The position numbers and the translations under genes are program-made. Below are positions 1 through 38,922 of a DNA stretch of 38,922 nucleotides, one piece after another; within the stretch, counting starts at the first letter, position 1; every line of letters begins with the position of its first letter. This DNA comes from a virus. The DNA is taken from UHGV virus genome UHGV-2190349. The stretch is one strand, 5' to 3'. The notes under the pieces are model-generated. The model saw only the letters and a list, made by a program, of their open reading frames with translations. It was not told the origin of the DNA and did no database searches.

Positions 1-1158
1 ATGCTCACCGTTAAGCAGATTGAAGCAGCAAAGCCGAAAGAAAAACCATACCGCCTTCTCGATGGTAATGGACTGTACCTTTATGTCCCTGTATCCGGGA
101 AAAAGGTATGGCAGCTTCGCTACAAGATTGACGGTAAGGAGAAAATCCTGACCGTAGGAAAATATCCGCTTATGACTTTGCAGGAGGCAAGGGATAAAGC
201 ATGGACTGCGAGGAAAGACATCTCGGTTGGCATCGATCCGGTAAAAGCGAAAAAGGCTTCGTCTAACAACAATTCCTTTAGTGCGATTTACAAGGAATGG
301 TACGAGCACAAGAAGCAAGTCTGGTCAGTAGGCTATGCAACTGAACTTGCAAAAATGTTTGATGACGACATTTTACCTATCATCGGCGGCCTTGAAATTC
401 AGGATATTGAGCCGATGCAACTGCTGGAAGTAATCCGCAGATTTGAAGATCGCGGTGCAATGGAACGAGCCAACAAAGCACGCAGAAGATGCGGCGAGGT
501 TTTCCGTTACGCTATTGTCACCGGAAGGGCTAAATATAACCCGGCACCTGACCTTGCAGACGCCATGAAAGGATACCGCAAGAAGAACTTCCCGTTTCTT
601 CCTGCAGACCAGATCCCTGCATTCAACAAAGCACTGGCAACATTTTCAGGAAGCATCGTATCGCTCATTGCGACTAAAGTTTTGCGCTACACAGCCCTAA
701 GAACGAAAGAGCTTCGTTCCATGCTATGGAAGAACGTCGATTTTGAAAACAGGATTATCACCATCGACGCCAGTGTGATGAAGGGACGCAAAATTCATGT
801 GGTCCCGATGTCAGACCAGGTGGTTGAACTTCTCACTACGCTAAGCTCCATCACCAAACCAGTATCAGAGTTTGTTTTTGCCGGGCGCAACGATAAGAAG
901 AAGCCAATCTGCGAGAACGCGGTATTGCTTGTGATCAAACAAATCGGCTATGAAGGTCTGGAAAGCGGTCATGGATTCAGGCATGAATTCAGCACGATTA
1001 TGAACGAGCACGAATGGCCTGCTGATGCTATTGAAGTGCAACTGGCACATGCCAACGGCGGATCTGTGCGTGGAATATACAACCATGCTCAGTATCTCGA
1101 TAAGCGCAGAGAAATGATGCAGTGGTGGGCGGACTGGCTTGATGAAAAGGTGGCGTAA
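1..1158 (+). CDS. intS: Tyrosine-type site-specific integrase (IntS-like, KplE1/CPS-53 family)
   Basis: 385-aa ORF starting at ATG; C-terminal catalytic region with HxxR and terminal Tyr (GHGFRHEFST...RGIYNHAQY); N-terminus MLTVKQIEAAKPKEKPYRLLDGNGLYLYVP matches my recollection of E. coli IntS. Confidence 0.9.
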   Translation: MLTVKQIEAAKPKEKPYRLLDGNGLYLYVPVSGKKVWQLRYKIDGKEKILTVGKYPLMTLQEARDKAWTARKDISVGIDPVKAKKASSNNNSFSAIYKEWYEHKKQVWSVGYATELAKMFDDDILPIIGGLEIQDIEPMQLLEVIRRFEDRGAMERANKARRRCGEVFRYAIVTGRAKYNPAPDLADAMKGYRKKNFPFLPADQIPAFNKALATFSGSIVSLIATKVLRYTALRTKELRSMLWKNVDFENRIITIDASVMKGRKIHVVPMSDQVVELLTTLSSITKPVSEFVFAGRNDKKKPICENAVLLVIKQIGYEGLESGHGFRHEFSTIMNEHEWPADAIEVQLAHANGGSVRGIYNHAQYLDKRREMMQWWADWLDEKVA

Positions 1159-1484
1159 TGCCACCCATCACCCACCCTGTCATCCTGTAGCGCGCTGTTG
1201 ATGAAGAACGTCACGCGCCCCAGCACCTCAACTTCCTCCGCCTCCTCCCCTTCGATCGCTTCACCATCATCAGTGATTAATGCCCTACCCATTACCCGGG
1301 CAAACTGCGTTCTGCCGCCAGATAAAATCAGCAGAACCTGATTCTGTACCAGCCTGGTGCACGGCTCGATAACGGCAAAGCCGGATGAGGTTTCCAGGAT
1401 GCGAGTGTCGACGCCAACACCGCAGATTCGCTCCGGAGTTAACCGCTGCTCTACATAGTCGCCAGCCGGCGAAGGGAAGCCCAT
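1089..1484 (-). CDS. Hypothetical acidic protein with UmuD/MucA-type N-terminal arm motif (GFPSPAGDYVEQR); possible degenerate LexA/S24-fold protein
   Basis: 131-aa ORF; ATG preceded by GGGGAGGG Shine-Dalgarno inside the upstream gene and overlapping its stop (TAATG); 3' end overlaps the int 3' end by 70 nt on the opposite strand; canonical S24 motifs (GxSM, TVKK) not evident. Confidence 0.45.
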   Translation of the reverse strand: MGFPSPAGDYVEQRLTPERICGVGVDTRILETSSGFAVIEPCTRLVQNQVLLILSGGRTQFARVMGRALITDDGEAIEGEEAEEVEVLGRVTFFINSALQDDRVGDGWHYATFSSSQSAHHCIISLRLSRY

Positions 1485-1732
1485 TACAGAACCCTCCCCA
1501 TGTTACGTAGCATCCAGAGACGGTTTTCACTGTGGTCAGGCGTCTTGTCGACAAAGAACTCTTGATAGCGCTGGATCCACTCGTTGGCGTCGACCTGGCT
1601 GAAATGCCAGTTTCTCGTGCGCAACTCACGGATGAAGTCGTTCGTATGAAGGCACTGATAACCCTTTGGGTTTTGCTGTACTGCAGCGACAAATGCGCTG
1701 TGAATGTCTGATTGGCGGGGTATGATCTGCAC
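1484..1732 (-). CDS. Hypothetical protein (82 aa), first gene of a two-gene coupled operon
   Basis: ORF track; apparent GTG start immediately after AAAAAGGA; stop overlaps start of the downstream ORF; no recognisable family. Confidence 0.4.
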   Translation of the reverse strand: MQIIPRQSDIHSAFVAAVQQNPKGYQCLHTNDFIRELRTRNWHFSQVDANEWIQRYQEFFVDKTPDHSENRLWMLRNMGRVL

Positions 1733-1815
1733 TCCTTTTTACTGTTTTTATATACAGTAGTTTTAAAGGAGATGCAGATCAATGAGGCGATACCTATCAA
1801 TAATCCCGGCTGGCG

Positions 1816-3645
1816 TTACACCTGACCAAGGTCCTCTACGCTTTCCTGATCATTCAGCAAGGTAATGGCAACAGCAATTGAGGAGAGGATAGTTTTGATT
1901 TCTATGGTGTTCATCCCTTCCTTTTCCCGGACGTACTCGCATAATTTATCGACGTCAAATATCTCTCTGATGTTTGTATATTCGGCGGCTCTTTCAAGCA
2001 AGTGCACGATTTCTTCTCGCTGACCTTCGACAAATTGAGCCTGCCATGCTTGCACAGACCTTGGCGTGAATTTAACCCCGCTATCATAAGGAGCATCTGC
2101 GATATCAAGGCCAAATCTACCCTGCAATGATTTATCCCATGTCGCATTCAAAAATGGCAGAGAAACTAATTCAGGAGCCAGCTTTGCCATGACGCTGTAG
2201 TGGAACAATTCTTTGTTCCTGGCCTCCGGACTGAGCTTGAATACCAAACGCGCAACTTTAGGAGAGAGAAGTGGCATCAGTTTAATTCTGCCTGTGACGT
2301 TCTGAGCAAGAGGGCCGTTCCAATTGGAAAGACGGTTTTCTACGAAGAACTTCTCAGGTAAAACATCAAACCTTACAGATTTAATATTCTCCTCAAGCCA
2401 GCCGTAGAACCAACCTATTTGAGCGTTTTTATACAAACTGGAGAGAATGTTTAATGGATCCATCTTCTGATGGTAGTTTATGAACTTAGAAAGAATTGCA
2501 TCTTTATTGTCCATAAAGGACAGGTTTTTAAACTGCTTGGCGTGTCCGCCGGGTCCGCGATATAGCTCGCCGCCAAAGCCAGTCATATCGGACGTTATAT
2601 TTTTGATGGTGCGTTCAGCTGTTGCTCCATCCCATGGGCAAATATAACTTTCCATTCTGTAGGAATGCCAGTTAAGTTTTTCCCATGAATTAGCAAAATC
2701 CTGAGCTTTAACTTGTGGAGCCTTAACGTTAGCGACGTGCTTAACGCCGATTTTGCTGGCTATGTTCTGAGCGCAACTTATCTCCGGGCTTCCTTCCGGT
2801 CCGTTCGTAAATGTGGTAATCCTGTCTTTGAATCCTGCACCCAATGCCAGTGCAAGGACAAGACGAGAGTCCTTACCACCGGTCAGTGATAAGCGGAGTT
2901 CACCGGGAATGTTTTCACTCGCAGCCTTAAAGTTTTTCACCAATTCATCTACGATCAAATCCCAGTCATCACCTGAAAGGTCATTTAGATATTCAGCATC
3001 CTCACTTGAAGGCCAGATCTGATTCTTAAATTTATTGATATTTACTGTTGTTGAACCGATTGGTGACTTTAAATAGCTACCTGCCGTGATTGTATTTACA
3101 CCTTCAAATGGTGTTTCATTTCCAAATATATTGGCATGCCCAATCAACCAGCTCAATGAGGAAAGGTTATATTTACCATTGCCTCGTAATTCATGTAATG
3201 CAGATGCTCTGTTACTTACGCAGGTCACACCATCAATTATTGTGTAATAAATAGGACAGGTGCCTGAGAAATCGCCGAAAGCAAGGAGGCCATTCTTGGA
3301 GGTTATTGAAACGAAGTTGTAAGACCCGGAAATATTGTCAAACATGTATTCCGCATCGTTTTTTGTGGAGGCATCAAGTGCGGCGTCAGACACGTCATAG
3401 CTATCCCCCATCCTTAAAACAGGGCCATTTATCAGGCATACGCCGCTTTGCTTAGATGTTATTCTTTTTGATATTTCGCCTTCCGCATTGCCACATGCTG
3501 TATATGCCCAAGCTCCGCTACCAGATATTTTATTAGCCACCTCTACTGGCTTAAATGTTAAGTTCCTTTTTAGGGCCTGCTGCGCTGTCTCGTATAATTT
3601 CTTAACAGACTCGCTTTTTCCATTTAAAACAATAAAGTTTATCAT
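1816..3645 (-). CDS. Asparagine synthetase (AsnB) family PP-loop ATP-pyrophosphatase/amidoligase homolog lacking the N-terminal glutaminase cysteine
   Basis: 609-aa ORF; PP-loop SLTGGKDS at residues ~253-260; AsnB-like segments (ITAGSYL, FTNGPEGSPE, LLAFGDFSGTCPIYY); begins MINF with no Cys2; visibly AT-rich relative to neighbouring phage genes. Confidence 0.8.
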   Translation of the reverse strand: MINFIVLNGKSESVKKLYETAQQALKRNLTFKPVEVANKISGSGAWAYTACGNAEGEISKRITSKQSGVCLINGPVLRMGDSYDVSDAALDASTKNDAEYMFDNISGSYNFVSITSKNGLLAFGDFSGTCPIYYTIIDGVTCVSNRASALHELRGNGKYNLSSLSWLIGHANIFGNETPFEGVNTITAGSYLKSPIGSTTVNINKFKNQIWPSSEDAEYLNDLSGDDWDLIVDELVKNFKAASENIPGELRLSLTGGKDSRLVLALALGAGFKDRITTFTNGPEGSPEISCAQNIASKIGVKHVANVKAPQVKAQDFANSWEKLNWHSYRMESYICPWDGATAERTIKNITSDMTGFGGELYRGPGGHAKQFKNLSFMDNKDAILSKFINYHQKMDPLNILSSLYKNAQIGWFYGWLEENIKSVRFDVLPEKFFVENRLSNWNGPLAQNVTGRIKLMPLLSPKVARLVFKLSPEARNKELFHYSVMAKLAPELVSLPFLNATWDKSLQGRFGLDIADAPYDSGVKFTPRSVQAWQAQFVEGQREEIVHLLERAAEYTNIREIFDVDKLCEYVREKEGMNTIEIKTILSSIAVAITLLNDQESVEDLGQV

Positions 3646-3910
3646 TTAATTCCCGCGCAAGATAATTGGCAATATTTAAAGTTGATAACTATTTGGTTAA
3701 CAGAGTAAACAACCAAGATTGTGCAATACTTGCTAGGACGGGTCAATGATTTGTGTGTGGTTTTGGGGTCTAACCACTAATTTTGATATCAGTAGTGAAT
3801 TTTACAAATGCAGGATTGAGGGTGCTCTTGCGCCACCAAAAGATGCGAATATGACGTAGCGAAAGCACCCTCTCTGTTTGGGTAGGATTGACGATTAGTG
3901 CATCAGAAAG

Positions 3911-6364
3911 CTACTTTGCTTCGAGATTTCCCACTCGTTCAGCCAGAGCCTCAAACTGCGATAGCAGCCTTTGATGATTACGACGATGAAGGGCAGCCTC
4001 CATCACTAATGCCTCCTCATATCGAATGCCATAGCGTGATCCCGCTTCAACCGCCGGAACTACTACATCGCCAGTCTCTTCATCAAGAACTTCTGGTGAG
4101 CTTTCCCACTTGTCATAACAGAAGAAAGCAAACTGGTGAGGATCAAGTCCATGACGGATAAACGCTTCTTGCGCACGCTGGGCAATAATGCCGACATGCC
4201 AACGGGCTCCATCATCTCCCTTTGCCTCTATACGGTCAATGAACTGGAACTGCACGAAATCTACTTCCGCCCAGGCATCCAGAATATCATCTGCGTACGG
4301 CGCTTCCATTAACCGTGAATCTGTCGTTTGGACGGGTTCGAGAGAACCACGAGCCAGCATCACTGGACGCGATTTTTGCCTTTCATCGGAGGTGACAGTA
4401 TACGCAGCCTGAGTGAATCCGCCCGCAAATGGACTTGAACTGGTACCAACAGTTCTGGTGTTAGCGGCGCTGGGCTGGATATTGCCGTTTACGCTCATGT
4501 TGGTGTTGATATTTACGACAGCAGAAGCAAAGCGTGCAACTTCAGTACCGGCCGACGCTTCAGTTGATGAGACGTAGAGGCCGACAGCATTTTTACTAAG
4601 GACTGCGGTTCGGGCAAATCCACTAGAATCGCGGATCTCTCCGAGCCCAACTTGATAATCGTCAGACTGCGGGCCGGTAACGTTAGTGATGCAATGGAAT
4701 ACGCCACCCATTTGGTTAAACGGATCTGTCACGGATTCAAGATGAAGGCCATCTATAATGATCTTCCCGGTATTGCTACCCCCTGACTCTATGCCTACAG
4801 GGCAATTCCTTAACGTCACGTTGGTTAGTTTTTGATATTTCCTGTTCAGGCGTAAGGCAACATTGGTGTCTCTACACACAATATTGGTTACAGAACACGC
4901 CTCTGCATCACCAAACTGCCGATCACTGGCTCCGGAGGCTGTTGTTGTCTGGTATCCGGTTATTGCGTTAGCGCACTGAATATTTGATCCGTTGCAATAT
5001 CGCTCCTCAATCCACACTGAAGCCCCAATTCTTCCGCCATCATATCCGAGACATGATATATTGCTGTAATTGACGAATGGGGATTTAATATGGAGCCCGA
5101 TGATGTCTGAATCAGTGGATTTAAATCGGTTCTGAATGACTGTGATGTTTGTAACATCACTCCATACACCGCCAGTTCCACGACTGACGGTATCGCCAAT
5201 GATCCCCTGCTTGATACGGACGCCAGCGCCGGGCGCTCCGACGTTACCAAAGTCTGACACATAAACGTTCGATACCTTCGGCGCCAATGACATTACGTCA
5301 ACGCCTGCCCAAGGGTGGGCTGGCTCGTCAAGTTGCCCGAAGTTGAAAACGAAGATGTTATTTAATTGAAACGCGCGACTGACAGACCCATTATCCTTAA
5401 TGTCGATACCATCTGCGCCGGTGTTTTCAGACCAGAATCCGTCGATGCTGCAGCCCTTATACCCGCCATTCTGAAGACCCAAGGCATAATGAGAGCAGTT
5501 CTTTACCTTGAGGCCGCGAATTGTAAGCCCCTCGATTCCTGCTCCGACAATGCCTTCAGTTTGCCGGGCGTAAGGAGTACCATTCCATAAGTAATTCCCG
5601 TCGATACAAATATCTTGAAGGCCGACGCCCCTTACTTTTGTGGTGCCGTTTTCGAGCGGTGGCTTTGACCACTGTATTACCCCATATGCAGCATCTGTGT
5701 TGTAAGCTCTTATAGTAGTAGAGTTCCATCCCTGCCCACGGAGAATAATGTTGTCAAATGGGATGCGCAAAGCAGCAACGTTTAACGTTGCGTTGGCAGA
5801 GCTAAATTCAGTCGGATCCTGATGCACCATGTATAAGGGCCGCGGGAATACAATCGTGCCCCCGCCGGCTGCACTGAGTTCCTGCGCCTTCTGCATTATC
5901 AGTCTTGCGTTCTGCAGGGCGACAACCTGGCTAACAACCCCAGGGATTACGCCAAATGAATCAGCGGTTATTTCAATGCCACCAATTAATGACGAGCCGG
6001 TACTGGAGCTTAATCTCTGGACAAAAGAAAACGGATCAACCAGGGAGCAATTTTCAAAATAGTATTGCTGAGCCCCATAAGCATCGTAAACAGCCATGCT
6101 GTAATCACTTTCAGTGACTATGGTTACAACCTGGCCATTATATACTGGGTAACCTGAGGAATTAATTTTAACTGGCTGGCTGATCTGCACCAGGGAGCCA
6201 TTTTCATTCCTGAAATAAACCGCTACCCTATTGGCTGGATTTGTTGGATCCGTGTCAGGAACACCAACATAAATATTACCGTTTGCGATAGCTTTAAAGC
6301 TTCTCGGCGTAATAAATGGGATGTACGGCATTGTTACTTGCTGGTTGGCAATGATATCTGGCAT
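3911..6364 (-). CDS. Tailspike protein with P22 gp9-like N-terminal head-binding domain and C-terminal intramolecular-chaperone (peptidase S74-like) domain
   Basis: Start set at internal ATG (MPDIIANQQ...) preceded by GGAGA; N-terminus aligns by eye with the P22 tailspike head-binding domain (RSFKA.ANG.IY.G..DTDP.NPAN); C-terminal ~159 aa begins with SDERQK (Ser-x4-Lys autocleavage motif). Confidence 0.9.
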   Translation of the reverse strand: MPDIIANQQVTMPYIPFITPRSFKAIANGNIYVGVPDTDPTNPANRVAVYFRNENGSLVQISQPVKINSSGYPVYNGQVVTIVTESDYSMAVYDAYGAQQYYFENCSLVDPFSFVQRLSSSTGSSLIGGIEITADSFGVIPGVVSQVVALQNARLIMQKAQELSAAGGGTIVFPRPLYMVHQDPTEFSSANATLNVAALRIPFDNIILRGQGWNSTTIRAYNTDAAYGVIQWSKPPLENGTTKVRGVGLQDICIDGNYLWNGTPYARQTEGIVGAGIEGLTIRGLKVKNCSHYALGLQNGGYKGCSIDGFWSENTGADGIDIKDNGSVSRAFQLNNIFVFNFGQLDEPAHPWAGVDVMSLAPKVSNVYVSDFGNVGAPGAGVRIKQGIIGDTVSRGTGGVWSDVTNITVIQNRFKSTDSDIIGLHIKSPFVNYSNISCLGYDGGRIGASVWIEERYCNGSNIQCANAITGYQTTTASGASDRQFGDAEACSVTNIVCRDTNVALRLNRKYQKLTNVTLRNCPVGIESGGSNTGKIIIDGLHLESVTDPFNQMGGVFHCITNVTGPQSDDYQVGLGEIRDSSGFARTAVLSKNAVGLYVSSTEASAGTEVARFASAVVNINTNMSVNGNIQPSAANTRTVGTSSSPFAGGFTQAAYTVTSDERQKSRPVMLARGSLEPVQTTDSRLMEAPYADDILDAWAEVDFVQFQFIDRIEAKGDDGARWHVGIIAQRAQEAFIRHGLDPHQFAFFCYDKWESSPEVLDEETGDVVVPAVEAGSRYGIRYEEALVMEAALHRRNHQRLLSQFEALAERVGNLEAK

Positions 6365-6411
6365 TTGCTGTTCTCCAGGTGCAGAAAAGCCGCACAAGCT
6401 AAAACTTGCGC

Positions 6412-6426
6412 AGCGTGGCTACGGTT
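6412..6426. repeat. Direct repeat copy 1 (AGCGTGGCTACGGTT)
   Basis: Identical 15-mer recurs at 6522..6536, flanking the palindrome. Confidence 0.7.
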
Positions 6427-6476
6427 AGTTTTTTGTGATAAAACAACTTTTTCGGAAGTTATTTTGTTCGCTTTTC

Positions 6477-6499
6477 GACCTACACTTTTTGTGTAGGTC
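6477..6499. promoter_or_regulatory. Perfect 9-bp-arm palindrome (GACCTACAC-TTTTT-GTGTAGGTC); candidate Mnt-type operator in the mnt/tailspike divergent intergenic region
   Basis: Read directly from sequence; sits between divergent mnt and tailspike starts; no U-tract on either strand, so not a typical terminator. Confidence 0.4.
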
Positions 6500-6521
6500 T
6501 CTCCTTCAAGCTCATTGCCTA

Positions 6522-6536
6522 AGCGTGGCTACGGTT
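6522..6536. repeat. Direct repeat copy 2 (AGCGTGGCTACGGTT)
   Basis: Identical to 6412..6426. Confidence 0.7.
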
Positions 6537-6622
6537 GGTATTTGTTGCATACCGAGACGGTACCATTGTTGATTTGTACAGTAGGTTTTACGATGCCATT
6601 CCACCCATTTGGTGAGGCATTG

Positions 6623-6886
6623 ATGATGTACAGCAAATACGATGAGGCGCAGTTCCACTTGAGGCTTACGCACGAGTTGCACGCTAAGATTAAGCAGCGT
6701 GCGAAGATGAATAACAGGTCGCTGAACTCAGAGATAATTGCAGCGATTGAAGAATCATTGGATAAACAAAGCTCTGCATCAGTTTACATTGACGATGCAG
6801 AGCGTATGGCAGAACAACAATCTGATATGGTTAAGAAAATTGTCTTTGATACGCTCAAGGAGCTATATAAAAAAGACTGCAACTAA
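6623..6886 (+). CDS. mnt: Mnt-like ribbon-helix-helix repressor (immI-type), orphan with no arc/ant
   Basis: Start at internal ATG with GGTGAGG Shine-Dalgarno; product strongly resembles P22 Mnt (NNRSLNSEIIAAIEESL...DDAERMAEQQSDMVKKIVFDTLKELYKK). Confidence 0.85.
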   Translation: MMYSKYDEAQFHLRLTHELHAKIKQRAKMNNRSLNSEIIAAIEESLDKQSSASVYIDDAERMAEQQSDMVKKIVFDTLKELYKKDCN

Positions 6887-6975
6887 CCATCCATTACGGA
6901 GGATTTATGCAAAGAGATATGCTGAATATTGCATTCTACATATTTGGTTTTTGCACTTTCCTGGTGTTTGCAAAG

Positions 6976-8973
6976 CTATTCTGACAACGCATCAGACTTA
7001 GCGCCTTGGGTCAGCGCGTTAATTGCCTTTTGTGCCTGCTGCAAGGCTTTCTCAAACGCTGTTGATCCGCGTTGGGTGTTTGCCATTCGGAGCATTGCAT
7101 TTCTGAATGGCTCGCTCTCATAGGCGCGAGCAAGAAGTCCGTAGCTTACTGCTGCGCCAGTTGTCGCCGGGTTCATTGCCGTCCCATACCCAATAATGAA
7201 CGGGATAGTTTGCTGCCCTGTGGGTGTTGTTACTGCCGCTTTTGCAGCCTGCTGCGTGGATTGCAGGTAGTTTTTTAATCCTTTCAGATAAGCAGCGTCC
7301 TGCCCCTTAAATGTGATGCCAGTCTGGTTTTGCAGGATATTAAGCTGCCGAAGGAACTGGTCAGGGGATCCACCTGATTTCTCCATCGCCTTTCCAATGA
7401 TGCCATTGCGCATTTGCGCCCTGCCAACACGGCCAACTGAGTTGTACAGCGTCTTAATTTCCGATTTGTTCTTGCTGAATAGCATGTTGTTGACAACTTC
7501 CGGAGTAAGATCTCCTTTAATGAGAACATTCTTCAGCCGGGTATTCTTTAGTTTCGCCGCTTCGTCAGCGTAGACGGCATTGGCCTGCTGATATTTACGG
7601 AGAGTATCGTTGCCAAGATTCTGACCAATGGCACCATTGATATCGTCGGTCATCGCCTTGTAAACGCGCTGAATGGCAGCATCGGAACGGTTTGGTAACA
7701 CTGGTCGCTCACCCTTCACGTCCATTCTGAACTGGCTGCGCAGATCGCTTAATTGCTTCAAGTCCAGATTTACCGGACCATCAGGGCCAGCATTGCGAAC
7801 AAGCTCATCACGATATGACTGAAGTTTTGAAATGGTCTCGTTATCAGCGACCTTACCAAGCTTCTGCAGATTAGATATCTCGGTATCAATCTGCTGAATT
7901 GCTCGCGCAGGATGAATGTTTACTCCAGCCATAGCATTCTGAACCTGCTCCAGTCGATTACCGGCGGCACGACGAATTCCTGATGTTTTCGCTTTAAGGC
8001 TGTCAATAACAACTGCTGGATCATACTCACCGAATTTATCAGCAAATCTCTGCACCAACTGGCTTCTCGCTTCCTGTTGCGTTGCTCTCATTCCGCTTGT
8101 GCCAGCCAGGGGGATATTTTCCGCTGTCGTCTGCGCCATTTTCCCGACGCGGGAAGTAGGCTGTAACAGGTCTGTGGTGTGCAGAGGAACTCCTTCACGC
8201 TCTGCAAATCTGATAGCCTGCTGCGCTTCTGGCGCAATAGCACCACGAACGCCACGATAAGCAGCACCTAATCCACGTCCGGCAGCGTTAATAGCACCGC
8301 CAGCCAGCACACCAACGCCTAAATCGGTGGCGAGGGCTTCCGCATCATCTTTCGCACTATTTGCAGCAAGTGATCCAACTGCGTTTTCAGCGAGAAGACG
8401 AGTTGCCCCCTGAGCAATTCGACCAGCAAGTGTTGGTGCCTGTGTTGCCGCTCTCTCAATGCCAGCAGGAGTGAGGTAAGGCAATGCCTCAGCAAATACC
8501 CTTCCCTCTGTAGTTTGTGGAGTCAGCGCGCCTTGCTGAAGGCCAAAGTCCTGCTCTAATCCCTGCGTTGTTACTCGTGGCGCTGGTTGATATGTACCAT
8601 CACCAATACCGAGTTTACCGCCAGCCCATGCCGCCGCGCTTGTTACAGCATCGGCAACTGATGCAGGTATGTTTGCCACGTTCACGCCAGCCTGTACCAG
8701 TCCGCGACCAGTCTCTTTTACTGCTTCGCCAAGATCAGACATAAATCCACTTTGCTGTGGTTGTTGCTGTGCTACTGGCTGTTGTGTCTCCACTGGCTGC
8801 ACTGATGGCAATGGATAGGCAGCATAGAAAGCTTGCTTAGCCTGCTCTGCATTTTCTCCGGCTTGCGGGGCCACGACTTCATTGAAGTATTGCTCCTGAG
8901 CCTGCGCTTTTTGTTCTGGTGCTAACGCCTGATACTGTGGAGAGGCGATAACATCTTTCCATGCTTTAGCCAT
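6976..8973 (-). CDS. Internal virion/DNA-ejection protein (P22 gp16 position)
   Basis: 665-aa ORF at the end of the P22-order virion gene string; low-complexity Ala/Gln-rich sequence. Confidence 0.7.
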   Translation of the reverse strand: MAKAWKDVIASPQYQALAPEQKAQAQEQYFNEVVAPQAGENAEQAKQAFYAAYPLPSVQPVETQQPVAQQQPQQSGFMSDLGEAVKETGRGLVQAGVNVANIPASVADAVTSAAAWAGGKLGIGDGTYQPAPRVTTQGLEQDFGLQQGALTPQTTEGRVFAEALPYLTPAGIERAATQAPTLAGRIAQGATRLLAENAVGSLAANSAKDDAEALATDLGVGVLAGGAINAAGRGLGAAYRGVRGAIAPEAQQAIRFAEREGVPLHTTDLLQPTSRVGKMAQTTAENIPLAGTSGMRATQQEARSQLVQRFADKFGEYDPAVVIDSLKAKTSGIRRAAGNRLEQVQNAMAGVNIHPARAIQQIDTEISNLQKLGKVADNETISKLQSYRDELVRNAGPDGPVNLDLKQLSDLRSQFRMDVKGERPVLPNRSDAAIQRVYKAMTDDINGAIGQNLGNDTLRKYQQANAVYADEAAKLKNTRLKNVLIKGDLTPEVVNNMLFSKNKSEIKTLYNSVGRVGRAQMRNGIIGKAMEKSGGSPDQFLRQLNILQNQTGITFKGQDAAYLKGLKNYLQSTQQAAKAAVTTPTGQQTIPFIIGYGTAMNPATTGAAVSYGLLARAYESEPFRNAMLRMANTQRGSTAFEKALQQAQKAINALTQGAKSDALSE

Positions 8974-10361
8974 TAATCACCCCATAGTGAAGAAAAGTTA
9001 CTGCTGGCTGCTGGCTGTGATACCTGTGCAGGTTGAGATTTCTGCCGCTGAGATTTACCAACATCAACGTTATATTGTTGATTGTAATTGTTGGTGTATT
9101 CCTGAATCTCACGAATCGACTGCTGCATAGCCTCCGGGCTTGAATAGTCAACCTGCGGCATCCCCTGAAAATACATCTTCGCTTCTGCAACGGTGTTAAT
9201 ACCACTGGCACCCATATCCCTTGCTGCCGCCACACCCTGATTCTGCATTCTGCCCTGAATACGTTGTGCTGAGTTATATAACTGGCGCTGCTCTTTTCCT
9301 GTTAATCGGCTGCGAACATCAGCACCAATTGCTGGATTACCTGCACCGCCTGTCATTCCTGTCATGAAATCGAGAGCAGAAGCGTCTGCATTTGCGATCG
9401 CGTCGATATCCTTCTTCATGGCATAGTTTTGTGCTGATGCAGACGATGTTGCAGGCGCTGCGATTGAACTGGCAGGCACGCGAACCATATTCCCCTCGTT
9501 GTCGATGCCTTCGTAGAACGCATTAGCCCCAGCGCCGTGAAGTTTCCCGCCTACCGTTACAGTTCTGCCATCTGATAACTGAACTGTACGCTCATCATTC
9601 CCAGCGGTTCCTCTTGTTGACGCTCGCTGCATTGCCAAATCCTGCCCGCGTCGCGCAGTAGAAGCAGATAAGTCCTGACCGCGCATCGTGATGTTCTGGC
9701 CTCGTGCTGTTAGCGCCTCGCCAGCCTGATTGCTGCGGATTGTCTCTGCAAGTTTTCCGCGATCAATCTCACGACCAGCCATCTTGTCCTGAACATTGAA
9801 GTAATCAATTGGACCAAGAGCAGCCATCCCAAGGTGATCAACAAACTCACCAAATCCTGAAGGATTCTGCTGATACATCTGAGCAACGCTGTTAGGGTCA
9901 ACACCGACGCGAGTCAGTTCCTTGGCGTTGTTTTGCAGCCATGATTGCATTGCTTCTGGAGACGATGACGCAAGGCGTGCGCCAGCCGCTAAGGTGCCGA
10001 TAGAATTACGCTGGTCTTCATCAATGAATCCCATGCCTTTACGAACGGATTCAATCTGGTCTGGATATTGAGTAGCCAACTGACGCAAAGCACCGCGATC
10101 ACCAGACGCATAAGCATTAGCGTACGCCTGCTGAAATTCTTTCTGCCGCTGAGCCTGCTTTTCCTGCTGAAAAACACCCGCAACACCTGAAAGACCTTGC
10201 AAAGCAGTCAGCCCAACATTGTTAGCGCCTGAACGCTCAATATCATTGTTCTGCCTGATAAGCTGAAGCGTATTGCCGATGTCATTTACGCTCGGAGCGT
10301 TTGAGTTGACGCCGCCGATACCAGCTAACAATCCGCCATTTGATCCTTGCCAAGTAGCCAT
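8973..10361 (-). CDS. DNA-ejection protein (P22 gp20 position)
   Basis: 462-aa ORF; position and size match P22 gene 20. Confidence 0.75.
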
Positions 10362-10370
10362 GATTACCCC

Positions 10371-11072
10371 TTAAAACAACGAGCCAAGCAATCCGATACC
10401 AGCACCAATGCCAGCGCCCCAAGGTGTTGATGTTCCCAAAAGGCTGGCAAGACCTGCACCGGTAATCGCACCAGACGTGCCACCGCTAATTGCAGTCTGA
10501 AGACTTGATGGTTTATTGGCATTAGCAGCGGCAAGAGCTGCGCTTTGCTGCGAAATCTGACTCATGTTGTTGGCATATGTCTGCCCGGCGTTTGCCTGAC
10601 CTTGCAGTGCGCCAAGACCAATATTTGCCAGATTCTGGTAGTTGTTCATCTGACCAGACAGCCACTGCTGACCAAGCGTTGGTGCGATTGTTGCTAACTG
10701 ATTACCGGTTGCAGTGGAACCCAATCCACCTGTTGCTTCCGCTGCAGCCAGACTCTGATAGCGAGCCTGACCAGCAAGATCTTTGTACTGCTGAGAGTTG
10801 TAATACTGGTTAAGTGCCTGACCTTGCCCCTGAAGAGAGGAAAGATTCTGCAATTGTGATACGTACTGCTGAGCGAGTGGCGTGAACGGAGCAAGGTTTT
10901 TCATGATCGTCTGCCACTGCTTATTCTGCAGGTCTGCGGCATACTTCTGAGCTTCTGCGGCATACTTTGCGCTTTTATCAGAGCTGCCACTTTTCCCGCC
11001 TTTCCCGCCTTTTTCAGGGCAATAAGGTTCCTCGCCGCGCAGTTTTCTGCCCAGCTTAAATGCATATAACAT
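10371..11072 (-). CDS. DNA-ejection protein (P22 gp7 position)
   Basis: 233-aa ORF; position and size match P22 gene 7. Confidence 0.7.
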   Translation of the reverse strand: MLYAFKLGRKLRGEEPYCPEKGGKGGKSGSSDKSAKYAAEAQKYAADLQNKQWQTIMKNLAPFTPLAQQYVSQLQNLSSLQGQGQALNQYYNSQQYKDLAGQARYQSLAAAEATGGLGSTATGNQLATIAPTLGQQWLSGQMNNYQNLANIGLGALQGQANAGQTYANNMSQISQQSAALAAANANKPSSLQTAISGGTSGAITGAGLASLLGTSTPWGAGIGAGIGLLGSLF

Positions 11073-11074
11073 GG

Positions 11075-11530
11075 CTATCTCCCGTGATTCAGGAAGTCGA
11101 TTAGTTCTTCGCGTGTGGCACTGTAAAAAGTCACGTCATCCACGCCTTTGAAGTATTTCTTGATGGTTCCTACACGCTTAAGGCCAATCATTGCGCAGTA
11201 CATCTGACCGTGGCGGAATTTGCGCGCAGCGAACGATGTGACGCACTGAACGGTGGTGTTAGTCAGAATGTATCGCCAGAACGCCAGACCGATTTCCTTG
11301 CTGAAGCCGCGAATCTCTGGCAGGTACATGGCGTGGCAATCGAATGTAAGAGGCTGAATTTCCTGATAGTAAACAATGCCGCCGAACTGCCCGTGCACGT
11401 TCACCTCAAAGTAACGGCAATCAGGTTTGTAGTCGTATCCATCACCGTTGTTGCTCCCGGCGATAATGTCGGGGTGATTTCCCACGGCTTCTATCAGGTC
11501 GATGTTTCGCGTTGGTTTGAATGTAATCAT
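11075..11530 (-). CDS. Virion protein (P22 gp14 position)
   Basis: 151-aa ORF; synteny. Confidence 0.65.
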   Translation of the reverse strand: MITFKPTRNIDLIEAVGNHPDIIAGSNNGDGYDYKPDCRYFEVNVHGQFGGIVYYQEIQPLTFDCHAMYLPEIRGFSKEIGLAFWRYILTNTTVQCVTSFAARKFRHGQMYCAMIGLKRVGTIKKYFKGVDDVTFYSATREELIDFLNHGR

Positions 11531-12231
11531 CAGTCAATCAGCCCATGTAATCTAAGTGCTGTTTCAAGCGCCAGAATACGCTGCCGCGCCTGCTCCAAAC
11601 CTGTAGCGATAGCTGCGACTTCGGATTGTGTGTACGTAGTGCCGACCGTGTATGACTGGTTAGCGTTGAATGAGCCAAGAAGTGGCGTACCTGTGGCTGC
11701 AGTCCATCCGGTATTTCTTGCTCCAACAACCTGAATTCCATCAACTGAATATGATGTTTTTACATCCAGCGGTGACGCAAGAGACTGCGATTCGGTTACA
11801 GTTTTCGATACGTAATCACTCTTAATGTCAGATACATCGCTTTCTACGCCATCCAGTCTTTGGTCAACAGTGACCAGATGCGCCTGAATATCGATAACCT
11901 CATCCAGCAAGTAATCAACATCGCTACGCAGTACGACTATCTTCCCTTCGGCAGTTGTTAACCTGACCTCAAGTAGATTTATCGCTTTTGTGTTTGCGGT
12001 GATTCTTGCGTCGTGATCAGCCAGTTCGACGTCCTGTTCATCGTTTTTTACCTGAGCATCGTAAGCGCCCTGACCAGCCTGATTTGCCTTCCCGGCAATT
12101 GCACCGACATCAGCACCCTGATTTATGACATACAGCAGGTAAGACTGGCTGAATATATTGCGTGGCAAAATTGAAGCATCAAGGCGCGTAGCCTGAACCG
12201 CGACAGGATTATTCAGTGATGAATCCGCCAT
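11530..12231 (-). CDS. Tail needle protein (P22 gp26-like)
   Basis: 233-aa ORF, coiled-coil-rich; position and length match P22 gp26. Confidence 0.8.
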
Positions 12232-13649
12232 TACTCAATCCTTATCTGAGCGCCAGACAGAGTTACAGGTGACTTCGTGATAACGCGAAGTTTGAAGCCG
12301 ACATTTTTCCTGATTCGCCCGACACGCTTCCACAAAACGCGTTTGTCGTAAACGAACGGTTCATTCTGCTCAATCATCTGCTCACGCCCGTAATTTATGC
12401 CGTCAGTGGTTGCAGAGAGGAACAGGCGGTCAGCGTACTGAGCTACGCCAGTGGATGATTCCACCTCCAGATCGAAGCATCTGGCGTTATCCGCTTTGAA
12501 CAGTGGAGTAAACAGCAGGTGTTCCTGCTGCTTGTCGTACTGGCTGCTGATATCGAACTGCAATTTCCCGGTCACGGACTCTAGCTTATCGCCGCACGTT
12601 ATCTGATTGCCTTCGTAAATGAAGTCGATAGCGCGGTACACATCGTCATACAGGCCTGTTTTCAGCACACACCATTGCGGACCATTGGCACTTGAAGATG
12701 CGTCGTAAACAAGAACATGGCGCGGCAGGTGAATAATCAGCAACTCATGAGCATCAAACCGCAGCGATTCCATCACACCATCAGCCAGTTCATCAGCAGT
12801 GTAGGAGCGGAGGATTTTCTCAATGCTCGCGCTGGCGATTGGTGACACCTGGCCGGAGCCGATGATATACACAGACGGCGCACCTGTTGCCGGATTGCTG
12901 ATGAACGCATAGGAATCAGCAAACGGCGTTTTGCAGTAAGTTCCGGCAATACCTTTCTGCACCATCAGCGATGGCTGTGCGACATACAAAGCCGCACCAA
13001 CGGTGGTTGCACCAGTCAGGGAGAAATATTCAATCGTTGATGAACCAAAGCAGACGATGAAGTCTCGCCATGTGCCGATACCGATGATGCCGTCCGGCTG
13101 CGATTCTGCGCGATATTGTGCGCTGTAACGGTCAGGATGCGATTCGTCTTCAAGGTCAGTGATAAACCATGAATCAGTACCGTCTTTTGACCACGCATAA
13201 CGCCCACGTAAGCGTGTAATGTCGCGGACTGAACCTAACTCATACTGCGTGAATCCGCTGTCTGTAGGCCAGTTTGAGACGGTTTTAACCGTGCCATCAT
13301 AGCGGTATTCGACCAGTTGACCATTAACGCCTACCGCCTGTGATGTTCTACCATGCGCCATTGATACGCGACCACTTCCGGCAACATCACCGACTTCACT
13401 TTCTCCTTTGTACAGCTTGCCGCCACACACGCGATAAACAGCACTCTGCGCCATGTTGTACTCAACTCCGCGCGATACGCCGTTTACATCAGAGCGTTTG
13501 GCAATGCCCGGGAATGAGCGAAGATATCCGCTGCTGTTCAGGATTTCTTTGGGTGTAGCCAACATATTCACTGGCAGATAGTCGATATAGTCGGCGTTTC
13601 TAAAGTCTTTGCCGACACCTTTCATAAGCGGAAGTTGCTGAATCGGCAT
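12231..13649 (-). CDS. Tail accessory factor (P22 gp10-like)
   Basis: 472-aa ORF; position and length match P22 gp10. Confidence 0.8.
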
Positions 13650-13658
13650 TTATTCACC

Positions 13659-14120
13659 TCACGTACTCGGATCATCTTTCTCGATGTAAAACCGATTCCA
13701 CGTAAACGCGCTTTTGTTACCACTACCGCGAGGCATGTCATTTCGCCGCTCAAGTGGTGGTATTTTGGTTAAAGCGATGCAGATTGTCTGATATGCACTG
13801 TCAGCAGCGGTAAGGAGAGCGTCTGACGGCTGAATGACGTTATCCATGCACACTTGCACAGCGAGTTTCAAAGCGACGCCATCATTTGCCCATGCAGGGA
13901 TACCTGAATCATCGTCCGGTAACGGCATGATGCCGTTTTCTGTATCAGCAAACTGATACCCAAGCTCGATACCTTTAGCCTGCCATGCTGCCATCATGTC
14001 TTCGAGGTCATTAATGGCATCTTCAATTGCCTGAGGGTCGGCATCTGTCAACGTGGCATTGGAATACAGCCCGGCTTTTCGTAAAGCCTTTAGAACGAGA
14101 TCACCCTTCGTTTTCGCCAT
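13659..14120 (-). CDS. Head-to-tail adaptor (P22 gp4-like)
   Basis: 153-aa ORF directly downstream of the coat gene; synteny. Confidence 0.8.
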   Translation of the reverse strand: MAKTKGDLVLKALRKAGLYSNATLTDADPQAIEDAINDLEDMMAAWQAKGIELGYQFADTENGIMPLPDDDSGIPAWANDGVALKLAVQVCMDNVIQPSDALLTAADSAYQTICIALTKIPPLERRNDMPRGSGNKSAFTWNRFYIEKDDPST

Positions 14121-14289
14121 CTTCTTCCGCCTTAGCCACTTTTTGCTTCGTTGCGGTTTCTTCAGGAGTTTTTACCCAACCTTTTTTCAGGTGAGATTTA
14201 ACTTCTTCGTCATCAACAATGATGTAATCGACAGCAAACTGACCACAGGTGATCATGTTGCCAGGCTTATAGAGCATTGTTCGTGCCAT
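14101..14289 (-). CDS. Hypothetical small protein between coat and adaptor genes
   Basis: Internal ATG of track ORF 14101..14328; acidic Lys/Glu-rich C-terminus. Confidence 0.35.
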   Translation of the reverse strand: MARTMLYKPGNMITCGQFAVDYIIVDDEEVKSHLKKGWVKTPEETATKQKVAKAEEDGENEG

Positions 14290-14330
14290 TGTCTTCTCCC
14301 AATAAAAATGGGGCCGAAGCCCCACCAAAA

Positions 14331-15584
14331 TTACTGCCCGGCAATAACGATGCCCGTATATTCAGGAACAAGTACAGAGCAACCGTACAGAGTGGTGAAA
14401 CGAGCAGTGGTTACGCCTTTGATGTGGTCGAAGGCGTAAGACATGATCAGCGTAGCGCCCTGCTCGGTGGTTGCTGTCATTACCTGTGGACCCTGACCAG
14501 TCGGGAACGCTAGTTTGCCGTACATCAGCTCAACAGAACCATCAGCCCAGAACAGGTTAGCAGGTGCTGCGTTCTTGTTGAGAATGGTGATTGCTGCTGA
14601 TTCTGCCGGTTTGGCATCGACGTTTGCATATGGACGACTCGCAACATCGGTATTTTCAACAGGGAGAATCTTTGGAGAGATTGTTACGGTAGTTCCGCTA
14701 ACAGCCAGAACACGGAATACCTGCGGTTGCCCGGTGGTATCTTTTGTGATCTGGTGTACGGAATTCACACCGGCAATGGTGAACGCATCACCAACCTGCA
14801 AGCCAGATGCAGATACCGTAATAGTCCCCTGTCGGTTATCAACTGGCATACCATTTGAATCTTTCGCTTCAACCTTGTGTTCAGGTTGGCCTGATACTGT
14901 CAAGGATTCAGCGCTTCCTTTCGGTAATCGACCAGAAATATCGGTCTTGTAGCTATCAAAGGAAGCAACCGGAGGGATCTGCGCTTTTTCGTATGCTGTC
15001 AGGGTTGCGCCCTGAGCGTAGGCACGGTGACCAAGCTCGCCAGCAAGGTCTTTGTAGTTGAAGGGGTTCCAGAAAGAGCGACGGTTGATACCCTGCGGTA
15101 CACCAATCGCCGTCATGGTGGCATCAATACCTGCCGCACAGTTCCACAAATCACGGCCCTGTGTACCTGTGGTTGAGTCAGACATTGTGATCACGTTAGT
15201 AGCACGCTGCGTAACCATGGAAATCAGGTCAGAGTCAATCTGTGCAGCAAGGCGCATACCTGCGGCGCGACCAGCTTCAGTTTTATGCTCAGGGTCACGC
15301 ATTTCACGCGCATCCAGAGTGTACAGAATGTTTTTCGGCTCCTTGAACACAGAAGGAACAAGGCGCTGAACCAGTGCTGTAGGCGTTTTGCTGCTGAGAT
15401 CGAGGCCTTCCTCAATGTTCATGTGGTAATGCTGCGGACGATACAGAACATCACCTGCTCGCTGCATTGCTGTATCACCGGGACGGAATTTTTTAGCGTT
15501 ACGGGAAACTACGCAGGCGGCCTCAAAGCCTTCAACGTAGTTTTCGAACATGATTTCAAGGTCTTTTGCTAATTGGTTAGCCAT
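14331..15584 (-). CDS. Major capsid (coat) protein, P22 gp5-like
   Basis: 417-aa ORF following scaffold gene; size and position. Confidence 0.85.
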   Translation of the reverse strand: MANQLAKDLEIMFENYVEGFEAACVVSRNAKKFRPGDTAMQRAGDVLYRPQHYHMNIEEGLDLSSKTPTALVQRLVPSVFKEPKNILYTLDAREMRDPEHKTEAGRAAGMRLAAQIDSDLISMVTQRATNVITMSDSTTGTQGRDLWNCAAGIDATMTAIGVPQGINRRSFWNPFNYKDLAGELGHRAYAQGATLTAYEKAQIPPVASFDSYKTDISGRLPKGSAESLTVSGQPEHKVEAKDSNGMPVDNRQGTITVSASGLQVGDAFTIAGVNSVHQITKDTTGQPQVFRVLAVSGTTVTISPKILPVENTDVASRPYANVDAKPAESAAITILNKNAAPANLFWADGSVELMYGKLAFPTGQGPQVMTATTEQGATLIMSYAFDHIKGVTTARFTTLYGCSVLVPEYTGIVIAGQ

Positions 15585-15602
15585 GCTTAATGCTCCGATA
15601 GG

Positions 15603-16496
15603 TTATTTTTTTGCCTTTTTAGCGGCGAAATACGGCGTCCAGTCACCAGTTTCCAGCGCCTTGGCTTTCAATTTGTCGAGGTTGTTGATTACTGCGCCGT
15701 TGCTCCCCTTAACTGTCGGGGTTGTGGCTGCCGTGGTTTTTGCTTTTGGCATGATTCTGGCCTTCGATTCGATACGTTCCAGCAGACGACCAATTGCTAC
15801 GGGGTTGGTAGCTTCTGCCAGTTGCTTGCGCAGTTCAGCGTTGCGGCCGAGTGCCAGAACAACGATTTCCGGCTTCTCTGACTCAAACAAGATCGCGTTT
15901 TGTGTCTCGATGGGGATTTCCTCGAGTACGGCCTGTTCTGCTTCCTGATAGCCAGGAACCTTGAGAGCCTTAACACGTTGCTGATATTTGGATAATCGCT
16001 CTTGATAGGCAGCCTGAAGCTCCTGCTCCTTCTGCTTGCGAGCCATCTCCTGTTGCTGGTACTTGCCGTTATCCTCTGCCCACTTAGCCATGCGTTGCTG
16101 GTAGATTTCTTCATCGAAACCGATGTCCTCATCATCCAGTTTTGGCATTCGCGGTGGTTGAGTGATTACCGGCTGCTGCTCGACGGGTTTCTGAGACTGA
16201 CGCATCATCTCTTTCAGCTCGCGGTCTTTCTCTTTAATCGTCTTGCGCAGGTGTTTTACCAGTCCATGCTCTGCGCCATCTTCGCTGGTTGGCGAATCCA
16301 GCTTTTCGTCACCAAAGTAGAATTCCTGTTCTGATTCGTCGTCATCAGTTTCAGTAGCTTCCTCTGCATCATTGCCGGAGGACTCACTGCCATCTTCTGT
16401 TTCGACTTCTTCAGCCAGTTCGACATCATCAGGAATCTGCTCTGACGCGTCGGTTTCGATTTCAACTTCTGGTGTGTTTTCTGCCATCTGGTCCAT
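15603..16496 (-). CDS. Scaffolding protein (P22 gp8-like)
   Basis: 297-aa acidic, helix-rich ORF between portal and coat genes. Confidence 0.8.
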   Translation of the reverse strand: MDQMAENTPEVEIETDASEQIPDDVELAEEVETEDGSESSGNDAEEATETDDDESEQEFYFGDEKLDSPTSEDGAEHGLVKHLRKTIKEKDRELKEMMRQSQKPVEQQPVITQPPRMPKLDDEDIGFDEEIYQQRMAKWAEDNGKYQQQEMARKQKEQELQAAYQERLSKYQQRVKALKVPGYQEAEQAVLEEIPIETQNAILFESEKPEIVVLALGRNAELRKQLAEATNPVAIGRLLERIESKARIMPKAKTTAATTPTVKGSNGAVINNLDKLKAKALETGDWTPYFAAKKAKK

Positions 16497-16586
16497 TTGT
16501 TACCCCTGTTTACTCGATGTTCAGCCCATCGGAAGGCAATAGGGTGCCAGGCCTCATAAAGACAGCCATTGCACGTTATGGGTTAA

Positions 16587-18785
16587 TTACTGCTGTGGTT
16601 GTTGCTGAGTTGATTTTTGCAGGATGCTGCTGATGTCCATGCGCTGCGCATGGCCTTGCGCCTGACTTTTCAGGACAAGCTCTGCATCAGCACGGGCATT
16701 ATCTCCTTGCTGTTGCTGGAACTGTCCGAGCAGTTTCAGCGCCTCACGGATATCAGATTTTTGCTGGCTATCGGCAGATGCGAGGATTTTCACAACATTT
16801 GCCGCTGCAACCTGAGCATCCGTCTGTGCCTGGAATGCTTTAACCTGAATGGCTGCCTGCTCGTTCTGCGCTTTCTGCAATTCAGCCTGACCAGCAAGAA
16901 GCTGACCTTGCGCTGCAACCATAGCCGGATCTGGCTGACTGGCCTGTTGTTGTTTCGCCTGTTCAACCATCTGCTGTTCTTCAGGCGTTCTCGGCTTGAT
17001 AACGCCAGACAGAAGCAACTGATTGCGGTTGTATTCTTTCAGGTCGTCCATCCCTTCGCCGTCCATATTGTCGAGAATCATCGACGATACAAGGTCGTGC
17101 TTCGGCGTTCCTGGTGGGATAAGTGCCAGCATGGAAAGTAACGACTTAACCGTTGCATCACGGCGAGTAGCGAACGACTGACCGACATCGACAGTCACTT
17201 CATAGTTGCCCTGCGAAAGGTCATTAAGCGCGATAACCTGCCCTGTCTGACGATCAACCACTTCACCAGTCATCAGCGCCACGTCATCGCTGCCGTCCTC
17301 ATTAACGATACGCATCGGCGTATCACTGCCATAGACCTCACGCGCCATAGAAAGCCACACGACGCCAGCGCGGCGCATGGATTTAGCCATGTTGTCCATG
17401 TAGATATAGGACTGCGTGTCCATCCGGTTAAAGATGCTATCAACGGTATCGGTGGCGACGTTGCTCGGCATGTTCTCAAGCTGCGACGCACCTGTAATTT
17501 GCTGAATAGCAGTTCCGGTGTACTGCAATAGCCCGGCAAGAGCAGGAGGCATTTGTGTTGTAGGCGTATAACTGCTGACCTGAGCCTGCGCAGTAATATC
17601 GCCGTTTTTGTTTTTCAGACTGACCATCGGCAGGAACGCCGGGCGCTTTTTGTTGCGCTCAGCCCAATGAGTAGCGAGAGGACCAGGAATCATGTCAACA
17701 TCAACTACAGGAATGCCATCACCGCCAGCCTGAGTAGCGTTATCTGCAATCATGGAAACCATCAGGTTCTCAAGACGCTGTGCATCCATCGCTTTTGCTG
17801 CGTGACCTTCGATTCGCTCCTGATTATCAACAAATGATCGACGCCCATATACCGGGATGAGAGGAATATGTTCGCCCGGAATACGCTTCGGTTCTTCCAG
17901 CCATTCAGCGCCAGACAGAAGACCGCAATAAACGCGGCGCTTCTTCACCGTTCGCTCGCCAATCAGTTCGAATGCACCATCGGTCAGCTCGTCGACAATA
18001 TCTTTGATTTGCTCTTCATCATAAATTGCCGTTTCTCCGCTAACAGGGTTGCGCCACGCCGTGAGCTTCACCTTCTCTATGCGAACTTCGTAGTAGCGTC
18101 CAACATAGATGGCATCGGGCGTTGACCAGTCATACTGAGTACCAGTGTCATCACGAGAAAGGCTTGCCGCGATGGAATCAGGGTATTCAGCCTCGAACGC
18201 TTTAGGCGTCATGGAGAACATTTCCATAGCCCACATAGCATCAGAGCGGTCATATTGCTTGCTGTCCTGATCGAAGAAGACGCATGTCGCTGGGTCGTAA
18301 ACAGGAAGAAGGCTGATGCGTCGCTGCTCGTTACTTGGGTCCATTTCATCTTCGTAATCGGCACACATGCGGAAACAACCGAATCCGCCCGTTACAGCAT
18401 CATCAAATGCGTTATCACACGCTTCGCCACCGGATGTTTCCTGATAGTCAGCGCGGAATTTGCCGTTCATCTTTTCGGCTAACGCTTCCGATGCCTTATC
18501 GTCCTTCGGCCTGAATTTAACGCTTATGCGATTCTGTCGATACTCGCCAATGATGCGATCACATTCACGGGCAATCTTATTCAGTTCAAAACGCGGATAA
18601 TGCTCAAACCTGCCTTCATCAAATGAGTAACCAGCGTTTGTGCTGCCTTCCCACTGTGCGCCGGACACCCGGACGAAACGTTGAGCCTCAATAATCTGCT
18701 CACGCATATCCTGCGTTGCTGACCAGGCATTATCAAAGTTGCACAGCACCTTGCGATGCCAGTCAGTCATCTTTTTTTCTGCCAT
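16587..18785 (-). CDS. Portal protein (P22 gp1-like)
   Basis: 732-aa ORF directly downstream of TerL; size and position; Gln-rich C-terminal barrel-like tail. Confidence 0.85.
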   Translation of the reverse strand: MAEKKMTDWHRKVLCNFDNAWSATQDMREQIIEAQRFVRVSGAQWEGSTNAGYSFDEGRFEHYPRFELNKIARECDRIIGEYRQNRISVKFRPKDDKASEALAEKMNGKFRADYQETSGGEACDNAFDDAVTGGFGCFRMCADYEDEMDPSNEQRRISLLPVYDPATCVFFDQDSKQYDRSDAMWAMEMFSMTPKAFEAEYPDSIAASLSRDDTGTQYDWSTPDAIYVGRYYEVRIEKVKLTAWRNPVSGETAIYDEEQIKDIVDELTDGAFELIGERTVKKRRVYCGLLSGAEWLEEPKRIPGEHIPLIPVYGRRSFVDNQERIEGHAAKAMDAQRLENLMVSMIADNATQAGGDGIPVVDVDMIPGPLATHWAERNKKRPAFLPMVSLKNKNGDITAQAQVSSYTPTTQMPPALAGLLQYTGTAIQQITGASQLENMPSNVATDTVDSIFNRMDTQSYIYMDNMAKSMRRAGVVWLSMAREVYGSDTPMRIVNEDGSDDVALMTGEVVDRQTGQVIALNDLSQGNYEVTVDVGQSFATRRDATVKSLLSMLALIPPGTPKHDLVSSMILDNMDGEGMDDLKEYNRNQLLLSGVIKPRTPEEQQMVEQAKQQQASQPDPAMVAAQGQLLAGQAELQKAQNEQAAIQVKAFQAQTDAQVAAANVVKILASADSQQKSDIREALKLLGQFQQQQGDNARADAELVLKSQAQGHAQRMDISSILQKSTQQQPQQ

Positions 18786-18786
18786 A

Positions 18787-20202
18787 TCAACCTACACCAC
18801 AAGGAATTGAGTAACTGGAATAGTCGGGTTGCGCAGCCGACTCCGGGCAATGCATACACATCATCAGCGCATCAGCCAGGTTAGGAGATGGAATACCGAG
18901 CTTCTGCTTCATTTCGACCTTAGTCATAAGCTCCAGCTTCCCGTTATTATTGAATTTGCGCTGAATCTGCGTCAGTTCTGCAAACAGCTTCTCCAGCATC
19001 TTCTCGCCTATCGCTTCTTTGTCGAAACTCAGCATGTCGTCGGGGTCTGCATACTCACCGTGGACAACCGCCCGATATGTCAGATACAGCCTGTCAGCCA
19101 GCGCGTAATAGAATTGCGCTCGCTTATTGCGGAATACATCGCCAATAGTGCGAACGTTGTCGCCCTGTACGACTTCATCAGCCCATGCTCCAGCCTGATA
19201 CGGCGCATCTTCATCGAATGGCGATTCGCTGCCTTTGAACATCGTGGCGGTGATTTTCTTACCGGAGAATGCTTCCGTTGTCTGTCTGCGTAGCCCGGCA
19301 CCAACACCATCACCATCCCACAGGTAATGGTCAGCGCCGTCTTCAATCGCCAGCGAAGTAGCCCAGTCAGCACCATCGTTGATGTCCATCAGCAGACCTT
19401 CGGCAATGCGCTTAACTACCGAACCGTGACGCGATGCATAACCTTTAGCATCTGGCCCTGTATCTGATGGGTCATGCGCAGAGACAACAGCGCCTTTCGC
19501 TTTCCATCCGAGTTTCTTGTGCGCATCGGTTGCGGCTTCAAGCCATTCACGTTTGATGATTGCCATATCACTTGCGCTTACCGGCTCACCAAGCCAGATG
19601 TGACGATACAGTGTCGGGTTTCTGCGTTTACACTCTTCCATCTCCAGACGGAGAACTTCAGGAAAGTGCGGGTTGTCGGTGTAGTTCACCGTCAGCAGAC
19701 AAATATCATCGGGAGGGTTTACTACGAATCGCTGATAGGTATCGTCGAGGATGTTTTTCGGGTTAAAGCTCACCCATATTTCAGAGAACGGCTTACGGAT
19801 GGTTGGTATCAGGATATCCCATGATTCCTTCGTTACCGCCTCCGCTTCTTCCACCCAGCAGATATCAATACCTTCGAGCGATTTAATCTTCGTCGGGTTG
19901 TTTTTGATGCCGTAGAACATGAATTCAGCATTCGTTCCGAGATGACGAATCATTGAACGCTGAATTTCAAACTCAGCCGAATACCCTTCACGCTCGATGG
20001 TGTCTTCAAGCAACCGGATTACCGAATCGCTGATACTGTTTTGCAGTTCACGAGCGCAGAGAATACGCACAGGTTGCCGACGCGCCGCCTCAATAAGCAG
20101 CCTCGCAATTGCCCATGACTTACCGCTACCTCGACCGCCTTTGGCGACTTTGTAGCGATGCGCCTCAATGAACGGTTCAAAGATAGGATTAATCGAGGTC
20201 AT
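18787..20202 (-). CDS. Terminase large subunit
   Basis: 471-aa ORF; Walker A-like GGRGSGKS near N-terminus; overlaps TerS stop. Confidence 0.9.
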   Translation of the reverse strand: MTSINPIFEPFIEAHRYKVAKGGRGSGKSWAIARLLIEAARRQPVRILCARELQNSISDSVIRLLEDTIEREGYSAEFEIQRSMIRHLGTNAEFMFYGIKNNPTKIKSLEGIDICWVEEAEAVTKESWDILIPTIRKPFSEIWVSFNPKNILDDTYQRFVVNPPDDICLLTVNYTDNPHFPEVLRLEMEECKRRNPTLYRHIWLGEPVSASDMAIIKREWLEAATDAHKKLGWKAKGAVVSAHDPSDTGPDAKGYASRHGSVVKRIAEGLLMDINDGADWATSLAIEDGADHYLWDGDGVGAGLRRQTTEAFSGKKITATMFKGSESPFDEDAPYQAGAWADEVVQGDNVRTIGDVFRNKRAQFYYALADRLYLTYRAVVHGEYADPDDMLSFDKEAIGEKMLEKLFAELTQIQRKFNNNGKLELMTKVEMKQKLGIPSPNLADALMMCMHCPESAAQPDYSSYSIPCGVG

Positions 20203-20624
20203 TTTCCGAATAGAGTGCTCATCGGTGATGTTTCAATCTGGATTGCGCCGCCGTCTTTGCCGACAAGCTCGTTAGTTACCTTGTCGCCATACTTACGGGG
20301 ATTCATTCGGGCCAGCGCCCATTTGCGGGTATCAACGCGAAGTCTTGCCTTTGCCACCTCAGCAGCATCTGGAATCGCAGTGTCAGCAATTTCGAATATC
20401 TCTTCGAAAATAGAATCAGCTCGTGCCTCAGTTGCCTTCGCGTACTTGTCTCTAAATTCGTCATGCTCTGACAGCCAGCGAAATACAGTAGCCTTTGCTG
20501 GCATGCCGGGGCGCTTGCAAACCTTAACCAGACTTTCCCCGGAGGCAAGCAGCGCACAGATATCATCAGCCACCTCCGGCAGGTAATCCGAAGGGCGACC
20601 GACGTTCTTTTTCTCAGTCGCCAT
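20199..20624 (-). CDS. Terminase small subunit (Sf6 gp1-like)
   Basis: 141-aa ORF; sequence closely resembles my recollection of Sf6 TerS (GRPSDY.PEVADDIC.LL.SGESL.KVCKRPGMP...). Confidence 0.85.
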   Translation of the reverse strand: MATEKKNVGRPSDYLPEVADDICALLASGESLVKVCKRPGMPAKATVFRWLSEHDEFRDKYAKATEARADSIFEEIFEIADTAIPDAAEVAKARLRVDTRKWALARMNPRKYGDKVTNELVGKDGGAIQIETSPMSTLFGK

Positions 20625-20703
20625 ATTGATTATTTCCCTTCTGCTTGCTTATCCCATTCATCGCGGAATTTGGATGGGTTGTAGAAACCTTGAGTTGCCA
20701 TGT

Positions 20704-20946
20704 TTATGCTCCGGTAGTGAACAGGTCTAACGCTTCCTTCGATTTACGCACCGCTTCGATAGTGCGGGTCGTGATATCTGAATTAGCGCCGCCTGACTGG
20801 AAGTGAATTTTGAATAGCTCAAGCTTCAGCTCGTCAGTGCCAATGAATTGAAATGCTTCCTCTGCGGCTGCGTTCTGGTTCATGACCAGTTTGTAAATCT
20901 CTAGCTGGAATTTCTGTTCTTCAGTCATGGGAATAATCTCTGCCAT
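20704..20946 (-). CDS. Hypothetical protein upstream of terminase genes
   Basis: 80-aa ORF, ATG start. Confidence 0.5.
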   Translation of the reverse strand: MAEIIPMTEEQKFQLEIYKLVMNQNAAAEEAFQFIGTDELKLELFKIHFQSGGANSDITTRTIEAVRKSKEALDLFTTGA

Positions 20947-21393
20947 TGTTGGCTCCGTTTATCCGTTAAAAGGGATATCAGTTAAGTTATCCCGTGTAGG
21001 GTATAAGCCATTGTCGAGACCACTCATTGAATGGTCTCTGCAATAACCGATGTCTTTCCATCAGTCCGCCACCACAAAGAATCTTTTTTGCCATAAGGCA
21101 GGAGGTTCATCTTTCAGTGGCTGCCAGTGTTATTTTCCCACTTTCTGGCTTGGGTTGTTTCGCTGTACTGCCGTAACTGGTTACCCAGAATAAATTCCGG
21201 TTTCATTATCAAGCCCACCCGTAGATGGGCTTTGTAATGAACTGGCTCTTATCTCAACGCAGCCCCTTACCGCGCGCCAGATGCTCAACTTCAAGCATCA
21301 GCAATGAGATGTTTAATCTGGATTCACTCCAGAAGTGATCACCACCCTGTCTACAGAGCCAGATGTGAAGGATGATGAGTAAAATTATCGCTA

Positions 21394-21831
21394 TCATCGA
21401 AGGCATTGCGTCCTGATGTATTCCTGCAAGTAGTTAACCTGCGCGGTTATCCTGTCGATTCCACTTCGGAGACGGTAATAATTGAGTTCAGCATCTGCTG
21501 TAAGTCCTGGGCTTTCTCCATCGCCCATGCTGCTGGCTCCGGTCGTTGACTTTGCACAGGTGGCGGCGACTTGCAGGCGCTTACGACCAGCAGAAACATC
21601 AGCACGGAGACTTTCGATAGTCGCGTTAGCATCAGCAAGTTCCTTTGTATATCTTGCGTCGAGTTCTGCTACATCACGTTGACGCTTCTGCATATCAGCG
21701 ATGATGGATGTGGCTTTATCGCGCTGTTCTTTGTAGGCGATGGCGTTATCACGGTAATGATTAACAGCCCATGACAGGCAGACGATGATGCAGATAACCA
21801 GAGCAGAGATAATCGCGGTGACTCTGCTCAT
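21394..21831 (-). CDS. Rz: Rz-like i-spanin
   Basis: 145-aa ORF after the endolysin gene with N-terminal TM segment and coiled-coil body. Confidence 0.85.
21447..21638 (-). CDS. Rz1: Rz1-like o-spanin lipoprotein embedded in Rz (+1 frame)
   Basis: Embedded ORF with lipobox-like LVVSAC and Pro-rich region; true start may be an internal Met. Confidence 0.55.
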
Positions 21832-22304
21832 ACCTCAATCTCTCTGACCGTTCCGCCAGCTTCTTTGAATTTTGCAATCAGGCTGTCAACCTTATGCTCG
21901 AACTGACCGTAACCAGCCCCCGGCAGTGAAGCCCAGATATTGCTGCAACGGTCGATTGCCTGACGGATATCACCGCGATCAATCATCGGTAAAGCGCCAC
22001 GTTCCTTAATCTGTTGCAGTGCCACAGCGTCCTGGCTTTTCGGAGAGAAGTCTTTCAGGCCAAGCTGCTTACGATAGGCATCCCACCAACGGGAAAGAAG
22101 CTGGTAACGTCCGGCTGCTGTTGATTTGAGTTTGGGGTTTAGCGTGACAAGTTTGCGAGGGTGATCGGAGTAATCAGTGAATAGCTCTCCGCCAACAATG
22201 ACGTCATAACCATGATTTCTGGTTTTCTGACGTCCGTTATCAGTTCCCTCCGACCACGCCAGCATATCGAGGAACGCCTTACGTTGATTATTGATTTCCA
22301 CCAT
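21828..22304 (-). CDS. R: Endolysin (lambda R-like lytic transglycosylase)
   Basis: 158-aa product essentially matches remembered lambda R ([35 protein letters not shown]...). Confidence 0.95.
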
Positions 22305-22611
22305 CTTCTACTCCGGCTTTTTTAGCAGCGAAGCGTTTGATAAGCGAACCAATCGAGTCAGTGCCGATATAGCCGATGAACACGCTCGTTATATAAGCGA
22401 GATTGCTACTTAGTCCGGCGAAGTCGAGAAGGTCACGAATGAACCAGGCGATAATGGCGCACATCGTTGCGTCGATTACTGTTTTTGTAAACGCACCGCC
22501 ATTATATCTGCCGCGAAGGTACGCCATTGCAAACGCAAGGATTGCCCCGATGCCTTGTTCCTTTGCCGCGAGAATGGCGGCTAACAGGTCATGTTTTTCT
22601 GGCATCTTCAT
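22288..22611 (-). CDS. S: Holin (lambda S-like, dual-start S107/S105)
   Basis: 107-aa product matches remembered lambda S ([39 protein letters not shown]...). Confidence 0.95.
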
Positions 22612-23051
22612 GTCTTACCCCCAATAAGGGGATTTGCTCTATTTAATTAGGAATAAGGTCGATTACTGATAGAACAAATCCAGGCTACTGTGTTTAGTAA
22701 TCAGATTTGTTCGTGACCGATATGCACGGGCAAAACGGCATGAGGTTGTTAGCGCAACCTCCCGCCACCCGCTTTCACGAAGGTCATGTGTAGAAGGCCG
22801 CAGCGTAACTATCACTAATGAATTCAGGACAGCCAGTGGCTACGGCTCAGTTTGGATTGTGGCGACCGGTGCTGATCTCCGGTTTGCTGCAACTGCCTAC
22901 AGCGGGCTACGTGGCCACACCGAATCCAGCGAAAGATTCTTGCCCTTACACATCAGCCTGTGCATTCACCACAACGGAAAGAGCACTGGCTAACCAGGCT
23001 CGCCGACTCTTCACGATTATCGACTCAATGCTCTTACCTGTTGTGCAGATA

Positions 23052-23111
23052 TAAAAAATCCCGAAACCGTTATGCATGCTCTAACTATTACCTGCGAACT
23101 GTTTCGGGATT
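23052..23111 (-). terminator. tR'-like intrinsic terminator (end of 6S-type late leader transcript)
   Basis: Inverted repeat AATCCCGAAAC...GTTTCGGGATT followed on the minus strand by a U-tract; matches remembered lambda tR' region. Confidence 0.65.
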
Positions 23112-23251
23112 GCATTTTGCAGACCTCTCAGCCTGCGATGGTTGGAGTTCCAGACGATACGTCGAAGTGACCAACTAGGCGGAATCGGTAGTAAGCGCCG
23201 CCTCTTTTTATCTCACTACCACAACGAGCGAATTAACCCATCGTTGGGTCA

Positions 23252-23280
23252 AATTTACCCAACTTTATTCAAAAAGTCAA
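23252..23280 (-). promoter_or_regulatory. Late promoter PR' (-35 TTGACT, 17-bp spacer, -10 TAAATT) with overlapping qut-type region
   Basis: Hexamers read on the minus strand just downstream of Q stop; sequence resembles remembered lambda PR'. Confidence 0.65.
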
Positions 23281-23322
23281 TATCATGCCGTTAATATGTT
23301 GCCATCCGTGGCAATCATGCTG

Positions 23323-23946
23323 CTAACGTGTGACCGCATTCAAAATGTTGTCTGCGATTGACTCTTCTTTGTGGCATTGCACCACCAGAGCGTCATACAG
23401 CGGCTTAACAGTGCGTGACCAGGTGGGTTGGGTAAGGTTTGGGATTAGCATCGTCACAGCGCGATATGCTGCGCTTGCTGGCATCCTTGAATAGCCGACG
23501 CCTTTGCATCTTCCGCACTCTTTCTCGACAACTCTCCCCCACTGCTCTGTTTTTGCTATATCAACCGCACGGCCTGTACCGTGACAATCTCTGCATCTTG
23601 CGCCCGGCGTCGCGGCACTACGGCAATAATCCGCATAAGCGAATGTTGCGAGCACTTGCAGTACCTTTACCTTAGTATTTCCTTCAAGCTTTGCCACACC
23701 ACGGTATTTCCCCGATACCTTGTGTGCAAATTGCATCAGATAGTTGATAGCCTTTTGTTTGTCGTTCTGGCTGAGTTCATGCTTACCGCAGAATGCAGCC
23801 ATTCCGAATCCGGCTTGTGATTGCGCCATCCCCATAGCAGCCATCACATCAGTACCGGAAAGAGAGTCAGAAGCCGTGGCCCGTGGTGAGTCGCTCATCA
23901 TCGGGCTTTTTGGCGAATGAAATTTAGCTACGCTTTCGAGTCTCAT
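23323..23946 (-). CDS. Q: Late antiterminator Q (lambda Q-like)
   Basis: 207-aa product matches remembered lambda Q (MRLESVAKFHSPKSPMMSDSPRATASDSLSGTDVMAAMGMAQSQAGFGMAAFCGKHELSQNDKQKAINYLMQFAHKVSGKYRG...). Confidence 0.95.
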   Translation of the reverse strand: MRLESVAKFHSPKSPMMSDSPRATASDSLSGTDVMAAMGMAQSQAGFGMAAFCGKHELSQNDKQKAINYLMQFAHKVSGKYRGVAKLEGNTKVKVLQVLATFAYADYCRSAATPGARCRDCHGTGRAVDIAKTEQWGRVVEKECGRCKGVGYSRMPASAAYRAVTMLIPNLTQPTWSRTVKPLYDALVVQCHKEESIADNILNAVTR

Positions 23947-24131
23947 GATCTTCCCCTTTTGCCCTGTTTGACCATCAGGACGCCGTTAACTATTACGTGA
24001 CGCTCGCCTTTGCTGTCTCGGTTGTACTTGAGCACTGTTCCTCTTGCGCAGGAAAGCATCCTCGCCACTTCGGTCTGATTGCCTCGTGTCTGGATAAGAA
24101 GCTCTGGTATCGTTTGAATTGTGGCGTTCAT
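23943..24131 (-). CDS. ninH: NinH-like protein
   Basis: 62-aa ORF with GNQTEVARML.C.RGTV.KY motif like lambda NinH; position just upstream of Q. Confidence 0.7.
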   Translation of the reverse strand: MNATIQTIPELLIQTRGNQTEVARMLSCARGTVLKYNRDSKGERHVIVNGVLMVKQGKRGRS

Positions 24132-24490
24132 ACGTTCTCCAGTTCGGTGATTTTTATTCCAAGCCTTCCGCCTGGTACTTTCACACCACGAATTACGCGA
24201 ATGTCATCGAATTGCTCGTCGTCTTCCGCAAATCCGGCGTGGATAAGGGAGTCGAGTAAACCCTTCAGGATGTTATCGAGGTCGCGGCGGCGGGAGTCTG
24301 GAACGTCTGCGATGACTTTGATGCGGAGTCTTGATTTGGTGAAAATGTCTAACTTGAGTTGGCGGATGATTTGCTGAACGTCTTTTCGGTATTTCTGGCC
24401 TTTATCGCTTATGTAATATTGGCTTCCCCGTCTTCGCCAGTAGGTATTCACCGACGGCGGGTATGGAAGCACAAACTGATATTCGTTCAT
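24128..24490 (-). CDS. rusA: RusA-type Holliday junction resolvase
   Basis: 120-aa product with RusA-like motifs (PPSVNTYWRR, DSRRRDLDNILKGLLDSL, GGRLGIKITE). Confidence 0.85.
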   Translation of the reverse strand: MNEYQFVLPYPPSVNTYWRRRGSQYYISDKGQKYRKDVQQIIRQLKLDIFTKSRLRIKVIADVPDSRRRDLDNILKGLLDSLIHAGFAEDDEQFDDIRVIRGVKVPGGRLGIKITELENV

Positions 24491-24777
24491 GACTTAATCT
24501 TCCCCTCCTTCAGCAGTATCGCCTGCGTCCTGATCACGCCTTCGAGGTGGTAAAGTCTGGCGTCTTTGTTGTCGAGGTTATGGGTGCGTCGGTCGATTTC
24601 ATCGTGACACGCGCTACAAGCCCATGCGCCGATCAGGTCGTCAGGCTTCATTCCCGTTCCGCAAATTCCAGCCATCCGGTAATGTGCCAGAACTGTAGTT
24701 TCAGGGTTGCCATTGCATACTCCGTAAATACGTACCTGGCATTCTCTGCCGCGTGCTTCTTTGCGTAGGTTAGCCAT
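24487..24777 (-). CDS. YbcO-like nin-region protein (DUF1364-type)
   Basis: 96-aa product resembles remembered DLP12 YbcO (RGRECQVRI.GVCNGNPET.VLAH.R..G.CGTG.KP.DLI...ACSACHDEIDRRTH). Confidence 0.7.
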   Translation of the reverse strand: MANLRKEARGRECQVRIYGVCNGNPETTVLAHYRMAGICGTGMKPDDLIGAWACSACHDEIDRRTHNLDNKDARLYHLEGVIRTQAILLKEGKIKS

Positions 24778-24996
24778 TTAATACTCCAGTTCAGGGTCAT
24801 TTTTTAGGTCATGTTTTTTGCAGAATTGCTGCCACTCTCTTTCCAGCCGCTTACCTGTAAATTTCACTCTGCATTTTGAGTAAGTGCTAATGGCATTAAA
24901 TGGTGCTGAGCCTTCAGGAAATCGAGAGCGGAATACTTCTGCCACAGGTACTAAAACCAAATACAAATAATCAGAGCTACTAAACGAATCACTCAT
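24778..24996 (-). CDS. Hypothetical nin-region protein
   Basis: 72-aa ORF in operon context. Confidence 0.4.
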   Translation of the reverse strand: MSDSFSSSDYLYLVLVPVAEVFRSRFPEGSAPFNAISTYSKCRVKFTGKRLEREWQQFCKKHDLKNDPELEY

Positions 24997-25165
24997 CGTC
25001 TTCTTCCTCGTACATTGAGCTATTCGGATCGCTCATCAGTTCTGCGCAGCAGTACTCACACACGTGAACTTCCAGCACATGCAGCTTCTGACCGCAGTTA
25101 GCGCACGTTAAAGCCCGCTCGACGCTTTCTTTCTGGTATTGAAGGGATTGGGATGGGCTAAGCAT
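24989..25165 (-). CDS. ninF: NinF-like protein
   Basis: Internal Met start; [58 protein letters not shown] resembles remembered lambda NinF. Confidence 0.7.
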   Translation of the reverse strand: MLSPSQSLQYQKESVERALTCANCGQKLHVLEVHVCEYCCAELMSDPNSSMYEEEDDE

Positions 25166-25565
25166 GGCTTTCACCATTAAAAAGTCGCTTGTAAGCATCA
25201 ATGTCTCGTTTTGCTTCACCAAGCTTTCGTCTTAATTCCATGTTTTCTGATTCAAGCTTTTCCATGTCTTGTTGGTATCGATCGCGGTGTTCTTTCCATG
25301 CTTTTCGATACGCCTTCATGTATGTCGTTTTGGCCTTTCTCTTTGCCTGACGAACAGCGTGATGGTTTTCTACAAACCACTCAGGGTCGTTAAATGCTGC
25401 TCTGGCGCATGTAGACAAATAATTTGCTGCCTCCCTGTTTGGCCAACAAATACTGATAAATGGCAACTTGATAAGCACCATTTTTCGTTGAGACTCTTTC
25501 TCGCCAAACATGTGCCATTTTTTGATGCTAAGGCCAAATCCAGGTTGAATTAAAAGCATTGTCAT
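25158..25565 (-). CDS. Hypothetical nin-region protein
   Basis: Start at ATG overlapping ninE stop (ATGA); 135 aa; no recognised family. Confidence 0.5.
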
Positions 25566-25738
25566 TTCCTCGCACGATGTCTTAGCCACCGGATATCCCA
25601 CAGGTGAGCCGTGTAGTTGAAGGTTTTTACGTCAGATTCTTTTGGGATTGGCTTGCGTTTATTTCTGGAGCGTTTCGTTGGAAGGTATTTGCAGTTTTCG
25701 CAGATGATGTCGGTGAAACTTCGTCGCTGTCGTCTCAT
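25562..25738 (-). CDS. ninE: NinE-like protein
   Basis: 58-aa ORF below the track size cut-off, found by manual translation ([58 protein letters not shown]); start overlaps ninB stop (ATGA); resembles remembered lambda NinE. Confidence 0.65.
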
Positions 25739-26145
25739 TCGTACCTCCTGTCGGTAAATCTGACACCCTTACCAATAGCCCATGCTGTCGTGTACTCAAT
25801 CAGACTTGCCATACGCTTCACGCTCATCTGTGCGCTGCTCTCACGAATGTTGACGTATTCGCCTTCAAGCCCGGGCAAAACATCAGCTTCCTGCTTTGTC
25901 GCCACTGCATGACCGCTTATCAACAAAACCTTCCATTGTTCTGGTTTTAACCATTTATCGCACCATTGAACCTGACGTGCGATATCCGCCAGCATCGCGT
26001 GAAATTTTGCGTTCTGGTCAAGGTTGCGCTTGTAGTCAGTAATGCGGATTGTGACTGGCTTGTCTTTATCGAGTGGTGTTGCGAGGATGGCATTTATTGC
26101 AGCTTGCTGTTGTTGCTTAGTTCGGAGGAAGATTGTTTGCTTCAC
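25735..26145 (-). CDS. ninB: NinB-like recombination protein
   Basis: 136-aa ORF; NinB-like motifs ([22 protein letters not shown]...W); position. Confidence 0.8.
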
Positions 26146-26156
26146 TGAATACTCCT

Positions 26157-26348
26157 TTATTTTTTATGCCTGTAACCCCATTCTTCCAGCAACCTTGCGG
26201 CGTACCACCCAAGAAACAAAGGAAAGAACATTACAATGAGATATTCCCCGCCACGGTCAATGTTCGAAATTGACCAGATTACGATGTAACCAGTGCAGGA
26301 CAGGAATATTACAAACCCCAAAAAGCTACTTCGTCGACTCATGCTCAC
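26157..26348 (-). CDS. Hypothetical small membrane protein
   Basis: 63-aa ORF with two hydrophobic segments. Confidence 0.4.
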   Translation of the reverse strand: MSMSRRSSFLGFVIFLSCTGYIVIWSISNIDRGGEYLIVMFFPLFLGWYAARLLEEWGYRHKK

Positions 26349-26659
26349 TCCTTCACTTTGATTCCAGCAGCGCGGATGTTTTCCTCATAAGCATCCATTG
26401 CATCACCGAAGCCATTGGAATAATCAACAGTAAACCCTTTGGCTAATGCTTCTCTGCTGTCGATAAACTTTGGCGCGGTTATTTCAATATCTGCTCGCGA
26501 TGCCTGCCATAAAGTCCACCACTCATTTAAGGAGTGACGAATATCCATGCTTGAAAATGCGAAGTACCTATCACCATTTCTTGCCTCGGTTATCATCTCG
26601 AATGGTAATCTCAATTTTTTGGCAACGTATTCCTCAAACTGCTTTCTTGATTCGTCCAT
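26345..26659 (-). CDS. Hypothetical protein
   Basis: 104-aa ORF in operon context, ATG start. Confidence 0.5.
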   Translation of the reverse strand: MDESRKQFEEYVAKKLRLPFEMITEARNGDRYFAFSSMDIRHSLNEWWTLWQASRADIEITAPKFIDSREALAKGFTVDYSNGFGDAMDAYEENIRAAGIKVKE

Positions 26660-26676
26660 CGGTACTTACCCTCAGT

Positions 26677-26883
26677 TCAACTCACAAAACGCCACGCCAC
26701 TTTTGCAACGACAACAGGCATAACACCGATAATCACCCACAGGAAAATGCTACCGAAAAGCACACCCACCAGGTCTTTACCTTCGCCTACCAACCGGACA
26801 AAACTTCCGACAACCACAATGAACGTCGACACCATCCACATAGCACCGAGAATCCTCAATGCAGAGAAAATTAACTCAGCCAC
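26677..26883 (-). CDS. Hypothetical small membrane protein
   Basis: 68-aa strongly hydrophobic ORF. Confidence 0.4.
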   Translation of the reverse strand: MAELIFSALRILGAMWMVSTFIVVVGSFVRLVGEGKDLVGVLFGSIFLWVIIGVMPVVVAKVAWRFVS

Positions 26884-26958
26884 GATTTACTCTCCCCCAA
26901 ATAAAAAGGCCTGCGATTACCAGCAGGCCTGTTATTAGCTCAGTGATGTAGATGGTCA

Positions 26959-28395
26959 TCAGAATCCTCCTTTCTTCTTGGACTGCGGTTCCTCTCGTTC
27001 ACGTCGGCGCATTTCAGCAGACTGTTGGTCTGTGTCATAAATAGCGCCATTTGCCTGAATGCAATACACCGTGCCGGTATTGCCATGACGATTGAGACGA
27101 AGGATTAGTTCGGTTTCACCAGGTGGAACACTGTCATCAAAAGCGCCTTCACGATGGATCCCAACCCAATAATCGCAATCCTGTTCAATCTGCCCTGTAT
27201 CTCGTGAGTCACTTGGTAATGGGCGTTTATTGGTTCGGCTTTCCAGTGCGCGGTTAAGCTGTGTCAGAAGCACAACAACGCAATCAAGCTCTTTGGCAAG
27301 GTTCTTCAGTCCTTTGGTGATCATGCCGTAAGCAAGGTCGTTGCGATCGGCCTTCTCAGCGGTCATTAGTGTCAGGTAATCGACCAGAATCATGCCAACA
27401 TATCCTTTTTCTCGCTTGATTCGACGGCTTTCGCTGACGATTTGAGCCAGAGATAATCCCGGCGTGTCGTCGATGTAAAGCATGTCGATTTCACTCAAGC
27501 GATTGGCTGTTTCGATCGCCCTGTTGAAGTCACCATCGTAATCACCCTGATAGCCGTCATCAGCGTCATTTGTCGCCGGAAGGTAAAAAATATTCGGGTT
27601 AACACCAGACTTCTGCCCTACCAGTTTTTCCAGTATCTGGTCACCGGGCATTTCAAGGCTGAACATCAGAGCGGGCTTTTTCTCATGCACTGCGCAGTTG
27701 ATTGCCATCTGGCTGTATAGCGTCGTTTTCCCCATCTTAGGGCGAGCGCCAATGACAAACAGAGAGCCTTTCACCAGACCTTTCGGTGACAGCATCCTGT
27801 CCAGCGATGGGATCCCTGTGCTCATTCCTCGTTGTTCGCCTGACGGGTCAAATCGCTTCTCAAGGTCGCTAACCCAGTCTTCCATGACCTCACCAAATGA
27901 GCGAAGGCCGCGACGCGATCCGGTTTTTGCATGGTCTGTCAGTTGCGTGAAAATCGCCTGAATAGCTTCGTACTTCTGCGTTGCAGTCATTCCGTTGCGG
28001 GAATAGAGCAATTCCGTCGCTTCAGTCATGCGGTTGATGGCGTAGCGTTCCATTGCGGTTTCACGAACCTGCATTGCATAGGCAACGATGTTTGCTGCGC
28101 TTGGCGTGTTCTTTGCGATCTCAGCGATATAAGCAAAACCGCCAACAGACGCCGTTAACGATTTACGCTCCAGTTCATCGAAAAGCGTCAGGCCATCTAC
28201 TGGCTTTTGCTCCCGGTGCATTCTGGTTATTTCTTCGAAAAGGATTTTGTGTGGCCGGCTGTAAAATGAGTCAGGCTTCAGCATCGCCAGAACTTTCTGG
28301 ACGCGCTCACTGCTGTCATCATCCAGAAGCAATCCACCAATCACCGCCTGCTCTGCCTCGATGCTATGGTGCGGCGCATAAAAATTATCGGTCAT
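26959..28395 (-). CDS. DnaB-like replicative helicase (P22 gene 12 position)
   Basis: Start at internal ATG with GAGGGTG Shine-Dalgarno; Walker A GARPKMGKT; DnaB-like N-terminal domain. Confidence 0.9.
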   Translation of the reverse strand: MTDNFYAPHHSIEAEQAVIGGLLLDDDSSERVQKVLAMLKPDSFYSRPHKILFEEITRMHREQKPVDGLTLFDELERKSLTASVGGFAYIAEIAKNTPSAANIVAYAMQVRETAMERYAINRMTEATELLYSRNGMTATQKYEAIQAIFTQLTDHAKTGSRRGLRSFGEVMEDWVSDLEKRFDPSGEQRGMSTGIPSLDRMLSPKGLVKGSLFVIGARPKMGKTTLYSQMAINCAVHEKKPALMFSLEMPGDQILEKLVGQKSGVNPNIFYLPATNDADDGYQGDYDGDFNRAIETANRLSEIDMLYIDDTPGLSLAQIVSESRRIKREKGYVGMILVDYLTLMTAEKADRNDLAYGMITKGLKNLAKELDCVVVLLTQLNRALESRTNKRPLPSDSRDTGQIEQDCDYWVGIHREGAFDDSVPPGETELILRLNRHGNTGTVYCIQANGAIYDTDQQSAEMRRREREEPQSKKKGGF

Positions 28396-38721: not shown

Positions 38722-38922
38722 ATGCAACACGAACTACAGCCTGATTCCCTGGTTGATTTGAAATTCATCATGGCCGATACTGGCTTCGGTAAAACCTTCA
38801 TCTATGACCGGATTAAGTCCGGAGACCTGCCTAAAGCCAAAGTTATCCACGGGCGAGCAAGATGGTTATATCGTGACCATTGTGAATTCAAAAATAAGCT
38901 CTTAAGCCGCGCCAATGGGTAA
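38722..38922 (+). CDS. torI: Excisionase / recombination directionality factor (TorI-like, AlpA-type winged helix)
   Basis: 66-aa ORF ending at the window edge, immediately upstream of int in the circular map; sequence matches my recollection of KplE1 TorI. Confidence 0.75.
   Translation: MQHELQPDSLVDLKFIMADTGFGKTFIYDRIKSGDLPKAKVIHGRARWLYRDHCEFKNKLLSRANG

Follow-up and report, generated by a model that had tools for sequence, protein, structure and literature searches.

Layout and promoter of the locus

The window, that is, the whole 38,922-nucleotide stretch of the virus genome UHGV-2190349 that we analysed, begins with a gene for an IntS-type tyrosine integrase on the plus strand (1-1158; Pfam Phage_integrase, E 5e-39). 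The integrases of HK620, Sf6 and CUS-3-like phages are 96-98% identical to its product. Convergent with the integrase gene, two small open reading frames lie on the minus strand: gene 1 (1732..1484), found as an 82-aa frame with a GTG start, and gene 2 (1484..1089), found as a frame of 131 aa. The two share a single nucleotide, base 1484, within TAATG, and the Shine-Dalgarno sequence of gene 2 (GGGGAGGG, 1492..1499, minus strand) lies inside gene 1, 8 nt before the gene 2 ATG; phage Flotzy has the identical gene 2 Shine-Dalgarno sequence. The coupled pair described in a first-pass annotation of this DNA was thus confirmed, with the corrections to both genes given below. Further upstream on the same strand follow an open reading frame for an AsnB-like protein of 609 aa (1816-3645) and a tailspike open reading frame (3911-6397). 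This order of reading frames places the pair in an accessory slot between tailspike and integrase of a P22/HK620-like prophage. In E. coli N9, the region is 98.9% identical, and the prophage is located at a tRNA-Arg beside yfdC.

The AsnB-like gene had been considered part of a possible three-gene module with the pair. Its product shows weak asparagine-synthase/PP-loop similarity (Asn_synthase E 5e-4, TIGR01536 E 6e-10). Among 110 fetched loci, it co-occurred with the pair only once (L029), in a locus whose three region proteins are 98.7-100% identical to those of the window. The gene was without a match among 50,697 phage records; in E. coli complete genomes, the listed matches are confined to the first 28% of the query and leave the AsnB-like part uncovered. 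That is, the module was not borne out, and by its distribution the AsnB-like gene is an independent, rare cargo. The slot it occupies often holds O-antigen-modifying genes.

Upstream of gene 1 and read on the minus strand lies a LexA (SOS) box (TACTGTATATAAAAACAGTA, 1740..1759), the sole CTGT-N8-ACAG in the window. A single match of this kind can easily arise by chance (38 of 100 shuffles), but we accepted the box because it is conserved across loci: it precedes the operon in 14 of 15 annotated loci, all but HK620, where there is no such operon, and in 78 of the 80 IMG/VR loci. The -35 hexamer TTGATC (1777..1782, minus strand) is invariant in an eight-sequence alignment and is followed, after a 17-nt spacer, by a -10 (TACTGT) inside the LexA box, so that box and -10 overlap. 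The 20-mer of the box is identical to the one upstream of E. coli K-12 umuD, and the -35 hexamer with the following TGC (TTGATCTGC) and the 17-nt spacer are those of the K-12 umuDC promoter. The phage operon therefore has a umuDC-type promoter and operator. A generic promoter scan did not flag this SOS promoter, since its -10 matches the consensus at only three of six positions. As read from these elements, the operon is of the SOS regulon type, with a consensus LexA box overlapping the promoter and predicted LexA repression. The first-pass annotation had proposed an SOS link, which is upheld by a box that it had missed.

The gene pair is found again, with its 1-nt overlap and a CTGT-N8-ACAG box, in the fetched annotated relatives, and in 79 of the 80 IMG/VR loci gene 1 lies directly upstream of the UmuD'-like gene. 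Family-wide, purifying selection acts on both genes, with a dN/dS of 0.09-0.43 for gene 1 and of 0.07-0.13 for gene 2. Judged from this recurrence, which exceeds chance, the operon is a cassette carried by many enterobacterial prophages.

Both genes of the window deviate from the family forms of 79 and 105 aa, and the earlier sizes of 82 and 131 aa hold for the open reading frames only. In gene 1, the ancestral ATG reads ATA (1723..1721), as it does in L029 and in E. coli N9; the fetched loci with an assignable start comprise 72 with ATG and two with ATA. The Shine-Dalgarno site AAGGAG (1732..1737, minus strand) lies 8 nt before the ancestral start, and the 82-aa frame results from a GTG, chosen by the ORF finder, that overlaps or abuts this very site. 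In gene 2, one T was lost just before the TGA stop; L022 and L027 still have this nucleotide. The 105-aa gene therefore reads on to 131 aa, through 27 codons antisense to the 3' end of the integrase gene (residues 105-131, 1089..1172, minus strand). Intact alleles stop 9 bp before the integrase stop, and the one of L084 ends in ...QDDRVV*; the tail in the window has a pLDDT of 35-59. The odd C-terminus, for which a recombination chimera had been suggested, is thus explained by a 1-nt frameshift. In E. coli N9, PGAP annotates gene 2 as a pseudogene. Given the ATA start and the frameshift tail, gene 1 is probably poorly translated from this copy and gene 2 is probably made in an altered form.

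The UmuD'-like protein

For the gene 2 family, a single-sequence search gave 1,057 homologues and a profile search 2,278; nearly all are 105-106 aa long, and most bear the name 'hypothetical'. In the window, the stretch MGFPSPAGDYVEQRL equals UmuD residues 25-38 at 12 of 14 positions (E 3e-07; also against PDB 8gmt and 1umu). The N-terminus of gene 2 thereby corresponds to the Cys24-Gly25 cleavage product of UmuD, with its GFPSPAxDYxEQR arm, and bears out the earlier description of a UmuD-type arm that looks as if pre-cleaved. This arm is nearly invariant across the family and represents its best-conserved N-terminal feature. Plain sequence similarity to UmuD covers residues 2-15 only, and a PDB sequence search returned an arm of 19-20 residues only. 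It had been considered that the likeness might end after about 13 residues, with no fold similarity beyond. Instead, the family profile could be aligned from one end to the other, both to the HK140 protein of HumD type, which has 129 aa (98.1%, E 7e-14), and to UmuD of E. coli (96.5%, E 8e-10). Both profile alignments contain a gap of 11-12 residues opposite UmuD SGDSMIDGGISDG, the loop with Ser60. HumD-type and mini proteins were also joined directly by tblastn (RothD, residues 1-120, E 2e-6). According to model and alignment, the homologous part of gene 2 (codons 1-104; 1173..1484, minus strand) consists of the N-terminal arm and a LexA/S24 beta-fold body that is homologous to UmuD and lacks the catalytic loop. 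A BFVD fold search added only a homologue from HK225.

Curated models missed the protein: we obtained no match to Pfam PF00717 (Peptidase_S24), 28.3 bits with NCBIfam NF051876 (HumD, cut-off 120), through the arm only, and 16.6 bits with NF007621 (UmuD, cut-off 110). Pfam, NCBIfam and PADLOC scans gave nothing above cut-off for either protein of the operon. Only PHROGs recognised the two, with gene 2 matching PHROG 3469 ('UmuD-like protein', E 1.1e-44) and the second match being PHROG 3893 (E 5.3e-42).

The Ser-Lys catalytic dyad of the S24 self-cleaving peptidases is absent, and the family alignments contain no invariant Ser or Lys. With the serine loop deleted as well, the gene 2 product cannot be a protease. 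The scissile Ala/Cys-Gly bond is missing too, as the protein starts at the Gly. On alignment and model, gene 2 thus encodes a miniaturised, pre-cleaved UmuD' of the HumD type (mini-UmuD'). The earlier interpretation therefore stands in part, namely for the missing Ser/Lys dyad and the SOS link, but not for the three-gene module or the chimera.

Since the initiator Met is removed before Gly, the Met-Gly start is apt and would leave the exact UmuD' N-terminus. [quoted passage not shown] This need for the arm in the mutagenesis function of UmuD' would account for its near invariance in the mini-UmuD' family.

The predicted winged-helix protein

In its family form, gene 1 encodes a small protein of 79 aa (from 1723, within the open reading frame 1484..1732, minus strand) that was modelled as a winged helix (pLDDT 93). 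We found 340 homologues, with 79 aa as the typical form. A profile search of 1.84 billion proteins yielded only 174 clusters, nearly all of them stand-alone proteins of about 79 aa. Among the inspected profile hits, no relative carried an S24 domain except for a few entries in which gene 1 is fused to gene 2. These resemble frameshift fusions, with the MGFPSPA start still present inside them. That the pair might be fragments of one long frameshifted gene had also been considered. We rejected this candidate, since two separate genes are the rule, kept by hundreds of relatives, and since the internal Met-Gly-Phe is retained even in the fused entries. We likewise rejected the PGAP/RefSeq name 'PH domain-containing protein' for gene 1, which conflicts with the winged-helix model; RefSeq uses it in E. 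coli N9 (L012, 3882-4121), where it starts the 79-aa gene at the ATA codon.

The winged-helix gene is absent from CobraSix, L076 and BUCT711 (L009), and where both genes are present, their alleles reassort. In five loci (L100, L084, L106, L054 and L063) the UmuD'-like protein is 80-88% identical to that of the window, whereas the paired winged-helix protein is only 35-39% identical (88% versus 35% in L100). These mismatched identities point to recombination at the conserved gene junction. A mirror-tree style analysis of co-variation between the two proteins gave a moderate Spearman coefficient of 0.48, with clear allele shuffling, a value that is uninformative on physical contact.

Our best guess, and a tentative one, is that the gene 1 product may act alongside the UmuD'-like protein, as an accessory or a regulator. 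A bolder proposal, which we consider doubtful, is that mobile-element Pol V systems possess a hitherto overlooked third component, the 79-aa winged-helix protein. This protein would bind or control the pre-activated UmuD' arm, or target the complex to DNA, thereby replacing RecA-dependent timing and letting prophages take over host UmuC at induction.

Relation to known systems and proposed function

As the first-pass annotation had stated, the window contains no umuC partner: local tblastn detected neither a umuC nor a dinI homologue. Of the 80 viral (IMG/VR) loci, 78 lack umuC, and it was seen in only one. Relatives next to umuC were found in L048 and CobraSix. In L048, the winged-helix gene is followed by a 107-aa mini-UmuD' (84% identical to that of the window) and an overlapping umuC (IMS E 2e-42, DUF4113 E 2e-25), which is split in two pieces in that contig. 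The L048 region (4585-5256, minus strand, and 3321-4592, plus strand) combines the cassette, the split umuC and a convergent SRAP (YedK-like) gene in a compact DNA-damage-tolerance island. In CobraSix, a LexA box precedes a homologue of 101 aa, whose gene overlaps a full-length umuC. This homologue (L008, 2986-3291) lacks the GFPSPA arm, with an in-frame stop 5 codons upstream of the ATG, and has no winged-helix gene beside it. In 11 of the 80 IMG/VR loci, as well as in mEp390, HK140, HK225 and Flotzy, the cassette shares its LexA-box region with a divergently transcribed DinI-like gene. Given its frequency, the phage cassette appears to join DinI-like and UmuD'-like functions.

The closest parallels are found in the HumD group. 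Mini-UmuD' shares its Met-Gly-Phe-Pro-Ser-Pro-Ala start with P1 HumD, N15 gp26, phiKO2 gp23 and HK140 gp28, and shares with the whole group a LexA box upstream, the usual lack of a umuC partner and a place in the accessory region of temperate phages. HK140 and E. coli PCP07014 even carry the 79-aa gene and the LexA box, with a 129-aa HumD-family gene replacing the mini gene in the same slot. The record of P1 humD contains a LexA site, lacks umuC and is annotated 'functionally complements E. coli UmuD''; complementation of E. coli UmuD' by P1 HumD is said to have been described by McLenigan et al. in 1999. Unlike HumD, mini-UmuD' measures 105 rather than 129 aa and lacks 11-12 residues around the catalytic serine, and unlike the humD genes of P1 and N15, its gene is usually preceded by a coupled winged-helix gene. 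That is, the operon belongs to the known phage HumD/UmuD' theme and is not a new system, the shortened body and the winged-helix partner being what differs.

With E. coli umuDC, the operon shares the identical 20-bp SOS box, the -35 and its 17-nt spacing, the arm and the S24 fold, and relatives of mini-UmuD' are coupled to umuC by the same type of overlap. In contrast to umuDC, the window lacks umuC and has an extra gene upstream; in contrast to E. coli UmuD, mini-UmuD' lacks the Ser60/Lys97 dyad and the 24-residue N-terminal pro-segment, and would thus need no RecA*-dependent activation step. Operons of the impCAB type encode a small DinI-like ImpC, then the UmuD-like ImpA and the UmuC-like ImpB. 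The phage operon resembles them in pairing a LexA-controlled UmuD-like gene with one for an additional small protein, and in its frequent DinI-like neighbours.

With moderate confidence, we propose that, once SOS is induced, the two-gene moron operon provides a pre-activated UmuD' analogue as partner for a UmuC polymerase. In the lysogen, LexA would sit on the box overlapping the -10 of the umuDC-type promoter, and DNA damage would lead to LexA cleavage and transcription of the operon. Gene 2, translationally coupled to the gene for the winged-helix protein, would give a 105-aa UmuD' analogue in need of no RecA-mediated processing. Removal of the initiator Met would expose the G-F-P-S-P-A... 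N-terminus, as cleavage does in UmuD, while the body keeps the S24 beta-fold without the catalytic-serine loop and hence without protease activity. Mini-UmuD' may then dimerise and insert its arm into a UmuC-type Y-family polymerase, which would be host UmuC in most prophages including that of the window, and phage UmuC in CobraSix and L048. The expected outcome is translesion synthesis once SOS is induced, comparable to phage P1 HumD. As umuC is missing from nearly all viral loci, the host-UmuC route is an assumption. Against the proposal speaks the CobraSix homologue, which is armless yet lies beside umuC and is a misfit with an arm-dependent mechanism. A further point against it is that D91, E93 and Y52, by which UmuD contacts RecA* (PMC9926225), are not clearly conserved in the hhalign alignment with the gene 2 family. 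Nor does the proposal account for the winged-helix partner, and the copy in the window bears two lesions, with PGAP flagging the same gene 2 as a pseudogene in E. coli N9.

The main rival, which we regard as possible but rather unlikely, is a decoy or brake: mini-UmuD' would not form an active polymerase but would pair with host UmuD/UmuD' or tie up UmuC or RecA filaments, and so, during induction, damp host SOS mutagenesis or the RecA* co-protease, together with the DinI-like protein that is often encoded adjacently. The deleted catalytic loop and the strongly diverged body agree with such a role, as do the DinI-like genes divergent from the same LexA box (in the 11 IMG/VR loci and the four named phages) and the lack of umuC in most loci. 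The protein is also very acidic (pI 4.4), and UmuD meets the RecA groove via acidic residues (PMC9926225). However, umuC is coupled to close homologues in both L048 and CobraSix, and a phage would hardly be expected to brake its own polymerase. In the HumD precedent, complementation is positive, and it is the arm, required for Pol V activity, that is the best-conserved N-terminal feature.

Is the operon of the window merely a decaying remnant, without current function and kept by its position between integrase and tailspike? The ATA start, where 72 other loci have ATG, the 27 antisense-integrase residues added by the frameshift and the PGAP pseudogene flag on the same gene in E. coli N9 would fit this explanation. 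Yet only the last one or two gene 2 residues are altered before the tail, and no damage is seen in the strong Shine-Dalgarno sequence of gene 2, the LexA box or the promoter. Moreover, forms lengthened to 116-131 aa are still found at 84-93% identity and contain no internal stops, and gene 2 is under purifying selection family-wide (dN/dS 0.07-0.13). We therefore consider decay unlikely, more so than the brake.

A split LexA-/UmuDAb-like regulator of phage or host genes, with the winged helix as DNA-binding half and the S24-like protein as dimerisation half, would suit the gene boundary, which falls exactly at the Cys/Ala-Gly cleavage position, the modelled fold of gene 1 and the coupling in 79 of 80 loci, but is highly improbable because the 174 clusters among 1.84 billion proteins are almost all stand-alone, no S24 repressor with a homologous N-domain was found among the inspected hits, the putative recognition helix is acidic (family pI about 8), the alleles reassort (35% versus 88% in L100) and the winged-helix gene is missing in L009, L076 and CobraSix. 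We accordingly rejected gene 1 as the N-domain of a LexA-/UmuDAb-type repressor.

If mini-UmuD' acts as a pre-activated UmuD', as we favour, mobile elements carrying it can supply error-prone DNA synthesis without the RecA-dependent delay. In E. coli, Klebsiella and Enterobacter lysogens, this would be relevant to mutagenesis and to how antibiotic resistance evolves. For a widespread family that is mostly labelled 'hypothetical' and missed by the curated S24 and HumD models, clarification would improve prophage annotation; current understanding is not overturned.

One Klebsiella gene 2 allele is indexed in 1,293 blocks of an assembly collection. The plasmids returned by a plasmid search were mostly non-mobilizable and about 45-50 kb in size, and the matches bore no annotation other than 'hypothetical protein'. 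In one Klebsiella prophage (L017, 2200-3684), a gene for a 494-aa reverse transcriptase (RVT_1), which may be of the defence type, is inserted just upstream of the operon.

What the first reader, a model, noticed from the sequence alone, without database searches (positions are those of the whole stretch)
1816..3645. AsnB-family PP-loop enzyme without the glutaminase cysteine in the int-tailspike conversion locus
The slot between tailspike and int in P22-like phages normally holds O-antigen conversion genes (gtrABC, oac). Here it holds a 609-aa protein with an asparagine-synthetase-like layout: a GATase-II-like N-domain (LLAFGDFSGTCPIYY) that starts MINF with no Cys2 nucleophile, and a synthetase domain with PP-loop SLTGGKDS. 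Glutaminase-dead AsnB homologs are known as ligases/cyclases (lasso-peptide cyclases, beta-lactam synthetase) rather than asparagine synthetases. The gene is visibly AT-rich versus flanking phage genes. I do not know an equivalent gene in described P22-like conversion loci or a defense family built on this fold, so it is a candidate novel lysogenic-conversion or superinfection-exclusion/defense function.
Basis: partly seen in the sequence, partly recalled or inferred. Interest (0 to 1): 0.85.

Follow-up and report, generated by a model that had tools for sequence, protein, structure and literature searches.

The report
Prophage asparagine-synthetase-like surface-sugar modifying enzyme
A P22-like E. 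coli prophage carries, next to its tailspike gene, a rare asparagine-synthetase-like enzyme that cannot use glutamine; its bacterial relatives sit in capsule and O-antigen gene clusters, so it probably alters the host's surface sugar coat chemically, a type of phage serotype conversion I found no description of.

Summary
Window 1816-3645 (- strand) encodes a 609-aa protein with a confident two-domain asparagine-synthetase-B fold (pLDDT 92.6). The best structural matches are TsnB9, beta-lactam synthetase, AsnB and CarA. It has an invariant PP-loop (SLTGGKDSR) and no N-terminal cysteine. An in-frame TAA sits directly before the ATG, and none of about 165 relatives checked begins Met-Cys.

It belongs to no curated family: it scores below every Pfam and NCBIfam cut-off, does not match the WbpS model TIGR03108, and has no PADLOC hit.

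Context gives the function. Non-phage relatives (31-57% identity) lie inside polysaccharide operons, beside large GT2/GT4 glycosyltransferases, Kps-like exporters, hexapeptide acetyltransferases, sulfo- and methyltransferases, and twice UDP-glucose dehydrogenase. In phages the gene always occupies a lysogen-expressed accessory-gene slot:
- after the tailspike in this P22-like phage;
- after an unrelated tailspike in E. coli siphovirus-type prophages, where gene and tailspike diverged together (82% and 81%);
- between repressor and integrase in an Aeromonas P2-like prophage.

Best reading: an ATP-dependent enzyme that converts a carboxyl group of capsule or O-antigen, probably a uronic acid, into an amide, giving serotype conversion and receptor masking. 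Substrate and product are inferred, not shown. An intracellular defence role is unlikely.

The parts
1816..3645 (-). 609-aa AsnB-fold, Cys-less, PP-loop enzyme (the finding)
   Evidence: ORF; AF2 model; Foldseek against PDB; family alignment A1; 81 homologues; 314 representative clusters at E<=1e-30
3031..3645 (-). N-terminal Ntn (class II glutaminase-like) domain, about aa 1-205. It starts Met-Ile with no Cys. R61, N73 and G74 are invariant, but no conserved Asp was seen by eye where AsnB Asp98 would align
   Evidence: Alignment A1 invariant columns; PurF/GlmS fold hits; N-termini of 134 further representatives, none Met-Cys; TAA directly before the ATG
1816..2973 (-). Synthetase (ATP pyrophosphatase) domain, about aa 225-609
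   Evidence: Profile hits to ASNS, CarA and beta-LS over aa 90-311; full-length fold match; invariant GFGGELYR motif (G356-R363), D396 and E431
2863..2889 (-). PP-loop SLTGGKDSR (aa 253-261). G256, G257, K258, D259, S260 and R261 are invariant in 34 homologues
3646..3910 (-). Intergenic region (40% GC) between the tailspike stop and the gene start. It holds a 17-bp-stem hairpin at about 3815-3873 (candidate end of the late transcript) and a sigma70-like site, TTGACC-17-CACAAT, at 3746-3718
   Evidence: Sequence; RNA fold -28.7 kcal/mol, z = -3.46, 0 of 200 shuffles as stable; the promoter-like site is not above chance expectation
3911..6397 (-). Tailspike: P22-type head-binding domain, an uncharacterised beta-helix receptor-binding domain, and a C-terminal S74 intramolecular chaperone. 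The likely true start is the ATG at 6364
   Evidence: Pfam Head_binding 3.9e-39 and Peptidase_S74 4.5e-10; the receptor-binding part has no relative in phage records
3911..4017 (-). Last 106 bp of the tailspike gene, which form the left edge of the DNA block shared with E. coli siphovirus-type prophages. In those prophages this stretch is non-coding
   Evidence: blastn: window 1-4017, 1167-4017 or 1659-4017 matches L001-L008 at 93-97% identity; the tailspike proteins themselves are unrelated
1484..1732 (-). 82-aa ORF, phrog_3893, function unknown. It runs in the same direction as the gene, downstream of it, and is not always co-inherited with it
1089..1484 (-). UmuD'/HumD-like ORF (N-terminus GFPSPAGDY), 131 aa here and 105 aa in some relatives; it overlaps the 3' end of int
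   Evidence: phrog_3469 1e-44; NCBIfam HumD 1.4e-6; gene calls in L002, L007 and L008
1..1158 (+). Integrase (prophage end)
   Evidence: ORF; Pfam domains of the identical gene in L001; IME10 and HK620 int hits

Best explanation
The gene encodes a soluble, cytoplasmic, ATP-dependent amide-forming enzyme that modifies a surface polysaccharide (capsule or O-antigen) of the lysogen. The prophage carries it as a serotype-conversion, receptor-masking gene.

Proposed mechanism, by analogy with the AsnB superfamily. The PP-loop synthetase domain adenylates a carboxyl group of the glycan or its precursor, most probably a uronic acid such as GlcA. An amine then displaces AMP to give an amide. The N-terminal domain has no Cys nucleophile, so the nitrogen cannot come from glutamine hydrolysis. 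It must be free ammonia or another amine, possibly an amino acid. The enzyme needs ATP, so it must act on the cytoplasmic side, either on a nucleotide sugar or on a polymer built in the cytoplasm, as in ABC-transporter-dependent pathways. Neutralising or decorating the carboxylate would change the epitope and the substrate seen by tailspikes. That would protect the lysogen from superinfection and change its serotype.

Shown: the fold, the dead glutaminase, the conserved ATP site, the genomic associations, and the position in lysogen-expressed slots. Inferred: the glycan substrate, the amide product, and the phenotype.
For: (1) Enzyme. AsnB-family fold with high confidence. The PP-loop and other synthetase-domain motifs are invariant across 34 homologues at 31-82% identity, which argues for an active adenylating enzyme. 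The whole clade is Cys-less.
(2) Chromosomal homologues lie in polysaccharide loci.
- Burkholderia anthina: Poly_export, ABC2_membrane, ABC_tran, a 980-aa GT2/GT4, the gene, then a hexapeptide acetyltransferase.
- P0010 (54% identity): Poly_export, BNR_4, a 1186-aa GT2-GT2-GT4, the gene (starting 13 bp after the glycosyltransferase stop), an overlapping hexapeptide acetyltransferase, rmlBDAC, UDP-glucose 6-dehydrogenase, a second NTP_transferase gene and PGI.
- Pseudomonas sister-clade protein: directly after UDP-glucose 6-dehydrogenase, inside a glycosyltransferase-rich cluster.
- Further loci carry 900-1600-aa bifunctional glycosyltransferases, ABC-2 transporters, TylF/Methyltransf_24, sulfo- and acetyltransferases.
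- Among 93 neighbour ORFs of 15 distant loci, the commonest families are GT2 (6), Sulfotransfer_3 (5) and GT1/4.
(3) Domain fusions in the sister clade: sugar O-methyltransferase domains (Methyltransf_24, CmcI) and a ConA-like lectin domain.
(4) Phage contexts.
- Tailspike-int slot of a P22-like phage, where related phages keep oac, gtr or acyltransferase genes.
- Directly downstream of an unrelated 814-aa beta-helix tailspike in E. coli siphovirus-type prophages at four chromosomal sites.
- In a diverged copy of that pair, tailspike and gene are 80.6% and 81.9% identical to the first pair, so they were inherited together.
- Between the cI-like repressor and int, in the same direction as both, in an Aeromonas P2-like prophage, which implies expression in the lysogen.
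(5) Precedents. AsnB-family WbpS, WbqG and PGN_1234 convert uronic acids to uronamides in O-antigens and A-LPS (PMC7468200, PMC6025236). [quoted passage not shown]
Against: No biochemical or phenotypic data exist. The protein does not match the WbpS family model, and none of 34 family members does. It lacks the glutaminase those enzymes use, so the chemistry may differ. UDP-glucose dehydrogenase was seen in only 2 of about 12 polysaccharide loci. Several loci (actinobacterial-type, with sulfo- and methyltransferases) give no hint of a uronic acid. In the phages the gene stands alone, so its substrate must pre-exist in the host, and the host O and K types are unknown. The two E. coli tailspikes next to the nearly identical gene (98%) are unrelated. 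A strict one-tailspike-one-modification pairing is therefore not shown. Receptors of both tailspikes are unknown. The promoter call is not significant. The gene is rare: it is absent from 5,426 complete E. coli genomes.
Confidence: 0.5

Rival explanations
1. It is an intracellular anti-phage defence or abortive-infection enzyme. For example, it might adenylate or amidate a phage or host molecule, or deplete ATP or aspartate on infection. On this view it sits in prophage accessory-gene hotspots as many defence genes do.
For: It is a single gene of lower GC in lysogen-expressed slots of three unrelated prophage types. Its distribution is sporadic and rare. PP-loop/QueC-like proteins do occur in some defence systems (from my own knowledge, not tested here).
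Against: No PADLOC model matches it. The one paper that pairs 'asparagine synthase' with anti-phage defence terms is a jumbo-phage genome description, so no literature link was found. Non-phage homologues are embedded in tightly packed polysaccharide operons, not among the defence genes I looked at. Domain fusions are to sugar methyltransferases and a lectin domain. The gene co-diverges with a tailspike.
Confidence: 0.12
2. It amidates a conserved envelope carboxylate rather than a serotype-specific polymer. Candidates are peptidoglycan meso-DAP or D-iGlu (as AsnB1 and LtsA do), ManNAcA of enterobacterial common antigen, or Kdo/GalA of the LPS core.
For: AsnB-family enzymes are known to amidate peptidoglycan (established knowledge, not tested here). 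A stand-alone gene that works behind two different tailspikes and in both Escherichia and Aeromonas would fit a conserved substrate.
Against: Those enzymes retain the Cys nucleophile; this clade does not. The neighbours of chromosomal homologues are polymerising glycosyltransferases, exporters and decoration enzymes, with no mur, dap or core-LPS genes.
Confidence: 0.1
3. It adds a different glycan decoration that needs carboxylate activation, not a uronamide. Options include attaching an amino or hydroxy acid to an amino sugar, forming a lactam, or a chain-terminating modification in ABC-transporter-dependent O-polysaccharide synthesis.
For: It co-occurs with, and is fused to, methyltransferases typical of chain terminators. 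Most loci lack a visible ugd. The closest structures (TsnB9, beta-LS, CarA) use non-ammonia nucleophiles or intramolecular amines.
Against: Nothing specific argues against it. It is a variant of the best explanation, with the same pathway and phenotype but a different product. Adjacency to ugd in two loci favours a uronic acid.
Confidence: 0.2
4. It is a natural-product or peptide cyclase (lasso-peptide or macrolactam type), or a genuine ammonia-dependent asparagine synthetase carried as an auxiliary metabolic gene.
For: Weak NCBIfam hits to the macrolactam cyclase NF033561 (1.5e-7; 13 of 34 members) and to TIGR01536. It is Cys-less, like lasso cyclases and beta-LS.
Against: Scores are an order of magnitude below the curated cut-offs (30 against 300 bits; 39 against 267). 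No precursor peptide, leader protease, transporter or beta-lactam pathway genes appear in any of about 20 contexts.
Confidence: 0.04

Closest known systems
WbpS (P. aeruginosa O6), WbqG (E. coli O121), PGN_1234 (P. gingivalis): AsnB-family uronamide-forming amidotransferases (NCBIfam TIGR03108, eps_aminotran_1)
   Same: AsnB superfamily fold with a PP-loop. They are encoded in O-antigen or EPS clusters near nucleotide-sugar dehydrogenases. The proposed chemistry is the same, carboxylate to amide on a uronic acid (PMC7468200, PMC6025236).
   Different: No match to TIGR03108 for the window protein or any of 34 family members. No Cys nucleophile, so it cannot depend on glutamine. WbpS-type enzymes are chromosomal pathway enzymes, and none was found described as a prophage conversion gene.
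NeuO, the polysialate O-acetyltransferase of P22-like prophage CUS-3
   Same: It works the same way at the system level. [quoted passage not shown] The window tailspike also ends in the S74 chaperone domain typical of capsule-specific spikes.
   Different: An unrelated fold and chemistry (left-handed beta-helix acetyltransferase against an ATP-dependent AsnB fold). neuO varies in phase through a 5' tandem repeat; no tandem repeat is present here.
Classical seroconversion cassettes in the tailspike-int slot of P22-like phages (gtrABC of P22, oac of Sf6 and Sf101, the acyltransferase candidate of Kapi1)
   Same: The same genomic slot in closely related phages. The expected outcome is the same: a modified receptor polysaccharide.
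   Different: Those are membrane proteins that use lipid-linked or acetyl donors. No homology was found. An ATP-dependent cytoplasmic enzyme must intercept the glycan before export.
Cys-less or atypical AsnB-fold ligases and cyclases: beta-lactam synthetase, carbapenam synthetase CarA, lasso-peptide cyclases, TsnB9
   Same: The best structural matches. beta-LS and CarA likewise lack glutaminase activity and use adenylation for amide formation.
   Different: 10-16% identity. There is no natural-product gene context, and the neighbours are glycan genes. TsnB9 keeps a working N-terminal nucleophile (from my own knowledge, not tested here).
E. coli K54 against K96 capsules: a GlcA-Rha backbone, with Thr/Ser on GlcA only in K54
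   Same: It shows that amino-acid amidation of GlcA exists in E. coli ABC-transporter capsules. The kps locus is typed jointly as K54/K96, and the papers read name no gene for the modification (PMC10433991, PMC13410964). The P0010 locus (rml + ugd + bifunctional glycosyltransferase + this enzyme) would fit a GlcA-Rha polymer.
   Different: No homologue of this gene was detected in 5,426 complete E. coli genomes, even with the distant blastn mode, and no E. coli kps-linked relative appears among 81 homologues. The link is an analogy only.

Membership tests
Glutamine-dependent asparagine synthetase B (class II/Ntn amidotransferase; TIGR01536, PF13537+PF00733) | N-terminal Cys nucleophile exposed after Met removal | tested here: not met
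   The protein starts Met-Ile-Asn-Phe, with TAA directly upstream. All 34 aligned homologues and 134 further representatives lack Met-Cys.
Glutamine-dependent asparagine synthetase B (class II/Ntn amidotransferase; TIGR01536, PF13537+PF00733) | PP-loop SGGxDS ATP-pyrophosphatase motif | tested here: met
   SLTGGKDSR at aa 253-261, invariant G256-R261.
Glutamine-dependent asparagine synthetase B (class II/Ntn amidotransferase; TIGR01536, PF13537+PF00733) | Two-domain Ntn + synthetase fold | tested here: met
   Foldseek: 1ct9 E 1e-12, human ASNS 1e-12; N-domain hits to PurF and GlmS.
Glutamine-dependent asparagine synthetase B (class II/Ntn amidotransferase; TIGR01536, PF13537+PF00733) | Score above the curated family cut-off | tested here: not met
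   TIGR01536 38.7 bits against 267.1; PF00733 20.1 against 21.
Glutamine-dependent asparagine synthetase B (class II/Ntn amidotransferase; TIGR01536, PF13537+PF00733) | Aspartate-binding residues and asparagine synthesis | not testable with these tools
   The C-terminal half does not align by sequence with AsnB, and no residue-level structural alignment was available.
WbpS/WbqG uronamide amidotransferases (TIGR03108 eps_aminotran_1) | Match to the family profile | tested here: not met
   No TIGR03108 hit at E<=1 for the window protein, nor at 1e-3 for any of 34 homologues.
WbpS/WbqG uronamide amidotransferases (TIGR03108 eps_aminotran_1) | Encoded in polysaccharide biosynthesis clusters with uronic-acid supply genes | tested here: met
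   True for chromosomal homologues: ugd is adjacent in L016 and in-cluster in L062, and glycosyltransferase or exporter genes are present in about 11 of 12 loci. Not true of the phage copies, which stand alone.
WbpS/WbqG uronamide amidotransferases (TIGR03108 eps_aminotran_1) | Produces a uronamide | not testable with these tools
   Needs glycan NMR/MS or an enzyme assay.
Cys-less AsnB-fold cyclases and ligases (beta-LS, CarA, lasso-peptide or macrolactam cyclases) | Fold similarity and loss of glutaminase | tested here: met
   1mc1 and 1jgt E 1e-14, 1q15 1e-12; Cys absent.
Cys-less AsnB-fold cyclases and ligases (beta-LS, CarA, lasso-peptide or macrolactam cyclases) | Partner genes (precursor peptide and leader protease, or a beta-lactam pathway) and profile score above cut-off | tested here: not met
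   NF033561 30.4 bits against 300; none of about 20 neighbourhoods contains such genes.
Phage serotype-conversion genes of the P22-like tailspike-int slot | Location between tailspike and int/att in a temperate phage | tested here: met
   the slot is described in the Kapi1 preprint.
Phage serotype-conversion genes of the P22-like tailspike-int slot | Homology to Gtr, Oac or NeuO-type modifiers | tested here: not met
   The only Pfam, PHROG or NCBIfam matches are distant AsnB/QueC-type hits.
Phage serotype-conversion genes of the P22-like tailspike-int slot | Alters host O-antigen or capsule and phage adsorption | not testable with these tools
   Requires lysogen or plasmid expression experiments.
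Known anti-phage defence systems (PADLOC-DB v2) | Match to any defence protein model | tested here: not met
   0 families at E<=1 for this protein and for both downstream ORFs.

The most novel reading that the evidence does not exclude
A temperate-phage-borne, ATP-dependent 'glycan amide ligase' defines a new chemical class of serotype conversion. It would neutralise or decorate the carboxylates of an acidic capsule or O-antigen in the cytoplasm, perhaps with an amino acid as in the K54-type Thr/Ser-GlcA modification, for which the papers read name no gene. That would make the lysogen invisible to the tailspike it travels with. The few hundred Cys-less relatives would then be the unrecognised enzymes behind amide-decorated uronic acids in many bacterial polysaccharides.
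Probability: 0.35. Interest if true: 0.8.

Novelty: new variant of a known kind. Interest (0 to 1): 0.62.

Why it matters
Phage serotype conversion is described as working through glucosylation, O-acetylation or changes to the polymerase. An ATP-driven change of glycan charge (carboxylate to amide) encoded by a single prophage gene would add a new mechanism. It would bear on phage host range, on receptor-based phage therapy and typing, and on capsule and O-antigen vaccines. It would also give a first functional handle on an unannotated, Cys-less branch of the asparagine-synthetase superfamily: about 314 clusters at E<=1e-30, with no Pfam or NCBIfam model. That branch recurs in polysaccharide loci from Proteobacteria, Actinobacteria and others. 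It offers candidate enzymes for the many O and K antigens known to carry amidated uronic acids or amino-acid-linked uronic acids whose genes are unassigned.

Tried and rejected
(1) Upstream start supplying a Cys: rejected, because TAA directly precedes the ATG and the N-terminus is conserved across the family.
(2) Defence system: no PADLOC hit and no literature link.
(3) DNA and protein searches of 50,697 phage records and 5,426 complete E. coli genomes for the gene found nothing. IMG/VR holds only the source contig (L065, 100% identical) and one distant hit.
(4) Identifying the receptor from the tailspikes failed. Both receptor-binding domains are uncharacterised. Only the head-binding and S74 chaperone parts, or an N-terminal anchor, match known phages.
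(5) One tailspike matched to one modifier: the window tailspike and the siphovirus-type prophage tailspike are unrelated, although co-divergence holds within the siphovirus-type lineage.
(6) K54/K96 link: attractive, but no homologue occurs in E. coli kps loci or complete genomes. Kept as an analogy only.
(7) Phase-variation repeat as in neuO: none found.
(8) Literature searches for AsnB-like enzymes that attach amino acids to uronic acids, or for phage-borne AsnB homologues, returned nothing relevant.
(9) The afdb50 fold library was unavailable. The viral fold library gave only remote AsnB/GATase proteins, TM <= 0.48.
(10) Sigma70 promoter and intrinsic-terminator scans were at chance level. 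Only the post-tailspike hairpin stands out.
(11) The crude ORF calling of 15 distant genome loci is noisy. I used it only for family counts.
Full report
**1. What is there**

Window 1816-3645 (- strand) is a 609-aa ORF. It lies between the tailspike gene (3911-6397, -; the likely true start is the ATG at 6364) and the integrase (1-1158, +). Two small ORFs in the same direction separate it from int: an 82-aa phrog_3893 protein and a UmuD'/HumD-like protein.

The rest of the window is a P22-like Escherichia/Shigella phage. It is about 95% identical to Sf101, Kapi1 and phiv205-1 over 55-74% of positions 6400-31000.

An in-frame TAA directly precedes the ATG, so no upstream start could add a cysteine.

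GC content is 43.1% against 48.2% for the window. This is the lowest value for any window of that size, but only about 2 SD below the mean, and the immunity region matches it.

**2. What the protein is**

Sequence profiles see only a distant relationship:
- Pfam Asn_synthase E 5.5e-4, just below the gathering threshold.
- NCBIfam TIGR01536 E 6e-10, at 39 bits against a cut-off of 267.
- Macrolactam cyclase NF033561 E 1.5e-7.
- No PADLOC hit.
- An unknown-function PHROG at E 2e-8.

An AlphaFold model built on 34 homologues is confident, with pLDDT 92.6 and pTM 0.92. Foldseek against the PDB places the whole chain in the AsnB family:
- TsnB9 6e-15 (TMq 0.63).
- Beta-lactam synthetase 1e-14.
- E. 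coli AsnB 1e-12.
- CarA 1e-12.
- Human ASNS 1e-12.

PurF and GlmS also match the N-terminal Ntn domain.

In the family alignment the PP-loop G256-G257-K258-D259-S260-R261 is invariant. So are a GFGGELYR motif, D396 and E431. This is what an active adenylating enzyme would show.

Every member begins Met-(Ile/Leu)-x-(Phe/Tyr). A profile search of 1.84 billion representatives finds 314 clusters at E<=1e-30, and none of the 134 new representatives begins Met-Cys. R61 and N73-G74 are invariant and may be vestiges of the glutamine pocket. I saw no conserved Asp where AsnB Asp98 would align (my reading).

So this is a distinct, uncurated, glutaminase-dead branch of the AsnB superfamily. NCBI names its members only 'asparagine synthase-related protein' or 'hypothetical protein'.

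**3. Where its relatives live**

The family is rare and patchy. It occurs in E. coli (98% identity), unnamed read assemblies (80-82%), Aeromonas media (70%), Burkholderia anthina (56%), Salinivibrio, Paracoccus, Ilumatobacter, Acidimicrobiia and others.

Non-phage members sit in polysaccharide loci:

| Locus | Gene order or neighbours |
|---|---|
| Burkholderia anthina | Poly_export, ABC2_membrane, ABC_tran, 980-aa GT2/GT4, the gene, hexapeptide acetyltransferase |
| P0010 (54% identity) | One compact operon: Poly_export, DUF8374, BNR_4, 1186-aa GT2-GT2-GT4, the gene (13 bp after the glycosyltransferase stop), overlapping hexapeptide acetyltransferase, rmlBDAC, UDP-glucose 6-dehydrogenase, a second NTP_transferase gene, PGI, GT2 |
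| Pseudomonas sister-clade protein (770 aa) | Directly follows UDP-glucose 6-dehydrogenase in a glycosyltransferase-rich cluster |
| Other loci | 900-1600-aa bifunctional glycosyltransferases, ABC-2 transporters, TylF/Methyltransf_24, ALGX, sulfotransferases, hexapeptide acetyltransferases |

Among 93 neighbour ORFs from 15 more distant loci, the most frequent Pfam families are GT2, Sulfotransfer_3 and GT1/4.

Long sister-clade proteins are fused to other domains. These are sugar O-methyltransferase domains (Methyltransf_24/CmcI), class I methyltransferases and a ConA-like lectin domain.

Large polymerising glycosyltransferases and ABC-2 transporters recur together in these loci. That points to polymers completed in the cytoplasm, where a soluble ATP-dependent enzyme can reach them.

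**4. Phage contexts**

- In E. coli the 98%-identical gene lies directly downstream of an 814-aa beta-helix tailspike. The carriers are siphovirus-type prophages (tape measure, DUF1833, GpJ) integrated at four different chromosomal sites.
- The DNA shared with the window runs from int (or from inside or after the small ORFs) up to 106 bp inside the 3' end of the window's tailspike gene. That stretch is non-coding in the siphovirus-type prophages.
- The two tailspikes are unrelated.
- In a diverged siphovirus-type relative (L061) the tailspike and the gene are 80.6% and 81.9% identical to the first pair. The pair was therefore inherited together over considerable divergence.
- In Aeromonas media the 70% homologue sits between the cI-like S24 repressor and int of a P2-like prophage, in the same direction as both, that is, in the lysogenic transcript.
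- In the window, a stable hairpin (z = -3.46) follows the tailspike stop. A 265-bp AT-rich spacer precedes the gene. The sigma70-like site in it is not statistically meaningful.
- No tandem repeat suggests phase variation.

**5. Most likely mechanism**

Established AsnB-superfamily chemistry adenylates a carboxylate at the PP-loop site, and an amine then attacks the acyl-adenylate. The neighbourhoods add the likely substrate. Together they suggest that the enzyme converts a carboxyl group of a capsule or O-antigen sugar into an amide. The sugar is most plausibly GlcA or another uronic acid.

The Cys nucleophile is absent, so the amine must be free ammonia or another amine, possibly an amino acid.

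For the prophage, this would be a one-gene serotype conversion that alters the receptor used by tailspike-bearing phages.

Shown here: the fold, the conserved ATP site, the loss of the glutaminase nucleophile, the genomic associations, and the lysogenic placement. Inferred: the substrate, the product and the phenotype.

I put the broad claim (a glycan-modifying lysogenic-conversion enzyme) at about 0.65, and the specific uronic-acid amidation at about 0.4-0.5.

**6. Rivals**

- An intracellular defence role is disfavoured by the chromosomal contexts, the domain fusions, and the absence of PADLOC and literature hits.
- Amidation of peptidoglycan, ECA or core LPS is possible but has no support from the neighbours.
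- A different glycan decoration (amino-acid acylation, lactam formation, or chain termination with the associated methyltransferases) remains open. It would be a variant of the main explanation.
- A natural-product cyclase or a true asparagine synthetase is very unlikely (and all contexts).

**7. Comparison with what is known**

- The closest chemistry is WbpS/WbqG/PGN_1234, AsnB-family enzymes that make uronamides in O-antigens and A-LPS (PMC7468200, PMC6025236). This protein fails their profile (TIGR03108) and lacks their nucleophile, so it is not a member.
[quoted passage not shown] NeuO is an acetyl-CoA-dependent enzyme that decorates the K1 capsule polymer and raises phage resistance (PMC3046976, PMC13001214).
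- The slot itself is the classical home of oac, gtr and acyltransferase genes in Sf6, Sf101, P22 and Kapi1.
- The K54 capsule is the K96 GlcA-Rha backbone with Thr/Ser added. The kps locus is typed jointly as K54/K96, and the papers read name no gene for the modification (PMC10433991, PMC13410964). This shows that such amide decoration exists in E. coli without an assigned gene. No homologue of this gene occurs in 5,426 complete E. coli genomes, so that link is only an analogy.

**8. Verdict**

Of its two functional options, lysogenic conversion is supported and intracellular defence is not.

I rate the finding a new variant of a known kind: serotype conversion by an enzyme class and chemistry I found no description of in phages, belonging to an uncharacterised Cys-less AsnB clade. 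Interest is about 0.6. The claim is testable with one clone and a glycan analysis.

Noticed in passing
window 1089-1484 (-): A UmuD'/HumD-like ORF starting GFPSPAGDY, that is, resembling the already-cleaved form of UmuD (phrog_3469 1e-44; NCBIfam HumD 1.4e-6). It is 131 aa here and overlaps the int 3' end by 70 nt, but relatives in L002, L007 and L008 are called at 105 aa. A possible SOS-mutagenesis accessory gene at the prophage end.
   Followed up: partly
window 1484-1732 (-): An 82-aa ORF of unknown function (phrog_3893, 5e-42). Its stop abuts the start of the HumD-like ORF. It is present with the AsnB-like gene in some E. coli prophages (L001, L002, L005, L007, L008) but truncated or absent in others (L003, L004, L006; homology ends at window 1659).
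   Followed up: partly
window 3911-4017; L001 7629-7735: The last 106 bp of the window tailspike gene (the end of the S74 chaperone domain) are conserved at 96-97% as non-coding DNA downstream of an unrelated tailspike in E. coli siphovirus-type prophages. This looks like a recombination scar marking how the accessory-gene block moved between phage types.
   Followed up: partly
window 3911-6397 (-): The tailspike receptor-binding domain (about aa 125-640) has no relative in 50,697 phage records and only one partial 82% DNA hit in 5,426 complete E. coli genomes. Only the P22 head-binding domain and the C-terminal S74 chaperone (about 50% identical to Kagunavirus and K5-lyase-type spikes) are recognisable. 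The ORF listing TTG start at 6397 is probably wrong; the Head_binding domain begins at the ATG at 6364.
   Followed up: partly
window 3815-3873 (-): A 17-bp-stem hairpin immediately after the tailspike stop (GAGGGTGCTTTCGC...GCGCAAGAGCACCCTC), -28.7 kcal/mol, z = -3.46, without a T-run. It may be the end of the late transcript or an RNA-stabilising element.
   Followed up: partly
L001-L008, L061 (about 5091-7535 in L001): An 814-aa pectate-lyase-like beta-helix tailspike in siphovirus-type E. coli prophages, with an N-terminal roughly 170 aa that resemble tail proteins of Klebsiella phages. It is always followed by the AsnB-like gene. The receptor is unknown.
   Followed up: partly
L010/L062/L021 (gene next to the AsnB-like homologue): A 245-255-aa hexapeptide acyltransferase of the Vat/CatB/phn_thr-fam type recurs immediately next to the chromosomal homologues: downstream in Burkholderia and in the P0010 locus, upstream in Paracoccus. 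It may be a conserved two-enzyme decoration module.
   Followed up: partly
L020 (JAAYVM010000031.1, 2.7 kb): A 69%-identical homologue sits on a 2.7-kb contig binned as an Acholeplasmataceae MAG. Given the gammaproteobacterial affinities of its relatives, this is probably a binning error.
   Followed up: no
L065: IMG/VR contig IMGVR_UViG_3300045988_007063 is 100% identical to window 1-11645, so the window probably comes from this or a sibling metagenomic viral contig.
   Followed up: yes

What the first reader, a model, noticed from the sequence alone, without database searches (positions are those of the whole stretch)
3911..4390. Tailspike carries a C-terminal autoproteolytic intramolecular-chaperone domain
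The last ~159 residues start with SDERQK (Ser-x4-Lys dyad) followed by a conserved-looking helical region, the hallmark of peptidase S74-type chaperone domains that are cleaved off after trimer folding (endosialidases, T5 L-shaped fibre). Fused to a P22-type head-binding domain, this predicts a mature tailspike of ~658 aa with a glycan-degrading beta-helix whose receptor specificity differs from P22/Sf6/HK620.
Basis: partly seen in the sequence, partly recalled or inferred. Interest (0 to 1): 0.5.

Follow-up and report, generated by a model that had tools for sequence, protein, structure and literature searches.

The report
Self-cleaving chaperone domain on prophage tailspike
The last 159 residues of this E. 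coli prophage tailspike are a well-known type of self-cleaving folding domain, an ordinary finding whose one small oddity is a 20-residue insert carrying a dead second copy of the cleavage motif.

Summary
Window 3911-6364 (minus strand) encodes an 817-aa tailspike. Residues 1-110 are a P22-type head-binding domain (Pfam E 3.8e-39). Residues about 146-570 are predicted to form a right-handed beta-helix. Residues 659-817 start with SDERQK and form a Peptidase_S74 intramolecular chaperone domain (CIMCD).

- Pfam scores it at 40 bits against a cut-off of 22.
- It matches the solved chaperone domains of K5-lyase-type spikes, GA-1 gp12, endoNF and T5 pb1 by sequence.
- A confident model of residues 689-817 hits only chaperone structures by fold.
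- Thr658, Ser659 and Lys664 are invariant in homologue alignments.

By analogy, cleavage at Thr658|Ser659 would leave a 70.0-kDa spike and release 18.2 kDa. No experiment has tested this.

It holds a second, lysine-less motif (TDSRLM). This insert defines a recurrent subclass that no detected solved structure represents.

The architecture is already common (CUS-3 and many E. coli prophages), and NCBI already names this exact protein "phage tailspike protein". It is a new member of a known kind, of low interest.

The more interesting side observation is a 609-aa AsnB-like gene just downstream that travels with this receptor-binding module across unrelated prophage types.

The parts
3911..6364 (-). 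Tailspike gene, 817 aa plus stop. It is identical to NCBI WP_250693330.1, 'phage tailspike protein [Escherichia coli]'.
   Evidence: ORF list and translation. The exact protein lies on at least 24 public contigs in the same prophage context. Name from the exact cluster look-up.
6373..6376 (-). GGAG ribosome-binding site 8 nt upstream of the ATG. The TTG at 6397 that opens the mechanical ORF lies inside an upstream hairpin, so the ATG at 6364 is taken as the start.
   Evidence: Sequence read. Terminator-like hairpin at 6414-6389. The start matches P22 and Sf6 tailspike N-termini.
6035..6364 (-). P22-type head-binding (virion attachment) domain, residues 1-110.
   Evidence: PF09008 E 3.8e-39, profile positions 1-110 of 113. 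Matches Sf6 gp14 at E 7.6e-37 and the P22 gp9 N-terminal domains.
4655..5929 (-). Predicted right-handed parallel beta-helix, about residues 146-570. This is the presumed receptor-binding and glycan-cleaving body; its chemistry and substrate are unknown.
   Evidence: AlphaFold2 strands with pLDDT mostly 75-95. Foldseek matches P22, Sf6 and HK620 spikes, the AlgE4/AlgE6 mannuronan epimerases, an alginate epimerase/lyase, and GH87 and GH28 enzymes. No Pfam family at E up to 1.
4391..4654 (-). C-terminal stalk of the mature spike, residues 571-658. It ends in the conserved pre-cleavage motif N635...G640...GG648-649-FTQ...T656-V-T658.
   Evidence: N635, G640, G648, T656 and T658 are invariant in alignment A1. 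The monomer model has low confidence here, as expected for an intertwined trimer.
4373..4390 (-). Outer motif S659-D-E-R-Q-K664, the predicted Ser-Lys catalytic dyad. The predicted scissile bond is T658|S659.
   Evidence: S659 and K664 are invariant in A1 and A2. The Pfam S74 profile starts at S659 once the insert is removed. The cleavage position follows T5 pb1 Thr1263|Ser1264.
4295..4354 (-). 20-aa insert ARGSLEPVQTTDSRLMEAPY, residues 671-690. It is absent from the CIMCDs found in the PDB.
   Evidence: Gap in the alignment to 9vvr. The spacing class of +20 aa is recurrent among homologues. pLDDT is about 57-69, with a predicted bridge between residues 668 and 686.
4307..4324 (-). Inner pseudo-motif T681-D-S-R-L-M686. 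It is a second copy of the cleavage motif with Lys replaced by Met.
   Evidence: A profile built from INTSDERLK-type CIMCDs aligns collinearly from Q679 to the C-terminus (171 bits). HMMER puts the SDARLK motif of 7y5s on it. In the junction variants where it could be read, the last residue is Met or Ile and never Lys.
3914..4294 (-). CIMCD core, residues 691-817: an alpha/beta body plus a long C-terminal helix (782-816), the element that forms the trimeric coiled coil in solved CIMCDs.
   Evidence: Pfam S74 match at residues 692-739. pLDDT above 90. Foldseek: 3gw6 E 2.4e-10; 3gud TM 0.80 (normalised to the target) and rmsd 2.5 A; 4uw8; 7dc3. The next hit has E above 1.
1816..3645 (-). Neighbour gene, not part of the chaperone: a 609-aa AsnB-like PP-loop protein immediately downstream of the tailspike. 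It is a candidate partner that modifies the surface polysaccharide.
   Evidence: Weak Asn_synthase and TIGR01536 matches. Homologues sit beside or in the same prophage as the same receptor-binding module in four prophage contexts, and in chromosomal capsule-type clusters.

Best explanation
Residues 659-817 are a C-terminal intramolecular chaperone domain of the Peptidase_S74 (ICA) family, fused to a P22-like tailspike.

Inferred from the solved endoNF, T5 pb1, GA-1 gp12 and MyRF systems:
- Three nascent chains are brought into register by the long C-terminal helices, which form a coiled coil, and by the alpha/beta body.
- This templates folding of the intertwined stalk (residues about 571-658) at the end of the beta-helix.
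- Once the trimer is correctly formed, Ser659, activated by Lys664, attacks the Thr658-Ser659 peptide bond.
- The 18.2-kDa chaperone leaves, and a stable 658-residue (70.0-kDa) spike stays attached to the virion through its head-binding domain.

Shown here: domain identity, fold, conservation of Thr658, Ser659, Asp660 and Lys664, and the position of the domain.

Not shown: the cleavage itself, the cleavage site, and any glycan-degrading activity.

This protein differs from the textbook cases in having a 20-aa insert after the dyad. The insert contains a lysine-less relic of a second cleavage motif. It most likely arose by recombination or duplication at the conserved motif and now serves as a structural hairpin.
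For: - Profile: Pfam Peptidase_S74 above the gathering score.
- Solved relatives by sequence: 9vvr (K5-lyase type) E 1.5e-41, 3gud 5.3e-20, 7y5s 1.1e-17, 3gw6 3.7e-15, 6eu4 1.7e-09 and 4uw8 2.9e-07.
- Fold: the C-terminal model has pLDDT above 90 for residues 689-817. Foldseek returns only CIMCD/ICA structures with E below 0.001.
- Conservation: T658, S659 and K664 are invariant and D660 is at least 90% conserved across 35 and 48 homologues. In 26 distinct junction variants of the insert class, the S-D-E and final K positions are fixed while positions 4 and 5 vary.
- Which motif is the dyad: deleting residues 671-690 in silico extends the Pfam match to profile position 1 at S659 and raises the score from 43.3 to 49.6 bits. 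Promoting the inner motif does not (43.0 bits).
- Family size: 6086 representative clusters at E up to 1e-3.
- Tested relatives: the annotated K5 lyase of phage UE-M3 is 47.8% identical over residues 629-808. K5 lyases are one of the four phage protein families in which this domain was first recognised, and release after trimer folding is described for the family as a whole (PMC8326128).
- Mechanism and cleavage position in T5 and endoNF: PMC4690869.
Against: - No experiment exists on this protein or on any member of the insert subclass.
- The native Pfam alignment covers only profile positions 14-57, so it misses the catalytic motif because of the insert.
- The insert places 20 extra residues between the dyad and the chaperone core, and this stretch is modelled with only moderate confidence (pLDDT 57-69).
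- The arginine 14 residues upstream of the Ser, which acts as the folding sensor and oxyanion-hole element in endoNF (R897) and T5 (R1250), is Pro645 here.
- Only monomer models could be made, so the geometry of the trimeric active site is untested.
Confidence: 0.85

Rival explanations
1. The domain is a true CIMCD homologue that still helps trimer folding, but in this insert-bearing subclass it is not released. The spike would keep its 159-residue cap on the virion.
For: A 20-aa insert separates the dyad from the core. The -14 Arg sensor is absent (Pro645). The native Pfam match lacks the catalytic N-terminus. No solved structure of this subclass exists among the six PDB relatives.
Against: Ser659, Asp660 and Lys664 are invariant throughout the subclass, while neighbouring positions vary. 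That pattern is hard to explain without catalytic selection. MyRF cleaves without a stalk arginine (PMC8326128).
Confidence: 0.08
2. Cleavage, or a second trimming step, occurs at the inner motif (before Thr681). That position is collinear with the canonical start of the chaperone, so the mature spike would end near residue 680.
For: A profile of INTSDERLK-type CIMCDs and the 7y5s alignment place the canonical catalytic motif on TDSRLM. Many representatives begin their alignment at query position 38-40 of the 179-aa fragment.
Against: The inner motif has Met or Ile, never Lys, at the base position in the junction variants where it could be read. Its first residue is Ser, Thr or Pro. Both Ser and Lys are indispensable in MyRF, and the same is reported for endoNF. 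The Pfam score does not improve when the inner motif is made the junction.
Confidence: 0.03
3. SDERQK is a chance motif, and the C-terminus is an ordinary non-chaperone trimerisation or receptor-binding module like the C-terminal domain of the P22 tailspike.
For: S-x4-K alone is expected 1.66 times in a protein of this composition.
Against: Profile, solved-structure sequence, fold and conservation evidence all place the region in the S74 family. There is no similarity to P22, Sf6 or HK620 spikes beyond about residue 117.
Confidence: 0.01

Closest known systems
CIMCD of K5-lyase-type tailspikes (KflA/ElmA class; the PDB 9vvr chain; the annotated K5 lyase of Escherichia phage UE-M3)
   Same: This is the closest solved or annotated relative of the C-terminal domain: E 1.5e-41, about 48-50% identity over residues 629-808. 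It shares the same GGFTQ..TV(T/V)-SD..K junction, the same core and the same C-terminal helix.
   Different: The K5-lyase domain has the canonical spacing (K + 9 residues to ILDAW), with no 20-aa insert and no inner pseudo-motif. It has an Arg at -15, where this protein has none. The catalytic bodies are unrelated. The N-terminal adaptor here is P22-like.
Endosialidase CIMCD (endoNF of phage K1F, PDB 3gw6; CUS-3 tailspike)
   Same: Same family and fold (Foldseek E 2.4e-10; sequence E 3.7e-15). It has the same Ser-x4-Lys dyad at the stalk-chaperone junction. CUS-3 shows the same overall architecture, a P22-type head-binding domain plus S74 (P0086; PMC5380687).
   Different: No endosialidase beta-propeller, beta-barrel or stalk Pfam domains are found here. 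The long beta-hairpin 'tentacle' of endoNF is larger. R897 is crucial to autocleavage in endoNF, whereas position -14 here is Pro645. This protein has the 20-aa insert.
GA-1 gp12 neck appendage CIMCD (PDB 3gud) and T5 pb1 L-shaped fibre CIMCD (PDB 4uw8)
   Same: 3gud is the best superposition: TM 0.80 normalised to the target, rmsd 2.5 A over 113 columns, 39% identity. T5 supplies the precedent for cleavage between Thr and the catalytic Ser, and for release of the Ser with the chaperone.
   Different: The mature domains upstream are different. T5 uses R1250 of a neighbouring chain as the folding sensor. Neither protein has the insert.
P22 gp9, Sf6 gp14 and HK620 tailspikes
   Same: The head-binding domain is homologous (53-57% identity in the structural alignments). 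The genomic position is the same, after the ejection-protein genes and a Mnt/Arc-like repressor. All have a beta-helix body.
   Different: According to PMC4690869, the P22 spike folds without a cleavable chaperone. Central and C-terminal parts show no sequence similarity. Receptor specificity is therefore expected to differ.
MyRF ICA domain (PDB 7dc3)
   Same: Same fold and the same Ser-Lys dyad mechanism (Foldseek E 5e-4; PMC8326128). Like this protein, it lacks a required stalk arginine.
   Different: It is eukaryotic and membrane-anchored. After cleavage the ICA domain stays on the membrane and the N-terminal part is the released product. Identity is 13-14%.

Membership tests
Peptidase_S74 / C-terminal intramolecular chaperone (CIMCD, ICA) domain | Significant match to the family profile, above the curated threshold | tested here: met
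   PF13884 at 40.1 bits (whole protein) and 43.3 bits (fragment), against a gathering score of 22; E 4.4e-10 and 4.4e-11.
Peptidase_S74 / C-terminal intramolecular chaperone (CIMCD, ICA) domain | Ser-x4-Lys catalytic dyad at the N-terminal boundary of the domain, directly after the stalk | tested here: met
   S659 and K664 are invariant in A1 (35 sequences) and A2 (48 sequences), and the preceding T658 is also invariant. The profile N-terminus maps to S659 when the insert is removed.
Peptidase_S74 / C-terminal intramolecular chaperone (CIMCD, ICA) domain | Contiguous alignment to the whole profile, with the dyad followed after about 9 residues by the first helix (not strictly defining) | tested here: inconclusive
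   The native protein matches only profile positions 14-57. A 20-aa insert interrupts the alignment, and deleting it restores positions 1-57. In the first set parsed, the spacing is 9 residues in 52 proteins and 27-30 in 22.
Peptidase_S74 / C-terminal intramolecular chaperone (CIMCD, ICA) domain | Characteristic fold: an alpha/beta body plus a long C-terminal helix able to form a trimeric coiled coil | tested here: met
   The model has pLDDT above 90 for residues 689-817 and a helix at 782-816. Only 3gw6, 3gud, 4uw8 and 7dc3 score below E 0.001. The trimer itself was not modelled.
Peptidase_S74 / C-terminal intramolecular chaperone (CIMCD, ICA) domain | Stalk arginine 14 residues upstream of the Ser, acting as folding sensor (endoNF R897, T5 R1250; not universal, since MyRF lacks it) | tested here: not met
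   Position -14 is Pro645, and the consensus of close relatives is P-W-A-G-G. This feature belongs to some members, not to the family as a whole.
Peptidase_S74 / C-terminal intramolecular chaperone (CIMCD, ICA) domain | Autoproteolytic release after trimerisation, and dependence of folding on the domain | not testable with these tools
   Needs expression, S659A and K664A mutants, and SDS-PAGE or mass spectrometry.
P22-like (Lederbergvirus-type) tailspike | N-terminal Head_binding domain | tested here: met
   PF09008 E 3.8e-39 over residues 1-110. Matches the Sf6 and P22 N-terminal domains.
P22-like (Lederbergvirus-type) tailspike | Gene position after the gp7/gp20/gp16 ejection genes in a P22-like genome | tested here: met
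   The called genes in L001-L004 run coat, gp4, gp10, DUF2824, gp7, Inj_translocase, gp16, Mnt/Arc, tailspike. The window is about 95% identical to Sf6, Sf101 and phiv205-1 over the matched parts of 6400-31000, which cover 55-74% of that stretch.
P22-like (Lederbergvirus-type) tailspike | Receptor-destroying endoglycosidase, lyase or esterase activity | not testable with these tools
   Only the beta-helix fold is supported. No catalytic family was assigned.
Endosialidase (CUS-3 / K1F type) | Endosialidase beta-propeller, beta-barrel and stalk domains (PF12217, PF12218, PF12195, PF12219) | tested here: not met
   None were found in the query. They are present in P0086, the CUS-3-type cluster. 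This protein is not an endosialidase.
GH28 / pectate-lyase-type beta-helix enzyme families | Profile match to a CAZy-type beta-helix family | tested here: not met
   No Pfam family at E up to 1 for residues 112-658. Similarity is at fold level only, to AlgE4/E6, an alginate epimerase/lyase, GH87 and GH28, at 10-16% identity.

The most novel reading that the evidence does not exclude
The tailspike may be one half of a mobile two-gene receptor module. The same beta-helix and CIMCD receptor-binding module travels with a 609-aa AsnB-like PP-loop enzyme that has no Cys2 glutaminase nucleophile. The two occur together in P22-like, lambda-like and P2/HP1-like prophages of Escherichia, Leclercia and Aeromonas. 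Chromosomal homologues of the enzyme sit in ABC-transporter capsule clusters, one of which encodes a UDP-glucose dehydrogenase. On this reading, the enzyme amidates or otherwise caps a carboxylate of the acidic surface polysaccharide that the spike recognises. That would give lysogens a previously undescribed chemistry of seroconversion against their own phage. Within the spike, the duplicated cleavage motif (an intact outer Ser-x4-Lys and a dead inner Ser/Thr-x4-Met) would mark a distinct CIMCD subclass produced by recombination at the motif.
Probability: 0.3. Interest if true: 0.55.

Novelty: new member of a known kind. Interest (0 to 1): 0.22.

Why it matters
For the finding as stated, it matters little. 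CIMCD-bearing tailspikes are abundant: the domain matches 6086 representative clusters. The head-binding plus S74 architecture is common in E. coli prophages and has been known since CUS-3. Routine annotation already labels this protein.

Practical value: anyone expressing this spike as a depolymerase or typing reagent should clone the full length. The expected product is then a 70-kDa mature protein ending at Thr658.

Two things could repay a small experiment.
- The insert subclass, with its dead second motif and no -14 arginine, offers a natural test of how cleavage is licensed.
- The linked AsnB-like gene may be a new kind of lysogenic-conversion enzyme tied to this receptor-binding module.

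Tried and rejected
- A DNA search of 5426 complete E. coli genomes with the tailspike gene gave only one partial hit (376 bp, 82.5%). The 609-aa gene gave none there and none in 50,697 phage records. Those collections therefore gave no annotated context.
- NCBIfam has no model matching the tailspike.
- Pfam has nothing for residues 112-658, so no catalytic family could be assigned.
- A paper search for the PDB code 9VVR found nothing. Its C-terminal domain was identified indirectly as K5-lyase type, through identity to the annotated UE-M3 K5 lyase C-terminus.
- PADLOC gave no hit for the three genes between int and the tailspike, so a defence-system reading was dropped.
- A search for papers on phage-encoded AsnB-like amidation of O-antigen or capsule found nothing relevant.
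- The 814-aa protein upstream of the AsnB-like gene in L009 is not a homologue of this spike (best E 0.002).
- The idea that TDSRLM is the real dyad was rejected because it has no Lys and brings no profile gain.
- GH28-like local motifs (NTGADGID, GVRIK) were noticed from memory, but no profile supports them, so no claim is made.
- Trimer geometry could not be examined because only single-chain AlphaFold2 was available.
Full report
**What is there.** The finding lies in a gene on the minus strand, ATG 6364 to stop 3911-3913, encoding 817 aa.
- A GGAG sits 8 nt upstream of the ATG. The TTG at 6397 that opens the mechanical ORF lies inside a terminator-like hairpin at 6414-6389.
- The window as a whole is a roughly 39-kb Sf6/Sf101-like P22-type phage genome, about 95% identical to those phages over the matched parts of 6400-31000, which cover 55-74% of that stretch.
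- The same protein occurs on at least 24 public contigs as a prophage next to yfdC, mlaA and fadL. From my own knowledge this is the argW site.
- In that context the gene follows gp7, gp20, gp16 and a Mnt/Arc-like repressor.
- The exact sequence is in NCBI as WP_250693330.1, "phage tailspike protein [Escherichia coli]". Near-identical copies occur in Shigella sonnei and S. flexneri.

**Check of the observation.**
- Bases 4390-4373 read SDERQK, which is Ser659 to Lys664. From Ser659 to the end is 159 aa, 18.15 kDa. Residues 1-658 weigh 70.04 kDa and the precursor 88.17 kDa.
- S-x4-K occurs once, against 1.66 expected by composition, so the motif alone proves nothing. The surrounding evidence does.
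- Pfam Peptidase_S74 scores 40-43 bits against a cut-off of 22.
- phmmer against the PDB finds 9vvr (E 1.5e-41), the GA-1 gp12 chaperone 3gud (5.3e-20), the Kp7 fibre 7y5s (1.1e-17), the endoNF chaperone 3gw6 (3.7e-15), 6eu4 and T5 pb1 4uw8.
- An AlphaFold2 model of residues 600-817 built on a 48-sequence alignment has pLDDT above 90 for residues 689-817 and a 35-residue C-terminal helix.
- Foldseek against the PDB returns only chaperone structures below E 0.001: 3gw6; 3gud (TM 0.80, rmsd 2.5 A); 4uw8; and MyRF 7dc3. The next hit has E above 1.
- Thr658, Ser659 and Lys664 are invariant, and Asp660 nearly so, in alignments of 35 and 48 homologues.

**Rest of the protein.**
- Residues 1-110 are a P22-type head-binding domain: PF09008 E 3.8e-39, and 53-57% identity to the Sf6 and P22 N-terminal domains.
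- The full-length model gives a confident right-handed beta-helix over about residues 146-570. Confidence is low in the stalk (about 575-660), as expected for a segment that only folds in the trimer.
- Foldseek matches P22, Sf6 and HK620 spikes. Among non-phage proteins it matches the AlgE4/AlgE6 mannuronan C5-epimerases, an alginate epimerase/lyase, and GH87 and GH28 enzymes, at 10-21% identity.
- BFVD returns generic beta-helix spikes, several of them carrying S74 domains, including a coliphage protein named 'Lyase'.
- No Pfam family matches residues 112-658.
- [quoted passage not shown] is therefore supported for the fold and the dissimilarity. The activity is only inferred.

The chaperone core does not follow the dyad directly.
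- Relative to 9vvr, endoNF and most homologues, 20 residues (671-690, ARGSLEPVQTTDSRLMEAPY) are inserted between "SDERQK-SRPVML" and the "ADDILDAW" helix.
- Among the first 75 proteins parsed, the gap from Lys to the ILDAW helix is 9 residues in 52 and 27-30 in 22.
- Of 91 parsed representatives of 50%-identity clusters, 73 are canonical and 17 carry an insert of 10 or more residues. About half of those have the +20 form; the others carry different, shorter inserts.
- The insert contains a second copy of the motif, T681-D-S-R-L-M686.
- Two home-made profiles show that both copies are real. A profile of "GGFTQ..TVTSDE" CIMCDs puts its motif on Ser659-Lys664 and then skips the insert. A profile of "INTSDERLK" CIMCDs aligns collinearly from Gln679 through TDSRLM to the C-terminus (171 bits).
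- HMMER likewise places the SDARLK motif of 7y5s on TDSRLM.
- Removing the insert in silico extends the Pfam match to profile position 1 at Ser659 (49.6 against 43.3 bits). Making TDSRLM the junction gives no gain (43.0 bits).
- Across 26 distinct junction variants, the outer motif keeps S, D, E and K while its 4th and 5th residues vary. The inner motif, where it could be read, keeps D and ends in Met or Ile, never Lys, and its first residue can be Ser, Thr or Pro.
- I conclude that the outer SDERQK is the working dyad. The inner copy is a relic that has been kept as structure. The model predicts a bridge between residues 668 and 686, so the insert loops out as a hairpin, but at pLDDT 57-69 only.

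**Mechanism.** This section is inferred from relatives.
- In endoNF, T5 pb1, GA-1 gp12 and MyRF the domain trimerises through its C-terminal helix and templates the upstream beta-structure. It is then cut off by a Ser-Lys dyad (PMC8326128; PMC4690869).
- In T5 the bond cut is Thr1263|Ser1264, and the Ser leaves with the chaperone.
- By analogy the bond here is Thr658|Ser659, which gives a 658-aa mature spike.
- One element does not carry over. EndoNF R897 and T5 R1250, both 14 residues before the Ser, couple cleavage to correct stalk folding. Position -14 here is Pro645, and close relatives have P-W-A-G-G.
- MyRF cleaves without such a residue, so this does not argue strongly against cleavage. 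It leaves open how cleavage is licensed in this subclass.

**Comparison with what is known.**
- The closest relative of the C-terminal domain is the K5-lyase type. The 9vvr alignment is identical to the C-terminus of the annotated K5 lyase of phage UE-M3, which is 47.8% identical to this protein over residues 629-808.
- K5 lyases are one of the four phage protein families in which the domain was first recognised.
- The combination of a P22-type head-binding domain with S74 is not new. The CUS-3 endosialidase has it (PMC5380687; P0086), and dozens of E. coli prophage tailspike clusters carry PF09008 plus PF13884.
- The receptor-binding body plus chaperone (from residue about 128 onwards) is 55-67% identical to proteins with other N-terminal adaptors. 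These are T7-type, P2 tail-collar and lambda-like side fibres (my reading of the Pfam accessions and of the gene neighbourhoods). They occur in E. coli, Leclercia and Aeromonas. This is the usual modular exchange.
- The domain family is very large: 6086 representative clusters at E up to 1e-3.

**Verdict on the finding.** It is a new member of a well-known kind that automatic annotation already recognises. Interest is low.

**Side observation worth more than the finding.**
- Immediately downstream lies a 609-aa gene (1816-3645, minus strand). It is distantly related to asparagine synthase: TIGR01536 E 6e-10, far below its cut-off. It has a PP-loop, SLTGGKDSR. Its N-terminus is MINFIV, so it lacks the Cys2 glutaminase nucleophile.
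- Homologues lie directly after the receptor-binding protein in another P22-like prophage (81% identity, with the receptor-binding module 56% identical). The same holds in a lambda-like Leclercia prophage (96%, module 56%) and next to an unrelated beta-helix protein in a further phage contig (82%).
- In Aeromonas media a homologue (70%) lies beside the integrase of a P2/HP1-like prophage whose tail fibre carries the same receptor-binding module (66%).
- An E. coli P2-like prophage with the same module has no such gene within 10 kb.
- Chromosomal homologues (54-56%) sit in capsule-type clusters with Poly_export, large glycosyltransferases and a hexapeptide acyltransferase. The Burkholderia cluster also has ABC transporter genes. 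The other cluster has UDP-glucose dehydrogenase and KpsC/S-like genes.
- This suggests, but does not show, a polysaccharide-modifying lysogenic-conversion enzyme functionally tied to this spike's receptor.

Noticed in passing
window 1816-3645 (-); L013:3520-5349; L016:12882-14711; L009:10001-11830; L005:7001-8821; L006, L007, L010, L011: A 609-aa AsnB-like PP-loop protein without the Cys2 glutaminase nucleophile sits between the tailspike and int. Homologues accompany the same receptor-binding module in P22-like, lambda-like and P2/HP1-like prophages. Chromosomal homologues lie in capsule-type biosynthesis clusters. It is a possible new lysogenic-conversion (polysaccharide amidation) enzyme. 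It is absent from 5426 complete E. coli genomes and from 50,697 phage records.
   Followed up: partly
cluster members P0349, P0351, P0355, P0357, P0360: Near-identical 661- and 667-aa versions start at Met157 (MQKAQELS...). They lack the head-binding domain and the start of the beta-helix but keep the chaperone. They occur in many E. coli genomes and one S. flexneri genome, and are probably remnants of decayed prophages or altered gene calls.
   Followed up: no
window 3914-4021 (-) versus P0001/P0348: Two alleles of the chaperone's C-terminal helix exist within the 90%-identity cluster. The 817-aa form ends ...HRRNHQRLLSQFEALAERVGNLEAK and the 823-aa form ends ...QRRNADRQKALTDKLSDLIKELTIRLETLES. 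This implies recombination inside the chaperone domain.
   Followed up: no
window 1089-1484 (-) and 1484-1732 (-): Two small ORFs (131 and 82 aa) lie downstream of the AsnB-like gene on the same strand. The 131-aa ORF overlaps the 3' end of int by 70 nt in the opposite orientation. It starts GFPSPAGDY, which from memory resembles the UmuD/LexA-type S24 N-terminus. Neither ORF has a Pfam or PADLOC hit.
   Followed up: partly
window 6515-6886 (+) and 6389-6414 (-): A Mnt/Arc-type ribbon-helix-helix repressor gene (Repressor_Mnt E 6e-14, Arc E 2e-12) lies divergent from the tailspike. A terminator-like hairpin sits just upstream of the tailspike RBS. From my own knowledge this resembles the P22 immI-gene 9 arrangement.
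   Followed up: partly
L013:5791-7275: In the related P22-like prophage fragment, a 494-aa reverse transcriptase (RVT_1) follows the AsnB-like gene. It may be a retron or another defence cargo at the same moron locus.
   Followed up: no
window about 5206-5424 (-), residues 314-386: Highly conserved beta-helix motifs, ENTGADGIDIKD (D324 invariant) and GAGVRIKQG, recall the GH28 NTD/RIK signatures from memory. No profile supports GH28 membership. These residues are candidates for mutagenesis.
   Followed up: no

Follow-up and report, generated by a model that had tools for sequence, protein, structure and literature searches.

The window, the whole 38,922-nucleotide stretch of viral DNA analysed here (UHGV-2190349), carries an mnt homologue (6623..6886, plus strand) that is flanked by gene 16 and the tailspike gene and runs opposite to the late operon. 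The tailspike gene (3911..6364, minus strand) starts at an ATG at 6364 with a P22-type head-binding N-terminus (MPDIIANQQV...) and is preceded by the Shine-Dalgarno sequence GGAG (6376-6373, minus strand). The mnt ATG, at 6623 or 6626 on the plus strand, follows the Shine-Dalgarno sequence GGTGAGG (6611-6617, plus strand), and the spacer between the two genes measures 258 bp (6365-6622). The Mnt homologue joins an N-terminal Arc/RHH domain with the recognition strand QFHLRL (PF03869, E=7.8e-13, residues 8-50) to an Mnt tetramerisation C-terminus (PF11423, E=3.4e-14, residues 58-83), in which DDAERMAEQQSDMVKKIVFDTLKELYKK corresponds to P22 NDAERLADEQSELVKKMVFDTLKDLYKK. Both Pfam domains and 49% identity to P22 Mnt bear out the assignment made in an earlier note on this DNA. 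The note also held that mnt, divergent from the tailspike gene, is all that is left of the immI region, and tblastn indeed finds no arc or ant homologue elsewhere in the window.

The spacer contains the palindrome GACCTACAC-TTTTT-GTGTAGGTC, with arms of nine nucleotides each (6477-6499), and two minus-strand copies of the sequence AGCGTGGCTACGGTT, repeat 1 at 6412-6426 and repeat 2 at 6522-6536. All three positions are exactly those given in the earlier note. The repeats are identical over 15 nt and 91% identical over 22 nt, their starts are 110 nt apart, and no further copy occurs in the window even if three mismatches are allowed. Both kinds of feature exceed chance: when 6365-6622 was shuffled 2000 times with dinucleotides preserved, 0.95% of the shuffles gave an inverted repeat with arms of at least 9 and a loop of at most 10, and none gave a direct repeat of at least 15. 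When 596 Gb of genomes were scanned with the 15-mer CAGCRTGGCTACGGT, nearly all hits were chance matches, the pattern being too short. Folded as RNA, the palindrome reaches -15 kcal/mol on either strand (RNAfold, z about -7). It was rejected as an intrinsic terminator, since neither strand has a U run.

The tailspike leader (6365-6411, minus strand) has an extra terminator-like hairpin. A pattern scan places it at 6379..6414 on the minus strand as GCUGCGCAAG-UUUU-AGCUUGUGCGGC followed by UUUUCU, and RNAfold assigns it -24.7 kcal/mol (z=-2.2). Comparison of leaders indicates that a 17-nt insertion relative to the consensus P22-type leader created this hairpin; of the window and P22 leaders, only the former has the insertion. 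The consensus promoter scan found no promoter-like site directed at the tailspike gene. Rfam 15, sar included, gives no match within 6365-6622 even at E values up to 10, and nothing relevant in the whole window at gathering thresholds. The sar model matches only P22.

A cassette shared with P22

A blastn search of phage genomes aligns window positions 6409-6535 with P22 16049-16175 at 95.3% identity over 127 bp, and many P22-like Salmonella phages match the same segment. In P22 this segment is flanked by the ant terminator (16012-16035) and gene 9 (start 16204). This ant-gene 9 spacer (NC_002371 16036-16203) is like that of the window in its repeats (GCATGGCTACGGTGAATTTT and GCGTGGCTACGGTGAATTTT), in its 9+9 TTTTT palindrome, and in the position and orientation of these features. 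The P22 palindrome, GACCTACAA-TTTTT-TTGTAGGTC, is one compensated pair (A:T to C:G) apart from that of the window. The flanks differ in that the P22 cassette follows ant and its terminator, whereas the cassette of the window directly follows the mnt control region. The mapped Mnt operator, Arc operator, Pant and Pmnt of P22 are at 14793-14844, 1.2 kb away from this spacer. The note had suggested that the repeats are scars of an arc/ant deletion. They do bracket an antirepressor-family remnant, but P22 has the cassette together with intact arc and ant, and the cassette is therefore not a scar of their loss in this phage.

The repeats have their counterpart at the start of the tailspike leader. 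On the sense strand the repeat reads AA-CCGUAGC-CAC-GCU, and in nearly every P22-type tailspike gene CCGUAGC-CAY-GCUGCGG begins a conserved leader of ~50 nt, which extends to the tailspike ATG. This start is kept whether the mnt control region, the ant-operon terminator (loci L144 and L145) or other sequence (L189-193) adjoins it upstream. RNAfold predicts a 7-bp stem-loop here in the consensus and P22 leaders. Variation in this stem-loop is slight, and the few variants (L145, L147 and L154) are wobble-compatible on the sense strand. Given this conservation, the repeat comprises the leader stem-loop from its 5' arm through the loop to the third nucleotide of its 3' arm; repeat 1 occupies these positions in the leader itself, and repeat 2 is a partial copy of the stem-loop without its 3' arm. 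The repeat also marks the right-hand boundary of the moron. It has ACGGT in common with a dyad at 6550-6562 in the mnt control region. Within each genome the repeat copies are closer to each other than to their orthologues: both copies have GGTT in the window (6412-6433 versus 6522-6543) and GGTG in P22 (2504-2524 versus 2614-2634 of locus L001). This likeness hints at gene conversion or at the history of a recombination joint.

Between the repeats lies a 95-bp relic (6427..6521, minus strand, ~29 codons) of an antirepressor gene. Its translation, NELEGETYTKSVGRKANKITSEKVVLSQK, runs from 6516 down to 6430 on the minus strand, the sense of the tailspike gene and the late operon. The fragment has no start codon and stop codons stand on both sides of its frame, so it is a relic rather than a gene. 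With the cassette alone as query, blastn matches ORF19 of Erwinia phage Midgardsormr38 (97.7% over 44 nt, E=5e-12), as well as APSE-7, a JEP4 gene annotated KilA, ant1 of the P1-like phage JL22 and phiKp_30 gp080. The homology extends to protein level: tblastn aligns the relic with intact antirepressors in one reading frame (E=1e-4), and its translation matches IDELEGETYTKSVGRKNGADIDVITMSIKQ of ORF19 and KDELEGEHYEIFVVQKSNKTTSEKVVMSIKQ of phiKp_30. The parent proteins share an N-terminal domain of ~100 residues (PHROG 1726; also P1 Ant, PHROG 63), which is combined with KilAC or other C-terminal domains. The relic corresponds to about residues 50-78 of this domain in PHROG 1726 and P1 Ant1/Ant2, and it carries the family's palindrome at the conserved position. 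Unlike the intact genes, it stands out of context, downstream of the terminator that ends the intact gene in relatives such as L144. There, an intact PHROG 1726 gene is followed by the terminator that P22 has as Tant, one repeat and the tailspike gene.

In L012 (4787-4897) and L006 (1652-1756), both on the plus strand, an intact PHROG 1726 gene has a sar-like antisense unit at its 5' end. The promoter-like sequence of this unit, GTGACA-17-TACATT or TAAATT with a TG, is located within the first codons; it points antisense, over the ribosome-binding site, towards an intrinsic terminator ~70 nt away. This arrangement is common to an E. coli prophage and an Erwinia phage, and the Rfam sar model does not match it.

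On the mnt side the spacer has different relatives. To the right of 6522 (or 6545), mnt and the region upstream of it are matched by prophages in 359 of 5426 complete E. coli genomes and by phages JEP4, VSe13, Sf101 and IME10. The P22-type homology ends at 6535 and the E. coli prophage homology begins at 6522, so that they overlap exactly on repeat 2. The alignments therefore mark repeat 2 as the joint between the P22-type cassette and the mnt upstream region. Relatives with mnt-side homology have one repeat copy or none between mnt and the tailspike gene. In a set of 80 IMG/VR loci with the closest Mnt, the spacer measures 121 bp and lacks the repeat in 59, and contains one repeat in four; the repeat-relic-repeat arrangement is found in a single locus, a twin of the window. 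A 21-mer from the cassette interior occurs in 10 IMG/VR contigs, and all of those that reach past repeat 2, except the twin, are of the P22 (ant-terminator) type. The order ant terminator, one repeat, gene 9 is found in L144 and L145; ant terminator, repeat 2, relic, repeat 1, gene 9 is the P22 type; mnt, one repeat, gene 9 occurs in L003 and about 40 loci; and the window's own order, mnt, repeat 2, relic, repeat 1, recurs in one IMG/VR contig only. The homology breakpoints on repeat 2 and this rarity thus identify the window as a rare recombinant of an mnt-only moron with a P22-type tailspike leader.

The Mnt control region

The segment from 6537 to 6622 is probably mnt's own control region, with a probable operator at 6550-6562 placed relative to Pmnt as Omnt is in P22. 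The dyad TACCGAGACGGTA (TACCG-AGA-CGGTA, 6550..6562, centre 6556) occurs once in the window. It is present in all 32 distinct upstream sequences that accompany this mnt type, although its right half varies somewhat and the dyad is imperfect in many relatives (TACCGAAATGGTA). Downstream is a putative Pmnt (6566..6594, plus strand), composed of TTGTTG (6566-6571), a 17-nt spacer and TACGAT (6589-6594). It agrees with 7 of 12 consensus positions, below the threshold of the consensus scan, and was read from the sequence and from positional homology with P22 Pmnt. Counted from the dyad centre, the -35 element, the -10 element and the ATG are at +10, +33 and +67, as compared with +10, +33 and +66 from P22 Omnt. 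Because the operator and promoter positions match those of P22, 6550-6562 is the best Mnt operator candidate.

The Mnt/Omnt/Pmnt-Pant region of P22 shares with the window a repressor of RHH and Mnt C-terminal domains and a dyad 66-67 nt upstream of the ATG. The operator sequences themselves, AGGTCCACCGTGGACCT in P22 and TACCG-N3-CGGTA in the window, are unrelated. The recognition strand is HFNFRM in P22 Mnt and QFHLRL here, which fits a target sequence different from that of P22. Unlike P22, the window lacks an arc or ant that Mnt could regulate, and its Pant counterpart is degenerate: the sequence at the homologous position is ATGGCA-17-CAAATC, in which the -10 hexamer is lost (CAAATC, 2/6).

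Twenty nucleotides past the mnt stop, a gene for a hydrophobic peptide of 25 amino acids, MQRDMLNIAFYIFGFCTFLVFAKLF, follows a strong GGAGG Shine-Dalgarno sequence (6907..6984, plus strand). It overlaps the 3' end of the gp16-like gene and is probably co-transcribed with mnt; of 83 loci that carry this mnt type, at least 70 retain it. This gene may represent the true payload of the mnt-only moron. The most likely role of Mnt is to autoregulate a small operon of mnt and this membrane-peptide gene that is expressed in the prophage, and an effect of Mnt on late transcription entering the tailspike gene is possible. The predicted operator and promoter would apply to a tailspike-adjacent Mnt subfamily that is carried by hundreds of E. 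coli prophages.

The E. coli 55989 prophage (L012) and phage JEP4 (L002) each have two Mnt-family genes. Both contain a complete mnt2-arc-ant-ant2(PHROG 1726)-hyp set, followed by a window-type mnt that adjoins the tailspike leader and is convergent with the ant operon. Since they carry both, the window-type mnt is not simply a leftover of an immI deletion.

A palindrome built into an antirepressor gene family

In the frame of the relic, the palindrome reads (GA)G ACC TAC ACA AAA AGT GTA GGT C(GA), or E-T-Y-T-K-S-V-G-R. Its presence there is part of a pattern that covers the gene family. We surveyed antirepressor-family sequences from 80 IMG/VR loci, from the reference phages and from seven distant homologues in metagenomes. 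Of the 61 distinct sequences, 56 contain a palindrome that is perfect over 6 bp or more and whose centre falls on one and the same position, the second base of the third codon past an invariant Tyr. This domain has no other palindrome that recurs and co-varies, and a second hairpin of the relic (about 6440-6465) is not recurrent in the family.

At least eight arm variants exist, and the TAGGTC arms of the window are one of them. The window's GACCTACAC / GTGTAGGTC encode ETYTKSVGR, while GTTTTACAC / GTGTAAAAC give EFYTKSVKP and GCACTACAC / GTGTAGTGC give EHYTKSVVQ. Arms separated by a single nucleotide include GACCTACAAAA-t-TTTTGTAGGTC (ETYKIFVGH), GGGTTACAAAA-c-TTTTGTAACCC (EGYKTFVTP) and ACTACGAAA-t-TTTCGTAGT (EHYEIFVVQ). 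Longer loops are found in CACTACCC-aaaaa-GGGTAGTG (EHYPKRVV) and AACTACACT-aaa-AGTGTAGTT (ENYTKSVV). Among 19 distinct sequences, both sides change in 7 of 11 arm pairs, with 38 doubly changed cells and not one one-sided change. The covariation score is 0.457, compared with 0.131 in shuffles (none of 500 reaches 0.457) and 0.03-0.13 in slid registers. The arm pairs are exclusively Watson-Crick, and G.U intermediates are absent. In 83 database homologues with an ELEGE-type motif, the residue pairs mostly follow the reverse-complement codon rule, with few exceptions; the outer pairs are T-G, G-T, H-V, Y-V, D-V, N-V and F-K, and the inner pairs E-F, K-F, T-S, P-R and T-R. Only the symmetry is conserved, which makes a sequence-specific operator unlikely. 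Inspection for LexA, 434-type and P22 c2-type operators led to the same rejection, as the arms vary across the family and only the structure is kept.

In an AF2 model of the parent domain (pLDDT 81), the residues encoded by the palindrome fall within a loop and the strand that opens a well-ordered beta hairpin. Foldseek against the PDB suggests no family name for this domain (best E=0.09), NCBIfam contains no model for PHROG 1726 or P1 Ant-type antirepressors, and our literature searches found no report of an intragenic palindrome in this antirepressor family. Several open reading frames of the antirepressor family end or shift frame right after the palindrome, as in database proteins P0055, P0064, P0065 and P0091 and in APSE-7 (L008). 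Examples are EFYKIFGLFAI and EFYTKSGFVE, and in APSE-7 an A8 run and a stop. These cases suggest a hotspot of breakpoints or frameshifts at the palindrome or at the A-run beside it.

The palindrome could be a functional hairpin, of RNA or DNA, in the coding sequence of a widespread antirepressor family, under selection so strong that it fixes the residues on both sides, and its survival in the tailspike leader would then reflect a cis function such as control of ant expression, mRNA fate, or service as a recombination or breakpoint site. We regard this as a serious but tentative proposal, with the odds somewhat against it. Alternatively, the palindrome may be a self-perpetuating quasipalindrome whose arms evolve in concert by template switching. 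Quasipalindrome template-switch mutagenesis and the concerted evolution of hairpin arms have reportedly been described by Ripley and by Lovett. As in such mutagenesis, the arms of the family palindrome change together and form only Watson-Crick pairs, and a compensated change of this type occurs even in a non-coding relic. At least as well as selection on structure, template switching would fit the restriction to Watson-Crick pairs, the compensated pair of the non-coding relic in P22, and the single mismatches that stand uncompensated in the palindrome stem of relic copies L220 and L222. It would leave unexplained why the palindrome arose in a well-ordered part of the protein. A covarying coding palindrome that fixes residue pairs is a natural test case for hairpin selection versus concerted template switching.

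Interpretation of the spacer

The earlier note took the palindrome, alone or with the repeats, for the operator through which the orphan Mnt controls a Pant-derived tailspike promoter. In its favour are the perfect dyad symmetry, the location in the mnt-tailspike spacer and arms that include TAGGTC/GACCTA, the outer hexamer of the P22 Omnt half-sites. However, the half-sites in the relic are everted and their spacing is unlike that of Omnt, the arms are just one of the family's variants, and P22 has the same cassette far from its mapped operator. The cassette and its palindrome accompany three Mnt recognition strands (HFNFRM, QVNLRL and QFHLRL). The palindrome is also found inside intact ant genes of P1-like and APSE phages, in the absence of mnt, and it is missing from 79 of the 80 loci with this exact mnt type. 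Its centre (6488) is 135 nt upstream of the ATG, beyond repeat 2 and within P22-derived DNA. The proposed promoter fares no better, since the -10 hexamer of the Pant counterpart is lost, no promoter-like site faces the tailspike gene and the terminator-like hairpin lies between. The repeats were rejected as additional Mnt binding sites or half-sites because they are absent from the 59 loci noted above that have this Mnt. An operator at the palindrome is thus very unlikely.

The cassette could instead be a selected, cis-acting RNA element of the late/tailspike mRNA that tunes tailspike dosage through processing, stability, a pause or a roadblock. The sense strand of 6365-6545 is more stable than all 200 shuffles (z=-3.6) and forms three hairpins, of which that of the palindrome is strong even alone. 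Conservation of the cassette reaches 95-98% among Salmonella and E. coli phages with differing flanks, the P22-window difference is compensated, and an effect of the P22 ant moron on transcription into gene 9 has been proposed (PMC2629481). On the other hand, most phages with the same tailspike leader lack the cassette, the relic stems of L220 and L222 tolerate mismatches, Rfam offers no match, and recent horizontal spread would give the same level of conservation. We consider such an element improbable, although less so than the operator. A segment of ~95 bp between direct repeats of 15-21 nt, present or absent at an otherwise identical site, would be expected from a miniature mobile element or from an insertion of the integrase type with duplication of a 15-bp target. 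Terminal inverted repeats are absent, however, the interior is a gene fragment, and in our searches the cassette is found only upstream of P22-type tailspike genes and never elsewhere. To our knowledge, a duplication of 15-21 bp also lies outside the target-site lengths of known transposases, and we give mobility as little credence as the operator.

The reading that we prefer, with a probability of about 0.78, is that the spacer is a three-piece mosaic within the hyper-variable "ant moron" of P22-like phages, in which the mnt control region, an antirepressor-relic cassette shared with P22 and the tailspike leader are joined. The P22-shared cassette (6412-6536) would be a dead antirepressor fragment between two 15-nt copies of the leader stem-loop, and its palindrome would have been inherited from the parent gene, where the feature is family-wide. 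The repeat pair may have arisen by tandem duplication or unequal crossover, with a junction of leader stem-loop and mid-gene sequence, followed by deletions; this scenario would require about three events. The cassette would have reached its present place when a P22-type donor and an mnt-only phage recombined within repeat 2, and recombination between the repeats would delete it to give the common single-repeat form. The cassette would be transcribed only within the late mRNA. We infer that it has no role and is neutral debris, although its conservation or the compensated pair that distinguishes P22 from the window could reflect selection on structure instead.

The ant moron is the variable DNA that separates gene 16 from the tailspike gene (Villafane et al. 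2008, PMC2629481), for which mnt-only versions and degraded ant genes have been reported in P22-like phages (PMC2629481). The mnt-only versions are those of ST64T, ST104, Para1 and phage L (for phage L, PMC8022706). Like these morons, the window has mnt and a small gene of unknown function but no arc or ant (PMC2629481, PMC8022706), and its orphan mnt beside the tailspike gene is a known, common variant. Unlike them, its Mnt belongs to a different subfamily (QFHLRL), which adjoins the tailspike leader in every locus examined, and its relic derives from a PHROG 1726/P1-Ant-type gene rather than from P22 ant. A joint between the mnt control region and the P22 ant-gene 9 spacer is rare, but nothing about its mechanism is out of the ordinary, and the sole unusual point is the palindrome that is built into a whole antirepressor gene family. 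The mnt-tailspike spacer is another recombinant version of a region known for rapid gene gain and loss. Recognizing it as such avoids annotating the palindrome as an operator and the repeats as regulatory sites. It also reveals that the P22 ant-gene 9 spacer contains a fragment of a second antirepressor gene, which records the remodelling of the moron.

Some minor observations concern the tailspike gene itself. Its C-terminus (...DRIEAKGDDGARWHVGIIAQRAQEAF..., 3911 to about 4400, minus strand) looks like a self-cleaving, intramolecular-chaperone domain of the endosialidase type, and a close match to the receptor-binding part is absent among the phage genomes searched. In several IMG/VR prophages, the tailspike gene (MTDIT/MSDIT...) carries, a few codons past its start, an inserted ORF on the opposite strand that resembles an HNH/AP2-type homing endonuclease (...IDHIDRNRRNNAISNLRDVS...GKNITLGRFNTIDEAAIAYKAANMVADHLLSR). 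This ORF is present in L144 (3840-4382, minus strand) and also in L232, L242, L250, L254, L257 and others.
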